The position numbers and the translations under genes are program-made. The notes beneath the pieces were generated by a model, which saw only the letters and a program-made list of their open reading frames with translations, did no database searches and had not been told where the DNA came from. DNA of 64,000 nucleotides from an uncultured Candidatus Rokubacteria bacterium. Its GTDB lineage: Bacteria > Methylomirabilota > Methylomirabilia > Rokubacteriales > CSP1-6. Each line of letters opens with the position of its first letter. Positions within the stretch are counted from its first letter, which is position 1. Below, piece after piece: positions 1 through 64,000 of this stretch. The stretch spans positions 53,981-117,980 of the forward strand of contig CAVXJS010000016.1 in the NCBI GenBank assembly GCA_963762145.1. Reading direction: 5' to 3'.

Positions 1-70
1 GCGGTAGGCGAAGGCGGTGAGCCGCGCCCACTCGGCGGCCCAGGACTCGGCCGCGCCCGCGGCCAGGCCC
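1..70 (-). CDS. ABC transporter permease, N-terminal fragment (runs off window)
   Basis: Reads ...ESWAAEWARLTAFAYR directly after the ABC ATPase stop; typical ABC-2 permease start; exact start codon unclear. Confidence 0.45.
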
Positions 71-1020
71 TCAGCGCGAGAGCTCAACGAAGACCTCCTC
101 GAGCTCGGGCTCGCGCACCTGGCAATCGCGGATGAGCACGCCGCGGTCGCAGAGCCACTTCAGGATGTCGGGCAGCCGCTTCTCCGAGGAGTCGACCGTG
201 CAGTGGATCCGGTCCTCACGCCGCTGCACCGCCAGCACCCCCGGCAGGCTCGGCGAGGCCGTCGGGGACCGCGGGCTCGAGCCGGAGCGCGATCACGTCC
301 CCGATGCGGATCTGCCGCTTGAGCTCGTCGGCCGAGCCCTCGGCGAGAATGCGCCCGCCCTTGATGAAGGCGATGCGGTCGCAGAGCTCCTCGGCTTCCC
401 GCATGTAGTGGGTGGTCAGGATGATGGTGGTGTTCCGCTCCCGGCGCAGCTCCGCGATCTGGGCCCGGATGCGGATCGACACGTCCGGATCGAGGCCGAG
501 GGTCGGCTCGTCGAGGAAGAGGACCTCCGGATCGTTGAGGAGCGCCTTGGCGAGGGCGAGGCGCTGCTTGAGCCCGGTGGAGAGCTCGTTGTACTCGGTC
601 TTGAGGTGCGACGTCAGCTCGAAGCGCTCGATCAGCTCGCTCGACGCGGTGCCGGAGCGCGCGCCCGTGGAGGCCGTAGAGCCGTCCGTAGAAGGCGAGC
701 ACCTCGGCCGGCCGCAGGCTCCACACGAACGACGCGTTGCCGCTCGCCATGTTGAGGCGCCGGCGGATCGCGAAGGCCTCGCGGACGACGTCGTGCCCCA
801 GGATCGTGGCGGAGCCGCTGTCCGGTAGCAGCAGCGTCGCCAGGATGGAGAGCAGCGTGGTCTTGCCGGCCCCGTTGGGGCCCAGCAGGCCGTAGATGGC
901 GCCGCGCGGGACCTGGAGGCTCGCGCCGCGCAGGGCGGCCGTCTCCCGGCGGCGGAACCATCCGCTGCGGAAGGTCTTGGTCAGATCACGCGCTTCGACG
1001 GCGAAGGACGACCCGGGCAT
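71..1020 (-). CDS. ABC transporter ATP-binding protein (DrrA-like), frameshifted
   Basis: Walker A GPNGAGKTT; later frames give ILTTHYMREAEELCDRIAFI and REPELEEVFVELSR-stop at 71-73. Confidence 0.9.
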
Positions 1021-1123
1021 GGCCCGCTCATCGTACCACCGCGACGTTTGCCGACGCGCGGTCGATCTGGTAGAACCTCCCCGTGAAGCCGACGGGAGTG
1101 GCCCATGGCCCGGTGGTGGGCCG

Positions 1124-1540
1124 GTGACCTCAGACCACGAGCGGGCCGAGGTCGAGGAAGCGAACGCGCGGTTCTACCGCGTGTTCGAGACGCTGGATCT
1201 CCAGCAGATGGACGAGATCTGGGCGCACGAGGAGCACGTGCGCTGCGTGCATCCCGGCTGGTGCATGCTCGCGGGCTGGGCCGCGGTGCGGCACTCCTGG
1301 GAGGTCATCTTCAAGAACAGTCAGGAGATGCGCTTCAGTATCACCGACGTCCACGCGCACGTGGAGGGCGCCTTCGGCTGGGTGACCTGCACCGAGAACA
1401 TCCTCTCCGAGTCGCGCGGCAACATCTCGGTCACCTCGGTCCTGGCTACCAACATCTTCGAGCGAATCGGCGGAGAGTGGCTCGTCATCCACCACCACGC
1501 CTCCCACATCCTGGCCGGGGATCCGTCGGCGAACGCGTGA
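1124..1540 (+). CDS. SnoaL-like / NTF2-family protein
   Basis: ANARFYRVFETLDLQQMDEIW, CVHPGW, ATNIFERIGGEWLVIHHHAS. Confidence 0.88.
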   Translation: MTSDHERAEVEEANARFYRVFETLDLQQMDEIWAHEEHVRCVHPGWCMLAGWAAVRHSWEVIFKNSQEMRFSITDVHAHVEGAFGWVTCTENILSESRGNISVTSVLATNIFERIGGEWLVIHHHASHILAGDPSANA

Positions 1541-1560
1541 CCGCGCGGGAAGGAGAACGC

Positions 1561-1911
1561 ATGGACTCCATGGCCAAGGACTCCCTGAAGGACGCGAGCC
1601 ATCTCTACGAGGTCGAGCGCCGCGCGCGCCACGCCGAGCGGCCCGGGTTCCGGATCACCGAGCTCCAGATCGGTCCCCGGCAGCAGGTGCCGTGGCACTA
1701 CCACACGAGCATCCGGGACACGTTCTACGTCCTGCAAGGGCACCTGCGCCTCTTCCTGCGCGATCCGAAGGAGGAGGTCCGGCTCGAGCCCGGCGAGTCC
1801 TACGCGGTGCGGGCCGGGCGCCCGCACCTGGTCACCAACGGCGGCGAGGCGTCCGCGGTCTTCCTCGTCCTGCAGGGAGTCGGCGAGTACGACTATGTCC
1901 CGCTGACCTGA
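1561..1911 (+). CDS. Cupin domain protein
   Basis: VPWHYHT..DTFYVLQG and RPHLVTN cupin motifs; AGGAG SD upstream. Confidence 0.85.
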   Translation: MDSMAKDSLKDASHLYEVERRARHAERPGFRITELQIGPRQQVPWHYHTSIRDTFYVLQGHLRLFLRDPKEEVRLEPGESYAVRAGRPHLVTNGGEASAVFLVLQGVGEYDYVPLT

Positions 1912-1966
1912 CACGGAGCGGTGGTGCCCCTGACCGGACGCGGGGCGGGCGTACCCGCCGCCCCGG

Positions 1967-3536
1967 TTAGAGCCGGCGCAGGAGCAGGTGCGGGCCGCCC
2001 TGGGCCGCCACCGCGTAGCGCCGCTCGACCCCTCCCACCGCGATGGTCACGCTGCTCCCGTCCCGCGTCAGCGTCACGCCGGGCAGGTTCCGCCACGGAT
2101 AGCTGTCGAGATTCACGAGGACGTAGTCGCTCTTCTCGATGCCGACCGGAAACACGAAGACGAGCGGCCGTAGGCTGAGATGCGGCACGTAGGGATCCTG
2201 GGCCGAGACCGCGGCGGCGGGAGGAACCCGTGCCAGCACCTGGTAGGCCGCGCGCGCTTCCGGGACGGGCCAGAAACGGGCGATCGCGAGGTTGTTCACG
2301 CTGCGCGAGGCGAGCGCGAGGCTCGCCACCATCGCCACCACCAGCACCGCTACCGGCCAGGCCCCCGCCCGGCGCTTCGCGAGGCGCGCGTAGCCGCCGA
2401 TCGCGGCCAGGATCACGAAGGGCAGGACGAAGGACTGGTACTGGGTCCGGAAGCCGTAGAGCACCGGGTCCTGGCCGAGAAGGTTCTGGGCCAGCGCGGG
2501 AAGCACGCCGAGCAGATCCCAGCCGCCCAGGAGCGGCAGGAAGGCGAGCGGGGCCAGCATCGCGGCGATGTACACCGCGCGGTCGACGGTGAGCAGCGTC
2601 GCGAGCGGGCGCAGCGGATGCAGGATCGCGTTCAGCGATGATCTCGGGCAGCGAGCCGCCGAGGTGGGTGTAGCGCGCGAGATGCGAGTAGGACTCCCCG
2701 CGATAGGCCGGGATGATCCAGCGCACGTCCACTGCGAGCACAACCAGCGCGGCGACGGCGGTGAGCGTGCCGGTGAGGCGGAGCCGGTGCCTCACGGCCA
2801 TCCACGCGCCGAGCCCCATGACCGGGAGCGCGGCGTCTTCCCGGCAGAGGAGCGTGAGCGCGGCGGGCAGGAGCGCCAGCCGCGGCCGGCCCGCCTCCAC
2901 CGCCCAGAAGGCGGCCAGGAGGAGCGGGATCGCGAGCGCGGCCGCGTGAAAGTCGCGCACGTTGATCCCGTGGAGCGACGGGTTGGCCAGGTAGAGCAGC
3001 GCGAATGCGGCGGCGGGGCGCTCGTCGCCGAGCCGCGCCCGGGCCAGGCCGAACACCGCGACGCCGCCCAGCGCCAGGGCGACCGACTGCGCCACGAGCA
3101 GGACCACCGGGCCCGGTACCAGCCAGTAGGCGGGCACGAGGAGATACATGATCGGCGAGAGGTGGTCGCCCCAGGCGTGCATCTCGGGCAGGCTCACGTA
3201 CGGGCCCGCTCCCCGGGCCAGGTTCCAGACGAGCTGGACGTAGTAGCCGAGATCGAGCGCGTGGGTCGCGAAGGTCAGGTGGCGGGTGACCGTGATGAAC
3301 GAGAACACGAGCGCGTAGGCCGCCACCCCGACCAGGACGGCCCGGCGAGGCCGCACCGCGGGCAGCGGGCGCGGCGCCAGCCACACCCGCACGGCCACGA
3401 GTCCCAGGAGCAGGAGGAAGAAGTGCTCGGGCCGCCAGGGCCAGTGCTCGCGCCGCCCCGTCCAGAATACGAGCGTCAGACCCAGCCCGGTCGCGGTCAG
3501 GACGGCCGCGCCGTCGAGCAGCCGGGCGACGGTCAC
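1967..3536 (-). CDS. DUF2079-like multi-pass membrane protein (putative GT-C-type glycosyltransferase), frameshift near 2635
   Basis: DLGYYVQLVWN, GDHLSPI, DFH, CREDAAL motifs and many hydrophobic segments; joins ORFs 1893..4832 and 1967..2743. Confidence 0.75.
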
Positions 3537-4351
3537 CGGGGGTCGGCCGGAGGGGACGAGCCGGCCCGCCCGAGGCGACTGTAGCGACCGGCGATGGAGC
3601 CGAGCCGGCGGGAGCGCTTGAGCCCGGTCCGGTGGAGCAGGTAGCGCGCGACCACCCAGAGGATCTTGAAGCCGTAGACGCAGGACGCGCCGAAGCTCGC
3701 CGAGGAGGCCTCGGGAAAATACCGGACCGGCACCGGGATCTCCGCGATGCGGAACCCGGTGGCCACCACCTGGGCGACGATCTCCTGGTCGAAGACGAAG
3801 CCGTCCGAGTTCATGCGGAAGTTGACCGCGTCGAGCGCGTCCCGGCTGAACGCGCGGTACCCGGTGTGATACTCCGACAGCCGGAGTCCGAAGGCCACGT
3901 TCTCCACCCCGGTCAGGAACCGGTTGGCCACGTACTTCCACCACGGCATCCCCTGCTCGATCGCCGAGCCGCCGCCCGCGAGCCGGGAGCCCAGGACCAG
4001 GTCGGCGTCCCCCTGCTCGATGGGCGCGATGATCTTGGGTACCAGGGTGGGATCGTACTGATAGTCGGGGTGGACCATCACCACGATGTCGGCGCCCGCC
4101 TTGAGGGCCTCGGTGTAACAGGTCTTCTGGTTGGCGCCGTAGCCGTAGTTGCGGTCGTGCACGAAGATCTCGAGCCCGAGCTCGCGCGCGACCTCCAGGG
4201 TGGCGTCGGTCGAGCCGTCGTCCACCAGGATGACCAGGTTGACGGTGTCCTTGGGCAATTCCTCGTAGGTCATGCGAAGCGTCCGGCCCGCGTTGTACGC
4301 GGGCATCACCACCACGACCTTCGGAGCGCCCTTCGAGGACGGCCCGGGCAT
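3533..4351 (-). CDS. GT2 glycosyltransferase (polyprenyl-phosphate/DPM-synthase-like)
   Basis: VVMPAYNA, LVDDGSTD, NYGYGANQK, HPDYQYDP, GSR, YHTGYRAF. Confidence 0.92.
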   Translation of the reverse strand: MPGPSSKGAPKVVVVMPAYNAGRTLRMTYEELPKDTVNLVILVDDGSTDATLEVARELGLEIFVHDRNYGYGANQKTCYTEALKAGADIVVMVHPDYQYDPTLVPKIIAPIEQGDADLVLGSRLAGGGSAIEQGMPWWKYVANRFLTGVENVAFGLRLSEYHTGYRAFSRDALDAVNFRMNSDGFVFDQEIVAQVVATGFRIAEIPVPVRYFPEASSASFGASCVYGFKILWVVARYLLHRTGLKRSRRLGSIAGRYSRLGRAGSSPPADPR

Positions 4352-5026
4352 CTAGCCGCTCCCCGCGCGGCAGATCGCGACGAACTGGTAGGCGAGCCCG
4401 CCCGGCCAGCCCCGCGCGGCCCCCGCGCTGAGCGCGTGCACGCCCGAGAGCAGGCGCCCGTGCCAGCGCGGCGGCACCACGAGCGGGAGCGGCACCGGCG
4501 TGACCGCGAGCTCGTCCACGCGGAGCCCCGCCGAGCGCAGGAGGTCGAGGAAGGTCCTCCGCGTGAAGAAGCGGAGGTGGGTGCGGTCCAGGATGCCGCG
4601 GTCCGCGTAGTCGAAGCGGCCGGCGAGGAGGGACAGACGCACCCAGAGGTGCGCCACGTTGGGCACCGAGACGATCACGGTGCCCCCGGGCGCGAGGGTC
4701 TCGTCGAGCGCCCGCAGCACCGCGGCCGGATCGCTGACGTGCTCGAGCACGTCGCCGTAGACGATCGCCTCGAAGGGACCGTGCAGGAGCGGCGGCGCCG
4801 ACTCCAGGTCGGCTACCACGACTTCCTTGCACCGCCCGTGCGCCCGCGCGGCCAGCTCCGGGTCACGCTCGAGCGCGGTCACGCTCCAGCCCTGGGCGGT
4901 GAGACGCTCCGCGAGGAAGCCGTCGGCCGCGCCCACGTCGAGCGCTCGGCGTCCACGGCCCTCGCCGAGTCGCGCCAGGATGACGGAGTGGCTCGAGTGC
5001 GGGTCGTTCTTCAGGCGGTAGGTCAT
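4352..5026 (-). CDS. Class I SAM-dependent methyltransferase
   Basis: ALDVGAADG, DVLEHV, VSVPNVAH, GILDRTHLRFFT. Confidence 0.88.
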   Translation of the reverse strand: MTYRLKNDPHSSHSVILARLGEGRGRRALDVGAADGFLAERLTAQGWSVTALERDPELAARAHGRCKEVVVADLESAPPLLHGPFEAIVYGDVLEHVSDPAAVLRALDETLAPGGTVIVSVPNVAHLWVRLSLLAGRFDYADRGILDRTHLRFFTRRTFLDLLRSAGLRVDELAVTPVPLPLVVPPRWHGRLLSGVHALSAGAARGWPGGLAYQFVAICRAGSG

Positions 5027-5102
5027 GTCTGGGGCGCCATTCCCCCTTCTTCGGAGCTAGGATAGCACCGGCGATGCTCACGGCCGGTTGGAATAGAGCC
5101 GT

Positions 5103-5126
5103 CGCCCGACGAGGGCGCGTCGGGCG
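5103..5126. terminator. GC-rich hairpin directly after the CinA-like gene stop
   Basis: CGCCCGACG-N6-CGTCGGGCG inverted repeat; no clear U-tract. Confidence 0.35.
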
Positions 5127-5864
5127 CTACCGGTCGACCCGGACCACCGCGTCCAGGGGAAGGTGGCCCAGGAAGTCGGTGACCGCGTCGTCGAGATAGC
5201 CGCGGTCCTTGGACTCCAGCGTGACCTTCACCTTGTACTCCGGGTTGGAGAACTCGGGATACGAGCCCAGGAGCAGATCCGGATGGCCGGCGAGCAGCGC
5301 GTTGAGGTGATCGGCGAGCGTGCCCTCCCCCATGCTCACGTAGACGCAGCAGAGATGGAACGGGGTGTCGCGGAAGCGCTCCTTGAGCGCGTCGAACTTC
5401 TGGCGGAAGATCTCGGGCACACCGGGCAGGATGTAGATGTTCCGCACCACCACCGCGGGGAACACGAGCTCGCCGTCCGCGGTCAGCTCCGCGCCCTCCG
5501 GCACTTCCGCCATCTTGAGCCGGGCCTCGTTGAGCTGGCCCCGGCCCTTGAAATAGGCCTCGAGCACACGGACCAGCCGCGGCTCGCGCACCACCCGGAC
5601 CCCGAGGGCCCGCGCGACGCCCTCGATCGTGACGTCGTCGTGGGTGGGGCCGACCCCGCCCGAGGTGAACACCACGTCGTAGGCCGAGCTGAAGGCGCGC
5701 ACCTCGGCCGCGATGAGGTCCACCTCGTCGGGGATGACGGTGATGCGGCGGACCTCCACGCCGAGCGCCCGCAGCTCGCGGCAGAGGTAGGCGGCGTTGG
5801 CGTCGGTGATCTTGCCCGAGAGGATCTCGTTGCCGATCAACAGGATGCCGGCCGTTTTCGCCAT
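5127..5864 (-). CDS. CinA N-terminal-like molybdopterin-binding domain protein (COG1058)
   Basis: IGNEILSGKITDAN, SGGVGPTHDDVT, LPGVP; no C-terminal PncC domain. Confidence 0.88.
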   Translation of the reverse strand: MAKTAGILLIGNEILSGKITDANAAYLCRELRALGVEVRRITVIPDEVDLIAAEVRAFSSAYDVVFTSGGVGPTHDDVTIEGVARALGVRVVREPRLVRVLEAYFKGRGQLNEARLKMAEVPEGAELTADGELVFPAVVVRNIYILPGVPEIFRQKFDALKERFRDTPFHLCCVYVSMGEGTLADHLNALLAGHPDLLLGSYPEFSNPEYKVKVTLESKDRGYLDDAVTDFLGHLPLDAVVRVDR

Positions 5865-5950
5865 GGGCGAGCCACATCGTAGCATGTGGGGAGTTCTGAT
5901 AGAATGGGTCGCGCTCCGACGGGCGACTCTCCCTCGCATAGAGGAATGCC

Positions 5951-6769
5951 ATGACCACCGACGCCTCTCCGATCACGCTGCGTGGCTGGGCTCTGATCCT
6001 GGGCGCCTCCTCCGGCTTCGGCGCCGCCACGAGCCTGGCGCTCGCGCGCGCGGGGCTCGACGTGTTCGGCGTCCATCTCGATCGCAAGTCCACCTTGCCC
6101 AACGTCGAGCGCCTGGCCGCCGAGATCAAGAGCCTCGGGCGCGAGGCCCGCTTCTTCAACGTCAATGCGGCCGACGAGGAGAAGCGCGCGGAGGTCGCGA
6201 CCGAGATGGAGCGGGTGCTCCGCGAGCGCGACCAGATGGGCCAGGTGCGGGTCATGCTGCACTCCCTCGCCTTCGGCACCCTCAAGCTCTTCGTGGCCGA
6301 CCCGATCAAGGAGGCGGTGACCAAGGCCCAGATGGACATGACGCTCGACGTGATGGCCCACAGCCTCATCTACTGGGCGCAGGAGCTGGTCGGGCGCGGC
6401 CTCATGGGCCGCGGGGGCCGCATCTACGCGATGACCTCGTCGGGCGGGGCGCGCGTGCTGCCCTACTACGGGCCGGTCTCGGCGGCCAAGGCCGCGCTGG
6501 AGTCGAACATCCGTCAGCTCGCGGCCGAGCTGGCTCCCCACGGCGTCACCGCCAACTCGATCCGCGCCGGGGTGACCGCGACCCCCGCGGCCCAGAAGAT
6601 CCCCAACTACGAGGAGTTCTCCCAGCAGGCCGCGCGGCGCAATCCGCATCGCCGGCTCACCACCACCGACGACGTGGCCCGCGCCATCGTGGTGCTGAGT
6701 CATCCCGACACGCACTGGATCACCGGCAACGTGATCGGGGTCGACGGCGGCGAAGAGATCGTGGGCTGA
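5951..6769 (+). CDS. Enoyl-ACP reductase-like SDR (FabL/FabI type)
   Basis: GASSGFG Rossmann motif, Y-x6-K catalytic motif (YGPVSAAK), [11 protein letters not shown]. Confidence 0.8.
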
Positions 6770-6776
6770 CCGGCCG

Positions 6777-7566
6777 GTGCCTGCATGGCTGGCCGTCACC
6801 ATCCTGGGGATCATCGAGGGCGTGACCGAATTCCTGCCCATCTCCTCGACCGGGCACCTGCTCCTGGTCGAGAACGCGGGCTGGCTTCCGCGCCAGTCCG
6901 ATCTCTTCAACATCACGATCCAGTCCGGCGCGGCCCTCGCGGTGCTGCTGGCCTTCGGCGGACGCCTGCGCGACTTGCTGGGGCGATGGGACGAGCCGGC
7001 GGCGCGCGGCGTATCTCCTGAAGCTCGCGCTGGCCTTCGTGATCACCGGCGCGGGCGGGCTTGCCCTCAAGCGGCTCGGCTTCGGCCTGCCGAAGGAGAC
7101 CGCGCCCATCGCCTGGGCCACCCTGATCGGCGGGGTCGTGATTCTGGCGGTGGAATGGTCGCTCCGGGCGCGACCGTCCGTCTCCCAGGTGAGCTGGGCG
7201 ATGGCGGTCGCGGTTGCGATGGGGCAGCTGCTCGCCGCGATGTTCCCCGGTACGTCGCGCTCCGCCGCCACCATCCTGCTCATCATGCTGCTGGGGCTGA
7301 GTCGGCCCGTCGCGACCGAGTTCTCGTTCCTGGTCGGCGTGCCCACGCTCCTCTCGGCGGGCGGGCTCGAGATGATGCAGGCTCTCCGTCATTCCACCGG
7401 CCCGCCGACGGACTGGGGGCTCCTGGCGCTGGGCACGCTGGTCTCCGCGGTGACCGCCTTCGGGGCGGTGCGCTGGCTGCTCCGGTGGATCCAGACGCAC
7501 AGCTTCGTCCCGTTCGGATGGTACCGGGTGGCGCTCGGTCTCGTCCTGCTGACCCGGCTCGGCTGA
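6777..7566 (+). CDS. uppP: Undecaprenyl-diphosphate phosphatase, frameshift near 7010
   Basis: [18 protein letters not shown] and [10 protein letters not shown] signature motifs. Confidence 0.93.
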
Positions 7567-7594
7567 GCCGGCCCGACTGGAGGTAGTCGACGCG

Positions 7595-9073
7595 ATGGCG
7601 CACGACGTGGTGGTGATCGGCGGCGGCAATGCGGCTCTCTGCGCGGCGCTCGCCGCGCGCGAGGGCGGAGCCTCGGTGCTGGTGCTCGAGAAGGCGCCGG
7701 AGTCCGAGCGGGGCGGCAACTCCTTCTTCACCGCGGGCGGGTTCCGCTTCGCCCACCACGGCCTCGAGGATCTCCGGCGCGACGTCATCCCCGACCTGAG
7801 CGACGAGGAGGCGCGGACCATCACCATCCCCGCCTACACCGAGGACCAGTACTACGACGACATCATGCGCGTCACCGAGGGTCGCTCCGATCTCGACCTG
7901 GCCCAGCACCTGGTGCAGCGCTCGAAGCCGACCGTGATGTGGATGCGCACCCAGGGCATCCGCTGGATCCTCATGTTCAGCCGGCAGTCCTACAAGGTTG
8001 GCGACCGCCACCACTTCTGGGGCGGCCTCAACCTCGAGGCGGTGGGCGGCGGGCCGGGCCTGGTCGAAGCGCTCTTCGAGCGGGCGGCCAAGGTGGGCAT
8101 CGAGGTGCGCTACGGGATGGCCGGGCACCAGCTGATCCAGGACGCATCCGGCCGCGTGACCGGGGTCAGGGTCCGCAGCGCCACGGGCTCGAGCGAGATC
8201 CCCTGCCGCGCGGTGGTCATCGCGTCGGGCGGCTTCGAGGCCAACCCCGAGTGGCGCACCCGCTACCTGGGCCCCAACTGGGACCTCGCGCGCGTGCGGG
8301 GCACCCGCCACAACGTGGGCGAGGGCATCGCGATGGCGCTCGAGATCGGGGCGCAGGCCTACGGCCACTGGTCGTCCTGCCACGCGGTGGCGTGGGATCT
8401 CAACGCGCCCGCCTTCGGCGATCGGCGCGTGGGCGACATGTTCCAGAAGCACTCGTACCCGCTCGGGCTGATCGTCAACGTGCGCGGCGAGCGCTTCGTG
8501 GACGAGGGCGCCGACTTCCGCAACTACACCTACGCGAAGTACGGGCGCGAGATCCTGCGCCAGCCGCAGGAGGCCGCCTTCCAGATCTTCGACCAGAAGA
8601 CGGTGGAGCTGCTGCGCGAGGAGTACCGCATCCGCGAGATCACCAAGGCCGAGGCGGGCACCATCGAGGAGCTGGCCAAGAAGCTCGAGATCAACCCGGA
8701 AGGGCTGGCCCGCACCGTGCGCGAGTTCAACGGGGCGGTGATGGACCAGGTGCCGTTCAACCCCGCGGTGCTCGACGGCCGGGGCACGCGCGGTATCAGC
8801 CCGCCCAAGTCCAACTGGGCGCAGCGGCTCGACAGCCCGCCCTACGTGGGCTTCGGGGTCACGTGCGGGATCACGTTCACCTTCGGCGGCCTGCGGGTGG
8901 ACACGCGCGCCCAGGTGCTCGACACGTGGGACCGGCCCATCCCGGGCCTCTACGCGGCGGGCGAGCTGGTGGGCGGGCTCTTCTACCACAACTACCCGGG
9001 CGGCACCGGCCTCATGTCGGGCGCCGTCTTCGGCAAGACCGCGGGCGACTCCGTCGCCGCCGACCTCAAATAG
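7595..9073 (+). CDS. tcuA: FAD-dependent tricarballylate dehydrogenase TcuA family
   Basis: GGGNAALCAA, RGGNSFFTAG, SGGFEAN, GITFTFGGL, YHNYPGGTGLMSGAVFG. Confidence 0.85.
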   Translation: MAHDVVVIGGGNAALCAALAAREGGASVLVLEKAPESERGGNSFFTAGGFRFAHHGLEDLRRDVIPDLSDEEARTITIPAYTEDQYYDDIMRVTEGRSDLDLAQHLVQRSKPTVMWMRTQGIRWILMFSRQSYKVGDRHHFWGGLNLEAVGGGPGLVEALFERAAKVGIEVRYGMAGHQLIQDASGRVTGVRVRSATGSSEIPCRAVVIASGGFEANPEWRTRYLGPNWDLARVRGTRHNVGEGIAMALEIGAQAYGHWSSCHAVAWDLNAPAFGDRRVGDMFQKHSYPLGLIVNVRGERFVDEGADFRNYTYAKYGREILRQPQEAAFQIFDQKTVELLREEYRIREITKAEAGTIEELAKKLEINPEGLARTVREFNGAVMDQVPFNPAVLDGRGTRGISPPKSNWAQRLDSPPYVGFGVTCGITFTFGGLRVDTRAQVLDTWDRPIPGLYAAGELVGGLFYHNYPGGTGLMSGAVFGKTAGDSVAADLK

Positions 9074-9156
9074 GGGTCAGGTCTTGAATTACGACATTTT
9101 CGGCACGCGAGGACACATCTCCCGCGGACAAATGTCGTAATTCAAGACCTGACCCC
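9073..9156. repeat. 84-bp element with perfect 27-bp inverted repeats (REP/MITE-like)
   Basis: GGGGTCAGGTCTTGAATTACGACATTT (9073-9099) and its exact reverse complement (9130-9156), 30-bp spacer, between convergent genes. Confidence 0.9.
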
Positions 9157-9171
9157 AGATCGGCGCCGCCC

Positions 9172-10167
9172 TCAGGCGTCGTGCTTGTGGTGGCGGAGGA
9201 TCTCGAGGAAGGTGTCGACGACGCGCGGGTCCCAGTAGCCGGCGTCGGCCTCGCGGATCAGGGTGGAGACCGCCTCCGAGCGCGGGAGGGCCGCCTTGTA
9301 CGGGCGGTCGGTGTGTAGCGCGTCGAAGACGTCCACCACCGAGATGATGCGGGCCCCCAGCGGGATCGCCTCCCCCTTGAGTCCGTCGGGGTAACCCGAG
9401 CCGTCCCACTTCTCGTGGTGATGGCGCATGATCGGACGCACCAGCTCCATGCTGCGCAGGCCGAGGACGAGGTCGGAGCCGGCGCCCGGGTGCGCGCGAA
9501 TCCGCTCGTACTCCATGGGATCGAGCGGGCCGGGCTTGAGCAGGATGCCGTCGGGCACCGAGATCTTGCCGAGATCGTGGAGGTAGCCGCCCAGGCGGAG
9601 GGAGCGCACCATCTCCGCGTCGAGCCCGAGCGCCTCCCCCACCGCCACCGCGTAGCGTGACAACCGGTCGCAGTGGCCGAGGGTGTACGGATCGCGCGCC
9701 TCGATGGTGAGCGCCAGCGTGGTGATCACCGCCTCGGCGCGCTCGAGCTGGCTCAGGAGCTGCCGCACGCGCAGCAGCGCGGCCAGGCGGGTGCGCAGCT
9801 CCACGAACTCCACCGGTTTCGTGAAGAAGTCGTCCGCTCCCGCCGCGAGCCCGGCCACCCGCGCCTCCAGGTCCCCCACCGCGGTGAGGATGACCACCGG
9901 CATCAGCTCGTAGCGCGGATCGGCCTTGAGCCGGGCACAGAGCTCGATGCCGCTCATGGCGCCCAGATGCACGTCGGTGAGCACGAGGTCCGGGCTCACC
10001 ACGTTGAGCGCGTCGAGCGCCTGCTCGGCGGAGGCGGCGATGAGGAGCCGGTAGCCGAGCGCGGCGAGCAGGCCGGAGAGGACATCGCGGATGTGCAGGT
10101 CGTCCTCGACGACCAGGATCGTCGGCCGGTCGGGCAGCGCGGATTCGAGATCGAGGCTAGCGCTCAT
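9172..10167 (-). CDS. Response regulator with HD-GYP c-di-GMP phosphodiesterase domain
   Basis: REC domain (VVEDD, LTD, TKP); HDLGK and HHEKWDGSGYPDGL. Confidence 0.93.
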   Translation of the reverse strand: MSASLDLESALPDRPTILVVEDDLHIRDVLSGLLAALGYRLLIAASAEQALDALNVVSPDLVLTDVHLGAMSGIELCARLKADPRYELMPVVILTAVGDLEARVAGLAAGADDFFTKPVEFVELRTRLAALLRVRQLLSQLERAEAVITTLALTIEARDPYTLGHCDRLSRYAVAVGEALGLDAEMVRSLRLGGYLHDLGKISVPDGILLKPGPLDPMEYERIRAHPGAGSDLVLGLRSMELVRPIMRHHHEKWDGSGYPDGLKGEAIPLGARIISVVDVFDALHTDRPYKAALPRSEAVSTLIREADAGYWDPRVVDTFLEILRHHKHDA

Positions 10168-10333
10168 CGAGTGCCCGCTATCCACGCCAGCACGTCCTGC
10201 CGATCCCGGCCCTCCTCGAGCACGGAGCGGGAGCGAGGCCATGCCGCGGGAGCGGCGTGCTCGAGGCTCAGGTCTCCGATGGGCTCGGTCAAGGCGGCTA
10301 TCTTACTCCAGGCGGGCGGCGAAAGTGCCCGGA

Positions 10334-11480
10334 TCAGGCCGCGGCGTTGAGGCGAACGGTCTCGACGAGGAGCCCGGCGGTGAGCACGAGATCGCGGACG
10401 TCCACCCACTCGTTCACGGTGTGGATCTCGCGCATGCCGCAGGCGAGGTTGGCGATCTCGAGGCCGCGCTCCACGAAGACGTTGGCGTCCGAGCCCCCGC
10501 CGGTGCCCCGCGTGGCGCACGTGCGCCCGATCGCGCCCGCCGCGGACTGCACCAGGCGGACGATCGCGGCCTCGTCGCGGATGTCGAGCCGGCCGTACTG
10601 GCGGTCGATCTGGGCCTCCACGCTGCGCCTCGTACTGACGATCCCCCACCCGCACGCGATGCCGGGCCGCCGCCTCGTCGAAGCAGCGCCGCATGTGCTC
10701 GGTCTGGGCCGCGAGCTTCTCCAGGCTCAGGCTGCGGGTCTCGCCCCGCACCATCACCGAGGCGGGCACGATGTTGCCGGCGAGGCCGCCCTGGATGACA
10801 CCGAGGTTCGCGGTGGTCTCCGCGTCCAGGCGGCCGAGCTTCATCGCCGCGATCGCTTCCGACGCGATGCGGATCGCGCTCATCCCCTGCTCCGGGCAGA
10901 TGCCCGCGTGGGCGGCGAGGCCCTGGACGGTGAAGGTCATGCGGTTGGCCGCGGGCGCCCGCGTGATCAGCTCGCAGACGCCGTCCACGTCGAGCACGAG
11001 GCCGCGCTTCGCGCGGAGGCGGGCGGTGTCGAAGTTCTTGGCGCCCAGGAGCCCGTTCTCCTCGCAGATCGTGAGCACCAGCTCGAGATCGCCGTGGGGG
11101 ATGCGCCGCTCGCGGAGGACGCGCACCGCTTCCAGGATCGCCACCACGCCCGCCTTGTCGTCGCCGCCCAGCACGCTGGTGCCGTCGGTCCGGATCACGT
11201 CGCCCTCCACCACCGGGTGGATGGCCTCGGCCGGGCCCACCGTGTCCATGTGGCCCGAAAGCAGGAAGGGCGGAGCTCCCGGCGTGTTGCCCGGGAAGCG
11301 CGCGAGCAGGTTGCCGGTGTCGCCGCCGATCGTCTCCCCCGCCCCGTCCACCTCCACGCTCCCGCCCATGGCCTTGAGGATGGTCTCGAGGCGCCGCGCG
11401 ATCGGGCCCTCGCGGCGGGAAGGGCTCGAGATGGAGACCAGCTCCAGAAACTCGTCCTTGAGTCGTGCCGCGTTGATCAC
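10334..11480 (-). CDS. M20 family peptidase (peptidase T-like), frameshift near 10625
   Basis: SGHMDTV, LGGDDKAG, CEENGLLGA, GGGSDANV, IHTVNE. Confidence 0.9.
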
Positions 11481-11487
11481 AGCTCGC

Positions 11488-12271
11488 TCACGCCCAGACG
11501 ATGTCGAAGACGCGGCAGGTGTTGACGGTGAGCTGGTACATCGCCTCGTCCACCGGCAGCCGCTTGATCTTCGCCACTTCTTCCGCCACCCGCGCGACCA
11601 GCCACGGTCCCGAGGTGACGTTCTCGAACTCGCCCTGGTACTGCCAGGGCGCGTCGCTCTCGACCAGCAGCGATTCGATCGGCACGCGCTCGACCATCTC
11701 GCGGTCGCGGTCGCGGTAGATCAGATCCGGCGTCACCGAGACGAGGTAGCCCGCGTCCACGATCTCGCGGGTGACCTCGGGCGAGCGCCTTGTGCCAGTG
11801 GAACACCGCGCGGTCCACGTCCCGCCGCTTGAGGATCGCGAGCGCGTCGGCGGCCGCCCCGTGGGGCGCGTGGAGGATGACCGGCAGGTCGTAGCGGCCG
11901 GCCAGGTCGACCAGGCGCTCGAGGCGCTCGCGGGCCTCGCGGCGCACCGCGTCCGCGTCGGCTACCGCGCCCAGGCCGTACCACGGCAGCCCCACCTCGC
12001 CGACCGCGACCAGGCGTGCGTGGTTGGCGTGGATCTGCTGCTCCACCGCTTCCAGGTCCTCGCGGGTGAGCTTCCACTCGGGATGAAAGCCGAGCGCGGG
12101 CCACACCGCCTTGGCGTTCTCGAGCGCGGCCTGCAGCGTGCGCTCGTTGGTGCCGTGGTCGCAGCCGACCGCGACCGCGCCCCACACGTTGTGCTCGGTG
12201 GCGCGGACGACGGTGCCGCGCACGTCCGCGAAGGCCGGGTCGTGCAGGTGGCAGTGGCTGTCGACGATCAT
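11488..12271 (-). CDS. TatD family hydrolase/DNase, frameshift near 11785
   Basis: MIVDSHCHL, GFHPEW, VGEVGL, VILH, FHW, LLVESDAPW. Confidence 0.9.
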
Positions 12272-13614
12272 GAGCCGGCGACCGTCATCCGGCCGATGAG
12301 CAGCGTCGGGGCGGAGGTGCGGTCGCGGAACACGAGATCGTTGCCGACGCCCTCGACCGCCTGGAACATGTCGAGCAGGTTGCCCGCGATGGTGATCTCC
12401 TCGACCGGGTAGGCGAGCTCGCCGTTCTCGATCCAGAGGCCGGCCGCCCCGCGCGAGTAGTCGCCGGTGACCCCGTTGACCCCGAAGCCGATCAGCTCGG
12501 TGACGTAGAGGCCGTTCTTCACGCTGCGGATCAGGTCCGCCGGATCCTGGTCCCGCCGCCTGAGGTGGAGGTTGGTGGTGGACACGCTCACCCCGCTGCC
12601 GTCGCGGGCCGCGTGGTGGGTGGACGGCAGCCCGAGCTTCCGGCCGCTGTAGGTGTCGAGCAGGTAGGAGCGCAGCACGCCCTGCTCGACCACCACGGTG
12701 CGGCGCACCGGCAGGCCCTCGCCGTCGAACGGGCGCGAGCCGAGCGCGCCCGGGAGCGTGCCGTCGTCGACGATGGTCACCGACGGGCGCCGCGATGCGC
12801 TCGCCGAGCTTGCCCACCAGGAAGGACGCGCCGCGGTAGAGCGACGGGCCGGCGGCCGCGCCCGCGACGTGGCGCACGCAGGCCGGCCGCCATGTCCGGG
12901 TCGAAGATCACCGGCACCTCGGCGGTCGGCACCTGCCGCGCGCCGAGGCGGCGCAGCGCGCGCCGCGCCGCGATGCGGCCGATCTCCTCGGGCGCCTCGA
13001 GGCAGCGCGCGCTTGCGCGCTGACGTGATACCAGTAGTCGCGCTGCATCTCGCCGTTCTGCGGTCGCCACCGGGGAGACCGCGAGGCTGAACGACGACGT
13101 CTCGGTACTCGCCCGCGAAGCCGTGGCTGTTCGCGTAGGCGTAGCGCGCCCGGCGGTCGTAGAAGTCGCCCGCCCTCGGAGTTGGTGATCCGCGGGATCG
13201 GCCTCGAGCGCGGCCGCCTCGCAGCGGCGGGCCAGCTCGATCTTCTCCTCGGGCGCGAGGTCGTGGCCGCGCGGGATCGTCCAGGTCGAGATCGGGCACC
13301 TGGCGCGCCAGCTCGCCGGCGTCCGGCAAGCCCGCGCGATCTCGTCCGGACTGGTGATGCGGGCCAGGGAGACCGCCTCGTCCACCAGCCGCGCCGACCG
13401 ACTCGGGCGAGAGGTCGGACGTGGAGGCGGCCGCCACCGACTTGCCCACGAACACCCGCAGCGAGATGTGCTGCTCGCGCGCGTGCTTGACGGTGTCCAC
13501 CTGGCCGAGGCGCACCTGCGCCGAGAACGACTGGTCCGCCACCACGAACGCGTCGGCGGCGGTGGCGCCCCGGCGCGTGGCCTGCTGCAGGAGATCGGCG
13601 AGCAGCTCGCGCAT
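12268..13614 (-). CDS. pmbA: PmbA/TldE metalloprotease partner subunit, several frameshifts
   Basis: GSRPFDGEG, GVNGVTGDYSRGAAGLWIENGE, EITIAGNL; directly downstream of tldD. Confidence 0.9.
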   Translation of the reverse strand: MRELLADLLQQATRRGATAADAFVVADQSFSAQVRLGQVDTVKHAREQHISLRVFVGKSVAAASTSDLSPESVGAAGGRGGLPGPHHQSGRDRAGLPDAGELARQVPDLDLDDPARPRPRARGEDRAGPPLRGGRARGRSRGSPTPRAGDFYDRRARYAYANSHGFAGEYRDVVVQPRGLPGGDRRTARCSATTGITSARKRALPRGARGDRPHRGAARAAPPRRAAGADRRGAGDLRPGHGGRPACATSRARPPARRSTAARPSWWASSASASRRPSVTIVDDGTLPGALGSRPFDGEGLPVRRTVVVEQGVLRSYLLDTYSGRKLGLPSTHHAARDGSGVSVSTTNLHLRRRDQDPADLIRSVKNGLYVTELIGFGVNGVTGDYSRGAAGLWIENGELAYPVEEITIAGNLLDMFQAVEGVGNDLVFRDRTSAPTLLIGRMTVAGS

Positions 13615-13619
13615 GCGGC

Positions 13620-15059
13620 TCAGACCTGGGTGCCGCCGACCGTCATGCCGTCGATGCGGATCGTCGGCAGGCCTACGCCGACCGGCACCGACTGTCCGTC
13701 CTTGCCGCACGTGCCCACGCCCTCGTCGAGCTTGAGATCGTGGCCGACCCGCTGACCCGCGTCAGCGCCTCGGGCCCGTTGCCGATCAGCGTCGCGCCCT
13801 TCACCGGGCGCGTCACGCGGCCGTCCTCGATCAGGTAGGCCTCGCTCGCCGAGAACACGAACTTGCCGTTGGTGATGTCGACCTGGCCGCCGCCGAAGTT
13901 CACCGCGTAGAGGCCGCTTGGCGACCGAGCGGATGATGTCGGCGGGGTCGTCCTCGCCCGCGAGCATGAACGTGTTGGTCATGCGCGGCATCGGGGGATG
14001 CGCGTAGGACTCGCGCCGGCCGTTGCCGGTGACCTCCATGCCCATGAGCCGCGCGTTGAGCCGGTCCTGCAGGTAGCCGCGAAGGATCGCCCTTCTCGAT
14101 GAGCACGTTGCGCCGCGTGGGCACGCCCTCGTCGTCCACGTTGAGCGAGCCGCGGCGGTTCGGGATCGTGCCGTCGTCGACCACCGTGACCAGCTCCGAG
14201 GCCACCGACTGGCCGAGTCGGCCCGAGAACGCCGAGGTCTTCTTGCGGTTGAAGTCGCCCTCGAGGCCGTGGCCGACCGCCTCGTGGAGCAGGATGCCCG
14301 GCCAGCCGGGCCCGAGCACCACCGTCATCGTCGCCGGCGGGCGCGTCCACCGCGTCGAGCTTCATGAGGGCCTGGCGCACCGCCTCACCGGCGAAGCGCT
14401 TCCAGCGGTCCTGCTCGAGGAAGAAGTCGAAGGCCACCCGGCCGCCGCCGCCGAAGCTGCCGATCTCGCGCTGTCGTGCCGTCCTCGACGATCACCGTGA
14501 CGTTGAGCCGCGTGAGCGGGCGCACGTCGCCGACCGTCCAGCCCGAGGGCGTCGCGATCATGACCACGACCTCCTCGCTGCCGAGCGTCGCGATGACCTG
14601 GCGCACGCGCGGATCGAGGCCGCGGGCCTCCGCGTCCATCCGGCCCAGCAGCTTGAGCTTGCGGTCCAGATCGGCCGAGGTCGGAGGCTCGGCCAGCGTG
14701 TAGAGATCGTGCGGCGGCCCGTCGCCGCCCACCGCCACCACCGCCGATGTCGAGGAACGGTCCGCGATCGCGCGCGCCTGTCGTGCGGCTTCCTCGAGAT
14801 TGGGCAGGGCCAGATCGTCGGTGTGCGCGTAGCCGGTGCGCTCGCCGGACTGGGCCCGGAGGCCGGCCCCCTGGCTCACGTGCCGGGCCGCCTTCTTCAC
14901 CGACCCTTCCTCCAGCACCAGCTCCTCGCTGATCCGGTACTCGAGGAAGAGATCGGCGTGGTCCACGCGTCCGGAGAGGGTCGAGCCGAGCAGCCGCTCC
15001 ATGGTCCCCGCGTTGAGGCCGAATCGGTCTGCGAAGAAGCGCTCGGGGCGGGCTAGCAT
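13620..15059 (-). CDS. tldD: TldD metalloprotease, several frameshifts
   Basis: [54 protein letters not shown]. Confidence 0.95.
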
Positions 15060-15215
15060 TTCCGTCTCCTTGGAGGTCTCAAGGGGGTTCATCCTAGCAT
15101 CGGCTCCGGAAGGGACCCCCAATGTTTAGCAGCCGTGGAACGTCGGATACGACTGTTTCGATTATCTCAGATGTGTCCACGTCTTGCCGACGCGCGCCTC
15201 CGGCGCGAGACGAGG

Positions 15216-16022
15216 TCAGTCGCGCGCGTCGAGGGCTTCCTGCACCAGCTCGTGCAGCCGTCTGAGCCCGGTCAGCAGCGACGGGCCAGGGCTCAGGATG
15301 TCGGCGCCGTCCATCTCGTGGACGCGATGGCCCCGCACCGCGCTGATCCGATCCCAGCCCGGGCGGGCCGCGATCGCGGCCAGATCGGCCGGCTTGCCGC
15401 ACCACGAGGCGACGATCACCTGCGGGTCCCGCCGGATCACCTCGGCGGGATCCACCACGCGCTCGCGCGCGCTCTTGCCGTCGCGCAGATCCGCGAACAC
15501 GTCGCGCCCGCCCGCCGCCTCGATCAGCTCCGAGACCCAGCGGATGCCCGCGATGAGCGGCTCGGGCCATTCCTCGAAGTACACGCGCGGCCGGTCGGGC
15601 CACACGCGGGAGAACTCCCGCACCTGGGTGATCTCGTCGCGCATGTCGAGCACGAGGGCGCGCGCGGCGGGCTCGGTCCCGAGCAGGCCGCCCACCGTGA
15701 GGATCGTCCGCATGACTTCCTCGACCGAGCGCGGGTTCGCACAGAAGACGGGCAGCCCGGCCCGGATCAGCTCCGCGCTCACGTCGGCCTGCAGATCCGA
15801 GAACGCGAGGACCAGGTCCGGCTCGAGCGCGAGGATCCGGTCGACGCGAAAGGTCGTGAAGCCGCCCACCCGCGGCTTGTCCGCCGCCTCCGCGGGCCGC
15901 CGCGCGGTGCCGGGCACGCCCACCACCCGGTCGCCCGCGCCCAGCGCGTAGCAGATCTCCACGTGCTCCGCGCTCAGGCAGACGACGCGGCGCGGGAACT
16001 CGACCGGGGACTTGCCGTACAC
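15216..16022 (-). CDS. Helical-backbone (BtuF/cobalamin-type) substrate-binding protein
   Basis: PRRVVCL, LEPDLVLAFSDLQ, YFEEWPEPLI, ASWCGK, ILSPGP; no signal peptide apparent. Confidence 0.8.
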   Translation of the reverse strand: MYGKSPVEFPRRVVCLSAEHVEICYALGAGDRVVGVPGTARRPAEAADKPRVGGFTTFRVDRILALEPDLVLAFSDLQADVSAELIRAGLPVFCANPRSVEEVMRTILTVGGLLGTEPAARALVLDMRDEITQVREFSRVWPDRPRVYFEEWPEPLIAGIRWVSELIEAAGGRDVFADLRDGKSARERVVDPAEVIRRDPQVIVASWCGKPADLAAIAARPGWDRISAVRGHRVHEMDGADILSPGPSLLTGLRRLHELVQEALDARD

Positions 16023-16041
16023 GACGAGCCCTCAGTCCCGC

Positions 16042-16075
16042 CCCTCACCCTGCCCTCTCCCCTGAGGGGAGAGGG
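16042..16075. repeat. REP-like family A copy 1
   Basis: CCCTCACCCTGCCCTCTCCCCTGAGGGGAGAGGG; identical to 46210-46243 and near-identical to 25171-25204. Confidence 0.9.
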
Positions 16076-16083
16076 GGATGAGG

Positions 16084-17424
16084 TTAAATGTCCCTGCCAC
16101 CGTCGTAGAGCTCGGTCCGGGCGGTGCCTCGCTGGAAGGCGAGGTACTCCTCCTTGGTCATGCGCGGCTTCCAGGCCTTGAGGATCTCGCGCGCCGAGCC
16201 CGCGTCGTCCCACAGCATGTCCACCGCCATCAGCGCGAGCTGCTTGGCCGGCTCCACGTAGGCGAGCTTCGGGTCCGCGATCGCGTAGTCGGCGCCGTGC
16301 CCGCCGCCGGTGGCCCCGCCCATGTACGGATGGAGGGTCGGCATCACGTGAGAGATGTCGCCCATGTCGGTCGAGCCGCTGCGATGGCCCGATTCGATCA
16401 CCTGGTCGGCGCCCAGGAGCGCGGCCGCGTTGGCCTTGAACTGCTCCGCCATGCCCATGTGGTTGAAGAGCGGCAGGTAGCCGGGGAGCGTCTCGATCTC
16501 CACCTGCGCTCCGAGCGCGAGCGCGCCGGCGCGGAGCGCCCGGTCCACCCGACGGTTGGCCTCGAGGATCGCCTCCACCGTCTTGCCGCGGACGTAGGTC
16601 TCGAGGCGCACCTCGCCCGGGATCACGTTCACCTGGCTGCCCCCGTGGGTGATGATCGGGTGCACGCGGATGGAGTCCTCGTCGCGGAAGGTCTCCCGCA
16701 GCGCGTTGATCGCGGAGAGGCCGATGTTGGCCGCGTAGAGCGCGTTGATCCCCATGTGCGGCGCGCCGCCCGCGTGGGAGGCGCGGCCGATGTAGCGGAC
16801 CGTCTTCACGAGGCAGCCGTTGTTGGAGGCGGCCACCCCCGCCTTCTTCATGTCGGGCTGCGACGAGGTGTGGATCATCATGGCGAGATCGACGTCGTCG
16901 AAGTGGCCGAGGCGGAGCAGCTCGGGCTTGCCGCCGAGGAACTCGAGGCGTCCCGCGCGGGCCTGCTGCACGCGCCACTCGACGTCGCCGTATTCTTCCG
17001 CCGGGACCGCGAAGAAGACCACGCGGCCGGCCAGGTGCTCGAAGGCGCGCGCCTCGCAGAGGCCCATCGCGGCGCCGAGGAGACCCGCCATCTGGGCGTT
17101 GTGGCCGCAGGCGTGCGCGGCGCCGGTCTCGGGATCGGCGATCGGATGCCCCGCCACCACCAGGCCGTCCAGCTCGCCCAGCAGCGCGAAGGTCGGGCCG
17201 TCCTTGACGCCCGCCGCCTCGGCCCGCACGCCGGTGAGCGCGAGGCCGCCCCGCGGCTTGAGCCCGAGCTCGGCCAGCGTCTCCTCGGCCAGGCGCGCGG
17301 TCTTGAACTCCTTGAAGCCGAGCTCGGGCTGGCGGCGGATGCGCTCGCCCAGGCCGATGATGCGCTCGGCGTTCCGGTCGATGGCCTTGCAGACAGAATC
17401 TTTGAGGTCCTTCTTAGTCGTCAT
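16084..17424 (-). CDS. M20D-type amidohydrolase
   Basis: PELGFKE, GELD, HACGHN, PAEE, GSTDMGDIS. Confidence 0.9.
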   Translation of the reverse strand: MTTKKDLKDSVCKAIDRNAERIIGLGERIRRQPELGFKEFKTARLAEETLAELGLKPRGGLALTGVRAEAAGVKDGPTFALLGELDGLVVAGHPIADPETGAAHACGHNAQMAGLLGAAMGLCEARAFEHLAGRVVFFAVPAEEYGDVEWRVQQARAGRLEFLGGKPELLRLGHFDDVDLAMMIHTSSQPDMKKAGVAASNNGCLVKTVRYIGRASHAGGAPHMGINALYAANIGLSAINALRETFRDEDSIRVHPIITHGGSQVNVIPGEVRLETYVRGKTVEAILEANRRVDRALRAGALALGAQVEIETLPGYLPLFNHMGMAEQFKANAAALLGADQVIESGHRSGSTDMGDISHVMPTLHPYMGGATGGGHGADYAIADPKLAYVEPAKQLALMAVDMLWDDAGSAREILKAWKPRMTKEEYLAFQRGTARTELYDGGRDI

Positions 17425-17458
17425 TGGTCTTTCACTCCGGTTTGCGGTTAGGCCTCTT

Positions 17459-17535
17459 CGCCCCGTTCGGGGCTCATCGGGGCGTCGTGGCTACCGTTTC
17501 GTGGCTACCCTTTGTTGGCTACGTGTCGTGGTTAT
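17459..17535. repeat. Intergenic hairpin plus four imperfect 13-14 bp tandem units
   Basis: CGCCCCG...CGGGGCG (17459-17484) followed by TCGTGGCTACCGTT / TCGTGGCTACCCTT / TGTTGGCTACGTG / TCGTGGTTAT. Confidence 0.6.
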
Positions 17536-18644
17536 TGTGCGAAGCGCTGGGGCAAGAATGGGGTGATCGATGCCGGGGTGTCGCCGTCGACGATGCAGCG
17601 GGTCAGGAGCGCCGCGGTGATGGGGGCCATCAGGATGCCGTTGCGGTAGTGCGCGGTCGCCGCGAAGAGCCCCGCCACGTCCGGCCACGGGCCGAGCACC
17701 GGCTGGCCGTCGGGAACCCAGGGGCGGAAGCCGCACCAGGAGCGGGTCACCGAGCGGCGGCCGACCTCGGGCACGAGGGCGACCGCCGCGGCGATGAGGG
17801 AGGCGAGGCCGTCGGGCGTCACCGCGCGCAGGAAGCCCGCGTGCTCCACGGTGGCGCCGATGAGAATCTCGCCCGACGGCCGCGGCACGACGTAGATGTC
17901 GTCGCCGTGCACGGCGCGGGTGATCAGGGGCGGCACATTGCTGACCGCCAGCATCTGGCCGCGCACCGGCGCCACCGGCAACCGGAGGCCGATGGAGGTG
18001 GCCAGCTGGCCCGACCAGGCGCCCGCGGCGAGCAGGACCGCATCGGCGTGAACGGTCTCGCCGTCCACGAGCACCCCGCGGGCGCGTCCGCCCTCGATCA
18101 GGATGCGGCTCACCTCGGCGCCGGTGCGCACGGTGACGCCCCGGGCCGCGGCGGCGGCGGCGTAGGCGGTCACCAGTCGCTGGTTGTTCACCCAGTGATC
18201 GCCGCGGACGAGCCGGGTGGCGCGTACGTCCTTGGAGAGCGCAGGCTCGAGCGCGCGCAGGTCACTCCCCTCCACCATCTCGATGCCGAACTCCCCGGCC
18301 AGCGGCCAGGCCAGTCGAAGGCGCGCCGCCTCGATCTCCCGGTCCGAGTAGAGCGGGTAGAGCGTGCCCGCGGTCATCAGCTCGACGTCCACCCCGGTCA
18401 GCGCCCGGAGCTCGGAGGCCACGCCCGGATAGAGGCGCCAGCTCTCGATCGCCAGACGGTGAAAGGGCCCGGGCTCCGGTACCGGGCCGAGCGGCGCCAG
18501 CAGCCCCGCCGCCGCGCTCGAGGCCTCGGCGCCCGGGCTCGCGCGCTCGAATAGCGTCACGCGGCACCCGCGCTTGGCGAGATCCACGGCGGTCGCGCAG
18601 CCGATGATGCCGCCGCCGACCACCACCACCGCGGGCGCGGCCAT
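17532..18644 (-). CDS. thiO: Glycine oxidase ThiO
   Basis: GGGIIG, EASSAAAGLL, PVRGQM, HYRNGILMAP; in operon with thiS/thiG. Confidence 0.9.
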   Translation of the reverse strand: MAAPAVVVVGGGIIGCATAVDLAKRGCRVTLFERASPGAEASSAAAGLLAPLGPVPEPGPFHRLAIESWRLYPGVASELRALTGVDVELMTAGTLYPLYSDREIEAARLRLAWPLAGEFGIEMVEGSDLRALEPALSKDVRATRLVRGDHWVNNQRLVTAYAAAAAARGVTVRTGAEVSRILIEGGRARGVLVDGETVHADAVLLAAGAWSGQLATSIGLRLPVAPVRGQMLAVSNVPPLITRAVHGDDIYVVPRPSGEILIGATVEHAGFLRAVTPDGLASLIAAAVALVPEVGRRSVTRSWCGFRPWVPDGQPVLGPWPDVAGLFAATAHYRNGILMAPITAALLTRCIVDGDTPASITPFLPQRFAQ

Positions 18645-19270
18645 CAGGCTCTCCCCAGCGCGTCGAGGAACGCCTTCGTGGCGTCCGCGGGGCGTGCGGC
18701 GGCGTAGACCGCGCCGATCACCGCCACGCCCGCCGCGCCGGCCCCGAGCACCTCGGGGACGCGCTCCGGGGTGAGCCCGCCCACCGCCAGCACCGGCCGA
18801 TCTACCGAACGGGCAACCGCTTCGAGCCTGGCCAGGCCCTGCGGCGGCCCGTAGCGCCGCTTGGACGCGGTCTCGTAGACCGGCCCGAAGACGATGAAGT
18901 CGGCGTCCTGCGCGGCGGCCTCCCGCGCTTCCGCCTCCGAGTGCACGGAGGCCCCCACCAGGAAGCCGGGCGGCGTGATCTCACGGAGTGCGGCGACGGG
19001 CAGCGAGGCGTGCGTGCGCTGGACGCCGTCGGCCGAGGCGGCCAGGGCCACGTCCGTCCGGTCGTTCACGATGAGACGCGCCCCGTGCCGCCGGGTGGCC
19101 TCGCGGAGCGTGTCGGCCAGCGCGAGCAGATCGCGCGCCTCCAGATCTTTCTCGCGGAGCTGCACGGCGCGCAGGCCCGCGGCCAGGCACTCCTCCACCA
19201 CGTCGGCGGGCGGGCGGGGCGCCGCCGCGCGGTCGGTGATCAGGTAGAGGGAGAAGCCTAGCTGGTCCAC
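18644..19270 (-). CDS. thiE: Thiamine phosphate synthase family (ThiE/TenI)
   Basis: [37 protein letters not shown]. Confidence 0.8.
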
Positions 19271-20040
19271 TCGGGCACGCCCTCCAGCGGGGAGGACGCG
19301 GTGGCGTAGAGCTTCTTGCCCATTCGCCCGGCCTTGAAGGCGAGCCGGCCGGCCTCGATGGCCAGGCGCATGGCGGTGGCCATGGCGACCGGATCCTTGG
19401 CCGAGGCGATGGCGGTGTTCATCAGGACACCGTCGCAGCCGAGCTCCATCGCGATGGCCGCATCGGAGGCGGTGCCAACGCCCGCGTCCACCAGGACCGG
19501 AACCGTGACCGCTTCCAGGATCAGCTTGATGTTGTACGGGTTGCGGATGCCGAGCCCGGAGCCGATCGGGGCGCCGAGCGGCATGACCGCGGCCGCGCCG
19601 GCGTCCTCCAGCTTCTTGGCCATCACCGGGTCGTCGTTGGTGTAGGGCAGCACCGTGAAGCCCTCGCGGGACAGCGTGCGCGTCGCCTCGAGCAGGCCGA
19701 GCACGTCGGGGAACAGGGTACGCGAGTCCCCGATGACCTCCAGCTTGACCAGGGTTCCCAGGCCCGCCTCGCGGGCCAGGTAGCAGGTGCGGACCGCCTC
19801 GTCGGCGGTGTAGCAGCCGGCGGTGTTCGGCAGCAGCGTGTACTTCTTCGGGTCCACGTAGTCGAGCAGGGATTCCCCTTGCCCGGGCAGGCTCACCCGC
19901 CGCACGGCGACGGTGACGATCTCGGCGCCAGAGGCCTCGATGGCCTCCCGCATATTCTCGAACGACGGGTACTTTCCGGTCCCGACGATCAGACGCGACT
20001 TGAACTCTTTTCCACCCAGCCAGAGTGACGTGTCGTACAT
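19258..20040 (-). CDS. thiG: Thiazole synthase
   Basis: [40 protein letters not shown]. Confidence 0.97.
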
Positions 20041-20070
20041 GGCCTACCTCCCTTTACTTCTTTACTGCCT

Positions 20071-20192
20071 TATTTATCCGCTCGGCTCGCCTTCGGCTGC
20101 GCCTCGGCCTGCTTGTCGCCCCGCCTGCCGGCTGACCTCCCTGACTTCTCTATGTATCCGCTCGGCTCGCCTTCGGCTGCGCCTCGCCCCGC
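20071..20192 (-). repeat. REP-like family B, two direct copies (20071-20112, 20151-20192)
   Basis: TAT(T/G)TATCCGCTCGGCTCGCCTTCGGCTGCGCCTCG on + strand, twice, between thiS and thiG. Confidence 0.9.
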
Positions 20193-20194
20193 CA

Positions 20195-20395
20195 CTACCC
20201 CCCGCCCATGGGGTGGACGATTTCGAGCTTGTCGCCTTCCTGGAGCTTTGTCTCGGCGTAGCGGGCGCGCTGGGTGACCTCGCGGTTCAGGGCCACCGCG
20301 GTGAATTCGCGGCGGACCTTGAGGCGCGCGAGGAGATCCTCGACGCTGAGCCCCTCGGGCAGCTCCATCGGCTTGCCGTTGACGGTGACCGTCAT
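20195..20395 (-). CDS. thiS: Sulfur carrier protein ThiS
   Basis: MTVTVNGK...AVALNRE...GDKLEIVHPMGGG with C-terminal GG. Confidence 0.95.
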   Translation of the reverse strand: MTVTVNGKPMELPEGLSVEDLLARLKVRREFTAVALNREVTQRARYAETKLQEGDKLEIVHPMGGG

Positions 20396-20431
20396 GAAAA
20401 AACCGCACACCTTTCCAGGAAAGGGTGCGGT
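20396..20431 (-). terminator. Riboswitch expression platform: hairpin plus U-tract covering the thiS RBS
   Basis: Minus strand ACCGCACCCTTTCC-T-GGAAAGGTGTGCGGT-TTTTT-C-ATG. Confidence 0.75.
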
Positions 20432-20451
20432 CCAGTGGTCGTGTGCCGCGC

Positions 20452-20538
20452 CGCGTTCCCTTCGCTGGAATTACCCAGTGCAGGTTCGAGGGGTCCCGGG
20501 CCGCACCCGGTTCTCAGGAGACCTCCCCCAGCGACGCG
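20452..20538 (-). ncRNA. TPP (thi-box) riboswitch
   Basis: Minus strand GGGGGAGGTCTCCTGAGA...ACCCCTCGAACCTGCACTGGGTAATTCCAGCGAAGGGAAC has the conserved CTGAGA and GAACCTG..TAA..CCAGCG.AGG motifs; upstream of thiS. Confidence 0.95.
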
Positions 20539-20543
20539 TCCGG

Positions 20544-20549
20544 ATTATA
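20544..20549 (-). promoter_or_regulatory. -10 box (TATAAT) of the thi operon promoter
   Basis: Perfect TATAAT about 6 nt before the riboswitch 5' end, overlapping the upstream gene's TAA stop. Confidence 0.7.
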
Positions 20550-22621
20550 CCCCAGCGTCGAGCTGTCGCGCGAGCGCGTCCGGCTCGGTCACCGGGAGCT
20601 GGCAGACGTAGCGGCGGCACACGTACGCGGTCGGCCTGCCGTTCACCGGGCCGCGATCGGCCAGGAGCGGCAGCCCCTCGGCACCCGGCGCGCCCGCAAC
20701 CGCGCCAACCACCACCCGGTTGGGCTGATAGCGGCGGAACACCGTCTCGGCGAGCGGCGTGGCCGCGCGCTCGGCGCCCGCGGGCCACACGAGCGCCACC
20801 TCGGCCACCGGTCCTAGGTGGAAGTCGAGCGCCGACAGGTAGCGGCCGAAGCCGGACGGGTACTTCTGCATGACGTCGGCCATGGGGCGGAGGGCCTGCA
20901 GCGCGATCGTCTCGTAGCGCTCCTGGCCGGTGACGATCGCGAGCCTCAGGAGCCACTCGATGGTGACCGAGGTGCCGCTCGGCACCGCGTTGTCGAAGAT
21001 GTTCCGCGGCCGGACCACGAGGCTCTCCTGGTCGTGGCCGGTGTCGAAGAAGATCTCGCGCTCCGCGTTCCAGAACAGGCGCAGGGTCTCCTCGGCGAGA
21101 CGAAGCGACTCGTCGAGCCAGCGCCGGTCGAAGGTCGCCTCGTAGAGCGCGAAGAAACCTGCGCCGACCATCGCATGATCCTCGAGGTAGCCGGTGATCC
21201 GGGCCTGGCCGTCCTTCCACGAGCGCAGCAGCCGGCCGTCGCGCTGCATCGCCGAGGTGAGGAACTCGGCGTTGCGGACCGCGGCGGCCAGGTAGTCGTG
21301 CCGGCCGAGCGCGGACGCGGCCTCCGCGAGCGCGGCCAGCATCAGACCGTTCCAGGACGCCAGCACCTTGTCGTCGAGCCCCGGGTGGACGCGCTTCTCG
21401 CGGTGCGCGTAGAGCGTCTGGCGGGCGCGGGCGATCCGGGCCGCGAGCTCGTCGGGGCTCACCGCGAGCGTCTCGGCCACCGCCGCGGGCTCGCGCGGCA
21501 CGAACAGGATGCTGTGGCCCTCGAAGTTGGGCCCGTCGTCCACGCCCCAGTAGGCCAGGGCGGCGCGGGCGAGTGACTCGTCGCCCAGCACCGCGCGGAT
21601 CTCCTCGGGCGACCAGACGAAGAACTTGCCCTCGACGCCCTCGGAGTCGGCGTCCTGGGCCGAGTAGAACCCGCCGGCCCGATGCGTCATCTCGCGCAGC
21701 ACGTAGTCGAGCGTCTCCTCGGTCACGCGCCGGTACTCGGCGTCGCCCGTGGCCAGCCAGCCGTGGAGGTAGAGCGAGGCGAGCTGGGCGTTGTCGTAGA
21801 GCATCTTCTCGAAGTGCGGCACCAGCCACTGCCCGTCGACCGAGTAGCGATGGAAGCCGCCGCCGAGCTGGTCGTACATGCCGCCGCGGGCCATGCGGGT
21901 CAGGGTGAGGCGGAGCATCTCGAGCGCGCGCGGATCGCCGGTCCGCTTCCACACGCGCAGGATCGCGTCCCAGGTCATCGGCTGGGGGAACTTGGGCGCC
22001 TGGCCGAGGCCGCCGTCGCGCTCGTCGAACTCGCCGGCGAGGCCCAGGTAGGCGCCGCACCAGGACGTCCTTCGAGAGGACGCTGGCCGAGCGGGTGAGG
22101 CGCTCGGACTGCTGCATGCTCTCGACGAGCTGCCGGCCGGCCTCGAGCACCTCGCCGCGGCGGCCGTGATAGGCGTCGGCGATCGACTGCAGGAGCCGCG
22201 GGAAGGCGGGCATGCCGTGACGGTCCACCGGCGGGAAGTAGGTGCCGCCGTAGAACGGCACGCCGTCGGGGGTGAGGAACACGGTCATCGGCCAGCCGCC
22301 GCGGCCGGTCATGGACTGCACGGCCTGCATGTAGATCTGGTCCACGTCGGGCCGCTCCTCGCGATCCACCTTGACGGAAACGAAGAGGCGGTTCATGAGC
22401 GCCGCGATGTCGTCGTTCTCGAACGACTCGCGCTCCATCACGTGACACCAGTGGCAGGCCGAGTAGCCGACCGAGAGCAGCACCGGCCGGTCCTCGCGCC
22501 GGGCCAGATCGAACGCCTCGGGGCCCCACGGATACCAGTCCACCGGGTTGTGCGCGTGCTGGAGCAGGTACGGGCTGGTCTCGGAGGCGAGGCGGTTCGC
22601 GGGGCGGGACGAGGAGGACAT
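20545..22621 (-). CDS. Thioredoxin domain-containing protein (YyaL/DUF255), frameshift near 22055
   Basis: [54 protein letters not shown]. Confidence 0.95.
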
Positions 22622-22635
22622 GCGCCAGTGGCCGT

Positions 22636-23632
22636 TCAGGCCTGCGGGGCCTGGACGAACGGAAGGGCGGCGACCCGGGCCGGCTGCTCGCCGGCGCCGT
22701 CCACCACCGTCACCGCGGTGCCCGGCTCGAAGTGCTCGCGGCGCACGTAGCCGAGCGCGATCGGCCGGCCCAGCGCGATCGACCGCACCGCGGAGGTGAC
22801 GCGGCCGACCTCCTTGCCGTCCACCGTGACCTGTGCTCCCTCGCCGGGAACCCGCTCGCCCTCGATCACGAGACCGCTGAGCGCGCGGTTGACGTGGCCG
22901 CGATACTTCACGCGCGCCACCGTCTCCTGGCCGATGTAGCAGCCCTTGGTGTAGCTCACCAGCGCGTCGAGGCGCGTCTCGGGCAGGATCACGGAGTCGT
23001 CGACGTCGGCGGGATACCAGGGCTGGCCCGCCTCGATCCGCAGCACCGCGAGGGTCTCGTCTCCCGCCGGCACCGCTCCGGCCGCCTCGAGGGCGGCCCG
23101 CACGGTGGCGGCGTGCTCGGCGGGCACCCAGCAGTGGAAGCCGGGCGCGGGGCCCTCCGCCCGGTTGATCAGGCGTACCGGCGCGCCCGGCGATCGCCAC
23201 CTCGAGGTGCGCATAGGGCGCGAGGTCCAGCGGCGACACCGGCCAGCGCCCTCGAGCAGGCGTGCGCGCGGCGGGCCCCTGCACCGACAGGATGGCGAAC
23301 GCGTCGTCCGCCGACTCGAAGTAGGCCTTCTCCGAGATCAGATAGCGGTCGATGGTCTGGAGCGTCTTCTCGGTGAGGCTCGCGGGCAGCTCGAGCAGCA
23401 CCTGATCGGCGGTCGCGTAGACGCCGAGCAGCACCGTGACCTTGCCGTGAGCGTCGAGGAACGCGGCGGGGACCCCCTGGCCCGGCTGGAGGCCCTTGAC
23501 GTCGTTGGTGAGCATGCCCTGGAGGAACGCGAGCCGATCGCGTCCGGTCACGGTGACTTTTCCGAGCGCGGAGCGGTCGAACAGGGCTGCGCCGTGGCGG
23601 GCGGCGTGGTACTCGGCGGCCAGGTCGGGCAT
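22636..23632 (-). CDS. YgfZ/GcvT-like folate-binding aminomethyltransferase family, frameshifted
   Basis: [29 protein letters not shown] YgfZ signature. Confidence 0.9.
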
Positions 23633-23639
23633 GAGGCTC

Positions 23640-23668
23640 ATTGTTGTCGCGGCTGCGGCGCCTGTCAA
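23640..23668 (-). promoter_or_regulatory. Sigma70-type promoter of the YgfZ-like gene, probably leaderless
   Basis: TTGACA (23663-23668), 17 bp, AACAAT (23640-23645), 7 nt, ATG. Confidence 0.6.
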
Positions 23669-23696
23669 CTTGCGGCTCCCGGCCGACTCGTACACA

Positions 23697-24411
23697 ATGG
23701 CCGCCGTGCCGTCCACCGCCTCGCCCGATTCCGGGGCCCGCTCGCGCTTCCGCCGCCGCCTGCTGCAGTGGTACGGCCGCCACCGGCGCGACCTGCCGTG
23801 GCGCCGCACCGGGGACCCGTACCACATCCTCGTCTCGGAGATCATGCTCCAGCAGACGCAGGTGGAGCGGGTCGTGCCCAAATACCACGAGTTCCTCGAA
23901 CGCTACCCGACGCTCGAGGCCCTGGCGGGCTCGGCGTCCGACGACGTCCGGCGCCTCTGGTACCCGCTCGGGTACAACGTCCGCCCGCTCAACCTGCACG
24001 GGATCGCGCGCGAGGCGGTGGCGAGCTACGGCGGGCGGCTGCCCGACGACGCCGGGGCGCTGCGGGGGATGCGCGGCATCGGCCGCTACACCGCGGGCGC
24101 GCCTGCTCTGCTTCGCGTACGGCCGCGCGGTGCCCATCGTGGACACCAACGTGCGCCGGGTGCTCGGGCGCGTGTTCCTGGGCCCGCGCCGGCTGGCCCA
24201 GCTGCGGGGCCAGAAGGCCATGTGGGATCTCGCCGGGCGCGCTGCGTGCCGCGCCGGCGATCCTACGACTACAACCAGGCCCTGATGGACTTCGGCGCGA
24301 CCTGGTGCACCGCGCGGGCGCCGCGCTGCCGCCCCTGCCCCATGAAGCGCTTCTGCGCGACCTATCGGGCGAATGGCCAGCGCGGTCGGGAGTCCCGGTG
24401 GGCGCGCTTGA
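23697..24411 (+). CDS. mutY: A/G-specific adenine glycosylase, short form without C-terminal NUDIX domain; frameshifted, 3' end approximate
   Basis: [25 protein letters not shown] (HhH), [34 protein letters not shown] FeS motif. Confidence 0.9.
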
Positions 24412-25147
24412 CGGCAAGGTGGCCCTCGTGGCCGGGGGCGGCACCGGGATCGGCCGGGCCATCGCGCGAGCGGTTCGCGCGGGAGGGCGCGCGCGTGGCC
24501 GTCTTCGGGCGACGGCCGGAGCCGCTGCGGGAGGTCGCGCGCGCGATCCAGAGCGCGGGCGGGACCGCGATGGCGATCGCGGGCGACGCGGGGCTCGAGC
24601 GCGACGTGGCGCGAGCTGGTCGCGGCGGCCCGGAGCGAGTGGGGCGGCGTGGACGTCGTGGTCAACTCGGCGGCGGTGCGGCTCCAGTCGCCGCTGACCG
24701 AGATCTCGGCGGCCGACTTCGCGGAGGTGCTGCGCATCAACCTGGTCGGCGCCTTCGTGCTGACCAAGCTCGCGACGGAGCCGATGCGCCAGCGCGGCGG
24801 CGGGAGCATCATCCACATCGGCTCGGCGCTCGGCGTCGTGGCCGCGCCGTTCTTCTCGCCGTACGTCGCCTCCAAGGGCGGGCTGAACGCGCTGGCCCGC
24901 GCGGCCGCGGTCGAGCTCGTCGGCGACCGCATCCGGGTCGAACGTGGTGGCGCCGGGGACGATCGATACCGCGATCAACGCGGGCGTGAGCGAGTTCCGG
25001 CGGCACATGCTGGCGCATCGCATCCCGATCGGGCGCGCGGGGCACGTGGACGACATCGCGTCGGCGTGTCTGTACCTGGCGTCGGATGCTTCGCGCTACG
25101 TCACCGGCTCCACGCTGGCGGTGGACGGGGGCTGGACCGCTTCATGA
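24398..25147 (+). CDS. SDR family oxidoreductase, frameshifted
   Basis: [38 protein letters not shown]. Confidence 0.88.
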
Positions 25148-25170
25148 GCGAGCCCCTCTGAGCGCGGGCC

Positions 25171-25204
25171 CCGTCACCCTGCCCTCTCCCCAGGGGGGAG
25201 AGGG
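25171..25204. repeat. REP-like family A copy 2
   Basis: CCGTCACCCTGCCCTCTCCCCAGGGGGGAGAGGG, ending 1 nt before the mutT ATG. Confidence 0.85.
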
Positions 25205-25205
25205 A

Positions 25206-25583
25206 ATGATCGACGTCGTGGCGGCGGTGATCGAGCGCGGCGGGCGGATCCTCATCGCGCGGCGCCAGGCCAGGAGCCATCTGGGCGGGCTGTGGGAGTT
25301 CCCGGGCGGGAAGCGGCAGGACGGCGAGACGGCGGAGGCGGCGCTGATCCGGGAGATCCGCGAGGAGCTGGACGCGGCGGTCTCGGTCGGCGAGCTGCTC
25401 GACGACGTCGAGTGGCGGTATCCCGAGAAGACGGTGCGGCTGCGCTTCTTCCGCTGCGCCCTCGAGGGGGAGCCACGCGCCGCGGAGGGCCAGGAGATCG
25501 CCTGGGTGGCGCCGGCGGAGCTGGGCGGCTACGAGTTCCCGCCCGCAGACGAGGGCCTGGTCGCGCGGCTCAGGCGCCGCTGA
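25206..25583 (+). CDS. mutT: NUDIX 8-oxo-dGTP diphosphatase MutT-like
   Basis: GLWEFPGGK...RE.REEL Nudix box, FPPAD. Confidence 0.85.
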   Translation: MIDVVAAVIERGGRILIARRQARSHLGGLWEFPGGKRQDGETAEAALIREIREELDAAVSVGELLDDVEWRYPEKTVRLRFFRCALEGEPRAAEGQEIAWVAPAELGGYEFPPADEGLVARLRRR

Positions 25584-27455
25584 CCGCGAGCGCGTCACGG
25601 CGCTGCCGGGCGCTCAGCAGCAGGATCCCCGCGTAGACGACCAGTCCCACCGCCTGCAGCGCGCCGGTGCGCACGATCAGCAGACCGGCCGCCACGAGGC
25701 ACAGCCAGCGCAGCCAGCCCGAGAGGGGTCCCGCTGCGTGGCCGACCACGAAGGACGCCAGCGCGATCGCGGAGACCGCGGCCAGGGCCGACATCAGGAC
25801 GATCTGCGGCCAGCTCCCGCGGAGCAGCAGCTCCTGGTGGTAGACGAAGGCGAACGGGACGAAGAAGCCCGCGATGCCAAGCCGGAACGCCTCGATCCCG
25901 GTCGCGAACATGTCCGGCCCCTGCGATGTTGGCGGCCGCGAACGCGGTGACCGCGTCGGGCGGCGTGAGATCGGACAGCACCGCGTAGTAGAAGACGAAC
26001 AGGTGGGCGGCGAGCAGGCTCACGCCGAGATTGCCCATCGCGGCCGCGCCCACCGTGACCGCGATGACGTAGGCCGCGGTGGTGGGGATGCCGGTGCCGA
26101 GCACGGACACCACGATGAAGACGAGGATCATCGCCACCAGCAGGATGCCGCCCGCCATCTCGACCACCACCCCGCTGAAGGCCAGCGCGGCGCCGGTGCG
26201 CGTCAGCACGCCCACGATCATGCCCGAGCCGGCCAGCGCCACCGCGATGGTCGCGGCGGAGAACGAGGCCTCGGTCAGCGCCTCCCAGCACCGGCGCGGG
26301 GTCATCCACGTCTTCCGGTCGAGGAAGGAGAGGACGAAGGTCACCACGATCGTGTAGAACGCGGCCCCGGTCGGCGAGTAGCCCTGGGCCAGCAGGTACA
26401 CGATGAGGCCGAAGGGGATGACGAAGTAGCCGCGGCGCAGCACCGGACGCCAGGAGGGCAGCTCCGACCGGGGTACCGGCCGCATGCCGTACCGAAGGGC
26501 CAGGAAGTGCACCATCGCCATCAGGCCCACGTAGTAGAGGATGGCCGGGATCGCGGCGGCCTTGATGATCTCGAAGTACGAGATCCCGGTGACCTCCGAC
26601 ATGATGAACACGCCCGCGCCCATCACCGGCGGCATGATCTGCCCGCCGGTGCCCGCGATGGCCTCGATGGCGGCCGCGTTCTTGGCGGTGTAGCCGCCCT
26701 TCTTCATGAGCGGGATCGTGAACGAGCCGGTGGCGTAGACGTTGGCCACCGTCGAGCCCGAGATCGTGCCGAAGAGGGCGGAGGCGATGACCGCGATCTT
26801 GGCGGGGCCGCCGCGGGCCCAGCCCGCCATCCGAACCGCCAGGTCGATGACGAACTCCCCGACCCCGGCCTTCATCATGACCGCGGCGAACAGGACGTAG
26901 ATGAAGAGGATGTTCGACGAGATGCCGGTGAGGAAGCCGTACATGCCCTCGTCGCCGGCCAGGTAGACGAACTCGACCATCCGCGGGAACGAGTAGCCCT
27001 TGAAGTTGAAGAGGCCGGGGATCCACTGGCTGGTGCCGAGGTAGACGAGCGAGACGCAGATGGTGACCGCCATCCAGGGAGAGAGCGATCGGCGGCAGGC
27101 CTCGATGACGAGGAGGGCCATGAACGAGCCGATGACGACCTCGATGGGGAGCACCGGCGAGGCGCCTTCCCAGCGATGGTTGAGGCGGTCGGCGTCCCAG
27201 ATCAGGTACAGGCTGCCCACCGCGGTGAGCGCGGCCCACAGCCAGTCGAAGGCGCTCGGCCGGGTACGCGGCGAGCGGGCATTGAACGGGAACGCGACGA
27301 AGACGAGCGGGATCAGGAACAGCAGGTGCACCGAGCGCTGCAGCCGGGGCTCCAGCATGCCGTAGCCCGCGGTGTAGAGATGGAACAGCGCGGCCGCCGC
27401 CGCGTAGGCGCCGGCCGCCCAGTCGACCCACCCCTCGAGCTTTCTGATTCGCTAC
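25570..27455 (-). CDS. TRAP transporter fused 4TM/12TM permease, frameshift near 25920, start approximate
   Basis: GGPAKIAV, GTISGS, TGGQIMPPVMG, LGTGIPTTAAY, DLTPP. Confidence 0.92.
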
Positions 27456-27471
27456 CTCCGGCCCGTCCGGA

Positions 27472-28485
27472 CTACTTGAGCCAGCCCTTCTCCTTGTAGT
27501 ACCGCTCGGCGCCCGGGTGGAGCGCGACACCGAGGAACAGGTGTCCCTTGGAGGGCTCGTAGTCGGCCAGGCTGCCGTGGATCTTGCGGACGCGGTCCGC
27601 GTTGTCGTTCAGCGCCTTCGTGATGTTGTACGCCATCTCGTTCGACATGGCGGTCGACACCGTGATCGTGGTGCCCATCGTGGCCGACACCACCGGCTCG
27701 TTGCCGTTGGCGGCCTTGGGATACGTCCCGGCCGGGATGGTCCCCTCGCCCATCCCGAACTTGCCGAGGTACTCGAGCAGCGGCTTCGGGAACGCGAGGA
27801 TCTTCAGCGTCGCGTCCGACCGAGGCCTCGGTGATGGAGGCGCCGGGCAGGGCCAGGAAGGTGAAGGTCCCGTCCACGTTGCGGTCCTTGAAGGCGCCCG
27901 CCTGCTCCGAGTAGGAGCCGCGGAAGAACTTGGTGCCCGCCGCCTCCCAGGTCTTGTAGCAGTCCGCGGTCTTGCCCGCCTGGCAGTAGCCGTAGAACTC
28001 CATGACCTTCTCGAAGACCCAGACGTCGGAGGAGCCGGGCTTGGAGATGGCCAGGCGCATCGGCTTCTTGGTCTTGAAGATCTCCTCCATCGCTCATCTT
28101 GGCGAACGGCGAGTCCGCCGCCACGTAGAAGTGGAAGGTGTTGAGGCTCATGTTGCCCGCGACCGCGCGGAGCTTGTCCATCTTCTGATCCGGGTACGGG
28201 TCCTCGCCGCGGACGGCCGCGCCCAGCAGCGGCGGCAGGCCCATGCCGAGATCGGCGTCGCCCTTCTGGACCAGGAGCGGGTTCTGGGTGCCGCCGCCCG
28301 GGATGACCTTGATGTTGAGGCCGGTCTTCTCTCGCAGCAGCTCGGCCATGCCGCCCGAGATCGTGTACCAGCCGCCGCCCACCGCTCCGGCCGTCCACGT
28401 CAGCGACTGCTGCGCGGCCGCGCCGCCGCGCGAGCGCCGCGACCAGGGCCAGAGTCATCACCGCGAGCCCGAAACGTTTCAGCAT
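27472..28485 (-). CDS. TAXI-family TRAP solute-binding protein, frameshifted
   Basis: Signal peptide, GGGWY, PGGGTQN, IPAGTYP, LHPGAERYYKEKG. Confidence 0.9.
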   Translation of the reverse strand: MLKRFGLAVMTLALVAALARRRGRAAVADVDGRSGGRRLVHDLGRHGRAAAREDRPQHQGHPGRRHPEPAPGPEGRRRSRHGPAAAAGRGRPRRGPVPGSEDGQAPRGRGQHEPQHLPLLRGGGLAVRQDERWRRSSRPRSRCAWPSPSPAPPTSGSSRRSWSSTATARRARPRTATRPGRRRAPSSSAAPTRSRRAPSRTATWTGPSPSWPCPAPPSPRPRSDATLKILAFPKPLLEYLGKFGMGEGTIPAGTYPKAANGNEPVVSATMGTTITVSTAMSNEMAYNITKALNDNADRVRKIHGSLADYEPSKGHLFLGVALHPGAERYYKEKGWLK

Positions 28486-28510
28486 CGATCCTGCCTCCTG
28501 TTGGAGCGAC

Positions 28511-29669
28511 TCAGAACATGTTGGCTTCGGCGCGCAGCCGTCCCGCGGCGAAGCGGTCGAGGGTTAATGCGCCAATATCCATGCTGCGGGCGCGCCCGTC
28601 AAGGAGCATCTCGGTCATCAGGATGCCGATCGCGGGCGAGTGCATGAAGCCGTGCCCGGAGAAGCCGCACGCCACGTGAAAGCCGGGCGCCTGCGCGGCC
28701 GGGCCGAGAATGCCGTGGTAGTCGGGCGTCAGGTCGCGCACCCCCGCGTAGGACCGCATCACGTGGGCCTCGGCCAGCGGCGGCACCCGAAGAGCGGCCG
28801 CGCGGAAGACCGCGTCGAAGGCGTCCCAGTCGACGGTGGTGTCGTGGCCCGGCTTGATGTCCTTGTCGGTGCCTCCCATCAGCACCGCGCTCAGCCCCTG
28901 CCGGTGGACATAGAAGCCGGTATCGAGGTCGACGATCAGGGGAAAGACAGGCGGCAGCTCCGGCAGCGGCTCGGTGACCATGACCTGGCGCCGGTAGGGC
29001 TTCGACGGGATGTCCACGCCGGCCATGCGCGCCGATCTCGTCCGCGTGGGGTCCCGCGCAGTCGACCACGATCGGCGCGGACCATTCCGCGCCGGGCGTC
29101 TTCACGCCGATCACACGCTCTCCGGCCTTGACGATGCCGATGACCGGCGCGCCGGTCAGCAGGCGCAGGCCGCGGCTCCGCGCCACCTCCAGGAACCCCG
29201 AGAGCAACGAGTACGGATCGGCCGAGCCGTCGTCGGCGCAGAAGGTGCCCCCGAGCAGGTCGGCGGTCACGAGGGCGGCCAGATGGGACTGGATCTCGGA
29301 CGGCGCCAGGAGCTCGCTCGCCACGCCGAGCCTCCGCTGCAGGGCCACGTTCTCGCGGCACTGCGCGAGCGTGGCCGCGTCGGTCGTCACGAAGAGATAG
29401 CCGTGGCGGAGGAAGTCCACCGAGCGGCCAAGAATCTCGCGGTCGTGGGTGAAGTAGCGGTACGAGAGCTGGGTGAGGCGTACGTTGGACTCGGTGGAGA
29501 ACTGGAAGCGCACGCCCCCGGTTGCCTTCGAGGTGGCGCCGGTGCCGGGCTCGGCCTCCTTCTCCAGCACGACCACGCGCAGGCGCGGATCACGCTCGAG
29601 GAGGTGGAAGGCGATGGAGCCGCCGATGATGCCGGCGCCGATGATGACGACGTCGGCGGTCTGGGTCAC
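28511..29669 (-). CDS. FAD-dependent oxidoreductase (sarcosine oxidase beta/DadA-like), frameshift near 29030
   Basis: GAGIIG, GATSKATGGVR, TPDYHGILG, CGFSGHGFMHSP. Confidence 0.88.
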
Positions 29670-29682
29670 GCGGGGAGCGGGA

Positions 29683-30435
29683 TCAGGCGGGACGCGGGGC
29701 CAGCCCGTGGCGCACCGCCTCGTGCACCATGCGGACCAGCGTGGTGATGTCGAACACGGGCACGCCGGTCAGGGCCTGGATGTCGGCCCGGTAGGGCGGC
29801 ATGTTCGTGCACTCGAGCACGATGGCGCCGATCTCCGGGATGCGCGTCCATCATCCGCCGGGTCACCGTGAGGTGTTCCTGGCGCGCGGTCTCCACGTCG
29901 AGGGTGAGCTGATCGTCGAGCATCACGCGCGTGAACTCCTTCTCGGTCTCGAGCCCCGCGACCACCACCGGCACGTCCGGCGCGATCCCCGCCCCCGCCA
30001 TGTGCTCGGCGTTCAAGCGCGGAGGCGTTTACGGTGAGGATGCCGACCGACCGCCCCGCGCGGCAGCATGCGGTGCACCAGCGGCACCAGCATGAGGCTC
30101 GAGGTGAATACCGGGATGGAGACCGCGGCGGCCAGCTCGGTCTGGAACTTGGCGAGGAACCCGCAGTTGGTGGTGACCGCGCGCACGCCCTCGCGCTCGA
30201 GGAAGCGAGCGCCCTCGATGAAGCTGGGCAGCAGCTCCCGCTGGCCCTGGCGGACCACCCGGTCCGGCGAGGCGCCGGTCACGCGGTGGTAGCGAACCGG
30301 GAAGTCGAAGGTGGTCGCATTGCCCATGTCGCCCGGGATGCGCGGGAACTGGGTGTCGAGCATCAGGATGCCGACCGAGAAGCCGTAGAGATTCTGCCCG
30401 CCCTGTACTCGGCTCGCTCCGCTCACCGGGGTCAT
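29683..30435 (-). CDS. Asp/Glu racemase family protein, frameshifted
   Basis: GILMLDTQFPRIPGDMGNA, TTNCGFL, and VLECTNMPPY in a shifted frame. Confidence 0.85.
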
Positions 30436-30474
30436 GTATTCGCTCGTCTCGCCTTCGGCTGCGTCTCGCCCTGC
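30433..30474 (-). repeat. REP-like family B copy 3 (diverged), contains the ATG of the racemase gene
   Basis: CATGTATTCGCTCGTCTCGCCTTCGGCTGCGTCTCGCCCTGC versus the copies at 20071 and 20151. Confidence 0.8.
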
Positions 30475-30478
30475 GAAG

Positions 30479-31319
30479 CTAGTTCAGCTGCGCCAGCTTC
30501 TGGCGGACGCGCCGGAGCTGGTTGCGCACCTGCTCGTGATCCGCCGCGTTGGGGAAATCGGTCAGGTACTGCTCCCAGTCGGCGACTCCGCGCTCGAGCC
30601 GCCCATGTTGCTCCACGCCGCGCCGCGGTCGCGCCGCTCCCCCGCCGAGGCCGGGTTGAGCACGAGCAGCCGGTCGATCACCCGGACCACCTTGTCCCAG
30701 GCCTCCCGGCGCCAGTAGACGCCCTTCAGATTGGCGAGCATGCGGGTCAGGAACTGGCGCGTTGCCTACCGGCGCGAAGTGCTCCGGCGGCGAGCCGCAC
30801 CGGCCGGCCCAGCGCCCGGCTGACCAGCTCCCGCAGCTCTCCGTGGTCAGGAGCGCGCCGCGGTTGAAGGGGTCGAGGAGCACCTGCTCGCCCGCGATGC
30901 GCGCGCCGGTGATGAAGTGCCCGGGCAGCCCGATGCCCTCCATCTCGAGATCCAGACGCGGCGGCCGACCTCGATCAGCACGAGGGACAGCGTGATCGGG
31001 ATGCCGAGCCGCCGATTCAGGACCTCGTTCAGGTGACTGTTGCGCGGATCGAAGTAGTCCTCGCGGTTCCCCGAGAAGCCGAGCTCCTCGAAGAGGTACT
31101 CGCGAAGCCGGTGGAGGCGTCCGAGAGCATCGTCGGCGCGCCGCGCGGGCTCCGGCGCGCCGCGGCCAGCGCGGTCGAGGCGCGCGAGGTACGCGGCCAC
31201 GTCGAGATCGGGCTGGTCGACCGGCCGCGATCAGGAGGGCGGCGTGGGCGAGGTGGATCTGGTCGTCCGGGCGATCCACCGCCACGGCGAATGCGGCCAG
31301 CGACGGAGTCGGCGTCCAT
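30479..31319 (-). CDS. SirB1 / transglutaminase-like core plus TPR protein, frameshifted
   Basis: LFEELGFSGNREDYFDPRNS, RRLGIPITLS, GIGLPGHF, LLDPFNRG. Confidence 0.88.
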
Positions 31320-31984
31320 CAACAGCCCGGGCGCGTGGTGGATGCCGGCGGTACGGAGCGCGGCGCCCTGCAGCTCCTCCGCGAGCGCCAGCGTGCGCGC
31401 GGAGACCCGGCGCGCCGCCTCCTGCGTCCTCCGGCGTGGTGGCCAGCTTGAGCAGGAGCGAGCGGCCGAGCTGGTGGTGGAAGCGCTCGTCCGGCTCGAT
31501 GATTTCGCGGTAGAGCGTCGCGGTGAGTCGGTCGCCCGCGCGGTCGCAGAACTCGATGAACTGGCGGTTCTTGACCACCGCGATCGCCTCGCGGGTGAAC
31601 TGGCCGGCGGCCACCCGCTCGACCGTGGTCGTCGAGCGAGTCGAGGTACTGAAGAGCGGGCCCGTATCCCTTGCGCGAGCGGATCGAAGCCGCGCGCGTC
31701 GAAGCCGAGCTCGCCCAGGCGCTCGGCGATCATCCGGTAGTGCTTGGCCTCGTCGCCGGCCTGGCGGGCGAAGGCCATCTTCACCTCGACGTCGGAGGTG
31801 GTCGTCAGCCAGCGCGCGGCGATCTCGGTGGCCTCGATCTCGTTCTTGAGGGCGACCTTCAGCAGATTGACGACGTTCAGGTTGCCCGTCGACCTCGGGC
31901 GTGAGGGTCGCGTCGGGCGCGAGGCGGCGGAGGAGCGCCTGGTTGCGTCTCGTCCAGCTCGGCGACGAACTCGGCGGCGGTCAC
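31319..31984 (-). CDS. Ferritin-like di-iron four-helix-bundle protein, frameshifted
   Basis: KNEIEA...DEAKHY...TREAIA...DERFHH (E / ExxH pairs); likely C-terminus HHAPGC. Confidence 0.8.
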
Positions 31985-32340
31985 GCGGCGCAGGCCCCGC
32001 TGGAGGAGCTCGGGCAGCTCCTGGGTCAGCGCTTCCTTGGTCACCACCCGGCGGCAGCGGCGCGTGCAGCGGCTGGGTCGTCCGCGCCAGCGCGTGGGTG
32101 GTGTAGCCGAGCACGCGGAGCGGCGGGCACGCGCGTCCAGGCGCGGCGAAGATCGCGTCGTAGTCCCAGCCGTCGGTGGTGAGGTCCACGATGACCAGGG
32201 CGGGCGGCTCGCCTTCGAGCGCGGCGGCCAGCTCCTCGGGGGTGCGCGCGAACACGAGCGGGGTGCCGACGAGGCGCGCGGTCTCCCGAATGCGGGCGAC
32301 GAAGAAGAGGTCCTGGACGACGGCGACGGCCTTGATGGAG
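31981..32340 (-). CDS. Atypical single-domain receiver-like protein; start uncertain, frameshifted
   Basis: AVVQDLFFVARIRETA, ALVIVDL, RVLGYTTH pattern resembling a flavodoxin/REC fold. Confidence 0.6.
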
Positions 32341-32350
32341 CGACTCCGCT

Positions 32351-32900
32351 CTAGTCGTCCTGCTCCTGGACGCCGAGCCAGTACTTGTTCCACTCGGCGA
32401 GGTGCGTCAGCGTCGAGAGGTCGCGCATGCGGTCGAGGTAGACGATGCCGTCAGGTGATCGGTCTCGTGCTGGATCACCCGCGCGAAGAAGTCCTTGGCC
32501 ACGACGTCGATCTGGTCTGCCCTCGCGGTCGTAGCGCCTCGAGGCGGACGGCGGTCAAGCGCGGCACCATGCCCGCGCATGTCGGGCACGGACAGGCAGC
32601 CCTCCCAGCCCTCCTCCATCTCCTCGGTGAGCGGCGTCACCCGCGGGTTGACCAGCACGGTGAGCGGGACCTCGGCGGCGTCGGGGTAGCGCGGGTTGCC
32701 GTTGACCTCGATCACGCAGATCTGCCTGGGCACGTGCACCTGGGTCGCGGCGAGGCCGGCGCCGTTGTACTCGCGCATCGTCTCGATCATGTCGTCGATC
32801 AGCCGCTGGATTTCCGCGAGCGGATCTCGGCGACCGGGACGGGCTCCGCGGCCTGGCGGAGCACGGGATGACCGAGACGGGCGACCTTCAGGATGGCCAT
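32351..32900 (-). CDS. def: Peptide deformylase, frameshifted
   Basis: [23 protein letters not shown]; AGGAG SD. Confidence 0.95.
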
Positions 32901-32974
32901 GCGCGTTCTCCTCTCGCGGTCGAATTGTAGCATGGGCCGGTCTGCGGCCGGAATCGGCGGGCGCGGCGACCGGG

Positions 32975-33919
32975 CGAGCCCGCGCCTCGTTCTCCAGGTA
33001 GATCTGGGCGTTGCGGCGGAGCCCTCGGCGGCTTCGCGCGAAGCAGCGGGGTGCCCGCGAACCGCCGGCGGAGCGCGTCGTCGTCCATCGCGGCACACGG
33101 CCGCCGCGCCCGGAAACGGAGCAGGCGGCGCGAAGGCCGGCTCGCGGGTCACGGGCGCCTTGCGGTTCCACGGGCAGACGTCCTGGCAGATGTCGCAGCC
33201 GAACAGCCAGCCGGCCATCACCGGCGTGCGCGTCCGGGTCGATGTCGCCGCGGTGCTCGATCGTCAGGTAGGAGATGCAGCGGCGCGCGTCGAGCACGTA
33301 CGGCGCCGGCGAAGGCGCCGGTCGGGCAGGCGTCGAGGCAGGCGCGGCAGGTGCCGCAGCGGTCGGGCGAGCGGCTCATCGTGGGTCGAGCTCGGCGGTG
33401 GTCAGCACCACGCCGATGAAGAACCAGGAGCCGAGCTCGCGGGTGGAGCAGCATCGTGTTCTTGCCGATCCAGCCGAGGCCGGCGCGCGCGGCGAGGTCG
33501 CGCTCCAGCACCGGCCCGGTGTCGACGTAGCCGCGGCTCCGCGCGCCGGCGGCCTCGGCGAGGATGCGCGGCGAGCCGCTCGAGCCGCGGTCCGATGACG
33601 TCGTGATAGTCGCGGCCCCAGGCGTAGCGGGCGACCGGCGCCCAGGACGGATCGGCCGCGCCGTCGCCCTGGTAGTAGTTGAGCGCGACGCACAGACGGA
33701 GCGCGCGCCGGGCAGGACGCGCGCGCGGGTCGAGGCGCTCCGCCACGGCGGCGCTCCAGGTAGCCCATGGTGCGCGGCGTGGCCCGCGTCCAGCCAGCGG
33801 CGGAGCGCGGGCGCCGTGCGCGGGCGGGGTGGCCGGCCCGATCGCGCACGCGATCGAAGCCCAGGCTCGAGCGCGTGCGCCTTGACCGAATCGGTGAGCG
33901 CGGTGGCGAGCAGCGTCAT
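32975..33919 (-). CDS. queG: Epoxyqueuosine reductase, heavily frameshifted, 3' end approximate
   Basis: [63 protein letters not shown]. Confidence 0.93.
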
Positions 33920-34574
33920 GTCATCCGCCGGCGCGCCTTCGGCTCACTCGCCGAGCTCCTGCGCGGGCCTTCACGAGCAGGTGGCTGCGGGTGAGCGTGC
34001 GCCCGCCCGACTCGAGGAACGCGATGTAGCGAAACCAGCGGCCGTCGGCCTTCCAGCGGTCCTGGAGCCCCACCGCCGCGGCCAGACCCTCCTCGACCGA
34101 GGCGAAGCGGCGCTCACTCGCGCTCGACCTCCAGCGCCTCGACCGCGAAGCCCGCGCGGTCGAGCGCGGCGCGCATGCGCGCCTCGTCGTAGGCGAAGCG
34201 CGAGACGCTGCCGGTCTCCTTCCACTGGTCGACGTGGAAGGCGACCAGCGCGACGCAGCGCCCGGGGGCGAGCGCCGCGGCCGGCGCGCTCGATGATCGC
34301 GTCGGAGGCGAAGAGGTGGGCGGTGACCAGGTCCGGTGCTGCCAGGGTCGTAGTCGGCGCGGTCGACGTCGGCCTCGTGGAACTCGACGTTGCCGAGGCC
34401 CGCCGCGGCGGCGCGGCGCCGGGCCTCGGATGAGCGAGGCGCGTCGCGGTCGAGGCCGACGACGTTGCGGGCGTGCGCGGCCAGCGCCAGGGCCAGGCGC
34501 CCCGCGCCGCATCCGACGTCGAGGACGCGGCTTGCGCCGAGCGCTCCTGCGCGAGCAGACGAGGAAGCGGGCGA

Positions 34575-38115
<3,541 letters not shown>

Positions 38116-38190
38116 GGGATACATATTAGCGCATGCGCGCGGCTGGCCAGCGCATGCCCACCCGCCTGCCGCGGCGCCCCGCGCGTCGGG

Positions 38191-39810
38191 TCAGCGGCGC
38201 TTCTTGCGCGTCCGGAGGTCCACCGCGCCAGGGCGGCGGCGGGGATCCTCGCCCCGGGGGAAGATCTGGGTCTTCTGGACCTTCTGGGTCCCGGTGGTCG
38301 GGAGGCTCTCGACGAAGAGCACCCAGCCGGGGGCCTTGAAGTAGGCGAGGCGCTCGAGGCAGAAGTCGCAGAGGCGCTCGGCCAGGGCCTGGTCCGGCGC
38401 TGGCGCCGGGCATCGGCACCACGCAGGCCATGACCTCTTCCTCGCGGAGCTCGTCGGGCACCGCGAGCACCGCCACCTGGGCCACCGCCTCGTGGGCCTG
38501 GAGCGCGGCCTCGACCTCCGCGGCCGCGATGTTCTCGCCCGAGCGCCGGATGATGTTCTTCTTGCGGTCGACGAAGATCAGCATGCCGTCGGTGGTCCGG
38601 CGCACCACGTCGCCGGTGTGGAACCACCCGCCGCGCCACGCCTCGCGGGTGGCCTCGTCGTTCTTCAGGTAGCCGGAGAAGAAGCCGTGGCGCGGACCCT
38701 CGGCGCCGCCCCAGCGCACGAGCAGCTCCCCTTCCGTCTCGGACGCGCAGATCCCGATCCTGCTCGTCCACCACGCGGGCCTCGAAGCCGTCCCGCGGCC
38801 GGCCGAAGGCGCGCGTGTGGATCATGCCGCGGCTCGCGGCGGTCGGCGAAGATGCGGCCGGTCTCGGTCATGCCCCAGACCTCGACCAGGGGGAAGCCGA
38901 AGCGCTCCTCGAACGCTGCGTGAAGCTCGGGCTCGACGCCCGCGCCGAGCCCGAACTTGACCCGGTGCGCGGGCTCCTCGGGCGTCCGGCGGCTGGTTGA
39001 GCAGGAGCGGCGGCATCACGCCGAGGTAGTGGATCATCGTGGCCCGCGTGGCCGCCACGTCCGGCCACCAGCGGCGCGGGCTGAAGCGCTCGGGCAGGAT
39101 CGAGGCAGTTCGCGGTGAGGATCGCGCAGGTCGCGGTCACCGCCTGGCAGTTCATGTGGAAGAGCGGCAGCGGGTTCAGGAACCGCTCGCGCCCGGGCTC
39201 GATGGCGAGCCGCGCCGCCCAGGTCCGCGGTACCAGGCGCCGGCGTTCAGGTAGTAGAGGTTGGTCAGCACGCAGCCCTTGGGCCGGCCGGTGGTGCCCG
39301 AGGTGTAGAGCAGGCCGCACTCGGTGTCGAGCCCGGGCGCGCCGCGCGCGGGGCGCCGGGCCGGGGCGCGGCAGCGCGGCGGGCAGCGCGCTCGCGTCCA
39401 CCACCGGCAGCGGCTCGGTCGCGCTCGCGGCCGCGGCCTCGAGGTCGGCCACGCGCGCGGGGACGGACACCGCGAGGGCCGCCTCGGAGTGGTCTATCTG
39501 GTAGGCGAGCTCGTCGTGGCGGTAGTCCGGGTTGACCGGCACCACGCCGCAGCCGAGCGCGTTGAGCGCCAGGTAGTGGAAGAAGAACTCCGGGCCGGTT
39601 CTCGAGGAGCAGGGCGACCCGATGGCCGTGGCCGTAGCCGGCCGCCGCGTAGCGCTCCCTGAAGCGGAGCACCTCCGCGCGCACCGCCGCGTAGGTGAAC
39701 TCGACGCCGTCCGGATGGTACGCACGGCCGGGTGCCGGCGGCGCGCAGAGGAACGGCGCGTCCGGCGCCGCGTCCGCGGTTGCCATGAAGGCCTCGAAGA
39801 CGGTCTGCAC
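38191..39810 (-). CDS. AMP-binding acyl-CoA ligase (CaiC-like), frameshifted
   Basis: YTSGTTG.PKG (shifted frame), PLFH, WGMTET, WFHTGD, RRSGENIAAAEVE. Confidence 0.9.
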
Positions 39811-39903
39811 GGCTCACGACTGTCGCCCACGGCCCGCGCCCTGTCAATCGGGAGCGCGCCCGGGCCTCTCGGCCGCGGGCCTGAGGTATACTCCGTCGCG
39901 ACG

Positions 39904-42210
39904 ATGGACAACCCGCTCGGCTCCTCGCTCCGCCGCAAGGAAGATCAACGCCTCATCACCGGCCGCGGCCGCTACGTCGAGGATCTCCGCTTTCCCGGCA
40001 TGCTGCACGCGGCCTTCGTGCGGAGCCCGCACGCCCACGCGCGCGTACGCTCGATCGACGCCGCCGCCGCGCGCGGCCTGGGCGGGGTCGTCGCGGTCTA
40101 CACCGCGCGTGATCTGCCGGAGTGCGCCCGGCCCATCCCGCCGTCGATGGCGGTGCCCGCCGGCTTCCGGCCGACCACGCAGCCGGTCTTCGCGGATCCG
40201 CTCGTGCGCTACGTGGGCGAGGTGGTTGCCGCGGTGATCGCCGAGGACGCCTACGCGGCGGCCGACGCCGCGGCGGCGGTGCGGGTGGACTACGAGCCCC
40301 TGCCCGCCGCCGGCACCATGGCGCGCGCGCTCGAGGCCGACGCGCCGCGCGTGTTCGACGGCTGGCCCGACAACGTGGCCGGGCTCTCGACCGCCCGGGT
40401 GGGCGATCCGGCCGCCGCCTTCGCGGGCGCCGAGGTGGTGGTGGAGGCGCGGCTCGGCATCGGCCGGGTGCACGGGGTGCCGATCGAGACCCGCGGGATC
40501 GTGGCCGCGCCCGCGGGCCCCGACGGCCGCCTCACCCTGTGGACGTCCTCCCAGAGTCCCTACGGGCTGCGCTCGTGCATCGCGGCCGCGTTCGAGCTCG
40601 CCGAGGAGCAGGTCCGCGTCGTGGTCGTGGACACCGGCGGGGGCTTCGGGATCAAGGGCCACGCGTACTCCGAGGACCTCATCGTCACCGCGGCGGCCCG
40701 CCGGCTCGATCGGCCGGTGAAATGGACGGAGTCCCGTCGGGAGCACTTCCTCACCGCCTCGCCCGATCGAGGGCAGCAGCACGTGGCGCGCCTCGGGCTG
40801 AGCCGGGAGGGTCGGATCACCGCGCTCGAGACCCGGTTCACGCGCGAGCACGGCGCCTATGTCGCGAGCGGCGAGGTGGTGACCCGCAATACCATCAACC
40901 ACCTGCCCGGGCCGTATCGGGTGCCGACCATCGAGGTCAGCGCGTCCAACGTGGTCACCAACGCGGTGTTCGGCGCCGCGTACCGGGGCTCGGGACGGCC
41001 CGAGGCCAACTTCGTCCTGGAGCGCCTGATGGATCGCGCGGCCCGCGCGCTCGGCCTGGACCCCGCGGAGATCAGGCGGCGCAACATGATCCGCTCCGAC
41101 GAGATGCCGTATCGCACCGGCCTCGTCTACCGCGACGGCACGCCGGTCTCCTACGATCCGGCCGACTACGTCGGCACCTTCGACCGGCTCCTCGCCGACT
41201 TCGCCTACCCGGAGTGGCGTCGCCGCCAGGTCGAGACGGCCGGGAGCGCGCGGCCGATCGGGGTGGGGCTCGCGGCCTACGTGCAGGGCACCGGAGTGGG
41301 CCCGTTCGAGAGCGCGGACGTGCGCATCGACTCCGCCGGGACGGTGCACGTCTACATCGGCGTCTCCTCCCAGGGCCAGTCGCACGAGACGACCATGGCC
41401 CAGATCGCGGCCTCCGAGCTCGGCGTGGACGCGGACCGGGTGTTCGTGATCGCGGCCGACACGACCCTGCTGCCCTACGGCAATGGCACCGGCGGTAGCC
41501 GGGTCGCCGCCAACGCGGGCCCGTCGGTGGCGCGTACCGCTCGCGAGGTGGCGGGCAAGGCGCGCGTGGTGGCCGCGGAGATGCTCGAGTGCGCGCCCGC
41601 CGACATCGTGCTGGCCGCGGGCCGGGCCCACGTGGCGGGGCTCCCCGAGCGAGGCGTGGCCCTGGGCGATCTCTCGCGCGCGGCGGTGCGGAGCAAGACG
41701 CTGCTGCGCGAGGCGCGCCCGGGCCTGCAGGCCTGCGGCTACTTCGCCCCCGAGACGGTCACCTTCGCCTTCGGCGCCCAGGCCTGCGCGGTGGAGGTGG
41801 ACGCGGAGACGGGTCGGGTGCGGATCCTGCGCTATCTCGCGGTGCACGACTGCGGGCGGGCCATCAATCCCATGATCGTGGACGGCCAGCTCCACGGCGG
41901 CCTGGCGGGCGGGATCGGCACCGCGCTGATGGAGGACGTGGTCTACGATGCCGAGGGGCAGCTCCTGACCGGGAGCCTGATGGACTACGCGATCCCGTCG
42001 GCCGCCGACCTGCCCGCCTTCGAGACCCGCACGGTGGCGTTTCCCTCCACGCGCAACGACCTCGGCATCAAGGGCGTGGGCGAGTCCTCGATCATCGCGC
42101 CGCCCGCCGCCCTCGCCAACGCGGTGGAGGACGCGCTCCAGTCACGCGGCGCAGATATCCTCGAGATTCCGATCACCCCCTCCCGGGTGTGGCAGGCGCT
42201 ACGGCAATGA
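39904..42210 (+). CDS. Xanthine dehydrogenase/CoxL-family molybdopterin large subunit (form II-like)
   Basis: RKEDQRLITGRG, RSPHAHA, GGGFGIK, AYRGSGR, QGQSHET, GIKGVGE. Confidence 0.93.
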   Translation: MDNPLGSSLRRKEDQRLITGRGRYVEDLRFPGMLHAAFVRSPHAHARVRSIDAAAARGLGGVVAVYTARDLPECARPIPPSMAVPAGFRPTTQPVFADPLVRYVGEVVAAVIAEDAYAAADAAAAVRVDYEPLPAAGTMARALEADAPRVFDGWPDNVAGLSTARVGDPAAAFAGAEVVVEARLGIGRVHGVPIETRGIVAAPAGPDGRLTLWTSSQSPYGLRSCIAAAFELAEEQVRVVVVDTGGGFGIKGHAYSEDLIVTAAARRLDRPVKWTESRREHFLTASPDRGQQHVARLGLSREGRITALETRFTREHGAYVASGEVVTRNTINHLPGPYRVPTIEVSASNVVTNAVFGAAYRGSGRPEANFVLERLMDRAARALGLDPAEIRRRNMIRSDEMPYRTGLVYRDGTPVSYDPADYVGTFDRLLADFAYPEWRRRQVETAGSARPIGVGLAAYVQGTGVGPFESADVRIDSAGTVHVYIGVSSQGQSHETTMAQIAASELGVDADRVFVIAADTTLLPYGNGTGGSRVAANAGPSVARTAREVAGKARVVAAEMLECAPADIVLAAGRAHVAGLPERGVALGDLSRAAVRSKTLLREARPGLQACGYFAPETVTFAFGAQACAVEVDAETGRVRILRYLAVHDCGRAINPMIVDGQLHGGLAGGIGTALMEDVVYDAEGQLLTGSLMDYAIPSAADLPAFETRTVAFPSTRNDLGIKGVGESSIIAPPAALANAVEDALQSRGADILEIPITPSRVWQALRQ

Positions 42211-42221
42211 CTGGTGCAGTG

Positions 42222-42354
42222 GCAGGGCGAGGCGCAGCCGTAGGCGAGCCGAGCGGATAAGTAATTGGGCCAGGCCGGGCGAGGCGCAGCCGTAGGCGAG
42301 CCGAGCGGATAAGTAATGGGTCAGGCCGGGCAGGCGCAGCTCAGGAGCGATATA
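42222..42354 (+). repeat. REP-like family B, copies 4-5 plus a degenerate sixth
   Basis: GGGCGAGGCGCAGCCGTAGGCGAGCCGAGCGGATAAGTA within 42222-42263 and 42274-42315 (reverse complement of the copies at 20071/20151); partial copy at 42324-42354. Confidence 0.88.
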
Positions 42355-42382
42355 GGCTCGAAGCTTCTCTCAGGAGGCAGTC

Positions 42383-43973
42383 ATGGCGTCGGATCCGATC
42401 ACGGTCTCGGTCATCCAGCATCGCCTCGAGTCCATCGTGCAGGAGATGGGCGAGGCGATGCTCCGCACCGCGTACTCGCAGATCCTCAACTCGAGCCGCG
42501 ACTTCTCCACCGCGGTGTTCGACGGACAGGGACGCCTGGCCGCCCAGGCCGAGCACGTGCCGATCCACGTGGGCGCCCTGCCCTGGGCGGTCGCGTCGGT
42601 GGCCGACTTCTTCAAGGGCCGCATCGCCCCCGGGCGATCTCTTCCTCCTCAACGATCCGTACCACGGCAACAACCACCTGCCCGATCTCACCGTGCTCGC
42701 TGCCCGTCTTCGTGGGCGATCGCGCCCGTGTTCTGGTCGATCAACCGCGCGCACCAGCACGACATCGGCGGCGCCACCCACGGCGCCTACAATCCCGGGC
42801 GCCACCGAGATCTGGCAGGAGGGCATCCGCATCACCCCGCTCAAGCTGTACGACCGCGGGCGTGCTGCGGGACGACGTGCTGCAGATGGTGGCGACCAAC
42901 GTGCGCCACCCGCGCGACTTCCAGGGCGACCTGCGGGCCATGATCGGGCTCGGCCCGCATCGGCGAGCGGCGGCTGCTCAAGCTGGTGGACGACTACGGG
43001 CTCGAGACCGTGCTCGAGACCATCGGGGAGATCCTCGACGGGGCCGAGCGCCAGGCGCGCGAATGCATCGGCAGCGTGGAAGGACGGGGTCTTCAAGGGC
43101 GAGGCGATCCTGGACGACGACGGCCACGGCATCAGCGACATCCACATCCGCGCCACCGTCACCAAGAAGGGCGACTCGCTGCATGGTGGACCTGACCGAC
43201 TCGCACGACCAGGTGATCGGCTTCGTCAACTCGTCGCTTCCCCAACACGATGTCCGCGGTGCACATGGCGCTCGCCTACCTGATCGACCCGCGCACCCCG
43301 AAGAACGAGGGCACGTTCCGACCGGTCACGGTGAAGGCGCGCGCAGGGCACGCGTGGTGTGGCCCTTCCCGCCCGCGCCGGTGACGCTCTCCACCAACCA
43401 CTGCGCGCAGGAGATCGCGGAGGCGATGATCAAGGCGCTGGCCAAGAGCTGCCCGGACCGGGTGCTCGCGGGCTGGTCGCGGCGCTTCCGCATCGCGATC
43501 TCGGGCACGAATCCGCGCAACAAGCGCAAGTTCATCTGGCACCTCTTCCACGCGCGGGGGGGCGGCGGCGCGTCCTCGGCGGGCGACGGCTGGGAGACGG
43601 CGGGCGAGGGCCAGGCGGCGGGCGGCATCAAGTTCGGCAGCATCGAGGTCGCGGAGGCGCGCTTCCCGCTGTTCTTCGAGCGCCACGAGTTCCGGTCCGG
43701 ACTCCGCGGGCGACGGCCGGTACCGCGGCGGGCGTCGGGCTCGGTGCTCGAGCTGCGCATGGAGACCGACCGAGCCCGCGCTCGGCAACACCGCGGGCGA
43801 CGGGGTGCGCCATCCGCGCCTACGGGGTCCTGGGCGGGCAGGACGGCCTGCCCCACCGCTACCGGCTGCTCTCGCGCGGGACGAGACCGCGCGTGCTGAA
43901 GACGAAGGAGGTCGGCATCCCGATCCCGCCCGGCGACGTCTTCCTGGTCGAGTCCATGGGCGGCGGCGGCTAG
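42383..43973 (+). CDS. Hydantoinase B / oxoprolinase family, frameshifted
   Basis: DPIT..., RTAYSQI, DFS, PIHVG, NDPY.GNNHLPD, EIWQEG, terminal GGGG. Confidence 0.9.
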
Positions 43974-44120
43974 GCGGCCGCGCCGGCGCGCCGGCGATCC
44001 CGACGCCGAGGCGCCGACGCGCGAACGGTGCGGCGACCGCGCCCGCGCGGCTTCGCGACCTCGCGCGCGAGACGCGCGCCGCCGCGGCGAAGCGCCTGCA
44101 GGCGGCGTGACGGCGGTGAC

Positions 44121-46185
44121 GTGTATCGCATCGGCATCGACGTCGGCGGCACCTTCACCGACCTGGTCGGCGGTGGACGACGCGGGGCGCGTGACGCCTC
44201 GCCAAGTGCGCCGTCCACCCCGCCGACCCGTCGATCGGCGTGATGGACGGCCTCGGCGCTGCTGGCCGCCGAGCTGGGCACTCGACTCGCGCGGCGCTGC
44301 TCGGCGCGACACCGAGCGCATCGTGCACGGCACCACGGTGGCCACCAACGCGCTGCTCGAGCGCAAGGGCGCGCGGGTCGGGATGCTCACCACCGAGGGC
44401 CACCGCGACGTCATCGAGATGCGCGAGGGGCTCAAGGACGACCGCTACAACCTGCGCATGCCGCCGCCGGTGCCGCTGGTGCCGCGCGCGCGCCGGCTCG
44501 GCGTGCGCGAGCGCATGCGCTTCGACGGCAGCGTGGCAGACGCCGCTCGACCGAGCGCTCGCTCGGCCGCGGCCGATCGCCGCGCTGGGCGCCGCGGGCG
44601 TCGAGGCGGTCGCGGTCTGCTACCTGCACGCCTACCGCGACCCGCGCCACGAGCGGGCGACGCGGCAAGCGCGCTCGCGCGCGCGCTGCCCGACGCCTAC
44701 GTGTCGCTCTCCTCGCGAGGTGCTGCCGCAGATCAAGGAGTACGAGCGCTTCTGCACCACCGTGGTCAACGCCTACGTCGGGCCCGGCGCTCGGCGCGCT
44801 ACCTGGGCAGCCTGGACCGCGCGGCTCGCGCGAGGCGGGCTATCGCCGGCGACGTGCTGATCATGCAGTCGCACGGCGGGGTGGCGACCGATCGCCGACT
44901 CGGTGCGGCTGGCCGCGGGCGCGGTGCTCTCGGGCCCCGCCGGCGGCATCGCGGGCGAGCCGGTACGCCGCGCGGCTCCTCGGCGAGGGCAACCTGATCA
45001 CGTTCGACATGGGCGGGACCAGCACCGACATCGCGCTGCTCGAAGGCGGCGAGCCGCATCTCACCGGCGACAAGGCGGTCGGCGGCGAGCAAGGTCGCGC
45101 TGCCGAGCATCGACATCCACACCCTCGGCGCGGGCGGCGGCTCGATCGCGCGGGTGGACGCGGGCGGGATCCTCCACGTCGGGCCGGAGAGCGCGGGCGC
45201 CGATCCCGGGCCCGCGTGCTACGGCCGCGGCGGCACCGCGGCCACCGTCACCGACGCCAACTGGTGCTGGGCTGCTCGATCCCGGCCGGCTTCCTCGGCG
45301 GGCGCGCCCGCCTCGACCCGGCGGCCGCGCAGTCGCGCGGTGGAAGGCGTCGCCGCGAAGCTCGGGCTCGAGCTGCTGGCCGCGGCGGAGGGCATCCACC
45401 GCGTGGTCAACACCAACATGGCGGAGGGCATCCGCCTGGTCTCGGTGCGCCGCGGCGCCGATCCGCGGCGCTTCGCCCTGCTCTCCTTCGGCGGCGCGGC
45501 CGGGCTGCACATCACCGAGGTCGCGCGCATGCTCGAGATCAGCCGCGTGGTGGTGCCGCGCGTGGCCTCGGTGCTCTCGGCCTGGGGCATGCTGGCCACC
45601 GACCTGCGCTACGAGTTCGTGCGCACCCACGTGGGCGAGGCCGGCCAGGTCGGCGCGGCGCGCGCTGCGCAAGCTCTTCGCCGAGATGGAGGCGGAGGGG
45701 CGGCAGCGCCTGGGCGACGTCGTTCGCGGGCCAGGTCGGACGTGCGCCGCTCGGTGGACATGCGCTACGGCGAGCAGACCTTCGAGATCCAGGTGCCGCT
45801 CGACGGGGTCGACGTGGAGGCGAAGGACCTGATGGAGCAGGTGGTCGAGCGCTTCCACCAGCGCCACGAGGAGCTCTACACCTACAGCGCGCCCGGCCAG
45901 GACGTGGTGCTGGTCAACGTCGCGCGTCGCCGTGATCGGGCGGCTGCCCGGCCCTGCCCGCCGAGCAGCCGCGGCGCGTGAGCGCGCCGGCGCGCGCCGC
46001 GGAGCCGCCGCGTGTACCTCGAGCGGTGGATGGAGGTGCCGGTCTACGACATGGACGGGCTGCCGCCGGGCCAGGAGGTCAAGGGGCCCGCCATCTTCGA
46101 GTCGGCCACCACCACCGTGCTGATCCGGGCGCGCGAGCGCGCGGTCGTCACCCCGGAAGGGTGGCTGGATATCCGGCTGGGGTAG
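44121..46185 (+). CDS. Hydantoinase A / oxoprolinase family, frameshifted
   Basis: YRIGIDVGGTFTD, HGTTVATNA, LSGPAGG, DMGGTSTD, GPESAGADPGPACY, FGGAAGLH. Confidence 0.92.
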
Positions 46186-46209
46186 CGGGATCCCCTCGTG
46201 CGGCGTCAC

Positions 46210-46243
46210 CCCTCACCCTGCCCTCTCCCCTGAGGGGAGAGGG
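46210..46243. repeat. REP-like family A copy 3, between convergent genes
   Basis: CCCTCACCCTGCCCTCTCCCCTGAGGGGAGAGGG. Confidence 0.9.
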
Positions 46244-46261
46244 ACATGGGTGGGAACTGAC

Positions 46262-47955
46262 CTATGTGTAGGCGCCGACCGAGGCGTCGGAGACGGTGGC
46301 CGCGTACTTGGCGAAGACGCCGGTCTTGAAGCGCGGCTTGGGCGCCTTCCACTTGGCCAGACGCTTCTTCATCTCGGCGGCCGGGATCTCGAGATCGAGG
46401 CGGCGCTTCTTCACGTCGATGTTGATGATGTCGCCGTTCCGCACCGCGGCGATGGGGCCGCGGTCGGCCGCCTCGGGCACGATGTGGCCGATCATGAAGC
46501 CGTGGCTGGCGCCCGAGAAGCGGCCGTCGGTCATGCAGGGCCACGCTCTCGCCCAGCCCCGCGCCCTGCAGCGCGCCGGAGACGTGGAGCATCTCGCGCA
46601 TGCCCGGGCCGCCCTTCGGGCCCTCGTAGCGGATCACGATCACGTCGTTGGGCTTGATCTTGCCCTTCTTGATGGCCTGGAAGGCGTCCTCCTCGACCTC
46701 GAAGACCCGCGCCGGGTCCACGATGCGAGTACTTCTTCTGGCCGGAGAGCTTGATCACGCAGCCGCCCGGGGCCAGGTTGCCGCGGAGGATCGCGATGCC
46801 GCCCTCGGGCTTCAGCGCCTGGGCGAGCGACTTGATCACCTTCTGCCCCGCGGGCTCGGCGGCGGCCTTCACCTCCTCGGCGATCGAGCGCCCGGTGACC
46901 GTCTTCTCGCTCCCGTGGAGGAGGCGCGCCTCGAGCAGGCGCTTGCCCACCACCGCCATGCCGCCCGCGTCGTACATCTCGGGCGCGGTGTAGTTGCCCC
47001 ACGGCTTGAGATCGGCGAGCACCGGGGTCTTGCGCGAGATCCGGTCGAAGTCCTCGATCGCGAGCTTCACGCCGAAGTCCCGCGCGGTGGCCATGAGGTG
47101 GAGCACCGCGTTGGTGGAGCCGCCGGTGGCCATCACTCCCGCGATGGAGTTCTCGAAGCTCTTGCGGGTCACGATCTTCCGTGGGGTCAGCCCCTTGCGC
47201 ACGAGATCCATGACCAGCTTGCCGGATTCGAAGGCCACTTCTTCCTTCCGGGGATCGGTGGCCGGGATGTCGTTCCAGCCCATCGGCGACACGCCGAGCA
47301 TCTCGTAGGCGGTGGCCATCGTGTTGGCGGTGAACTGCCCACCGCAGGCGCCCGCGCCAGGACAGGCGTGGTCTTCCACGTCCATGAACTGCTCGAGCGA
47401 GATCTTCCCCGCGTTCAAGGCGCCGATGGCCTCGAACACGTCCTGGATCGTCAGGTTGCGGTTCGCGAACGGCCCCGTCGAGCCCGCGCAGCGCCCGAAC
47501 ATGATCGAGCCGCAGTAGAGCATGAGGCTCGGGATGTCGAGGCGGCCCAGCACCATCGTCATCGCGGGGATGGTCTTGTCGCAGCCGGAAATGGTCACGA
47601 TGCCGTCGAACATGTGGCTGCGGGCGACCAGCTCGACCGAATCGGCGATGACCTCTCTGCTGATGAGGGATCCCTTCATCCCCTCGGTGCCCATCGTGAT
47701 GCCGTCGGTGATCGAGATCGTGTTGACCTCGATCGGGGTGCCGCCCGCGGCCCGGATCCCCTGCATGACCTTCTCGGCCAGCTTCCGGTGGTTCCAGTTG
47801 CAGGGCATGGTCCCGATCCAGGAGTGGGCCACGCCGATCTGGGGGCGCTTGAGATCCTCGTCGGTGAAGCCGACCGCCTTCATCATCGCGCGGGCGGCGG
47901 AGCGATCGGTGCCTTCGAGAAGAACGCGGCTGTGCTTGCGAGGATCGACGGCCAT
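46262..47955 (-). CDS. ilvD: Dihydroxy-acid dehydratase, two frameshifts near the 3' end
   Basis: [59 protein letters not shown]. Confidence 0.96.
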
Positions 47956-47992
47956 CGGGGACTCCTTTGTCGTGGGCTTGGTCGGAGGAAGT

Positions 47993-48679
47993 CTACAGCA
48001 GGTCGCGAAGCGGGACCAGCGCGTAGCCCTGCCGGCGGAGGTCTGCGATGAGCGCCGGCAGGTACTCGACGAGGCGCCGCCCCGCTCCCGGCACGCCGTC
48101 GGCGTCGTGCAGGTCGTAGATGGCGCCGGGGCGGGCTCGGGCGGCGCCGCGGCGCGCCTGCTCGGCGGGAGCCACCGGGCGGCGGCTTTCGGGCTGCACC
48201 GTCCAGAACACGCACGGGGTTTCGAGTCGGCGTAGCGCGCCGAACATGGCGAGGTTGGTCTTGCCCCACGGCGGCCGGAAGAAGCGGGGCGGCGCGCCCG
48301 CGGCCTGCGTGATGGCGGCGTGCCCGTCGCCGATCTCGCGCTCGGTCCGGTCGGGTCCGCAGCGCCAGAGGCTCGCGTGGCTCCAGGTGTGATTGCCCAG
48401 GTCGTGGCCGGCCTCCGCGATGCGACGGGCCACCGCGGGAGCCTGCGCGGCGCGCCGCCCGATCATGAAGAAGGCGGCTCGGACCTCCTCGCGCTCGAGG
48501 ACGTCGAGCACGCGCGGTGTGCACGAAGGATCCGGCCCGTCGTCGAAGGTGAGCGCCACCGCCCGCCGCTCCCGTGATCCGCGCCACACGCTGGCCAGGG
48601 TCAGCAGGTGCGAGCCCCACGTGTAGGCGCCCCAGAAGGCGGGCGCGGCTCCCGCCGCGAGCCAGGCCGCGCGCTTCAC
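47993..48679 (-). CDS. NodB-type polysaccharide deacetylase
   Basis: VALTFDDGP, GNHTWSH, FRPPWG, LHD. Confidence 0.9.
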   Translation of the reverse strand: MKRAAWLAAGAAPAFWGAYTWGSHLLTLASVWRGSRERRAVALTFDDGPDPSCTPRVLDVLEREEVRAAFFMIGRRAAQAPAVARRIAEAGHDLGNHTWSHASLWRCGPDRTEREIGDGHAAITQAAGAPPRFFRPPWGKTNLAMFGALRRLETPCVFWTVQPESRRPVAPAEQARRGAARARPGAIYDLHDADGVPGAGRRLVEYLPALIADLRRQGYALVPLRDLL

Positions 48680-49110
48680 GCCGCCGGCCGCTTGGCCACG
48701 AGCAGGGTGAGGCGGCCGCTCTGCACCACCTCGCCGTGCTGGTTCAGGATGTTGCGCTCCTCCACGACGACACCGCCCTCCTTCATCGAGCGCTTCGCGA
48801 CCGTCTTGGAGACGCTGCGGATCGTGTCGCCCACCCGGGTTGGCTTCAGGAAGCGCCACTCGAAGCCCATGAAGGCGAGCACCACGAGGGGTGGCTGGGG
48901 TACGCGCCAGCCTAGACCGGACGACAGGCAGAGAGGCAGGAGATCGGGGATCGTGCCCGGCGCGCCCGGTCGAGCGCTGCTCAGCGAGGTGAAGAGGGCG
49001 GCGTGCGTCTCGGTGAGCGTCAGGCCGGGCGTCTCGAGAGGCACGCCCGTCTCCACGTCCTCGAAGTAGACCCGGCTGGACGGCTGGCTCGGGGGCAAGG
49101 GCGTGCTCAG
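48676..49110 (-). CDS. MaoC-like hot-dog-fold dehydratase subunit, catalytically degenerate
   Basis: YFEDVETG, TLTETH, WRFLKPTRVGDTI, NQHGEVV; lacks the D-x4-H motif. Confidence 0.8.
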   Translation of the reverse strand: MSTPLPPSQPSSRVYFEDVETGVPLETPGLTLTETHAALFTSLSSARPGAPGTIPDLLPLCLSSGLGWRVPQPPLVVLAFMGFEWRFLKPTRVGDTIRSVSKTVAKRSMKEGGVVVEERNILNQHGEVVQSGRLTLLVAKRPAA

Positions 49111-49559
49111 GACGGCCGGCGGCCCACCAGGTGGTCCGTCTCGCCCTCCTGCACGACCTCGCCGCGCTGGTTGACCACCCGCCGCGCCACCGTGACCACG
49201 CCCCAGCCCGGCTGCTCGCCGTCGAGCTTGGCGGTGACCTGGGCCTCGACGTGGATCGTGTCGCCGATCTTGATCGGCCCCTTGAACTTCCACTTCACCG
49301 CGGCCAGCGGCCCGGTTACCTGGGCGGTGACCACCCGATCGAGCAGGCCCTGCTGGATGGAGAGCCCGAGGAGGCCGTGCGCGATGCGCTCGCCGAACTG
49401 CGAAGCCTTCATGTGCTCGGCGTCGGTGTGCAGCACGTTGTAGTCGCCGCTGAGCCCCGCGAAGATGACCACGTCGGCTTCGGTGACGGTGCGGCCCGGC
49501 GAGATGTACTTCTCGCCGACGGGGATGTCCTCGAAGTAGACGGTCAGATCAGCGCTCAC
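49107..49559 (-). CDS. MaoC family (R)-specific enoyl-CoA hydratase/dehydratase
   Basis: YFED, RTVTEADV, SGDYNVLH, IAHG. Confidence 0.9.
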   Translation of the reverse strand: MSADLTVYFEDIPVGEKYISPGRTVTEADVVIFAGLSGDYNVLHTDAEHMKASQFGERIAHGLLGLSIQQGLLDRVVTAQVTGPLAAVKWKFKGPIKIGDTIHVEAQVTAKLDGEQPGWGVVTVARRVVNQRGEVVQEGETDHLVGRRPS

Positions 49560-49626
49560 CGGCCGTTAGGATAGCACGCCGACTCGCCCCGCCTCTCGTG
49601 ACCGGAACGGGTGGGACCGAGGAACC

Positions 49627-49656
49627 TTGACATCTCCGATTCCGGCTACTTAGAAT
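49627..49656 (+). promoter_or_regulatory. Sigma70-type promoter of mqnE-mqnA-mqnC
   Basis: TTGACA (49627-49632), 18 bp, TAGAAT (49651-49656). Confidence 0.8.
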
Positions 49657-49676
49657 CAGACCGACCGGTCGGTCTG
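49657..49676. promoter_or_regulatory. Perfect 20-bp palindromic operator, TetR-type
   Basis: CAGACCGACCGGTCGGTCTG is its own reverse complement and abuts the -10 box. Confidence 0.8.
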
Positions 49677-49700
49677 GCTAACTCGAGCATGGAGGGATCA

Positions 49701-50804
49701 ATGGCCGTCGCGACGCCCGCTCCACCCCGACTCCGCGATCCCGTGCTGCAGCCGATCTGGGAGAAGGTCCAGGCCGGAGAGCGCCTGTCCCGCGAGGATG
49801 GGCTCGCACTCTTCGCCACCGACGATCTTCACGGCGTGGGCCGCATGGCCGACTTCCTCAAGTCCCGCCTCCACGGCGACCAGGTCTTCTTCGTGCTCAA
49901 CCGATACATCAACCCGACCAACGTATGTGTGCTCTCCTGCAGCTTCTGTGACTTCGCCCGCAAGAAGGGCGAGGAGGGCGCGTTCGAGAATTCCATCGAG
50001 GACGTGCTCAACATGATCAAGCCGGGCACCCGCGAGGCGCACATCGTGGGCGGCCACCACCCGGACTGGCCCTTCGAGTATTTCGAGCGGTTGATCGAGT
50101 CCATCCACCACGCGCGGCCGGAGACCCAGATCAAGGCCTTCACCGCGGCCGAGATCGACTACTTCTGGCGGCGCTGGAAGATCGAGCCGGTGGAGGCCCT
50201 GACCCGCCTCAAGAAGGCGGGGCTCCATTCGATGCCCGGGGGCGGCGCGGAGATCTTCTCCCGCCGGCTGCAGAAGCTGCTCCACTTCACCGGCAAGGCG
50301 GATGCCGATCGCTGGTGCGAGATCCATGGCATCGCCCATTCGCTCGGGATCAAGACCAACGCGACGATGCTGTACGGGCACGTGGAGACCCTGGAGGAGC
50401 GAGTGGACCACCTGATCCGGCTGCGGGAGCAGCAGGACAAGTCGGGCGGCTTCATCACCTTCATCCCGCTCTCCTACCAGACCGGGACCACCAAGCTGGT
50501 GCCGCGGCAGACCCCGCCCACCGACGATCTCCGGACCATCGCCGCCTCCCGGCTCATGCTCGACAACTTCCCGCACATCGAGGCCTACTGGGTGATGATC
50601 GGCGAGGCGACCGCCTCGCTCGCGCTCCACTTCGGCGCGTCCGACGTCAACGGGACGCTCGAGGACGAGAAGATCGCCCACATGGCCCAGGCCGCGAGTC
50701 CGGCAGGCCTCGCCACCGAGCAGATCCTCAGGATGGTCCGGGACGCGGGCAAGATTCCCGTCGAGCGTGACGCGCTCTACAACGTCGTGAAGGTGTGGAG
50801 CTGA
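49701..50804 (+). CDS. mqnE: Aminofutalosine synthase (radical SAM)
   Basis: INPTNVCVLSCSFC, HIVGG, KAFTAAEI, MPGGGAEIF, NATMLYGH, AYW. Confidence 0.92.
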   Translation: MAVATPAPPRLRDPVLQPIWEKVQAGERLSREDGLALFATDDLHGVGRMADFLKSRLHGDQVFFVLNRYINPTNVCVLSCSFCDFARKKGEEGAFENSIEDVLNMIKPGTREAHIVGGHHPDWPFEYFERLIESIHHARPETQIKAFTAAEIDYFWRRWKIEPVEALTRLKKAGLHSMPGGGAEIFSRRLQKLLHFTGKADADRWCEIHGIAHSLGIKTNATMLYGHVETLEERVDHLIRLREQQDKSGGFITFIPLSYQTGTTKLVPRQTPPTDDLRTIAASRLMLDNFPHIEAYWVMIGEATASLALHFGASDVNGTLEDEKIAHMAQAASPAGLATEQILRMVRDAGKIPVERDALYNVVKVWS

Positions 50805-50806
50805 GC

Positions 50807-51553
50807 ATGCTGCGCGTGGGCCGCATCCCCTATCTCAACTGCGAGCCGTTCTTCCACCGGCTGACCGGCGTGGAGCTGGTGGATCTGATCCCGCGCCGGC
50901 TCGGAGAGGCCATGGCGGCGGGCGCGCTCGACGCGGGGCCTCTCTCGCTGATGGACTACCTCCGGATCGAATCCGAGCTGACGCCCCTGCCCTACGGCAT
51001 CGGGTGCCCCACCGGTGCGCGCAGCGTGCTCGTCTTCTCCGAGCAGCCGTTGTCCGGCCTGCGAGGCGCCCGGGTCGGCATCACCGGCGAGACCTCGACC
51101 TCGGTCGAGCTGCTCCGGGTCCTCCTGGCGCTCCGCTACGAGGTCGAGCCCGCCGCGTGGGTCACCGCGGAGGAGCCCTGCGACGCCCAGCTCCTGATCG
51201 GCGATCAAGCGATCCGACGACTCACCGGAGGCCCGCCGGCCCGGCACGTGACCGACCTGGGGCTCGAGTGGCGCGCGTGGACGGGCCTGCCGTTCGTTTT
51301 CGCTCGGTGGGCGGTGGCGTCCCGGCTGCCCATCCGGGAGCGTCGTGCGTTCGAGCACGCGCTCGACGCCGCGCTCGCGCGCGGGATGGCCGCGCTGCCG
51401 GAGATCGCCGCGACCAGGGGCGACCTGGGCTGGACCGCCGCGCAGGTCGAATCGTACCTCCGCAACTTCGCCTTCCGGCTCGGCCCGGACGAGGAGAAGG
51501 GTGCCGCGGAGTTCGTGAGGATGCGCGCGCAGCTCGGGCCTCTGCCGTGCTGA
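50807..51553 (+). CDS. mqnA: Chorismate dehydratase
   Basis: RVGRIPYLN, TSTSVEL, LLIGD, DLGLEW, TGLPFVFARW. Confidence 0.92.
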   Translation: MLRVGRIPYLNCEPFFHRLTGVELVDLIPRRLGEAMAAGALDAGPLSLMDYLRIESELTPLPYGIGCPTGARSVLVFSEQPLSGLRGARVGITGETSTSVELLRVLLALRYEVEPAAWVTAEEPCDAQLLIGDQAIRRLTGGPPARHVTDLGLEWRAWTGLPFVFARWAVASRLPIRERRAFEHALDAALARGMAALPEIAATRGDLGWTAAQVESYLRNFAFRLGPDEEKGAAEFVRMRAQLGPLPC

Positions 51554-52620
51554 GCCGCATCCGGGCCAAGGCGGAAGCGGGGACGCGCCTCGATCGCGCG
51601 GACGGACTCTGGCTCCTCACCGAGGCGGCCCTGCTCGACCTGGGCAGCGTGGCCCAGGAGGCGCGCTTCCGCCGCATCCCGGAGCGGCGGGTCACGTTCG
51701 TCATCGACACGAATCCGAACTACACGAACGTGTGCATCACCGACTGCCAGTTCTGCGCCTTCTACCGGCGACCCGGAGACAAGGAGGCCTACACCCTGAC
51801 CGTCGACCAGGTGCTCGAGAAGGTCGGGTTCGCGGCGCGCGAGGGCGCGACCACCGTGCTGCTGCAGGGCGGCCACAATCCGGCCCTGCCGATGGACTAC
51901 TACCTCGAGCTCGTGCGCGAGACGCGGCGGCGCTTCCCGTCGGTGACCCCGCACTTCTTCAGCGCCTCCGAGATCCGCACGATGTCGGACGTGGCCGGCA
52001 AGCCGGTCCCGGAGGTGCTGGCCCTGCTCAAGCAGGCCGGGCAGACGAGCATTCCGGGCGGCGGCGCCGAGGTGCTCTCCGACCGGGTGCGCAAGCGCAT
52101 CGAGCCCAAGAAGGGCGGGCCGGGCGCGTGGCTCGAGGTACATCGCGAGGCGCACCGCCAGGGCTTCAAGTCCACCGCCACCATGATGTACGGCCACGTC
52201 GAGCAGCCGGAGGACATCCTCGACCATCTCGACGCGATCCGGGAGCTTCAAGATCAGCACGGCGGCTTCACCGCTTTCGTGCCGTGGTCCTTCAAGCCGG
52301 GCAACACCCTGCTCGAGAAGTGGATCAAGCAATACAAGGGCCCGAACGCCTACCTGCGGATGCTGGCGGTCTCACGGCTCTACCTGGACAATTTCCCCCA
52401 CGTGCAGGCCTCGTGGTTCTCCGAGGGGAAGCGGACCGGCCAGGTGGCGCTGTCGTGGGGCGCGGACGATTTCGGCGGAACCCTCTTCGAGGAGAACGTG
52501 CACGCGGCGGCCGACTACGTCAACAAGACGACCGTTGAAGAGATCATGACCCTGATCCGTGATGCGGGCTTCACCCCCGCCCAGCGCACCACCGACTACG
52601 ATATTCTCAAGACCTACTGA
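51547..52620 (+). CDS. mqnC: Cyclic dehypoxanthinyl futalosine synthase (radical SAM)
   Basis: NYTNVCITDCQFCAFYR, LLQGG, PGGGAE, TATMMYGH, QASW, GADDFG, EENV. Confidence 0.93.
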   Translation: MLSRIRAKAEAGTRLDRADGLWLLTEAALLDLGSVAQEARFRRIPERRVTFVIDTNPNYTNVCITDCQFCAFYRRPGDKEAYTLTVDQVLEKVGFAAREGATTVLLQGGHNPALPMDYYLELVRETRRRFPSVTPHFFSASEIRTMSDVAGKPVPEVLALLKQAGQTSIPGGGAEVLSDRVRKRIEPKKGGPGAWLEVHREAHRQGFKSTATMMYGHVEQPEDILDHLDAIRELQDQHGGFTAFVPWSFKPGNTLLEKWIKQYKGPNAYLRMLAVSRLYLDNFPHVQASWFSEGKRTGQVALSWGADDFGGTLFEENVHAAADYVNKTTVEEIMTLIRDAGFTPAQRTTDYDILKTY

Positions 52621-52658
52621 TCAGGGCTCAGGACCTACCGGCCTGGGCTCGGGACCGG

Positions 52659-53483
52659 CTAGATCGGGTCCACCGGCGGCATCGACTTGATCAGGCCCCG
52701 CGCGTGCGCCATCTCGTAGAGGCGAGTCAAGGCGGCCCGGCCGTCGTCGCCGAGCCGCTTGGTGTAGTCGTTGACATACATCAGGACGAACCGGCGGCAG
52801 GTCTCCTTGTCGATCCCGCGCCCGTAGCGCATCGCGTACTCGATCGCCTCGTCCACGTTGGCGTAGGCGTAGTCGATCGCGTCGCGCAGCCCCTGGGAGA
52901 TCGCGCGGTGGGTCGCCTCGCCCAGGTCCCGCCTCATCACGTTGATGCCCAGCGGCAGCGGGAGGCCGGACTCCTTCTGCCACTCCTCTCCCATGTCGAG
53001 CACCTTGTGGAGGCCCATGCTCTGGTGCGTGATCTGGCCCTCGTGGATCAGCAGGCCCAGATCCGCCTGCCCTTCGAGGACGACCTTGGGGATCTTGTCG
53101 AAGGCGACCTCGATGGTCGGCGGGTCGCCCACGTAGAGGCGCAGCAGGAGGGCGGCGGTGGTGTGGCTGCCCGGAATGGCGACCACCTTCTGCTCGAGCT
53201 GGTCGCGGGGGATCGGCTCCTTCGCGACGAGGATCGGCCCGTAGCCCTTCCCCATGGACGCGCCGGGATCCATCATCCGGTACTGCTCGTGCACCAGCGT
53301 GTAGGTCGCGGCGGACACCGCGGTGACCTCGAGCTCGCCGGTGCGGGCGCGCCGGTTCAGCGATTCGATGTCCTCCAGCACGTGCTCGACCTCGATACCC
53401 GGGATCTTCACCTTCCCCGCGTTGAGCGCGTAGAACATGAAGGCGTCGTCGGGATCAGGGCTGTGTCCGATGCGGATCAGCAT
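52659..53483 (-). CDS. mqnD: 1,4-dihydroxy-6-naphthoate synthase
   Basis: GHSPDPDDAFMFY, DIESLN, GKGYGP, LLIHEG, LPLPLG, MYVN; GGAGG SD. Confidence 0.93.
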   Translation of the reverse strand: MLIRIGHSPDPDDAFMFYALNAGKVKIPGIEVEHVLEDIESLNRRARTGELEVTAVSAATYTLVHEQYRMMDPGASMGKGYGPILVAKEPIPRDQLEQKVVAIPGSHTTAALLLRLYVGDPPTIEVAFDKIPKVVLEGQADLGLLIHEGQITHQSMGLHKVLDMGEEWQKESGLPLPLGINVMRRDLGEATHRAISQGLRDAIDYAYANVDEAIEYAMRYGRGIDKETCRRFVLMYVNDYTKRLGDDGRAALTRLYEMAHARGLIKSMPPVDPI

Positions 53484-53502
53484 GCGACCTCCTGCGATAC
53501 GG

Positions 53503-53538
53503 GCTGCGGTATGAGCTGCGGTCTGTGCTGCCGTCTGG
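53503..53538. repeat. Three imperfect 12-bp tandem repeats in the mqnD/TetR intergenic region
   Basis: GCTGCGGTATGA GCTGCGGTCTGT GCTGCCGTCTGG. Confidence 0.6.
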
Positions 53539-53557
53539 GCCTCGCCGTGAGTCGTCA

Positions 53558-54139
53558 ATGACGAAGCCGGCGACGCGCGACAAGATTCTCCAGGCGGCGC
53601 TCGAGGTCTTCGCGGAGAAAGGGTATCACAGGGCCCTGGTGGACGACATCGTGCGGGCGTCCCGCACGTCGAAGGGCGCCGTGTACCACCACTTCCCGAA
53701 CAAGGAAGCGCTCTTCCTGGCCCTGGTCGACGAATTCTCGGCCCGGCTGGCGGAGGCGGTGGCCGCGAGCATCGCGGGCGCGCACGGTGGGCTCTGCAAG
53801 GTCCAGGCCGCCCTCACCGCGGGGCTCGAGACCTTCGCCCGCCACCGAGAGCTCGCCCGGATCCTGCTCCTCGAGTCGGTGAGCCTGGGGCCCGCGTACC
53901 AGAGCAAGCGGCTCGAAGTGCACGGGCGCTTCGCGACGCTGATCCAGGCCTATCTCGACGACGCGGTGGCGGAGGGCTCGATCCCGCCGCAGGACACGCG
54001 GGTGGCCACCCTGGCGTGGCTGGGGGCGGTCAACGAGGTGGTGATCCAGTGGCTCTACAGCGGACGGCCGGACCTGATGACCGAGGCGGTGCCCGCGCTG
54101 ACCCCGCTCCTGCTCCGCAGTATCGGCGCGGCTCAGTAA
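53558..54139 (+). CDS. TetR/AcrR family transcriptional regulator
   Basis: TRDKILQAALEVFAEKGY...SKGAVYHHFPNKEALF HTH. Confidence 0.95.
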   Translation: MTKPATRDKILQAALEVFAEKGYHRALVDDIVRASRTSKGAVYHHFPNKEALFLALVDEFSARLAEAVAASIAGAHGGLCKVQAALTAGLETFARHRELARILLLESVSLGPAYQSKRLEVHGRFATLIQAYLDDAVAEGSIPPQDTRVATLAWLGAVNEVVIQWLYSGRPDLMTEAVPALTPLLLRSIGAAQ

Positions 54140-54702
54140 CCGGCCCGCGCGCGGGCGAACCGGATCCTGAAGTCCCCCGCCTTGATGGCGCGCAGGATCG
54201 AGTCGGCGTCTCGTTCGGCCTCGACCTCGACCCACGCCCGTCCGAAATCCTCGTCGCGATGACCGTCGTCCGTGGCGACCTTGGGGAGTCGGATGGCCTC
54301 CACGTCGTACTCGGGCTGGTACACCCCGGTATCGGTGATCTCGACCGCGTGAATCGGCATCCCGTCGCGCGTGATCGTGCGGATCCGGCGCAGCGTCTGG
54401 TCCACCGTCAGCGCGTAGCGGGCGGGGTGATTCAGGATGTAGAGCGTCTCGCGGTCGCCGGTCACCTTGCCCACGTGCTGGCCCAATGGGCGGTAGTCGA
54501 TCTCGACCCCGGGGAGCACGAGCATCCGGTCGTCGCCGGACGGGATCTGAAACCAGTAGTCCTCGTGGATGCGGTCGTCGTGATCGGTGATGGCGAGAAA
54601 GTCGTATCCCAGCTCGCGGTAGCGGGCGATGACCTCGTCGATCGGCCGGCGGCCGTCCGAGAAGGTGGTATGCGTGTGGAGATTGCCCTTCAGGAGGGGC
54701 AT
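54133..54702 (-). CDS. PHP-domain metallohydrolase
   Basis: KGNLHTHTTFSDG, YDFLAITDHD, NHP, TDDGH. Confidence 0.88.
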   Translation of the reverse strand: MPLLKGNLHTHTTFSDGRRPIDEVIARYRELGYDFLAITDHDDRIHEDYWFQIPSGDDRMLVLPGVEIDYRPLGQHVGKVTGDRETLYILNHPARYALTVDQTLRRIRTITRDGMPIHAVEITDTGVYQPEYDVEAIRLPKVATDDGHRDEDFGRAWVEVEAERDADSILRAIKAGDFRIRFARARAGY

Positions 54703-54735
54703 GTGGCTACCGCACCGCGCTCGGCGCGCGGCCGC

Positions 54736-55164
54736 TCAGCGAGGGTCGGAGACCCGACGGGCCGAGGCGGCCGGGACGGAGTCCCAGACGATGGTGATGC
54801 CGAGGGAAGGCCAGCCACCGCCACTGCGCGCCCACGGCTCCTGCGAGACCAAGCTGCCGACGGGGGTGGAGGGAGAGGTCCACCCCGAGAGGCCGTACTT
54901 CGTGCCCCCCTGGGTCTCCCCGTAGAATGGCTCGATGAAGGCCGGCTGGTGACGGACCCGGATGTCGGGCCCGTAGAAGTCCGCCTCGCGGGGCCGGGAG
55001 GCCTCGCGGGTGGCCGGCGTCGGTTCGACGATACGAAGCTGCGGCGGCTTTTCCGGCGCGCTGGTTTGCATCTCGACCGGCGCCTGGGCGATGGCCGTAC
55101 CCACCATCGGGAGCCCGAGCAGGACAACGAACCCCGCAAGACCTGCACCCAATCGGATCCACAT
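54736..55164 (-). CDS. Hypothetical secreted protein
   Basis: Signal-peptide-like N-terminus (..VGTAIA-QA); ORF fills the gap between neighbours. Confidence 0.6.
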   Translation of the reverse strand: MWIRLGAGLAGFVVLLGLPMVGTAIAQAPVEMQTSAPEKPPQLRIVEPTPATREASRPREADFYGPDIRVRHQPAFIEPFYGETQGGTKYGLSGWTSPSTPVGSLVSQEPWARSGGGWPSLGITIVWDSVPAASARRVSDPR

Positions 55165-55270
55165 GGGCGGATCATCTCAGACGCAGAGCCACGGTGCAAG
55201 CAGCACAGGAAGGCGTGAGCGCAGACGTCTCTTCGTTGCCTCGAATTCCCCGGAGGTTTACGATGATCTC

Positions 55271-56335
55271 GTGGCTTCCCTCAGCTTGAAGACCAGCCTG
55301 CTTCGTATCGCCCGTGCGGTCGGACTGTTTGCCCTCGCACGGCGCCGCGTCAACGGGCGGCTTCTCATTCTCGCCTACCACGGGATCGCCCAGGTCGACG
55401 AGCATCAGTGGCGGCCCAAGCTCTTCATGAGCCGGGAGACGTTTCAACGCCGGCTGGCCTGCCTTCGGCGGTGGCAAGTCCCGGTCCGGCCCGTCGGGGA
55501 AGGCCTGGGGGACCTCCGCCGGGGCGCGAGGGTGCCGTATGGGGTCGCGGTGACCTTCGACGACGGCTACTTCAACTTCATCGATCTGGCGCTCCCCTAC
55601 CTGGAGACCGCCCGCGCCGAGGCCACCGTGTACGTGTGCACGTACTACTCGTTGCATACCGGCTGGCCGGTGTTCGACCTGGCCGTCGACTACATGTTCT
55701 GGAAGCGGCCGGGCGCGGTCGTTCCCGGCGAGGTCATCGGGGAGACCGAGCCGTTGACCGCGGCCACGCCGCACGAGCGGAAGCAGTCGGCCGCCCGCGT
55801 GTACGCGTACGCCGAGAGGGAAAAGATGGGCGGGGCCGAGAAGAACGCACTCGGTCGCACGCTTGCGACGCACCTCAACTACCCCTACGAGGAGCTCGTG
55901 GATCGGAGGACCCTGTCGCTGATGTCGGGTGACGAGCTCCGGAGGATCGTCACCCGTGGGGCCGCGGTGGCGCTGCACACGCACCGCCACGCGATTCTCG
56001 AGTCTCCGGTAGGCCTCCGAGACGAGATCGCGGAGAACCGGTCGGCGCTCATCAAGCTCGGAGTGGCTCCCAGCACGGATTTCTGCTATCCGAGTGGCGA
56101 GTGGGCGGCCGAGATGTGGCCCATCCTCGAGCGAGAGGGCATCCGGTCGGCCACCACCTGCGAGCCGGGTGTCGTGCGCTCCGACACGCCGCGCTATGCC
56201 CTGCCGCGTTTCCTCGATACCGAGGAGACTCCCGACATCGAGTTCGAAGCTTGGGTCTGCGGCTTCATGCCGTGGCTTCACGATCTGACCGGGCGCTCGC
56301 GCGCCAGGCCTAGGGAGCAGGCCGGCTCGGCGTAG
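55271..56335 (+). CDS. Polysaccharide deacetylase family protein
   Basis: ILAYHG, AVTFDDGY, LHTHRH, FCYPSG, LPRF. Confidence 0.9.
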   Translation: MASLSLKTSLLRIARAVGLFALARRRVNGRLLILAYHGIAQVDEHQWRPKLFMSRETFQRRLACLRRWQVPVRPVGEGLGDLRRGARVPYGVAVTFDDGYFNFIDLALPYLETARAEATVYVCTYYSLHTGWPVFDLAVDYMFWKRPGAVVPGEVIGETEPLTAATPHERKQSAARVYAYAEREKMGGAEKNALGRTLATHLNYPYEELVDRRTLSLMSGDELRRIVTRGAAVALHTHRHAILESPVGLRDEIAENRSALIKLGVAPSTDFCYPSGEWAAEMWPILEREGIRSATTCEPGVVRSDTPRYALPRFLDTEETPDIEFEAWVCGFMPWLHDLTGRSRARPREQAGSA

Positions 56336-56995
56336 TCGGAGGGACGGACTGGGGGACACTCGGGATCCGGGGCGAGGCCTCGACGGTACCGGGAAGCCGG
56401 AGCAGCAATCGCAACGCCTCGCCCGGATGCCTGATCGCGTAGCCCCAGTACGGGAACACCACCGCGACGAGCTTCTTCCAGCTGAAGGGGTATCCGGCCT
56501 GTTCGAGCGCGCTCCGATGGTAAGCGAGCACCTCGCGACTTCCCGGCGAGACGAGACTCTTGGCCAGGAAGCGATAGTAGTGCGCCAGCGCCTCCTGGAG
56601 TCGAGTCTCGTACTCCCGCGCCTCCATGCACCCGGCCCCGAACTTGACGAAGTGACGGAAGCGACCGGCCAGGTAGGTCTTCAGGCGAGCCGCATAGCCC
56701 GACTGCTCCCCGGATGAGTGCGCGTGAAGGTCAGGACCTGATGGACGAAGCCGAAGTCGGCCTCGCGAAGAATCTCGTAGCAGGCCGCGACGTCGGCGTG
56801 GAAGTCCGACTCGTCGAAGAAGGCGGGCCGCCGACGCACGTACGACGCTCGATACAGCAAGGCGGAGGCGGAACCGAACACACGGGGACCTCCGAGCAGC
56901 ATCGAGCGCGAGAGTTCCCTGCCCGGTATCACCGTGCTCGGGTACGGCAGTCCGTCGAGGTCGACGCGCACGCCATCCAGCCGGTAGGCCCCGAC
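56278..56995 (-). pseudogene. GT2 glycosyltransferase, C-terminal fragment only (N-terminus missing at the junction)
   Basis: VGAYRLDG..DGLPYP..FGSASALLYR..HADVAACY..DFGFVHQVL..; no N-terminal P-x-Y-N or DxD region and no start/RBS. Confidence 0.7.
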
Positions 56996-59029
56996 GGTCG
57001 AAGGCGAACGTCACGGATCGGATGTGCACGAAATCGACGCCCTGGAAGTCAGCTAGAGGGAACCGGATCTGGTTCATGATCAGGTGTCCGCTGGGTCGGC
57101 GCCGGCCCTCGAGCTGCACGCCGAGCACGTCGTTGCCGACGTCAGCCGCGCCGACGGACACCCGATCTCCGTTCGTGTCCTCGAGGACGATGTCGAAGTC
57201 CTGGTAGTCCACGCCGTGGTTGGCGTCGTAGCCCGGATTCATCATGGTCCGGAAGGCGAGGACGTCGTACCCGGAGACATCGCGGTGGACGAATGGGAGC
57301 TCGAACGTGACCGACGCATTGCCTTCGGCCGCCGTGGACCAACCGAGCACGCCCTCCTGCAGGCCCGGTCCCACCGGCCCGAACCACGACCATGATCGAT
57401 GGATGTCGTAGCCGCCTTCCCTCCCGGGCACGCACGGGGTGTCGTACACGTTGGAGCACCACCCGTAGACCCCCATGTCGGTCACGGTGATGTCGCCGCC
57501 GAGGTGGTTCGTGGTCAGGTCGCCCGGTCGAACGAACCGGGCGATATCCATCCGATCCGCCGGGGTGTCCGGGGCCATGTAGCTCACCGCGGTCCGTGCC
57601 GGGAGGATCGAGTCGGGGGTCGAGACGCCGGTCCACCGCTCGCCCGGCGTGATCTCGCCACCGACGAAGCGCCGGAAGAAGCTCACGATGTAGACGATCC
57701 ACCGACACGCCGTTGGGCCGTCTCGGTCAGCTGCTCGGGACAGTTGTACGCGTCGTTGAAGGCGCCGGGGTAGCCCGAGGACGGCGACCAGACGGTATTG
57801 AAATGGTTGTGGTTGGCCCTGTACGCCGTGACCGTCGCCTTGGGCGTCGTGTCGCCCGGCACGGCGTAGCGGGCGTCGTCGAAGAAGTGGATGCCCTGCA
57901 GGTCTGACACGTCGCCGTCGCAGTCGGGCAGGATCACGCCGAGGGCGACGTCGTTGACCGTCACCCGCGTGAAATCCACCGGCGCGAGCGCCAGCACCGC
58001 GTCGAGCCCGTACGGAACCGCTCGCTGTTGGTCGACGAGCGCGTTCCACACCGCGCCCTCGCCACCACGCGAATGCCCCATCACGCCGGTGCGCGTCATG
58101 TCGACCGCCCCGACGAAGGAGGTGCCGAAGGGGTCGCCGCCCACGGTGTTCCACGCGTTCCACAGATCGAAGTGCTTCTCGAGGAGCAGACCGCGCTGCC
58201 GCATCCCCGTATCGGCCACCTGGTTGCCGAGCACGTTGACGCCGTTGCCACTCACGCTCGCGACGATGAACCCGTAGCTCGCCAGACGCTTGGAGATGTA
58301 GTCGTATCCCTCGTGGTTCGGGAGCGGTTCCCAACCCTCCCGGCAGGGCCACTGATAGCCGGCTCGATCCCCCCGGTAGCACGAGGCGTGGTTCCCGTGG
58401 AGGAACAGCACGAGGGGGAACGGTCCACCGGCGAGATCGGTCGGGTGGGTGACGTCGGCGCGAAGCTCGACGCGGCTCCCGAGTCCCGCCGGCTGGAAGA
58501 CCTCATCGCCGAAGTCGTAGTCGGTGCGGCTGACCTCGAACGGTCCTCGGGCAGACCCGAGTTCACCGTTCCCGAACCCGGGATACGGCGCGTCCTTCAG
58601 GGACGTCCGGCCGGAATCCGGACCTGAGCCCGCACGGACGGTGATCCGAGCGGTGAGGACGGAGGCGTCGGCGGTGACGCCGACCACCGCCCTGGCCCGA
58701 CCCGCCGGTATCCCGTAAGCGACCGGCCTGCCACCGGCGCGGATCACGTAGCGGAGCGCGCGGGGACCGTACGAGCCCTGCACCCGCACGCGGTACACGG
58801 TGGCCGTGCCCGCGGCGACCGCGTGCGACCCGTCCAGATCGATCCGTGTGACGCGCAGCCCATCCTCGGTGCGCACCGGCTCACCCTTGGCCTGGAGCCC
58901 GAAGGAGATCGTCGACGGCGTCAGGGTCGGGAACTGCGAGACGACCCTGGCCTCCGCGATCACGGGGGCGACCATGACGAGCGCCACGGCGATCACGGTG
59001 AAGGACCGAAGGGAACGGGGTGCACGCAT
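56996..59029 (-). CDS. Secreted alpha/beta hydrolase (chlorophyllase/PAF-acetylhydrolase-like), 3' truncated at the junction, frameshift near 57705
   Basis: Signal peptide, PLVLFLHGNH, GYDY..LASYG, GHSRGG nucleophile elbow, CDGDV, ANHNHFNTVW; GAGGAGG SD. Confidence 0.85.
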
Positions 59030-59159
59030 GCGATCCTCCTCCTCGACCTGGGCCGCCAAGGCTACCCCCTCAGCACGACCCGAGGGACGCCGATCGTCCC
59101 CGACGCCAACCAGACGGGCTGACCATGGAGAAAGGTTCCTCGCCGCGACGAAGGGGTCG

Positions 59160-60299
59160 CTACCTCTCCCGCAGGGACTCGGCGAGGCGGTCGACGTCGG
59201 CTTCGTCGTTGTACGCGTGCAGAAGAGATCCTGAGCCCATCTCCTCGACCACCGCACACGATCCGTTGATCGGAGGCGAGGCGGGCGGCCGTGATGTCCG
59301 CGCGGTTCCGAGCGTGCCGCAGGGACACGATGTGCGGCGACGCCCCCGGATCCCCGGGTCGCCGGAAGGGACGCCAGCCGAGCTCCTCGACCTGGCCGAC
59401 GAGTCGTGCCGCCAGGTTCGCGGCGTGGTGCTCGATGCGATCGAAGCCGACCGACGACAGGAGCGCGATGGAGGACTCGAGCCCGACCACGGACGCGTAC
59501 GACATCGTCGAGAGCTCGAAGCGCCGTGCGTCATCGGCCAGTCTGAGCGTTCGAGCGTCGAACGCGAAGGGATCGTTCGTTCCCTTCCAGCCGACGAACC
59601 GAGGGAGACGGTCGCGGAGATGCGGAGCGAGCGCGAGCAGCGCCACGCCGCCGTGGCTCGAAAGCCACTTGTAGCCGCTCGTGACGACGGCGTCCGCGGC
59701 CCATCGGCTCATGTCGACGGGGCCGGCTCCCGCGACCTGCGTCGCGTCCACCACAACGTGAGCGCCGGCATCATGAGCCCGCGAGGCGACGCGCCCGACG
59801 TCGATCTGCGAGCCGGTCGCGTACTGCACCGCACCGAACGTGACGACCGACGTCGCCGGATCGATCGCCTCGATGAGTCGTCGTAGATCGCGATCGACGC
59901 GATAGTCCACGAACCGGAGTTCGATCTCGCCTCGCTCGGCCGCCGCCAGCCATGGATAGGTCACGCTGGGGAAGTCCGTTGCCACCAGGACGACGGTCCC
60001 CCGATCCGGTCCGAGCATCGACGCGACCTGCCCGAGACCCTCGCTCGCGCTCCCGACGACCGCGACGGCGGCGGCCGTGGTTCCGAGCAGCTCCGCCCCC
60101 GCCGTTCGCACGCCATCGAGGAGCTTCGGCCTCCTGCTGGTCGCTTCAGGTGGAGGTTCCCGTGCTGGGCCGTGGCGATCGATGAACGCATGCATCGCTT
60201 CGACGCCGGGGCGTCAGGTATCAGACCGAATGAGGCTTGGTTGAGATACGTGCACCGTTCGAGAGCGGCATAGAGGTCGCGGGGAACGAGTGAGGGCAT
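59160..60299 (-). CDS. Class V PLP-dependent aminotransferase (cysteine desulfurase-like), frameshifted
   Basis: YLNQASFG, DFPS, VVDATQ, SGYKWL, HAYNDEADV. Confidence 0.88.
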
Positions 60300-60332
60300 G
60301 GGCTCATGCGTCCCGGCCACGAGGCGAGCGGC

Positions 60333-60797
60333 TCATCCGGCCACGGTGCGCGGCTCGAAGACGACGACCGCCGTCTCGTGCGAGCGTCGTGCGGCGTAGC
60401 CGTCGAGGTTCTTGTCCGTTCGCGCCAGCGCTCCCACAGCTGTTCACGCTCCTGGCCGACCGCGGCCCTGCCCAGCACTTCGCGGCGGACCCGGCCGGCG
60501 AGCTCGACGACCGCCTCCGGATGGGCCTGCAGGTTCAGCCACCAGGCCGGCTCGGGAGCACCCCAGCCGTTCATGGCCATCGAGATCAGGTTGGGTCCGT
60601 CCTCGTAGTAGCCGAGATAACGCTCCGAGGCTCGCCGCTGCGACGGCCCACCGTCGTGAGCCGCAGGGCGCCCCACTTCCCCGGGCGCGGAGGCCACGGC
60701 CCTTGCGTCCCCCGGTGAGCCGGACCATCCACCGGTGCACGTGCCAGGCGGTCACGACGAACCACCGCGGTGGCAGGCGCGCCTTACCTTCCGCCAT
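60333..60797 (-). CDS. Deazaflavin (F420)-dependent nitroreductase family (Ddn-like), frameshifted
   Basis: RLPPRWF..AW.VHR, MAMNGWGAPEPAWWLNLQAHP, VVVFEPR. Confidence 0.82.
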
Positions 60798-60856
60798 GCC
60801 CACTCCCTCGTCGAGACGGCCTCACGATAACTCCCGCCAACTCGGGGGAACCGCAG

Positions 60857-61424
60857 CTAGCCCTTCCGTTCCAGGTCCAGGACGATCCGAGGAGCTGCTG
60901 GGCCTCGAGCCGGACGTCGGTGACGCGCATCCGATCCGAGGTGATCCGGCGCGGCAGCAGCGGGGCCCCGGCCCCGAGCGTGACGGGACACATACCGAGG
61001 ATCACGCGGTCGAGGAGCCCGGCGTCGTCGAACTGGCCGACGAGGTCGCCGCCGCCGATGATCACACATCACCGTCGCGACGCGCCCGCATCTCGTCGTA
61101 CACCGGACGGACGTCGCCCTGCACGAACCGGATCTCCGCACCGACGACCGACGGGAGATCCGTGCGATGCGTGAACACCCAGGCCGGGCGGTCGCCGTAG
61201 AACGCCTCCCACTGCTCGGGACCCGTGAGGAGGTCCGGATGGTGGTTCAACATCCATTCGTACGTCGTGCGGCCCATGCACATCGGGCCGACGGCCTCGA
61301 TGAACTCATCCCACGAGGACGCGTCATCGCTGTGCGGCGTCTCGAAGAGCCAGTCGAGCGAGTTGCGTTCGTCGGCGATGAATCCATCGAGCGTGCACGC
61401 CGTGAAGTAGACGACCTTGCTCAC
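60857..61424 (-). CDS. Dihydrofolate reductase / RibD C-terminal family protein, frameshifted
   Basis: YFTACTLDGFIAD, LDWL, MGRTTYEW, IIGGGDLVGQF, PVTLGAG. Confidence 0.88.
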
Positions 61425-61550
61425 GCGTCGACCGTACACCGGCCATCCGGTCAGGTGCACCCCTGTGCCAGCGTGCTCGCGGGACAACCCCTCGGCCGCC
61501 AGGTTGCCCTGTTCCGGCCCGGTCTGCTCTGGCATGCTGGGGTCGTGGTC

Positions 61551-62150
61551 GTGCACCCGAGACGGGCGTTCTTGGCCCGTGGCACGTTGCTGAGCGCGAT
61601 CTTCGGGCAATGGGTCGCGCACGCGCTTTTCGACCCTGACGAGTATTCCCAAGCGGGGCTCCGGTTCACCTGGCACGCGTCCGTCCCGATCGTCGTCCAG
61701 ACCATCCTGGTGATCCTGGCCGTGGCCGCCATCGGACCGCTGTCCGAGAGATGGAGGGGCACGAAACCCGGACGTGCGCGCCCGCCTTGGCACATGCCTC
61801 GGTTGCTTGCCTTCCTCGCCACCGCTCAGCCACCCTCTTCCTCCTCATGGAGGCAAGCAGCGACTCGTTCAGCGGGAACCCTTCACCGACGGCCTCTTCG
61901 CGACAGGATTCACCACCGAGGTGGTGATCGCCATCGCGGCTGCCCTACGACGCTCGTCGGCGTCGCGATCGCGGTGGCCCGCGTCGTTCGATCGATCACC
62001 GCCGGCCCTCGTCATCGTTCGATCGAGGGTGAGTCCGACCACGCGCTCGAGGCATCGTTCCTCCGTCCCGTGCTCGTCCTCGCGGGCTCGGGCGGTGGTG
62101 TTCGGGCACCCCCGCATCAGGCTCACTTCTCCCCCTCAGCGCGGCACTAG
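61551..62150 (+). CDS. Membrane protein ending in a RAPP motif, frameshifted, start approximate
   Basis: About four hydrophobic segments, His residues (WVAHAL, TWHAS), C-terminal GGGVRAPP at 62103-62114. Confidence 0.6.
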   Translation: MHPRRAFLARGTLLSAIFGQWVAHALFDPDEYSQAGLRFTWHASVPIVVQTILVILAVAAIGPLSERWRGTKPGRARPPWHMPRLLAFLATAQPPSSSSWRQAATRSAGTLHRRPLRDRIHHRGGDRHRGCPTTLVGVAIAVARVVRSITAGPRHRSIEGESDHALEASFLRPVLVLAGSGGGVRAPPHQAHFSPSARH

Positions 62151-62219
62151 GTCCTCGGCCGGGCCGCGCTCCAGCCACGCCCGGAGATCGGGTTAAGCAC
62201 CTGCCCGGGAGCGAGATGC

Positions 62220-62782
62220 ATGGACAACAACGAGAACCTCGTCGTGGGCAAGCCCCTCCTCGCAGAGCTGGCGGATACTCGCCCCGGTTGGGGCTACCCA
62301 CATGCCCCACGAGGGACCTGCCTGCTGGGATGCCCTTCGTATGGCTGGTGCCACTGCGGCTGTGGTACCCGTCCGAAACAGTCGGAGGTCACCTACGCGA
62401 CCGGCAGCCGATACCGCGGCCGCCCGTACGTGTTCGTGCCCGGACATCATCTGCGCGTTGTGCACCCGCGAGCGGGGATGTGGTCGAAGAACGGAGTCGC
62501 CGTCGAGAAGGTCCGGCCGCTCGTCTTCTGGCTTCGCGAGCGCCACGGAACGATGCGCGCGGTTGCCGACATGGGCCGACATACCGGAATCGACGCTCCG
62601 GGGCTACGTGTACAACACCAAGCGCAAGCGAGTGCCGCCCGAGGCAGCGAGGAAGATCGTCGCTCGTATTGGCCCACCGCAAGCCGCGCAACCCCTTGGA
62701 TACGTGGGAGGAAGAGCCGGGGCTTCGCGACGTGGCGCAGATCGCCGCCATCCAGCCCGCGGCGTCCACACCAGAGCCGTGA
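62220..62782 (+). CDS. Hypothetical protein with CxCGCG..FxxGH metal-binding motif and HTH-like segment, frameshifted
   Basis: CLLGCPSYGWCHCGCG..YVFVPGHH; HGTMRAVADM..IPESTLRGYVY after correcting a shift near 62575; GGGAG SD 8 nt upstream. Confidence 0.6.
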
Positions 62783-62887
62783 GGGCCTGCGCACCCTTTC
62801 GGGATGCTATCGTCCGGACTCGGGAGGACCGGATGCCAGGAAGGGCCGCTGGATGCTCGTCGGCCAGCCGCGTCGCGAGGGAGTTGC

Positions 62888-63521
62888 GTGACCTCCTTCC
62901 TTAGCCGCATCCGGGGCTTGGGCAGGGACACGTGGGCCCAACGCGCCAGCGCCCTCGGGCTCACGTACCATCCGTTGTCGGATCCCATGACATGCGCTCT
63001 CAGTTGCGGATGCCGCTCTTCCGCCGGGGAGGCGGTGGGCGTGTCAACGACGCCATGGAAGGCTCATGGCGCGACGCGGAGGTCCGGCTCCTCAGCCTCG
63101 CGTGGCACACCGCCAAGACGAACCAGGACGAACACTGGTGGCTCGGCCTCACACCGATCAACGCTCGGACGTCACCCCTTCACATCGGCAAGGTGCCGCC
63201 GGACGACCGGTCGATCGACGAGCTGGGACTCGAACGCGTCACCTTCGAGCTCGGAGACTTCAACCGGCAATGGCTGGTCTACGCCGCCAGCGCGGCCGTG
63301 GCGACGGCGATCATCGACCAGCAGATGATGTCGTGGCTCATAGCAGTCCCATCCCCAGTGGGATTACGAGCTTGCGGACGGATGGCTCATGGTCATGCGA
63401 GAGGATCTCCGCGCGAGCCCCGAGCCAGTACGAGCTCGAACCTGTGCTCGAGGCGCTGCTCGCATTCCGGGAACGGCTCCCGCGCGCAGCTGCCTCGATG
63501 TTCGGCTCTACGGGCGCCTGA
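62888..63521 (+). CDS. Hypothetical protein, frameshifted
   Basis: Coding-like across frames (LGLTY.., VTFELGDFNRQWLV, AIIDQQMMSWL). Confidence 0.55.
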
Positions 63522-63602
63522 TGCAAACGGAGAAGATGAAGAAGCTGACTCGGCCACGGGGCATGCGTCCACGTCCCCACATGCCCGGCTAGCATGGCCC
63601 GC

Positions 63603-64000
63603 ATGGATGCCTCCACGGTCTGGCAGTTCCTCCACATCGTCGCGATGTTCATGGCCGTCTCGATCTTCGTCGGTCAGGGCATGCTCTCCGGCGCCGTCGC
63701 TCGGTCGGGGGACGTCGCCGCGTTGCAACGCGTGCTGGCGAGGTCGGTCCGCGCCGGTCGGCGGGCGATGTTCCTCCTCGGGATCGTGCTCGGGATCGTC
63801 ACGGCGATGACTGGCGACTTCGACCTGACGCAGACGTGGCTCCTGATCGCCTATGCCCTCGCGGCGATCATCCTCGTGAATGGACTCACCTATCACCGGG
63901 CGCAGGCCGAGAAGCTCAAGGCGGCGGCCGACGCGGGGGACGGGGACCGGGCGCGGTCGCTCGCGAGCGCGTCGAGCGCCACGCTCATGAACGTGATCGA
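63603..64000 (+). CDS. DUF2269-like membrane protein, runs off window
   Basis: WQFLHIVAMF, GIVTAMTGDFDLTQTWLLIAYAL read from the sequence. Confidence 0.7.
   Translation, partial: MDASTVWQFLHIVAMFMAVSIFVGQGMLSGAVARSGDVAALQRVLARSVRAGRRAMFLLGIVLGIVTAMTGDFDLTQTWLLIAYALAAIILVNGLTYHRAQAEKLKAAADAGDGDRARSLASASSATLMNVI

Follow-up and report, generated by a model that had tools for sequence, protein, structure and literature searches.

A TetR-family regulator and a palindromic site at the mqnE promoter as a probable repressor-operator pair for menaquinone synthesis

A TetR-family regulator encoded beside the futalosine-pathway genes of an uncultured Candidatus Rokubacteria bacterium, together with a palindromic site at the mqnE promoter, most likely represents a conserved repressor-operator pair that, judging from sequence comparison, would serve both pathways of menaquinone synthesis. 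Regulator and site form a conserved unit, and elsewhere the site precedes the TetR gene itself, leading a menaquinone operon. The presence of the pair across several phyla points to a so far undescribed switch of menaquinone genes. In the mechanism that we propose, the TetR protein (53558-54139) would bind the inverted repeat AGACCGAC-CG-GTCGGTCT as a dimer. The repeat lies right after the -10 hexamer of mqnE, over the inferred transcription start, and the bound protein would block transcription of mqnE-mqnA-mqnC, the genes for the opening steps of menaquinone synthesis by the futalosine route. Its hold on the DNA would be altered by a small-molecule ligand. We consider this ligand-modulated repression by a dimer on the mqnE-promoter repeat quite probable. 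Binding, its dimeric form and any ligand are what we infer, and it is because of the position of the site that we propose repression rather than activation.

The mqn locus and its palindrome

The window, i.e., the whole stretch of DNA that was analysed (64,000 nucleotides), comes from a soil bacterium. The features of the locus are as follows.

49627..49632, plus strand: -35 hexamer TTGACA of the mqnE promoter (sequence read and promoter scan)
49651..49656, plus strand: -10 hexamer TAGAAT of the mqnE promoter (spacer to the -35 hexamer of 18 nt)
49657..49676, no strand: putative operator, perfect 20-bp palindrome CAGACCGACCGGTCGGTCTG (sequence read and palindrome scan)
49691..49696, plus strand: mqnE ribosome-binding site GGAGGG (direct read of the sequence)
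49701..50804, plus strand: mqnE, aminofutalosine synthase, radical SAM (TIGR03700, 445.5 bits, cut-off 434.55)
50795..51553, plus strand: mqnA, chorismate dehydratase (PF02621, E 1.9e-48)
51556..52620, plus strand: mqnC, cyclic dehypoxanthinyl futalosine synthase (TIGR03699, 454.8 bits, cut-off 428.1)
52659..53483, minus strand: mqnD, 1,4-dihydroxy-6-naphthoate synthase (PF02621, E 2.6e-74)
53558..54139, plus strand: TetR-family regulator of 193 aa, proposed operator binder (PF00440, TetR_C_24)

MqnE and MqnC both exceed the curated equivalog cut-offs. MqnA and MqnD are two distinct PF02621 proteins, neither of them with an NCBIfam match; the nearest solved chain to MqnA is the chorismate dehydratase SCO4506 (E 3e-31), and MqnD is closest to the Thermus MqnD TTHA1568 (E 5e-62) and is encoded in a frame with a third-codon G+C of 0.92. 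The start codon of mqnC is not fixed, the family match starting near 51586. The original prediction placed a TetR gene at the far end of the mqn cluster. The gene is real, but mqnD lies on the minus strand, convergent with mqnC. TetR and mqnD thus point away from each other, and the cluster does not run co-directionally up to TetR. The position 49611, from which the feature had been drawn, is simply that of the earliest GTG in the open frame.

The near-consensus promoter TTGACA-18-TAGAAT that had been described upstream of mqnE was found at 49627-49656 both by direct reading and by the promoter scan, with agreement at 11 of the 12 consensus positions, and was the single promoter-like site in 49000-54400 (shuffled sequences average 0.3). 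A search of sequencing runs for expression data yielded only small shares, with two rows recorded as RNA. The palindrome scan likewise recovered the perfect 20-bp palindrome said to follow it over the expected start: it begins directly after the -10 hexamer, spans the inferred transcription start and ends 24 bp before mqnE, whose ATG is at 49701. Within the palindrome, the 18 bp at 49658-49675 form the conserved core, AGACYGAC-NN-GTCRGTCT.

In DNA of 70% G+C, chance alone could produce such a palindrome. There are two perfect 20-bp palindromes in the window and 79 of at least 20 bp in the genome. When the window was simulated 100 times with a first-order Markov model, 32 of the copies contained at least one of 20 bp. 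Since this test was not significant, the palindrome alone has been dropped as an argument, and the evidence is comparative. With no mismatch allowed, the 14-mer core occurs once in the genome; with two allowed, the scan was uninformative (94 matches vs 70 for the reversed control) and was replaced by one with the stricter 18-mer, scored out of 16. The mqnE palindrome was then the sole 16/16 match in the genome and the sole site of at least 14/16 outside coding sequence. All other sites at that threshold fell within coding sequence, and no further regulon members were found in this genome; no such site was present at the late-pathway decarboxylase gene (contig C23), nor was one of the regulator's own found in the short mqnD-TetR spacer.

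The TetR protein carries an N-terminal helix-turn-helix (PF00440, E 7.8e-19, residues 21-67 of the 204-aa frame). Its model has nine helices (pLDDT 90.3, pTM 0.81) in an all-helical, two-domain TetR-type fold. Against the PDB it gave 431 matches at E <=0.001, and the top ones among the matches listed were TetR-family regulators, with FadR, FasR and PfmR the nearest folds.

Regulator and site within the order and in other phyla

All the genomes compared were metagenome-assembled, none of them from a cultured organism. In the 20 loci fetched from relatives the TetR gene adjoined mqnD divergently in every case. The repeat followed the -10 hexamer in the window and in all 19 relative loci that included mqnE, while the flanks differed; a single base was changed in the right arm at one locus (L059). 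Among 183 genomes of the order, TetR was found in 61, MqnE in 147 and the exact pattern GACYGACNNGTCRGTYT in 70 (the reversed control gave 12 hits). TetR and site co-occur: both were present in 54 genomes, TetR only in 7, the site only in 16 and neither in 106. The site was thus carried by 54/61 genomes with TetR vs 16/122 without, being absent in 106 of the latter, a table that overstates significance because the relatives are not independent.

Most of the seven genomes with TetR and without the pattern were contigs ending before the 5' region of mqnE (five cases), and the other two had a variant site of 13 or 14 out of 16. The 16 with the pattern and without TetR comprised five contig ends, one in which the site precedes a second, unrelated TetR, six unclassed cases and four in which the TetR gene was deleted or truncated (G058, G115, G166, G038). 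These last four fit a recent loss of the regulator, and another protein could also be using the site in them.

The best site before mqnE scored between 13 and 16 in all 37 deduplicated loci with a full TetR (27 at 16, 3 at 15, 6 at 14 and 1 at 13), i.e., the palindrome was conserved where the regulator was retained. In 24 loci where TetR was absent, part of them hand-picked, partly by the presence or absence of the pattern, the scores were 10 or less in 13, 12 in five, 13 in two, 14 in three and 15 in one. In a sample of 41 genomes we inspected all ten that have MqnE but no TetR orthologue. The site scored 12/16 or less in nine of them, being a half-deleted remnant in G028, and 14/16 in one (G038). 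For two of these nine, L095 and L100, the contig ends before the expected TetR place, and absence rests on a whole-genome search. The TTGACA/TAGAAT promoter was kept in many of the TetR-less loci. After loss of TetR, the mqnE promoter stays while the palindrome decays.

Homologues of the regulator, 36-61% identical, were found in Chloroflexota, Nitrospinota, Acidobacteriota and other phyla, with AGACYGAC-NN-GTCRGTCT directly upstream of their own gene. They head classical (menF-menD-menB, menB-menA), futalosine (mqn) or late (ubiD-ubiA-ubiX) operons. In Rokubacteria, unlike these homologues, the gene has no site of its own and lies 3.9 kb from the mqnE site. Among the 80 best TetR relatives (80 species genomes, 796,235 bases) there were 71 sites of at least 14/16, compared with 5, 5 and 1 in scrambled controls, and 70 of the 71 were directly upstream of mqnE or the TetR gene. 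One locus had no site (L203) and another only a variant with a shorter spacer (L195). The gene context of 79 loci was classed, with examples named by family models, as follows.

Rokubacteria-type mqn loci: 37 of 79
TetR-menF-menD(-menB): 23 of 79
TetR followed by an ABC importer, several adjoining ubiA or ubiD: 8 of 79
TetR-mqn: 3 of 79
TetR-ubiD-ubiA(-ubiX): 3 of 79
TetR-menB-menA: 1 of 79
Other or too short: 4 of 79

In 34 of 70 sites the two arms were unlike each other, and in 45 of 70 CA/TG stood at the centre, a pattern to be expected if a protein recognises the site but not if it forms an RNA hairpin. The claim that this TetR represses the mqn genes is thus backed by co-occurrence, by site decay and by the same site in other phyla, and remains a prediction from comparative data. 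Its supposed dedication to the futalosine pathway does not agree with the classical men operons that it heads in other phyla; the mqn-linked TetR family is not specific to the futalosine pathway.

Known regulators and alternative explanations

The closest known systems are TetR-family regulators of other pathways. PfmR (TTHB023) of Thermus thermophilus HB8 is a repressor of phenylacetate and fatty-acid genes, with the consensus site 5'-TACCGACCGNTNGGTN-3' (the site from an excerpt of PMC7022988, which quotes Agari et al. 2012); the consensus given in the original prediction matches this quotation, and the mqnE site agrees with it at 13 of 14 specified positions. PfmR shares with the protein described here the TetR family and, as we suppose here, repression at promoters, and its structure 3vpr is among the best matches by sequence (E 4e-13) and by fold (TM 0.74). 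However, the identity is only about 26%, the outer site bases are AGAC here and TAC in PfmR, and PfmR targets, besides its own operon, acyl-CoA and phenylacetate genes instead of menaquinone genes. PaaR (BCAL0210) of Burkholderia cenocepacia is a TetR-type repressor of phenylacetate catabolism that has ACCGACCGGTCGGT as the inverted repeat of the paaA promoter, where its mutation relieved repression (PMC2770484, in excerpt). Comparing the operators, not the proteins, this 14-mer is identical to the core of the mqnE site, although in Burkholderia the repeat lies between -35 and -10 before paa genes, and here it follows the -10 before mqnE. The top sequence match was FadR (YsiA type) of Bacillus halodurans and B. 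subtilis (5gp9, E 7e-14). By fold, 5gp9, 5gpa and 5gpc gave TM 0.82-0.87, with 3whb and 6o6p also matching, and FadR and the Mycobacterium tuberculosis FasR, both acyl-CoA-sensing, belong to the same domain family TetR_C_24. Identities were 20-29%, operators and regulons are different, and the scores stay far below the equivalog cut-offs (66.5 vs 200 bits for FadR, 67.6 vs 330 for FasR). Nor is the regulon one of fatty-acid or phenylacetate degradation as in FadR and PfmR, the site preceding mqnE, TetR-men, TetR-mqn and TetR-ubiDAX. The resemblance to PfmR is real in operator core, sequence and fold, but does not establish the protein as an orthologue of PfmR or PaaR.

Such shared cores raise the question of whether the palindrome serves another regulator, either a second TetR or a PaaR/PfmR-like protein, with the neighbouring TetR having its targets elsewhere. 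A second TetR, unrelated to the mqn-linked one, is in fact encoded in the same genome (contig C9, upstream of a gene for an ECF sigma factor), and its conserved site TGTACCGAC-NN-GTCGGTACA has the same inner 14 bp as the mqnE site, so that cross-binding is possible. The exact 14-mer of the PaaR operator (PMC2770484, in excerpt) and the retention of the mqnE site in the four genomes without an intact neighbouring TetR speak in the same direction. Yet the second TetR is present in six of the ten TetR-less genomes with MqnE (G027, G028, G029, G032, G034, G038), five of which have a decayed mqnE site or none at all, while in G019, G026 and G030 the site is kept and the second TetR was not found. 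The two types of sites also show consistent differences in their three outer bases. In a quick tree (SH-aLRT support, midpoint root, every third Rokubacteria row and every fourth second-TetR row) the second TetR is a remote outgroup on a branch with 100% support, and the mqn-linked homologues of other phyla have the AGAC-type site before themselves. We regard this explanation as unlikely.

The site might instead be a PaaR/FadR-type box for a divergent MaoC-like pair (49107-49559 and the gene beyond) of acyl-CoA or phenylacetate metabolism, with mqnE a bystander. A MaoC-like enoyl-CoA hydratase gene does lie next to mqnE, divergently, both here and in many relatives, its top NCBIfam match is the PaaZ hydratase domain (far under cut-off), the operator core is that of the PaaR box, and the TetR protein resembles the acyl-CoA-binding FadR as well as PfmR. 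Against this, the site abuts the mqnE -10 and is about 100 bp from the MaoC start; in six loci of the genus about 3.5 kb separate MaoC from mqnE, and the site remains at mqnE; TetR-less relatives retain the divergent layout without the site; and the men, mqn and ubiDAX operons that follow the site in other phyla contain no MaoC gene. No PaaA over the family cut-off was found in the genome (135 vs 280 bits, in an assembly 88% complete), on which ground a PaaR regulon was rejected, and no paa genes were seen beside TetR in the loci searched with a query set that contained no paa proteins. This makes the MaoC-like pair a very improbable target. The notion that the palindrome is a chance product of G+C-rich DNA, or an RNA element (hairpin or riboswitch) of the mqnE leader, draws on how common perfect palindromes are in the window and its simulated copies, and is hardly credible, since across phyla the site is conserved at one and the same position while its flanks diverge. 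The changes in the arms are not compensatory and the left arm is mostly upstream of the inferred transcription start. The riboswitch or hairpin was rejected because the leader had no match in Rfam beyond a chance-level hit and, from the inferred start, folded no better than shuffles (z +1.83).

Possible ligand and significance

Our literature search turned up, in the excerpts that it returned, no dedicated transcription factor for the classical or the futalosine route, and for the 14-mers of the site only the Burkholderia PaaR operator. Papers on tetrathionate (PMC4746308), tetrahydropterin (PMC5445326) and SinR (PMC12692220) shared no more than words with the subject and were set aside. Allosteric feedback on MenD by 1,4-dihydroxy-2-naphthoate regulates menaquinone synthesis (PMC9835592, in excerpt) and likewise controls entry into it, but at the level of the enzyme and for the classical pathway only, whereas the TetR described here would act on transcription in both.

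Menaquinone (vitamin K2), an essential cofactor of respiration, is the main or sole respiratory quinone of very many bacteria, and its synthesis by the futalosine route is also under study as a drug target. One and the same pair is found on two non-homologous routes (men and mqn), on late genes and beside an importer. We tentatively suggest that the mqn-linked TetR family might be a sensor of menaquinone supply itself; its ligand should then be independent of the route, and it would be the first known transcription factor to read the menaquinone pool. Candidate ligands are menaquinone, menaquinol or demethylmenaquinone as co-repressor, or alternatively, as inducer, a side-chain precursor, e.g., a long polyprenyl diphosphate that builds up when head groups are scarce. 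Such sensing would fit with the FadR-like fold, which accommodates long hydrophobic tails bearing an anionic head, and with two basic residues, K117 and R124, that are conserved among the homologues (in at least 72 of 79).

The pair offers a simple experimental system of one 193-aa protein and one 18-bp site, and might be used as a part of biosensors for metabolites related to menaquinone. The regulator has been lost repeatedly and its site has then decayed, a clean natural example of a one-operator regulon dissolving. The repressor and its operator would give direct access to the way in which cells set the level of their quinones and, if the sensor reading is true, the late prenylation and decarboxylation genes and the linked importer would also be under the control of this pair.

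The mqnE promoter and its proposed operator

The futalosine-pathway menaquinone genes (mqn) of the window are preceded by a sigma-70-like promoter that matches 11/12 consensus positions and was the sole one found by the promoter scan of 49000-54400. Direct reading bore out the original prediction that a TTGACA-18-TAGAAT promoter upstream of mqnE runs straight into the perfect palindrome CAGACCGACCGGTCGGTCTG. The same prediction had placed mqnD on the plus strand, which is wrong; the gene lies on the minus strand, and the TetR gene is therefore its divergent neighbor.

Features of the mqn locus (positions in the window)
49107-49559, strand opposite to mqnE: MaoC-like hydratase gene, upstream of mqnE
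49627-49632, plus strand: -35 element TTGACA, from sequence reading
49651-49656: -10 element TAGAAT, 18 nt after TTGACA, from sequence reading
49657-49676: perfect palindrome CAGACCGACCGGTCGGTCTG, directly after TAGAAT
49691-49696: GGAGGG, followed by the ATG at 49701
49701-50804, plus strand: mqnE (TIGR03700, 445.5 bits, cut-off 434.55)
50795-51553, plus strand: mqnA (PF02621; nearest, SCO4506 chorismate dehydratase)
to 52620, plus strand: mqnC (TIGR03699, 454.8 bits, cut-off 428.1)
52659-53483, minus strand: mqnD (third-codon G+C 0.92; PF02621, E 2.6e-74; nearest, TTHA1568)
53558-54139, plus strand: TetR-family regulator, 193 aa (PF00440)

The palindrome on its own is not beyond chance. The genome (6.26 Mb in 25 contigs, 88% complete) has 79 perfect palindromes of at least 20 bp, and at least one was present in 32 of 100 Markov-simulated windows. 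The window holds two of 20 bp, the other being CGGCGCGCGATCGCGCGCCG at 37147-37166. The longest of the assembly, 28 T followed by 28 A at C14:2710, may be an assembly artefact. It is the position of the mqnE palindrome that stands out, and this can be weighed through comparison alone. The exact 14-mer core occurs once in the genome, while ACCGAC-NN-GTCGGT has seven matches, two of them intergenic: the mqnE site, and another that precedes a second TetR gene, on contig C9. The scan of this genome for the operator gave no intergenic site other than that of mqnE. Such a palindrome was not found in the 74-bp spacer between mqnD and the TetR gene, and in Rokubacteria neither of these two genes had an operator of its own.

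The nearest solved relatives of the TetR by sequence are FadR of Bacillus halodurans (5gp9, E 7e-14) and PfmR of Thermus (3vpr, E 4e-13), with FadR of Bacillus subtilis also among the best. A model built from 37 homologues (pLDDT 90.3) is closest in fold to FadR structures (TM 0.82-0.87), then to FasR and PfmR, and the protein reaches no equivalog cut-off in NCBIfam. The PfmR consensus named in the original prediction is confirmed in print (PMC7022988). In Burkholderia cenocepacia the 14-mer serves, base for base, as the operator of PaaR (PMC2770484), the sole role in which we met the 14-mers of the site in the literature covered, which takes in few subscription journals or regulon databases. 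The core is thus read by several TetR proteins whose relationship is distant or absent, and the 14-mer core by itself assigns no regulon. No PaaA reached the cut-off in the 88% complete genome.

Conservation of the site and its decay after loss of the regulator

All the relatives in the Rokubacteria sampling are metagenome-assembled. Of the 41 genomes sampled, 25 have a TetR orthologue (54-96% identical), and the linkage to mqn genes that had been proposed held in 20/20 fetched loci, where the TetR gene adjoins and diverges from mqnD. The 19 loci that reach mqnE all have the order mqnE-(mqnA)-mqnC, mqnD on the opposite strand and TetR. In these same 19 loci, as in the window, the inverted repeat follows the mqnE -10 element while the flanking bases differ; it is kept upstream of mqnE in all 37 deduplicated loci with a full TetR, scoring 13-16 out of 16 against AGACYGAC-NN-GTCRGTCT. 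We considered control of the MaoC gene by the site and find it unlikely. This gene is the divergent neighbor of mqnE in some loci and lies about 3.5 kb off in six of the genus, and under either placement the repeat stays with mqnE.

The scan was extended to 183 genomes of the order, with TetR in 61 and MqnE in 147; the regulator is thus accessory. The exact pattern GACYGACNNGTCRGTYT was present in 70 of the 183 (12 hits for the reversed control), divided between 54 of the 61 genomes with TetR (absent in 7) and 16 of the 122 without it (absent in 106), counts that are not independent since the genomes are related by descent, and whose P value is accordingly given no weight. G048, flagged as unpublished, enters these counts only as one of the genomes with MqnE and neither TetR nor pattern. 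Five of the seven exceptions with TetR have contigs ending before the mqnE 5′ region, and two have variant sites (13 and 14/16). The 16 TetR-less genomes with the pattern comprise five contig ends, one site before the second TetR, four in which the TetR gene is gone or reduced to some 30 codons with the site still good, and six left unsorted, about the number predicted by the reversed control. Since nearly all carriers have one site per genome, and the genome of the window has no second intergenic site, the Rokubacteria regulon appears to be the single mqnE operator.

Ten of the 41 sampled genomes have MqnE without a TetR orthologue. In these ten loci, all fetched, the best score before mqnE was at most 12/16 in nine and 14 in one; in two of the nine the contig stops before the place of the TetR, whose absence there rests on the whole-genome search. 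In one of these genomes (G028) the bases after TAGAAT resemble the repeat minus one arm. Four TetR-less genomes of one genus (L093, L094, L096 and L099) retain beside mqnD a short piece from the 5′ end of the TetR gene, followed by a common junction sequence containing GTTATCCACTTATCCACC, which suggests one ancestral insertion or deletion, perhaps a mobile-element end; three of these genomes have a decayed repeat. We added a decay series of 20 further loci of the same family lacking TetR and pattern, hand-picked and not random. TetR-less loci often retain TTGACA and TAGAAT, and the bases that follow range from near-intact to unrecognizable. The distribution of scores is what would be expected were the site kept only alongside the regulator. 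Two further loci with the TetR heading the operon have the site before the TetR gene instead of mqnE.

Site scores in deduplicated loci with an assembled mqnE 5′ region (matches out of 16, number of loci in brackets)
Full TetR, 37 loci: 16 (27), 15 (3), 14 (6), 13 (1)
TetR remnant, 3 loci: 15, 15, 16
TetR absent, 24 loci: 9-10 (13), 12 (5), 13 (2), 14 (3), 15 (1)
Not classable, 11 loci: no score given

The mqnE site might instead be used by the second TetR through cross-binding. This protein (218 aa; locus C9:859613-860960, L003/L104, with relatives L105-L133) is encoded just ahead of an ECF sigma factor gene. A conserved site of its own, TGTACCGAC-NN-GTCGGTACA, follows the promoter TTGACA-17-TACTAT; a strict pattern was found in 17 of 30 fetched loci, most others having one base changed and two being clipped at extraction in the site region. 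The two genes look like an autoregulated operon. The site of the second TetR has the same inner 14 bp as the mqnE site, but the outer three bases differ; in one genome (G027) it has AGAC-type outer bases. The second TetR is present in six of the ten TetR-less genomes with MqnE, five of which have lost the mqnE site or have it decayed, and was not found in three genomes keeping that site. Given this, and its place as a remote outgroup in a quick tree, the second TetR probably does not use the mqnE site, though some cross-binding may occur.

Two neighborhoods deserve mention. A tandem pair of MaoC-like hot-dog genes (48676-49559, minus strand) lies close to mqnE across most of the order, usually divergent from it, and is kept also where TetR and site are absent. 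Hot-dog proteins include a thioesterase of the classical menaquinone route, and we know of no role for them in the futalosine route. A PHP-domain gene (54133-54702, minus strand, 189 aa) is beside mqnD throughout the order and co-directional with it; the TetR gene lies between the two in antisense orientation, at a distance of only 26-105 bp from the start of mqnD, and in TetR-less relatives the PHP gene directly adjoins mqnD. This raises two questions: whether mqnD expression needs transcripts that read through the antisense TetR gene, and whether the PHP protein takes part in the pathway.

Homologues in other phyla

One genome per species was scanned with eight aligned orthologues as query, which gave 517 relatives, of which the best 80 were kept. 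Within these best 80 of 517 we found 71 sites of at least 14/16 in 796,235 bases (5, 5 and 1 with scrambled controls), 70 of them directly upstream of mqnE in Rokubacteria or of the TetR gene in other phyla, and in 45 of the 70 a TAnnnT hexamer ends 0-6 nt before the site. Ten of the 80 loci had no such site; the expected place was off the contig or locus in seven, one scored 13/16, one (L195) had a palindrome variant whose spacer is shorter, and one (L203) had none. The homologues from outside Rokubacteria among the best 80 of 517 are 36-61% identical and come, per record title, from Chloroflexota (mostly Anaerolineae), SAR202, Nitrospinota, Acidobacteriota, Bipolaricaulota and Sysuimicrobiota. 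Five loci of Rokubacteria or Chloroflexota type (L138, L135, L139, L176 and L213) carry unrelated taxon labels (archaeon, acidobacterium, cyanobacterium, alphaproteobacterium), probably wrong labels or misbinned contigs.

Genes downstream in 79 of the best 80 loci (classed by tblastn; examples named by Pfam and NCBIfam; one locus with a TetR piece of <150 aa left out)
Rokubacteria-type mqn, site before mqnE: 37
menF-menD(-menB): 23
SsuA/NMT1-type ABC importer, several beside ubiA or ubiD: 8
mqn genes: 3
ubiD-ubiA(-ubiX): 3
menB-menA: 1
Other or too short: 4

For the classical pathway (men), MenD (TIGR00173, 460 bits), MenB (TIGR01929, 407 bits) and isochorismate synthase (TIGR00543, 354 bits) were all above cut-off in the menF-menD example L175; the ubiD-ubiA example L212 has a menaquinone-type decarboxylase (TIGR03701, 606 bits, cut-off 495.9). 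In eight Anaerolineae-type loci (L169, L182, L185, L188, L189, L191, L193 and L210) site and TetR lead the SsuA/NMT1-type importer. In the quick tree (midpoint root, SH-aLRT support alone, rows thinned) the types of operon are intermixed, eight groups requiring 13 changes against a minimum of 7, and the menaquinone-linked TetRs form one clade against the second TetR with 100% support.

Proposed mode of action

The arms are unequal in 34 of the 70 sites and the center is CA/TG in 45 of 70. Since arms differ elsewhere, the sites as a group are an 8+2+8 repeat, of which the fully symmetric 20 bp in the window are a special case, and such independent half-sites would suit binding by a protein dimer rather than an RNA stem. 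The possibility of an RNA stem was rejected on these non-matching arms, on an Rfam search with no family beyond a chance-level match, and on a leader that folds, from the inferred start, no better than its shuffles. Judging by the protein family and the symmetry of the site, a TetR dimer would most likely sit on the repeat, which starts one base after the -10 element and covers the inferred start. RNA polymerase would thereby be kept from transcribing mqnE-mqnA-mqnC, repression being suggested by the position of the site, and a ligand would shift the balance of TetR on DNA. Tentatively, and with more doubt than confidence, a signal independent of the route would be the most economical reading of this ligand, because the family appears to serve two unrelated pathways as well as late steps and an importer; the quinone itself or polyprenyl diphosphate would be candidates. 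Head-group intermediates, chorismate or CoA thioesters, the last belonging to the classical route only, may act as ligands instead.

We found no TetR or other transcription factor dedicated to menaquinone synthesis described in the literature covered, subscription journals and regulon databases being mostly outside it. TetR repressors that act through palindromic operators are well known as a class; what would be new, as far as seen in that literature, is the regulon together with its occurrence on both menaquinone pathways and in several phyla.
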